DNA of 10,554 bases from an uncultured bacterium. Lineage in GTDB: Bacteria; Lernaellota; Lernaellaia; Lernaellales; Lernaellaceae. Position numbers and translations under genes: made by a program. The notes below the pieces were generated by a model that had not been told where the DNA came from, did not search any database, and saw nothing but the letters and a program-made list of their open reading frames with translations. Shown here in pieces: positions 1 through 10,554 of this stretch. The stretch spans positions 1 to 10,554 of the forward strand of contig CAZHPN010000198.1 of the NCBI GenBank assembly GCA_964534375.1, written 5' to 3'. Within the stretch, counting starts at the first letter, position 1; every line of letters starts with the position of its first letter.

Positions 1-13
1 TCGGGGAGGGGCA

Positions 14-41
14 GGAAATTTCGGCGGGCGCCGAAATTTCC
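14..41. repeat. Perfect palindrome GGAAATTTCGGCG-GG-CGCCGAAATTTCC
   Basis: 13-bp perfect arms (14-26, 29-41) with a 2-nt spacer. The 11-bp core arms GAAATTTCGGC/GCCGAAATTTC recur at 3555-3577. Confidence 0.9.
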
Positions 42-120
42 GGGGAGAGGTCTGCACGACCAACAAAGAGCGCAATTCTGCGCCATTTGAAGCATCGCCG
101 CTCTTAATCCTGAAGCCTAT

Positions 121-190
121 GCCCCCCCCGGGGGAGGCCGGCCGCAGGCCGGGTGAGGGCGCTCAGCCCAACCTTCTCCCAGAGGAGACG
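121..190. repeat. Degenerate GC-rich REP-like palindromic unit
   Basis: Hairpin CCGGCC-GCA-GGCCGG (138-152), followed by GGTGAGGG and CCTTCTCCCAGAGGAGACGG. From recall it resembles the ccctctccc..gggagaggg / gggtgaggg intergenic repeat type; not verified. Confidence 0.35.
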
Positions 191-226
191 GATTCTGTTC
201 GGGGCGTTTGCGTGTGCGTCGGAGAA

Positions 227-298
227 ATAGGACCGATAGGTCGAATAGGACGTATAGGTCCTATATGTCGTATACGTCCTATCGATTCTGTCGATTTT
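227..298. repeat. Degenerate, self-complementary 9-bp tandem array (about 8 units)
   Basis: Units: ATAGGACCG ATAGGTCGA ATAGGACGT ATAGGTCCT ATATGTCGT ATACGTCCT ATCGATTCT GTCGATTTT. It contains a perfect 12-bp inverted repeat, ATAGGACGTATA (245-256) / TATACGTCCTAT (271-282). Confidence 0.9.
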
Positions 299-393
299 CT
301 CGGCGATTCCGCGGGAACGACGAATCAACGGGCGAGGCCCCGCGATAGTCGGGCCGCGCGGCGCCGCTGCAGTGAATCTTTTGTCGTCTTGCG

Positions 394-409
394 GCGGCCG
401 CAGGCCGCG
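394..409 (-). repeat. Partial copy of the recurrent REP-like hairpin motif
   Basis: GCGGCCGCAGGCCGCG matches 15/16 to GCGGCCGAAGGCCGCG in the copy at 3636-3663. Confidence 0.55.
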
Positions 410-433
410 TTCGCGCACCTGGGGATTTAACGG

Positions 434-456
434 AAAAAGCCGGGGCTCGCCCGGCT
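434..456 (-). terminator. Putative intrinsic terminator for leftward transcription
   Basis: Stem AGCCGGG (438-444) / CCCGGCT (450-456) with a 5-nt loop. AAAAA at 434-438 reads as a U-tract on the minus strand. Confidence 0.55.
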
Positions 457-486
457 CTCTGTCTGCGCGTTGCTGATTATGGGTGT

Positions 487-515
487 ATTTTGGTCGCCTT
501 TTGCCAAAATGTCAA
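487..515 (-). promoter_or_regulatory. Putative sigma70 promoter, leftward (TTGACA-N17-CAAAAT), with an overlapping inverted repeat
   Basis: The minus strand has a perfect -35 TTGACA (515-510), exactly 17 nt of spacer and a -10 CAAAAT (492-487, 4/6 consensus), in an AT-rich patch. ATTTTGG (487-493) / CCAAAAT (504-510) form an operator-like inverted repeat. Confidence 0.55.
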
Positions 516-570
516 CACTTATTTTTCGACGTCGCGCAAGTGATTGATAATGAACGAATTTATTTTTCGT

Positions 571-591
571 CGTAACGCGACAGAGTCGCAA
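571..591 (+). repeat. Copy of the recurrent REP-like hairpin motif
   Basis: CGTAACGCGACAGAGTCGCAA matches 18/21 to CTTAGCGCGACAGAGCCGCAA, the reverse complement of the copy at 3874-3899. Stem GCGAC-AGA-GTCGC. Confidence 0.7.
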
Positions 592-644
592 TAAGGCAGG
601 GCGGCGCCCCCCACGGCGCCCCGCCCGCCGGGCCGACCTCGGGC

Positions 645-672
645 CTGATAGCTGACCACTGACCACCGACCA
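645..672. repeat. 7-bp tandem array (CTGACCA)x4, degenerate
   Basis: CTGATAG CTGACCA CTGACCA CCGACCA. Confidence 0.8.
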
Positions 673-778
673 CTTTCGGCTGGGCCCGCTTCTTCCCGCC
701 GCAGTTGACGCGCCAGCAGCGGCGGCGTACGGTGCCCCAAACGGGAAAATGAACGACTCGGACGTAGGGGGGATGACT

Positions 779-2035
779 ATGGGCCGGATTCTTCGTTCTG
801 CTTCGTTTGTGTGCCTGGCCGCGGCGCTCGCCGCCCTGTTCGTCGGCTGCGCCGCCGGCAAGGGAACCACCAACAACAATTACTACATCACCGACGACGA
901 CGTTTCGCCGGGCGACGACGATGACGACGACAACGACGCGTCGCCGGGCGACGACGACGACGATGCCTCGCCGGGCGACGACGACGACGACGACGATTCG
1001 GCGCCCGACGACGACGATGACGACAACGACAATGACAGCGCCGACGACGATGACGACAACGACGACAATGACGACAACGACGACAATGACGACAATGACG
1101 ACAACGACGACAATGACGACAACGACGACGACAACGACGACGACGACGACAACGACGACGACAGCGCCGGCTCGTGGACGCCGATGGCGAGCGGCTCGAC
1201 CTGGGATCTGCACGGCGTCTGGGGCAGTTCCGCGACGGACGTGTTCGCCGTGGGCGCCGATCTGCTGCACTACGACGGCGCCTCGTGGTCGACGCTGGCG
1301 AGCGAGCCGCCATGGGATCTCTTCGGCGTCTGGGGAACCTCCGGCTCCGACGTGTTCGCCGTCGGCTACCAGGGCCTGATCATTCACTACGACGGCGCCT
1401 CGTGGACGCCGCTGGCCAGCGGGACGACGGCGCTGCTGTACAACGTCTGGGGCACGTCGCCGGCGAACGCGATCGCCGTGGGCACGAGCTACGACGGCAG
1501 CGGCAACCCGACCGGCGGCGTGATCATGCAGTACAACGGCACGGCCTGGTCGGAAATGTCGACCGGGGCGACCGTGGACTTCGTCGGCGTGTGGGGCAGT
1601 TCCGCCGCCGACGTTTTCGCGGTCGGCGGCTCGATCATGCGCTACAACGGATCAACGTGGTCGACGATGACGAGCGAACCCACCGCCGGACTCTACAGCG
1701 TGTGGGGCAGCTCGCCGTCGAACGTGTTCGCCGTGGGCGACAGCGGCATCATCCTGAATTATCAGAGCGGCTCTTCGTGGACGCCGATGACCAGCGGCAC
1801 GTTGGCGTTGCTGTACGGAGTCTGGGGAACCGGCCCGGCGGACGTGTTCGCCGTGGGCACGATCGCCGACGCGGGCGGCAATCCGATCGGCGACGTGATC
1901 CTCTTCTACAACGGCGCGACGTGGGTCCCGATGAACAGCGGCTCGACGGCGGGGCTGTACGCGGTCTGGGGCAGCGCGCCGCTGGATGTCTTCGCGGTCG
2001 GCGAGGCGGGAACGATTCTGCACTACGGCAACTGA
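779..2035 (+). CDS. Lipoprotein with Asp-rich linker and 7-repeat beta-propeller (WD40/YVTN/BNR-like repeat protein), paralog A, 418 aa
   Basis: ATG 779 follows GGGGGG (767-772). This start puts the lipobox Cys (FVG-C) at residue 24, the same position as in paralog B. A 90-aa Asp tract precedes seven W-x-x-M-x-S...L-x-x-VWGSS-x-x-DVFAVG...I-x-x-Y-x-G repeats (1172-2032). Alternative starts: 749 or 773. Confidence 0.9.
   Translation: MGRILRSASFVCLAAALAALFVGCAAGKGTTNNNYYITDDDVSPGDDDDDDNDASPGDDDDDASPGDDDDDDDSAPDDDDDDNDNDSADDDDDNDDNDDNDDNDDNDDNDDNDDNDDDNDDDDDNDDDSAGSWTPMASGSTWDLHGVWGSSATDVFAVGADLLHYDGASWSTLASEPPWDLFGVWGTSGSDVFAVGYQGLIIHYDGASWTPLASGTTALLYNVWGTSPANAIAVGTSYDGSGNPTGGVIMQYNGTAWSEMSTGATVDFVGVWGSSAADVFAVGGSIMRYNGSTWSTMTSEPTAGLYSVWGSSPSNVFAVGDSGIILNYQSGSSWTPMTSGTLALLYGVWGTGPADVFAVGTIADAGGNPIGDVILFYNGATWVPMNSGSTAGLYAVWGSAPLDVFAVGEAGTILHYGN
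893..1162 (+). repeat. Poly-Asp coding tract (GAC/AAC microsatellite), 60 Asp in 90 codons
   Basis: (D)n-[A/V]SPG units, then eight consecutive GACGACAA(C/T) 9-mers at 1052-1123 encoding (DDN)8. Confidence 0.95.
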
Positions 2036-2055
2036 CGCACGCGGGAGGTGTAAAC

Positions 2056-3186
2056 ATGCGCCGGAATCTTGGATTGGCACTCGCGCTGATCGCGGCCGCG
2101 GCGATCGCGGCCGGGCTCGCCGGCTGCGCCGCCGGCAAGGGCACGACCAACAACAATTACTACATCACCGACGACGACGCCTCGCCGGGCGACGACGACA
2201 ACGATGACGACGCCTCGCCGGCCGACGACGACAATGACGATGACGCCACGCCGGGCGACGACGACGACAACGATAATGACAACGACAATGACAACGACGA
2301 TATTGACGACGACAGCGCCGATTCGTGGTCGGCGATGACCAGCGGCACGCCGTGGGATTTGCACGGCGTCTGGGGCAGCTCGGCGACGGACGTGTTCGCC
2401 GTGGGCTCCAACGTGCTGCACTACGACGGCGCCTCGTGGGCGACGACGGTCAGCCAACCGCCGGCGGAGTTGTTCGGCCTCTGGGGCAGTTCCGGCTCGG
2501 ATGTCTTCGCCGTCGGCTTCAACGGCTCGATCCTGCATTACGACGGCGCGTCGTGGACGCCGATGACCAGCGGCACGACCGCGCTGCTGTACGCCGTCTG
2601 GGGCGCGTCGGGCGCGAACGTGTTCGCCGCGGGCACGCAATACGACGCCGGGGGAAATCCGCTCGCCGGCGTGATCGTGAATTACGACGGCGCGGTCTGG
2701 TCGCCGATGAAGACGGAGCCGACCGCGGAATTTGTCGGCGTTTGGGGCGACTCCGCCGCCGACGTATTCGCGGTCGGCGGCTCGATCATGCGCTACAACG
2801 GATCGACGTGGTCGACGATGACGAGCGAACCCACCGCCGGACTCTACAGCGTGTGGGGCAGTTCGGCCGCGGACGTGTTCGCGGTGGGCGCCGGCGGCTA
2901 TATTCTGAATTACCGCGGCGGCTCCTCCTGGACGGCGATGACCAGCGGCACGTCGGCGTTGTTGTATGGCGTCTGGGGCGGCGGCCCGACCGATGTGTTC
3001 GCCGTCGGCACGACCTTCGGCGCGGGCGGAAGTCCGGCCGGCGACGTCATCCTGTTCTATAACGGCTCCGCTTGGTCGCCGATGACGAGCGGCTCGACGG
3101 CCGGGCTCTACGGCCTCTGGGGCAGTTCGGCCACGGATGTGTTCGCGGTCGGCGAGGCGGGAACGATTCTGCATTACGGGCCGTGA
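2056..3186 (+). CDS. Lipoprotein with Asp-rich linker and 7-repeat beta-propeller, paralog B, 376 aa
   Basis: Strong RBS GGAGGT (2044-2049) before ATG 2056, 20 nt after the stop of paralog A. Canonical lipobox LAG-C24, a 48-aa Asp tract and seven repeats collinear with paralog A (2323-3183). The track's 1174 start is a shadow extension. Confidence 0.93.
   Translation: MRRNLGLALALIAAAAIAAGLAGCAAGKGTTNNNYYITDDDASPGDDDNDDDASPADDDNDDDATPGDDDDNDNDNDNDNDDIDDDSADSWSAMTSGTPWDLHGVWGSSATDVFAVGSNVLHYDGASWATTVSQPPAELFGLWGSSGSDVFAVGFNGSILHYDGASWTPMTSGTTALLYAVWGASGANVFAAGTQYDAGGNPLAGVIVNYDGAVWSPMKTEPTAEFVGVWGDSAADVFAVGGSIMRYNGSTWSTMTSEPTAGLYSVWGSSAADVFAVGAGGYILNYRGGSSWTAMTSGTSALLYGVWGGGPTDVFAVGTTFGAGGSPAGDVILFYNGSAWSPMTSGSTAGLYGLWGSSATDVFAVGEAGTILHYGP
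2170..2313 (+). repeat. Poly-Asp coding tract, 28 Asp in 48 codons
   Basis: About three 33-bp units encoding DDDA[S/T]P[G/A]DDDN, followed by (DN)n. Confidence 0.93.
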
Positions 3187-3202
3187 AGTTGATGAGCGTT
3201 TG

Positions 3203-3243
3203 CACCACCGAGCCTTAGCGCAGCCCTTCGGGCCGCAACCAAA
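3203..3243 (+). repeat. Full copy of the REP-like hairpin motif with CACCAC-GAGC flank
   Basis: CACCACCGAGCCTTAGCGCAGCCCTTCGGGCCGCAACCAAA; inverted relative to the copies at 3636-3663 and 3874-3910. Confidence 0.88.
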
Positions 3244-3252
3244 CGTTTTTTT

Positions 3253-3364
3253 AGCCGCAGATGTCGCAGCTGACCGCAGACTTCGCACGGGCCACGAAGA
3301 TTCCGATCCGGGCGAGAGCCATTGGCGGCCCGTGCGTCTGCGTAAATCTGCGCAATCTGCGGCT
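3253..3364. repeat. 112-nt hairpin cassette 1 with (CGCAGAT)-type ~9-bp-period arms
   Basis: Arms 3253-3281 / 3336-3364 are 23/29 complementary, with the outer 10 bp perfect (AGCCGCAGAT/ATCTGCGGCT). Inner stem GCACGGGCC (3285-3293) / GGCCCGTGC (3327-3335). Confidence 0.88.
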
Positions 3365-3508
3365 GCCCGGAGAATCTTTGCGCGAAAACAAGAAATCGCC
3401 GGTTAGTAGTACAGAGAACGCCGAGAGATCATAAGAAAATTTCCTGCTCTGTACTACTATCCGCGAATTTCTTCGCTCGGCGCGAAGAATTTGGAAAGTT
3501 GAATACAA

Positions 3509-3621
3509 CCGCAGATTACGCCGATGAACGCAGATTAGCGTGGCGGGCCGGGGCGAAATTTCGGCCGCCGAAATTTCGATTTCCCGGCCCGCAAATCTGC
3601 GCCAATCTGCGCAATCTGCGG
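3509..3621. repeat. 113-nt hairpin cassette 2 with (CGCAGAT)-type arms and a palindromic core
   Basis: Arms 3509-3536 / 3594-3621 are 23/28 complementary. Inner stems: GCGGGCCGGG (3543-3552) / CCCGGCCCGC (3583-3592) and CGAAATTTCGGC-C-GCCGAAATTTCG (3554-3578). Confidence 0.9.
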
Positions 3622-3635
3622 CTAAAGAAAAATCA

Positions 3636-3663
3636 TTTGGTTGCGGCCGAAGGCCGCGCTAAG
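3636..3663 (-). repeat. Full copy of the REP-like hairpin motif
   Basis: TTTGGTTGCGGCCGAAGGCCGCGCTAAG, reverse complement CTTAGCGCGGCCTTCGGCCGCAACCAAA; near-identical to 3214-3243. Confidence 0.88.
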
Positions 3664-3729
3664 TCCTCTGTACTGCTAACGGTTCGTTTCTTGTTCTTGC
3701 GCTACGAATTTCATTGCGCCGTTGTCGCG

Positions 3730-3774
3730 CCTGGGAATAATGGGACTCATGTGACCAATGGGACTCATGGGATT
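3730..3774. repeat. 9-bp tandem array (5 units; 18-bp higher-order period)
   Basis: CCTGGGAAT AATGGGACT CATGTGACC AATGGGACT CATGGGATT. Confidence 0.85.
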
Positions 3775-3836
3775 ATCAGCGCCGTGCCCGTTCGCCAACC
3801 GGGCGCAATGAAACCACGCAGGCCCCGCGCCGGTTC

Positions 3837-3874
3837 ATTCCGCAATCCGCAATCCGCAATCCGCAATCCGAAAT
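3837..3874. repeat. 7-bp tandem array (AATCCGC)x5
   Basis: ATTCCGC AATCCGC AATCCGC AATCCGC AATCCGA AAT, directly abutting the hairpin motif at 3874. Confidence 0.93.
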
Positions 3875-3910
3875 TTGGTTGCGGCTCTGTCGCGCTAAGG
3901 CTCTGTGGTG
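3874..3910 (-). repeat. Full copy of the REP-like hairpin motif with CTCTGTGGTG flank
   Basis: The reverse complement CACCACAGAGCCTTAGCGCGACAGAGCCGCAACCAAA shares CACCAC-GAGCCTTAGCGC and GCCGCAACCAAA with 3203-3243. Confidence 0.88.
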
Positions 3911-4014
3911 AGCCTTTCATTTCCTGTCGAACAATCATCCTTCCTTCGCGCCGCGGCTGGAAACGCCGCCCACGATCTGGTAGCCTTTCCTTCCATTTTT
4001 CGACGAGGCGCGGC

Positions 4015-6909
4015 GTGCGGCGGATCGTATTGGCCTTGGCGGTTTGGCTGGCGCTGGCGGGCGTCGCGCGGGCCGATCCGTTCAAGCCGAACGAAGATTT
4101 CAAGACGCTGAACACGGAGCACTTCCACATCACCTATCCGGCGGACCGGCGCTTCGAGGCGCAGAAGGCCGCGGTGCTGGCCGAAGAGGTGTTCGCGCTG
4201 CTGACCAAGCGCTACAAATGGACGCCGCACACGCCGATCGAGATGCTCCTCACCGACCGCACGGACTACGCGAACGCCAACACGAGCATCGCGCCGATGC
4301 AATTGATCAATGTCTACCTGGCGCAGCCCCACACGTCGGACCGGCTCGATTACTACGACGACTGGATCCGCATGCTCATCGTCCACGAGATGACGCACGC
4401 CGTGAACCTCGACGCGGTCAGCGGCTTGCCGCAACTCTGGCGGTGGGTGTTCGGGCGCGTGCTGCCGGTCGGCGACATCCAACCCCTCGGCCTCATCGAA
4501 GGCACGGCGACGCTGCAGGAATCGATGCTGACGACCAAAGGCCGCGTGCGCGACGTCAATTCGCTGATGCTGCTGCGCATGGCGGCGTTGGAAGACCGCT
4601 GGCCGGCGATCGACCGCACCACCGTGCCGCCGGCGATTTATCCGACCTGGTACGCGCCGTTCATTTGGGGCGCGATGTTCAACAAGTACCTGTACGACCA
4701 CTTCGGCATGGACGCGCTGGCCGACGCCAACCTGCTCCACGCCGGCGACGTCTGGCCGTTCCTGTTCAACCACAACGCCAACAAGGTGTACGGCTCGCAC
4801 CTGACCGATCTGTACGAGGCCTGGTCGGTCGATATGAAACGCTGGGCTGCGGCCGAAGGCGAGCGGCTCGCGGCCGCCGGCCTGACGCGCGCCGTCGCCG
4901 TCACCGACAACGGCTGGGACCACATCAACCCGCGCTGGGCGGATGAAAACACCCTGGTGTATTCCGAAAGCAACCGCGATCGCGGCGCGACGCTGCGCCG
5001 CCTCGACCTGCGCGGCAAAACGCCGAGCGACTGGCAGCTCACCGAGACCTTCGACGAAGCGCGGGGGCTCGACATCGCGCCCGACGGGGCGATCCTCTAC
5101 ACCGACACGCTGCCGAAAGACCCCTGGCGGTTTTTTTACGACCTCTACCGCTTCGAGCCCGGCGCCGTGCTGCCCCGCCGCCTGACGACCGACCTGCGCG
5201 TGACCGATCCGGCGATCATCCCCGGCACGAACCTCGCGCTGTGCATCACGCAAACCGGCGGGCGCTCGCGGCTGTCCGAAGTGAACATCCGAACCGGCGC
5301 GGTCCGCCACCTGACGAAGCTCGATCAGTACGGCGGCTACATCCAGATGAGCGGCCTCGCGGTCCATCCCAGCGGCACGTGGGCCGCGGTCAGCATCTGG
5401 CACGACGACGGCAACCGCGACCTCTTCAAGTTCGACCTGGCGACGGGGAAGTTCACGCGGCTGACCGCCGATCCCGAGCGCGACTTCGACCCGGCGTTCG
5501 ACCCGAGCGGGCGCTACCTGGTGTTTTCGTCGGCGCGCACCGGCATCTTCAACATCTATGCGCTGGACCTGGAGACGGACGAACTCTTTCGCGTCACCAA
5601 CGTGCTGGGCGGCGCGTTCATGCCGGCGGTCAGCCCGTCGGGCAGGCGGCTGGCGTTCGTCGGCTATCGTTCGACCGGCTACGACATTTACCTCATGGAT
5701 TTCCGGCGCGAAAACTGGGTGCAGGTTCCGCGCGAGACGATCGACAACCCCGGCATCGTCATCGGCCCGATCTCGCGGTCGATCGACGATCGCGCGCGCC
5801 TGATCGACCCGCCGACCGACGATTACGATTCGGCGCAAAACGCCTGGCCGCATTACTGGTTCCCGGATTGGTCGCCCACGTTCATCATCGGCGGCAGCGA
5901 CATCCTGCTCGGCGCGGAAACCGCCGGCTTCGACGTCGCCCAGCGCCACGCGTGGGATACGCATTTCTTATGGGCCTTCAAACGGCGGTTCCCTTACGCC
6001 GACGCCGAATACACGTACGAGCGCTATAACCCGTCGGTCAACATCGCCGTCGCCCACGTCGCGGAAAATCACGGGCCGGTGCTGACCAAGCCGAACGGGC
6101 AACCGTTCGATTACTGGGAACGGCGGCTCGGCGCCGATCTGACCGCCGACTACGCGATCCTCTGGCGCCACGAAGTGTACGCCGGCTACACCGGGGAGTG
6201 GCGGTCGGATCTCGATCGCCTGCCGGCGGGGACGCGTCCGCCGCCGCTGGTCGGTTATTGGTCGGGCGCGCGGATCGGCTGGCGCTACGCCGCGAACGAC
6301 GTGCTCGATCGCCGCGTGGTCTTTCCGGCGTCGCTCGGCGCGACCTTCTACGATCCCGCGTTCGGCAGCGTCGTGCGGCAGCAGCTCGTCGGCGGGACCG
6401 CCGAGGCGTACGTGCCCCTGCCCGTCTACCGCGGCAGCTTCATCGCCAGCGCCGCCGGCGGCGTGAGTTTCGGCCGGCAGTTGCCGCAGCGGACGTTCTT
6501 TCTGGGCGGCACGACGCAGGCGGATCCCGTCCTGCTGAATTTCGCCAACGACCAATTCGCGATGCCGGGCTACAACTCGGGCATCGCCTACGGCGACGCC
6601 GCAGCGACGGGCACGGTCGCGTTCAATTTCCCGATCGTGGAAATCGAACGCGGCCTCTGGACGTGGCCGATCTACTTCCGCGACTTTTACGGCCAGGCGT
6701 TCGCCGACGGCGGTTTCGCGATCGACCGCGGCCAGAAGCTGACGCGCGACGACCTCTTTCCCGACGCCGGTTTGACGATTACCATGGCCTTCGTGCTGGG
6801 CTATAGTCTCGAATCCACGATCTCCGGAACCTTCGCGTACGGCTTGCGCGATCTGGACAATATGGGAGGCCCCCATTGGCTCGTAAATCTAGGCGGACTG
6901 CTCCCGTAG
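4015..6909 (+). CDS. Secreted/outer-membrane protein: peptidase MA-like (HExxH) domain + TolB/PD40 beta-propeller + BamA/TamA(Omp85)-like C-terminal barrel, 964 aa
   Basis: GTG 4015 follows GAGG (4005-4008). Sec signal MRRIVLALAVWLALAGVARA. HEMTH at 4384-4398 with a downstream LIEG Glu as likely third Zn ligand. PD40-like repeats (DPAFDPSGRYLVFSSARTGIFNIY, PAVSPSGRRLAFVGY). Aromatic beta-strand-rich C-terminus (FPIVEIERG...FYGQAFADGG). Confidence 0.85.
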   Translation: MRRIVLALAVWLALAGVARADPFKPNEDFKTLNTEHFHITYPADRRFEAQKAAVLAEEVFALLTKRYKWTPHTPIEMLLTDRTDYANANTSIAPMQLINVYLAQPHTSDRLDYYDDWIRMLIVHEMTHAVNLDAVSGLPQLWRWVFGRVLPVGDIQPLGLIEGTATLQESMLTTKGRVRDVNSLMLLRMAALEDRWPAIDRTTVPPAIYPTWYAPFIWGAMFNKYLYDHFGMDALADANLLHAGDVWPFLFNHNANKVYGSHLTDLYEAWSVDMKRWAAAEGERLAAAGLTRAVAVTDNGWDHINPRWADENTLVYSESNRDRGATLRRLDLRGKTPSDWQLTETFDEARGLDIAPDGAILYTDTLPKDPWRFFYDLYRFEPGAVLPRRLTTDLRVTDPAIIPGTNLALCITQTGGRSRLSEVNIRTGAVRHLTKLDQYGGYIQMSGLAVHPSGTWAAVSIWHDDGNRDLFKFDLATGKFTRLTADPERDFDPAFDPSGRYLVFSSARTGIFNIYALDLETDELFRVTNVLGGAFMPAVSPSGRRLAFVGYRSTGYDIYLMDFRRENWVQVPRETIDNPGIVIGPISRSIDDRARLIDPPTDDYDSAQNAWPHYWFPDWSPTFIIGGSDILLGAETAGFDVAQRHAWDTHFLWAFKRRFPYADAEYTYERYNPSVNIAVAHVAENHGPVLTKPNGQPFDYWERRLGADLTADYAILWRHEVYAGYTGEWRSDLDRLPAGTRPPPLVGYWSGARIGWRYAANDVLDRRVVFPASLGATFYDPAFGSVVRQQLVGGTAEAYVPLPVYRGSFIASAAGGVSFGRQLPQRTFFLGGTTQADPVLLNFANDQFAMPGYNSGIAYGDAAATGTVAFNFPIVEIERGLWTWPIYFRDFYGQAFADGGFAIDRGQKLTRDDLFPDAGLTITMAFVLGYSLESTISGTFAYGLRDLDNMGGPHWLVNLGGLLP

Positions 6910-8840
6910 GCCCCGGGCCCGCGCGGCCCGCAACGCCGGCTGCGCCGGCCGCGCCGGCCGCGCCGGCCGCCGGCGGCGGGCAAAAGAAAACGCCCTACGT
7001 GCGGCCCTCGCGACCGCCGCGCAATCGGCGCCTGTGGTTCTGGCTGCAAATCGCCGGCGTCGCCGCGGCGTGCGTGGCGCTGTTCGTCGTGGTCGTGCTG
7101 CCGCTCGTCACCCCGATGATCTTCGATGGGGCCGGCGACCCGCACCTGCCGCCGCTGCTCGACGCCGCCGCCGCCGCCGCGCTGATCCAGTCGGCGCGCG
7201 CCCAGTTGCGCGGCGAATCGCCGCCCGCCGCGGCGGCCGGCGGCTCCGCCGCCGTCATCGGCGCGGTCGTGGCGATCTACAACGAAGACGGCCCGCGCGC
7301 CGCCGCCGGCTGTTTCGGGACCGACGCCCGCCAGGCCGTCGCCTGCGCCGCCGGCAAGCTGCGTCCGGGCGCGGCCAATTTCGGCGAGGCGCCGACCGAC
7401 CTGGTCTCGCTTCACCTGCTGCGCGAATTGCGTCCGGCGACGCCGCTGTGGTTGCGCGACCGCGGGTGGGGCCACAGCCGCGGGCTGTACTCGACGTTGC
7501 TCGCCGGCGACGAGGGCGCGCGGCTGCTGACCGACGTGCAAATGCACGTGGGCAGCTACAACGTCTCGCGCGCGCTGGAGGCGCTGGAGCACGAGCGCGG
7601 CGTGAAGATGTCCGGCGAGGCCCCAAAGGAGGGGCGGTTCCTGATCCCGACCGAGTCGTGGACGGAATACGAGGGCAAGCCCGTGGCGCTCTACCGCGCC
7701 TCGACGATCCTGCCGCCGCCCGACGGCAAGCAGATTGTCGAATATTGCAAACTCGCCGGCGACTACCTGGCGAAGATTCAGCAGGACGACAACAAGTGGC
7801 TCTACGAGGGCGACGTCGGCCGCGATCGCTACGGCAAGACCTACAACACGCTGCGCCACGCCGGCACGGTGTACGCGCTTTATCAATTGTACGAGGTCAC
7901 CGGCGTCGCCCGTTACAAGGATACGGCCGACCGCGGCTGGGCCTGGCTGCTCGAACAGATCGAACGCGAGAACGACGAGGCCGGCGCGCCCTGCGCGTTC
8001 GTCGTCGAGCGGCACACCGCCGAATCCGGCGGCAAGCGCCGCACGACCTATACGGTCAAGCTCGGCGGCACGGGCCTGACGCTGCTGGCGCTCGCGGAGC
8101 GGCTGAAGGTCGCGCCGAACGACGCGGACCTCGCGCTCGGCAAGGCGCTGGCCAACCATATCCTGCGCAGCCAGAATCCGGACGGCTCGTTCCAGGACTA
8201 CTGGGCGTACAAGACCGCCCACGCCAAGGAGCGGCGGTCGGAATATTACCCCGGCGAGGCGATGCTCGGCCTGATCCGTTTCTACGGCATCGATCCCGAC
8301 CCGCGGTATCTCGCGGCGATGGAGCGCGGCGCGCACTACGCGATCCACGACCACTACACGATTCTGGGCGAGCAGTTTTACGTTCCCCTTGACGCCTGGT
8401 TTTCCGTGGCGCTGGGCGAGCTGCACAAGGTGCAGCCGAAAAAGGAATACGCCGATTATTGCCTGATGCTCACGGACATGGAGCTCAACGACCAGATGGC
8501 CGCCAAGTGGCAGATCTTTTATCCGGATTACGACGGCGGCTATTGGCCCTACCCGCCCGGCGGGACGCCCGCGGGCTCGCGCGCCGAGGGCATCACGGCG
8601 TGCTGCGAGGCCGCGCAGCGGGCCGGCTACGACGTCCGCGAGTTGAAAGAGCGCATCCGCAAGTCGGCGCGCTTCCAGCTCGAACGGATGGTGCGGCCCG
8701 AATTCGCGCACCTTTATCCCAATTCGCGGCGGGCGCTCGGCGCCATCCGCAGCACGCCGGTCGGGAACGTCGTGCGCATCGACGCCAACCAGCACAACAT
8801 TTCGAGTCTGCTCGTCGCGGCGCGGATTCTGGGCGATTGA
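6876..8840 (+). CDS. Membrane-anchored protein with a C-terminal alpha/alpha-toroid-like enzyme domain (six-hairpin glycosidase / prenyltransferase-repeat-like), function unknown, 654 aa
   Basis: TTG 6876 lies 6 nt after GGAGG (6865-6869) and overlaps the upstream gene by 34 nt. Basic, Pro/Ala-rich N-tail, one TM helix (LWFWLQIAGVAAACVALFVVVVLPLV), helical repeats, a QW-like QNPDGSF motif (8172-8192), and the motifs YNTLRHAG, KLGGTGL, YYPGEA, RIDANQH. High GC3 codon usage. Confidence 0.8.
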   Translation: MARKSRRTAPVGPGPARPATPAAPAAPAAPAAGGGQKKTPYVRPSRPPRNRRLWFWLQIAGVAAACVALFVVVVLPLVTPMIFDGAGDPHLPPLLDAAAAAALIQSARAQLRGESPPAAAAGGSAAVIGAVVAIYNEDGPRAAAGCFGTDARQAVACAAGKLRPGAANFGEAPTDLVSLHLLRELRPATPLWLRDRGWGHSRGLYSTLLAGDEGARLLTDVQMHVGSYNVSRALEALEHERGVKMSGEAPKEGRFLIPTESWTEYEGKPVALYRASTILPPPDGKQIVEYCKLAGDYLAKIQQDDNKWLYEGDVGRDRYGKTYNTLRHAGTVYALYQLYEVTGVARYKDTADRGWAWLLEQIERENDEAGAPCAFVVERHTAESGGKRRTTYTVKLGGTGLTLLALAERLKVAPNDADLALGKALANHILRSQNPDGSFQDYWAYKTAHAKERRSEYYPGEAMLGLIRFYGIDPDPRYLAAMERGAHYAIHDHYTILGEQFYVPLDAWFSVALGELHKVQPKKEYADYCLMLTDMELNDQMAAKWQIFYPDYDGGYWPYPPGGTPAGSRAEGITACCEAAQRAGYDVRELKERIRKSARFQLERMVRPEFAHLYPNSRRALGAIRSTPVGNVVRIDANQHNISSLLVAARILGD

Positions 8841-8843
8841 CAG

Positions 8844-8862
8844 CACAGCGCGGCGGCGCAAC
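8844..8862 (+). repeat. Degenerate (loop-deleted) copy of the REP-like hairpin motif
   Basis: CACAGCGCGGCGGCGCAAC versus CTTAGCGCGGCCTTCGGCCGCAAC; it lies 7 nt before the GTTACGA array. Confidence 0.4.
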
Positions 8863-8869
8863 GGCGCCC

Positions 8870-8924
8870 GTTACGAGTTACGCGTACGAGTTACGAATTA
8901 CGAATTACGAGTTACGAGTTACGG
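8870..8924 (+). repeat. 7-bp tandem array (RTTACGA)x8
   Basis: GTTACGA GTTACGC GTACGA GTTACGA ATTACGA ATTACGA GTTACGA GTTACGG. Confidence 0.95.
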
Positions 8925-9055
8925 ACCAGCAGAGCCTCTTGCACAAACACGCGTCGGATTTCGGCTGTTTGATTTTCTCGGCGTTCGCGGGGGCGGGCTC
9001 TCCGCGTGAACGACTTGTGACGGGGTGGGATCGCCGCCGCAATGGGTGCGGCCAC

Positions 9056-9100
9056 TCGTCACTCGTCACTCGTAACTCGTAATTCGTAACTCGTAACTCG
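9056..9100 (-). repeat. 7-bp tandem array (TCGTAAC)x6, inverted partner of 8870-8924
   Basis: TCGTCAC TCGTCAC TCGTAAC TCGTAAT TCGTAAC TCGTAAC TCG, the reverse complement of GTTACGA-type units. Confidence 0.95.
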
Positions 9101-9113
9101 CCCCTCCGCCGCC

Positions 9114-9548
9114 TTAGCGGCCTTTTGCCATTTCGCCGCGCAAGGTCATGCAGGTGCTCGTCGCGCGCGCGACGAGCGAGCCGCCGGCGTCGTGCACGTC
9201 GCATTCGACCAGGCCGATCGTCTTGCCGCCTTTGACGACCCTGGCGGACGCGATCAGCGGGCCCGCCCAAATCGGCTTGAGGTAATTGATTTTCAATTCG
9301 AGCGTCGCGAACGACTCGCCCACTTCCAGCGTGCTCACGTACGCCGCGCCCATCGCCAAATCGGCCAGATCGCAAAAAATGCCGCCGTGCAGCATGCCGA
9401 GCGGGTTCGCCATCGTCGGCTGCGCTTCCATCTCGAAAACCGTGCGGCCGACGTCGATCTCGCGCGCGACGATGCCGAGCAGTTTCGCGATCGGCGGCCT
9501 GGTTTCGTCGGTCCACGGCTGGCTGCGCATCAGATCGAACATTTTCAT
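9114..9548 (-). CDS. PaaI-family (hotdog-fold) acyl-CoA thioesterase, 144 aa
   Basis: Motifs NPLGMLHGGIFCDLAD and TLELKINYLKP. RBS GGAGG lies just upstream of the ATG on the minus strand (CGGAGGAACC-ATG). Confidence 0.93.
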   Translation of the reverse strand: MKMFDLMRSQPWTDETRPPIAKLLGIVAREIDVGRTVFEMEAQPTMANPLGMLHGGIFCDLADLAMGAAYVSTLEVGESFATLELKINYLKPIWAGPLIASARVVKGGKTIGLVECDVHDAGGSLVARATSTCMTLRGEMAKGR

Positions 9549-9653
9549 GGTTCCTCCGAGCGAAAACGGTTCGCGAGCGTTTCCTATTTGTCTAACCGCA
9601 ATATGAGCATTAATTTGTGCTTGTCATTCGAACCCGAAACGGAGCACACGCCG

Positions 9654-10490
9654 ATGAACGACTCGCCGACGCTGCATGGCAAAACCCTTTTCATCACCGG
9701 CGCCTCGCGCGGCATCGGCAAGGCGATCGCGTTGCGCGCCGCCCGCGACGGCGCGAACATCGCCATCGCCGCGAAAACCGCCGAACCGCATGCGAAGCTG
9801 CCGGGCACGATCTACACGGCGGCGGAAGAAATCGAGGCGGCGGGCGGCCGGGCGCTGCCGTTGCGCGTCGACATTCGCGACGAGGACGCCGTGCGCGCCG
9901 CCGTCGCGCAGACGGTCGAGCGCTTCGGCGGCATCGACATCCTGGTGAACAACGCCTCGGCGATCAGCCTGACCGGCACGCTGGCGACGCCGATGAAGCG
10001 CTTCGATCTGCTGTTCGCCGTCAACGTGCGCGGCACGTACCTGTGTTCGCAGGCGTGCATCCCGCACCTGCAGAAGGCGGCGAACCCGCACATCCTGACG
10101 CTCTCCCCGCCGCTGAACATGAAGCCGCGCTGGTTCAAGGACCACGTCGCCTACACCATGTCGAAATACGGCATGAGCATGACGGTGCTCGGCCTGAGCG
10201 AGGAATTTCGCGGCGACGGCATTGCGGTCAACGCCTTGTGGCCGCGCTCGCTCATCGACACCGCCGCGATGACGATTTTCTTCGGCGACGCCAAGTGCGA
10301 GGTCTGTCACAAGGCCGAAATGGTCGGCGACGCCGCGCACCTCGTGCTGAATCGGCCGAGCCGCGCCTGCACCGGCAACTTTTTCCTGGTCGAAGACGTG
10401 CTGGCGGCGGCCGGCGTCCGCGATCTCGGCGGCTACGCGGTCGACCCGGCCAACGCCCACGCCGTGACGGATCTGTTCGTCGACGACTGA
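9654..10490 (+). CDS. NAD(P)-dependent short-chain dehydrogenase/reductase, HSDL2-like, 278 aa
   Basis: TGASRGIG Rossmann motif, AAKTAEPHAKLPGTIYTAAEEI signature, NNAS and catalytic YTMSK. GGAG (9641-9644) precedes ATG 9654. The track's 9192 start overlaps the thioesterase and is rejected. Confidence 0.95.
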   Translation: MNDSPTLHGKTLFITGASRGIGKAIALRAARDGANIAIAAKTAEPHAKLPGTIYTAAEEIEAAGGRALPLRVDIRDEDAVRAAVAQTVERFGGIDILVNNASAISLTGTLATPMKRFDLLFAVNVRGTYLCSQACIPHLQKAANPHILTLSPPLNMKPRWFKDHVAYTMSKYGMSMTVLGLSEEFRGDGIAVNALWPRSLIDTAAMTIFFGDAKCEVCHKAEMVGDAAHLVLNRPSRACTGNFFLVEDVLAAAGVRDLGGYAVDPANAHAVTDLFVDD

Positions 10491-10554
10491 CCGGCCGTGG
10501 GAGCGCCTTTCCAGGCGCGATTCGAAAGATCGCACCCGGAAGAGCCTGCCCCCG

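Follow-up and report, generated by a model that had tools for sequence, protein, structure and literature searches.

The known transposases of prokaryotes belong to the DDE, DEDD, HUH, serine, tyrosine and Cas1 classes. HUH enzymes gave rise to IS91, IS200/IS605 and Helitrons, and the HUH families (ISCR, IS200/IS605, REP/PATE) are generally characterized by asymmetric ends, a hairpin and the lack of target duplication. Other insertion sequences home to repeats by means of DDE or DEDD enzymes: IS1397 and ISKpn1 target REP/BIME, and IS110/IS1111 elements, which have no terminal inverted repeats and make no duplication, target hairpin-type repeats (REP or attC).

A non-HUH class of rolling-circle nickases is represented by the Rep_trans initiators (PF02486: pT181 RepC/RepD, pSTK1 Rep, 4CIJ/4CWC; MOB_T relaxases), for which we used the motifs given in PMC5714925 (a YxK tyrosine on a beta-strand and a D/D/E metal site), as we did for the traits of IS91. 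The defining architecture of Rep-Arvir/RepSNJ2 proteins (DUF7845, PF25227), as described in PMC13107129, places a MarR-like winged helix, proposed there to bind the hairpin origin, after a TBP-fold catalytic domain; the same paper reports DUF7845 as exclusive to archaea. No Rep_trans-type transposase was found in the parts of the literature searched.

Here we analyze a window of 10,554 nt (the whole stretch of contig CAZHPN010000198.1 under study) from an uncultured Lernaellota bacterium, in which an earlier note had described a recurrent hairpin facing short tandem arrays and attributed it to a REP/REPIN-like system. The hairpin belongs to an element family that is widespread and so far unannotated. 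Probably, this hairpin (H) and a second module (T) are the terminal modules of IS-like elements carrying a gene for a ~520-aa protein, the copies in the window being gene-less derivatives.

Results

The hairpin motif H

H has the form CTTAGCGCGGC-loop-GCCGCAACCAAA with the foot sequence TTAGC/ACAGC...AACC (a GTAG-type tetranucleotide is absent from the foot). Its exact pattern, CTTAGCGC..GCAACCAAA, occurs in the window once on the plus strand (Table 1) and twice on the minus strand (3636-3663 and 3874-3899), against a chance expectation of 0 (none of 200 dinucleotide shuffles of the window contained even one match). A 33-nt covariance model (R1), built from 53 distinct family-wide variants with input loci partly taken from this genome (G000) and from G009 and G015, found only the same three full copies in the window (E 3.4e-10, 5.4e-6 and 1.1e-5; next-best E 0.27), so that the three full copies claimed earlier are real by both approaches. 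The three additional copies described as degenerate score no better than random GC hairpins. The site at 394-408(-) (9.8 bits, E 0.46) scores on its bare GCGGCC/GGCCGC stem only, comparably to several GC hairpins in coding regions, the one at 568-597(+) reaches 5.3 bits (E 7.8), and 8844-8862 has no R1 match at E<=10; hence the ATAGGAC, CTGACCA and GTTACGA arrays are not tied to the motif. Across the genome H is present in many copies, with 31 exact matches, 57 nhmmer matches (E<1e-3) and 47 covariance-model matches (E<=1e-3).

Among the local copies, many show a C(UUCG)G-type loop when read on the H strand, with a T-rich run following 9-10 nt downstream, and several are located after a stop codon on the same strand. 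These features would suit an RNA element of heptamer-cassette transcripts (a stabilizing or terminator-like UUCG hairpin, or a processing signal) rather than a DNA recombination end. We consider this very unlikely, as the loop is free across the family (59 distinct cores with 40 or more different loops, including AAA, ATA, AGA and TGTC), whereas the sequence of the 5-bp stem and of its flanks does not vary; besides, H lies upstream of the element's own ORF (see below), takes both orientations relative to neighbouring genes and has no match in Rfam.

Three miniature elements in one small hairpin

Each of the three H copies opens a short gene-less H..T element (Table 1), confirming the earlier view that the window holds copies without a gene. 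In element a, H is followed by CGCAGAT arms (3590-3620 / 3507-3540) around a GAAATTTCGG..CCGAAATTTC palindrome and by the tail T (3453-3495); its full genome copies show 0-2 differences across the 210 nt, and their flanks are unrelated. In element c, a T-rich linker joins H to CGCAGAT-type inverted arms (3254-3290 / 3337-3361), after which comes a T ending in TAGTAGT, while element d combines an H with shortened stem, an AATCCGC array (3839-3874), TGGGACTCA-type 9-mers (3732-3772) and T (3672-3712). With H at the start, T at the end, no gene and, for element a, multiple copies, they are MITEs in the broad, non-autonomous sense, but not in the classical one, which includes terminal inverted repeats and target-site duplication.

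Together the three elements occupy most of the spacer 3187-4015. The spacer without them folds as one hairpin (dG -19.7 vs -9.8 +/- 2.3 for 200 shuffles), and all three are located at C^ACAGAG sites of this small CACAGAG-armed hairpin, each oriented with the unit. A T-unit-H junction like the one at 3663-3671 is also seen at C5:2262-2340. The heptamer-armed design (inverted arrays of 7-10-nt units) recurs in the interiors of elements a and c, at 7 gene-bearing loci of the genome and in the window at 8870-9100, a gene-less hairpin between convergent genes with no significant R1 match near its GTTACGA arrays.

Table 1. Features of the window (positions in nt)
Feature	Position	Strand	Remarks
First copy of H, forming the left end of element c	3214..3243	+	exact pattern; model R1 E 1.1e-5
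Miniature element c, 196 nt	3215..3410	+	ends read; module order as element a; interior shared with C26, C88, C323
Miniature element a, 210 nt	3453..3662	-	10 full genome copies
Miniature element d, 227 nt	3672..3898	-	ends read; second copy in C135
Host hairpin outer left arm (CACCACCGAGCC), abuts element c	3203..3214	+	
Host hairpin core: unit ACAGAGAAC, 27-nt loop, inverted unit CTCTGT	3411..3452	+	
Single unit ACAGAGGAC separating elements d and a; T-unit-H junction	3663..3671	-	
Host hairpin outer right arm (CTCACCACAGAGCC on minus strand), abuts element d	3899..3912	-	
Inverted GTTACGA arrays, 8870-8923 / 9054-9100, enclosing 130 nt	8870..9100	.	arms 92-95% complementary
ATAGGACnn 9/18-nt array, unlinked to H	227..282	.	
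CTGACCA x3.3 array, unlinked to H	652..674	.	

Target units and arrays

The insertion point lies between ..NNC and ACAGAG of CACAGAG/CACAGAT-type units, with H always adjoining the 5' unit. No clean target duplication was seen at the insertions, the flanking units agreeing in only 5-8 of 8-9 nt; left and right units are concordant for G versus T in 10/10 copies of element a. A CRCAGAK-type unit ends 0-5 nt before the CTTAG end in 44 of 54 usable H copies, compared to 3,615 of 100,000 random positions (~3.6%), and the orientation of H relative to this unit is fixed rather than random. On the other side, among the 44 H copies located at least 100 nt from a contig end, TRF arrays of period 7-10 within 100 nt were found downstream of 20 and upstream of 8 (vs ~3.3% per side at random positions), though a single element contributes 10-11 of those 20 downstream cases. 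The unit association on the CTTAG side, missed by the earlier note, is the stronger of the two.

The proposal that the same end of the motif faces arrays holds for the three real copies and fails for the three degenerate sites, which lack motif support. The arrays were also taken for insertion neighbours or products of the enzyme; those of 7/9 nt on the CAACCAAA side turn out to be internal cargo of the miniature elements, and the true targets are the CACAGAG/CACAGAT units on the CTTAG side, opposite the CAACCAAA end. Nor are four-helix-bundle, GxxExxY or DUF559 genes tied to the hairpin: none carries H, except for one GxxExxY fragment with an insertion in its arm. Of the cassette loci inspected, 7/8 are devoid of H; in the remaining one, C43, H is inserted into a single arm.

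The full-length element and its distribution

The full element (~1.93 kb) has a single gene encoding a 521-aa protein, with H as its conserved left terminal module and T (a post-stop hairpin region ending ..TAGTAGT) as the right one. Its interior is absent from the assembly of this genome and is known here through the metagenome contig L161 (2295 nt), which is 100% identical to the end of C209 (339 nt) and the start of C290 (125 nt) and carries, between these matches, H, a 319-nt leader, the 521-aa ORF and T overlapping the stop codon. At least 10 element copies fall at contig breaks, where H plus one identical sequence closes 10 contig ends and T opens 8 contigs; a frameshifted relic of the ORF precedes the T-unit-H junction of C5. 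In G015 (9 contigs) there are 5 full copies, identical and with intact ORF, all of which have the same junctions (left ..GGCAC|AGCGCGG.., right ..TAGTAGTAC|AGGCGCCCyCGCCTGTGC), placing each copy within a GCACAGGCG/CGCCTGTGC hairpin, on its left arm. The contig breaks of this genome and the G015 copies show the near-identical multiple copies, fixed ends and unrelated flanks of an insertion sequence; the two ends are unlike each other, with no terminal inverted repeats.

Relatives of the protein are encoded in 562 of 600 scanned metagenome stretches, mostly contigs of 1.7-2.9 kb, with family H-type ends (TTAGCGCGGC, ACAGCGCGGC, TTAACGCGGC) upstream of the ORF and a conserved right end after the stop codon. 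In the shortest members a single ORF is preceded by about 100 nt and followed by about 55 nt, leaving no second gene to travel with the element. Among 41 genomes, the protein was found in G000, G009 and G015 only, and H in the same three (47, 5 and 33 matches to R1, a model partly built from their loci), which means that 38 of the 40 related genomes searched gave no match to the motif. It was likewise not found in the orthologous upstream region of 6 relatives, where synteny breaks on the left side. Since the relatives are only 42-51% identical and left-side synteny is broken, no true empty orthologous site was found among them, and contigs of public runs contained no clean empty allele. Overall, copy number, orientation and the comparison with relatives favour mobility.

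The genome contains 7 Y1_Tnp matches (3 of them strong), and H is a short GC hairpin in dozens of copies, in line with the original idea of a REP/REPIN-like hairpin mobilized in trans by a RAYT (HUH Y1) transposase. However, the repeats around each Y1 gene are particular to that gene, and none resembles H. In 80 metagenome loci and in G015, H instead precedes a different ORF at a constant distance; it accompanies the ~520-aa family in 3/3 genomes and gave no match in the 38 lacking it. The RAYT identity is therefore scarcely credible. What survives of the proposed site for a trans-acting enzyme is that the hairpin is a mobile-element end and the protein is encoded elsewhere; the RAYT and array-targeting particulars do not.

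The ~520-aa protein

Apart from a weak wHTH, the protein has no family match in Pfam and NCBIfam, and no known transposase domain. Rep_trans and DUF7845 profiles gave no match at E<=10 in any of 29 members, and hhalign of the family against 13 Rep_trans ORFs returned a probability of 0.2%; at the level of sequence profiles there is no link to Rep_trans/Rep-Arvir. A Foldseek search against PDB gave nothing at E<=1e-3. On the other hand, in the predicted structures (pLDDT 89 and 93) residues 397-521 match MarR/HxlR winged helices (Z 8-9.7) and residues 1-396 match the whole of TBP (Z 8.1-8.4, 175-184 residues aligned). The Rep_trans initiators 4cij_A and 4cwc_A rank 5-6 of 48,161 chains (176-192 residues aligned) with Z 6.9, a value in the range that the tool calls common and exceeded by TBP, a non-enzyme. 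Fold matches in BFVD include Inoviridae proteins (probability 0.90-0.99), among them A0A345MNV4, listed as a PF02486 carrier in PMC13107129, along with giant-virus TBPs. The protein models as a TBP-like double saddle joined to a MarR-like winged helix, which is also how Rep_trans/Rep-Arvir rolling-circle initiators are built; in its predicted fold it is closer to a plasmid replication nickase than to any known transposase. About 34 residues are invariant, including Tyr, Lys, Arg, Asp and Glu on the saddle strands (Y327, K325, K329, R335, E337, D20, E88, E112, E247, D251); Y327 is placed by the model in beta-strand 322-329, in the context K-M-Y-D-K. Signatures of HUH/Y1/Y2, DEDD or other recombinases are absent from the ORF, as is an invariant His pair.

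We regard this protein as a putative transposase that probably acts in trans on the miniature elements. Its plasmid homologues are annotated as ArsR regulators or hypothetical proteins, which leaves room for a purely regulatory role: H..T would be mobile, with the protein as a DNA-binding regulator or accessory factor and a host recombinase or the four-helix-bundle/GxxExxY cassette machinery as the mover. The lack of a sequence link to any catalytic family, the best fold match to TBP (a DNA binder) and the residence of the elements inside heptamer-armed hairpins are consistent with that, but the single-ORF composition of the shortest members, the ORF kept intact in the five G015 copies and the invariant polar residues of the saddle speak for an enzyme; moreover, only 5 four-helix-bundle and 3 GxxExxY genes are present here, without H. 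A regulator alone is therefore unlikely.

It is doubtful, too, that the same protein and element operate by conservative site-specific recombination of a double-stranded circle, in the manner of IS110/IS1111, with the crossover in an ACAG core common to the T-H junction and the target. Such a core is present at both junctions of the ACAGCGCGG subfamily (C|ACAG-CGCGG left, TAGT|ACAG-AG right), T-H junctions (..TAGTAGTACAGCGCGG..) occur in genomes (L176, G015 L276, C25, C49), and the ends and targets are IS110/IS1111-like, with no terminal inverted repeats, no duplication and hairpin-type repeat targets. However, the protein has no DEDD or other recombinase signature, its fold points to the Rep_trans side, and the T-H junctions may be plain head-to-tail neighbours, as at 3663-3671 in the window.

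Discussion

Proposed mechanism and implications

Returning to a transposase encoded by the element itself, the modelled fold suggests that its mechanism is quite possibly that of a Rep_trans/Rep-Arvir nickase. In this scheme the MarR-like winged helix at the C-terminus would attach to the invariant GCGGC/GCCGC stem of H, and the TBP-like saddle would use Tyr327 and the invariant acidic residues to nick a single strand a few bases 5' of this stem (as the loop is unconserved, the cut is probably outside it). The saddle would then cut again at the T end, and the strand would be ligated into a target imitating the CACAGAG motif at the right end of the element itself, in a rolling-circle or single-strand "peel and paste" mode of transposition. 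Speculatively, read-through past T may have captured heptamer-armed mini-hairpins as cargo of the miniatures.

Our tentative proposal is that the ~520-aa protein represents the first transposase of the Rep_trans/TBP-fold class, in which a winged helix grips the invariant 5-bp stem and a beta-sheet tyrosine cuts and rejoins single strands, the family homing to heptamer/nonamer-armed hairpins and capturing them by read-through. If true, this would add a catalytic class to those established for prokaryotic transposases, and a second, non-HUH class of rolling-circle nickases would have given rise to transposons, as HUH did. The enzyme of an unrecognized insertion-sequence family would then be a very large family of proteins now labelled "hypothetical" or "ArsR regulator", which comprises 7,884 clusters at E<=1e-10 and has members in Acidobacteriota, Planctomycetota and Pseudomonadota, in this Lernaellota-type genome and elsewhere. 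The element would also account for breaks in assembly, which here amount to about 18 contig ends. The 33-nt model flags the elements, making the transposon layer separable from the heptamer-armed cassettes in which it lands, and the strict choice of site and orientation (C^ACAGAG by hairpin) may be of interest as a programmable-looking insertion system.

Comparison with known systems

The heptamer-armed cassettes (23S rRNA IVS-like; four-helix-bundle/GxxExxY) are linked to the H..T elements through their CACAGAG/CGCAGAT-type arms, which serve as landing sites, and through gene-less mini versions carried as cargo by elements a and c, but H and T are no part of them. Repeat-homing insertion sequences (IS1397/ISKpn1, IS110/IS1111) likewise insert into small intergenic hairpin repeats, in one of the arms and with constant position and orientation; theirs are DDE/DEDD enzymes, and the targets here are arms of 7-10-nt tandem units. 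HUH transposons (IS91/ISCR, IS200/IS605 and REP/PATE) share with this family the asymmetric ends with a subterminal hairpin, the absence of terminal inverted repeats and target duplication, the sequence- and orientation-specific insertion and the short non-autonomous derivatives, yet the ORF here lacks the HUH/Y1/Y2 domain and has a different predicted fold.

Rep-Arvir/RepSNJ2 of archaeal viruses and plasmids, as described in PMC13107129, has the same kind of fold matches and the same combination of TBP fold and MarR-like winged helix. Unlike it, the ~520-aa family is bacterial and has no PF25227 match, and its gene resides in an IS-like element with miniature derivatives rather than in a replicon. 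Compared to Rep_trans, the protein lacks sequence or profile similarity, exceeds it in length by about 150 residues and has a winged helix fused at its C-terminus, and its gene lies in a multi-copy element of the chromosome instead of a plasmid, phage or ICE; pT181-type initiators nick in the loop, whereas the loop of H is not conserved. In common with Rep_trans it would have the two-lobed TBP-like beta-saddle, the conserved beta-strand Tyr in a Y-x-K context, the invariant acidic residues and an action beside a DNA hairpin.

The hairpin motif in the window and in the source genome

The source genome comprises 6.30 Mb in 381 contigs with 64% GC, the window being the whole of one of them (C198). 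A pattern search of the window for the hairpin motif H (CTTAGCGC..GCAACCAAA) located three sites (see the table), and none of 200 shuffles of the window contained the pattern. Exactly the same sites were recovered by R1, a covariance model of H built from 53 distinct variants from many genomes and run with all filters off (E 3.4e-10, 5.4e-6 and 1.1e-5; next match E 0.27), confirming the three full copies described in the earlier note. The three degenerate copies that it had added did not hold up: the one at 394-408(-) is a bare GCGGCC/GGCCGC stem (E 0.46 with R1) as found in several within-gene hairpins, the one at 568-597(+) reached only E 7.8, and the one at 8844-8862 gave no match at E<=10. 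Since all three fail the model, the window's ATAGGAC, CTGACCA and GTTACGA arrays have no link to the motif.

Exact matches to the pattern number 31 in the source genome and zero in 40 related genomes, and an nhmmer profile gave 57 matches at E<1e-3 in the source genome. In about one third of the H copies, the CAACCAAA side faces a contig end that is 15-60 nt away. A CACAGAG/CACAGAT-type unit (a 7-10-nt repeat of hairpin arms) ends 0-5 nt before the CTTAG side in 44 of 54 usable copies, as compared with 3,615 of 100,000 random positions. The claim that the same end of the motif faces tandem arrays was borne out in part. Among the 44 copies at least 100 nt away from contig ends, TRF arrays of period 7-10 were found within 100 nt downstream of 20 and upstream of 8 (random expectation ~3.3% per side), so that the asymmetry is real for arrays of TRF length; however, half of the downstream cases (10-11 of 20) are copies of one and the same element.

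The full element and its two ends

The sequence after the motif copy at 3636-3663(-) is common to eleven loci and complete in ten. These ten copies of element a differ by 0-2 nt over 210 nt, and their flanks are unrelated. Element a extends from TTAGCG (within H) to ..GCGGATAGTAGT, and its right part is a recurrent module, T, of which the source genome has 32 real copies. Eight T copies open contigs, all with a common preceding sequence (..TTGCACCAGAACAAGAAACAAAGGAATAGTAGT), and at ten contig ends H is followed by one identical sequence; these two sets of broken ends imply a longer multi-copy element, with H at its left and T at its right, that is absent from the assembly. A frameshifted ORF relic (C5:1780-2290) lies directly before a T-unit-H junction, and a 62-aa piece of it used as a query led to 521-aa "hypothetical proteins" on contigs of 1.7-2.9 kb. 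A scan of metagenome contigs with the best of these proteins (P0001) yielded 562 confirmed relatives among 600 candidate stretches, and 80 loci were retained. The last 339 nt of contig C209 and the first 125 nt of contig C290 recur without change in locus L161 (2295 nt, 100% to P0001). By bridging the two contigs, this locus reveals a full element of ~1.93 kb, which occupies the left arm of a small hairpin with CACAGAG arms. Overall, both the multi-copy, ORF-bearing element and its gene-less derivatives begin with H and finish with T. A short contig end of the source genome (C316:1-240), made up of two non-adjacent pieces of the element (L161 563-745 and 1681-1735), is probably an internally deleted copy.

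Features of the window and of the full-element locus L161
Feature	Sequence	Position	Strand	Description
Palindrome GAAATTTCGGCGGGCGCCGAAATTTC	window	1-52		contig start
Lipoprotein-like gene	window	749-2035		first of tandem paralogues
Lipoprotein-like gene	window	2056-3186		second of tandem paralogues
H	window	3214-3243	+	full motif
Element c	window	3215-3410	+	196 nt
Element a	window	3453-3662	-	210 nt
H	window	3636-3663	-	full motif
Element d	window	3672-3898	-	227 nt
H	window	3874-3899	-	full motif
GTTACGA-armed hairpin	window	8870-9100		gene-less
Left side	L161			three CACAGAG units, then H
Leader	L161			319 nt, structured, between H and ORF
ORF	L161			521 aa
T	L161			overlaps stop codon; ends TAGTAGT
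Right side	L161			three more units, 14-nt loop, inverted arm

Three miniatures in one host hairpin

The spacer at 3187-4015 (829 nt) holds three gene-less H..T elements (c, a and d). Upon their excision in silico, the remaining spacer (3196-3214, 3411-3452, 3663-3671 and 3899-3920, joined) folds as a single hairpin with a DNA dG of -19.7 kcal/mol vs -9.8 +/- 2.3 for 200 shuffles. The arrays by the CAACCAAA end, previously taken for neighbours of the motif, are actually internal parts of these elements: CGCAGAT-type inverted arms, which also surround a GxxExxY gene at C166, form the interior of elements a and c, and AATCCGC and TGGGACTCA arrays that of element d.

Each of the three elements sits between ..NNC and ACAGAG of a unit. 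H always faces the 5' unit, which puts the elements of the right (inverted) arm on the minus strand. The left and right units of element a agree with respect to CAGAG vs CAGAT in 10 of 10 copies. Beyond this agreement they are identical in only 5-8 of 8-9 positions, so that a clean target-site duplication was rejected in favor of neighbouring array units. Insertion is thus site- and orientation-specific, into the units of hairpin arms, with neither inverted repeats nor a clean duplication.

Members of the family in other genomes

A scan with the exact pattern of one genome per species (185,579) returned at least 119 loci, which are mostly chance matches to a loose pattern and make no census. 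Of the matches listed, ~30 form a true hairpin (TTAGCGCGGC-loop-GCCGCAACCAAA), and here too a CACAGAG/CACGAAG/CACAGAT unit comes before it; their sources include Acidobacteriota, Planctomycetota, Lentisphaeria, Binatia, Kiritimatiellota and Thiotrichales. In the metagenome loci, the left end found 5' of the ORF takes the forms TTAGCGCGGC.., (C)ACAGCGCGGC.. or TTAACGCGGC..GCCGCAACCGCAG. Across the family there is little or no variation in the 5-bp stem GCGGC/GCCGC and its flanks (A-GCGC and AACC), and the loop is free (59 distinct cores). The right end is conserved as well. Distant members have, past the stop codon, a GC palindrome and then, e.g., ..AAAAGCCACAGAGGAAGACTCTA, with an exact CACAGAG in four loci (L202, L211, L222 and L232); in nearer members this end reads ..GTAGTAGT/ACAGAG (slash, junction). 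The heptamer targeted by the local subfamily is, therefore, a motif of the family's own right end.

Among 41 related genomes, matches to the protein profile were confined to the source genome, G009 and G015, and so were those to R1 (47, 5 and 33, respectively; none in the other 38), a model that includes a few loci from these three genomes, most of its matches there lying elsewhere. In G015 (same class, 9 contigs) we found five full copies and one partial copy of the element. All five full copies have the left junction ..GTGTGTGGCAC/AGCGCGG.. and the right junction ..TAGTAGTAC/AGGCGCCCyCGCCTGTGC, which places every one of them within the left-hand arm of a hairpin, GCACAGGCG/CGCCTGTGC.

Loci from a Binatia MAG (L118) and a Lentisphaeria MAG (L100, L101 and L115) have the same H and T modules with CACGAAG, not CACAGAG, units, and the last bases of T change with the unit (..GCTAGTAGCACGAAG). 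The element end and the target unit appear to co-vary between lineages.

The motif was not found at the orthologous locus in six relatives, in which left-side synteny is lost. All seven family genomes retain the PD40-protein gene; its left neighbour differs, and for this reason no exact empty site is readable. In Logan contigs from public runs, the depth over element a was 10-20x that of unique flanks, which is not a copy number; none of these contigs spans the spacer or offers a clean empty allele, and a joint 3243>3375 is found on a single contig only, too weak to be used.

Overall, the window contains members of a very widespread and apparently undescribed IS/MITE family. No such element was described in the full-text literature searched (subscription journals and ISfinder apart). 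The original observation of a recurrent hairpin next to short-period arrays is partly confirmed, and its interpretation as a trans-mobilised repeat was partly right.

Other repeats and genes

The specific attribution of H to a REP/RAYT system failed: none of the seven Y1_Tnp loci inspected carries H, and the Y1 genes carry repeats of their own. RAYT/IS200-like Y1 genes of the source genome (C23:42052-43393, C324:1-1172, C380, C59 and C140) each lie within their own REP-like repeat family (e.g. GCGCCAACGGCGCGATTTATTACAGCCTGGGGCAACGCCCCAGG), these repeat systems being separate from H. Likewise, the suggested link to four-helix-bundle, GxxExxY and DUF559 genes was not upheld, as such genes come with arms or inverted repeats of their own and, apart from one insertion in C43, lack H. 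Another dispersed repeat (CCCCTCACCCCTTCCCCCTCTCCCACGTCCTGGAGAGGGGAACCAAACC..) directly follows H at C196:10545-10607, C120:15060-15145 and C49:2400-2487, and similar G/C-rich inverted repeats flank a DUF559 gene at C12.

An Rfam RNA was rejected as an identity of H, with no Rfam match at H or in three full elements. The only other Rfam results were sub-threshold miRNA-like matches on long hairpins and a weak, 5'-truncated Whalefall-1 match (RF01762; 22.4 bits vs a gathering score of 37) on the palindrome at the contig start, which resembles the core of the mini-hairpin of element a (3548-3580).

The source genome is unusually array-rich. TRF detected 954 period-7 arrays of 2.8 or more copies, which fall into 143 unit families (among them AAAAAGG with 86, AACAGTG with 83 and AATGCGG with 75), as well as 792 period-9 arrays, and heptamer-armed cassettes are present. 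In the window, inverted GTTACGA arrays (~8 and 7 units, 92-95% complementary) around 130 nt between convergent genes form a gene-less heptamer-armed hairpin with no H nearby. Both lipoprotein-like genes encode a signal peptide with Cys, a long Asp/Asn-rich linker and seven or eight repeats of ~37-48 aa (consensus W..M..G....L.GVWG.S..DVFAVG..G.I.HY), with no Pfam family above cut-off.

The element-encoded protein

Searches of Pfam and NCBIfam assigned no family to the 521-aa protein, returning only a weak wHTH match at 470-506; hence none of NCBI's transposase models matches it. A sequence-profile search of PDB likewise gave weak wHTH rows only. Distant homologues occur in 14 plasmid records, annotated as ArsR regulator or hypothetical protein. 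The family amounts to 14,208, 7,884 and 2,154 clusters at E<=1e-3, 1e-10 and 1e-30, respectively, and 30 of 30 Atlas clusters are named "hypothetical protein".

AlphaFold models were confident, with a pLDDT of 89.2 (whole protein) and 93.0 (residues 1-396). Structure comparison of the model identified residues 397-521 as a MarR/HxlR-type winged helix (Z 8-9.7), and the alignment of residues 1-396 with TBP covers the latter almost in full (1mp9, Z 8.4, 178-184 aligned; 5fur_A, Z 8.1). The only other chains covering both lobes are the Rep_trans initiators 4cij_A and 4cwc_A (192 and 176 aligned), which rank 5-6 among 48,161 chains with Z 6.9, middling by the tool's own note. Foldseek found no PDB match at E<=1e-3 with either model. 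The best BFVD rows are giant-virus TBPs and Inoviridae proteins (probability 0.90-0.99); one of the latter, A0A345MNV4, is named as a PF02486 protein in PMC13107129.

Proposed mechanism and comparison with known systems

According to PMC13107129, archaeal Rep-Arvir initiators combine a TBP-fold catalytic domain with a MarR-like winged helix, a proposed hairpin-origin binder, and the 521-aa protein as modelled has the same architecture, a TBP-like saddle with a MarR-like winged helix. In Rep_trans enzymes, according to PMC5714925, the catalytic Tyr is located on a beta-sheet within a YxK motif, with a D/D/E metal site. In our family Y327 is invariant and lies in strand 322-329 in the context K-M-Y-D-K; seven more residues on saddle strands do not vary either (D20, E88, E112, E247, D251, R335 and E337). 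On the other hand, the family differs from Rep_trans in having no profile similarity to it: none of 29 members has a Pfam match to Rep_trans or DUF7845 at E<=10, and hhalign of the family against 13 Rep_trans ORFs gave a probability of 0.2%. Rep_trans sequences were found in none of the first five genomes tried. The family's enzyme is non-canonical and possibly Rep_trans-like.

We propose a trans action of the ORF product on the miniatures, in which its winged helix would read the invariant stem and its saddle tyrosine would nick a few bases 5' of that stem (C^TTAGC or C^ACAGC), a position chosen because the loop of H is not conserved. A second cut would follow at the T end, and the strand would then be joined into a target mimicking the right-end heptamer. 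More speculatively, read-through past T might capture neighbouring mini-hairpins, which would account for what elements a, c and d carry as cargo. The T-H junctions seen also keep alive an alternative, namely conservative exchange of the IS110 kind within the ACAG core that they share. Under the nick-and-join scheme, transposition of H..T elements would be a Rep_trans counterpart of the HUH-based transposition of IS91 and IS200/IS605.
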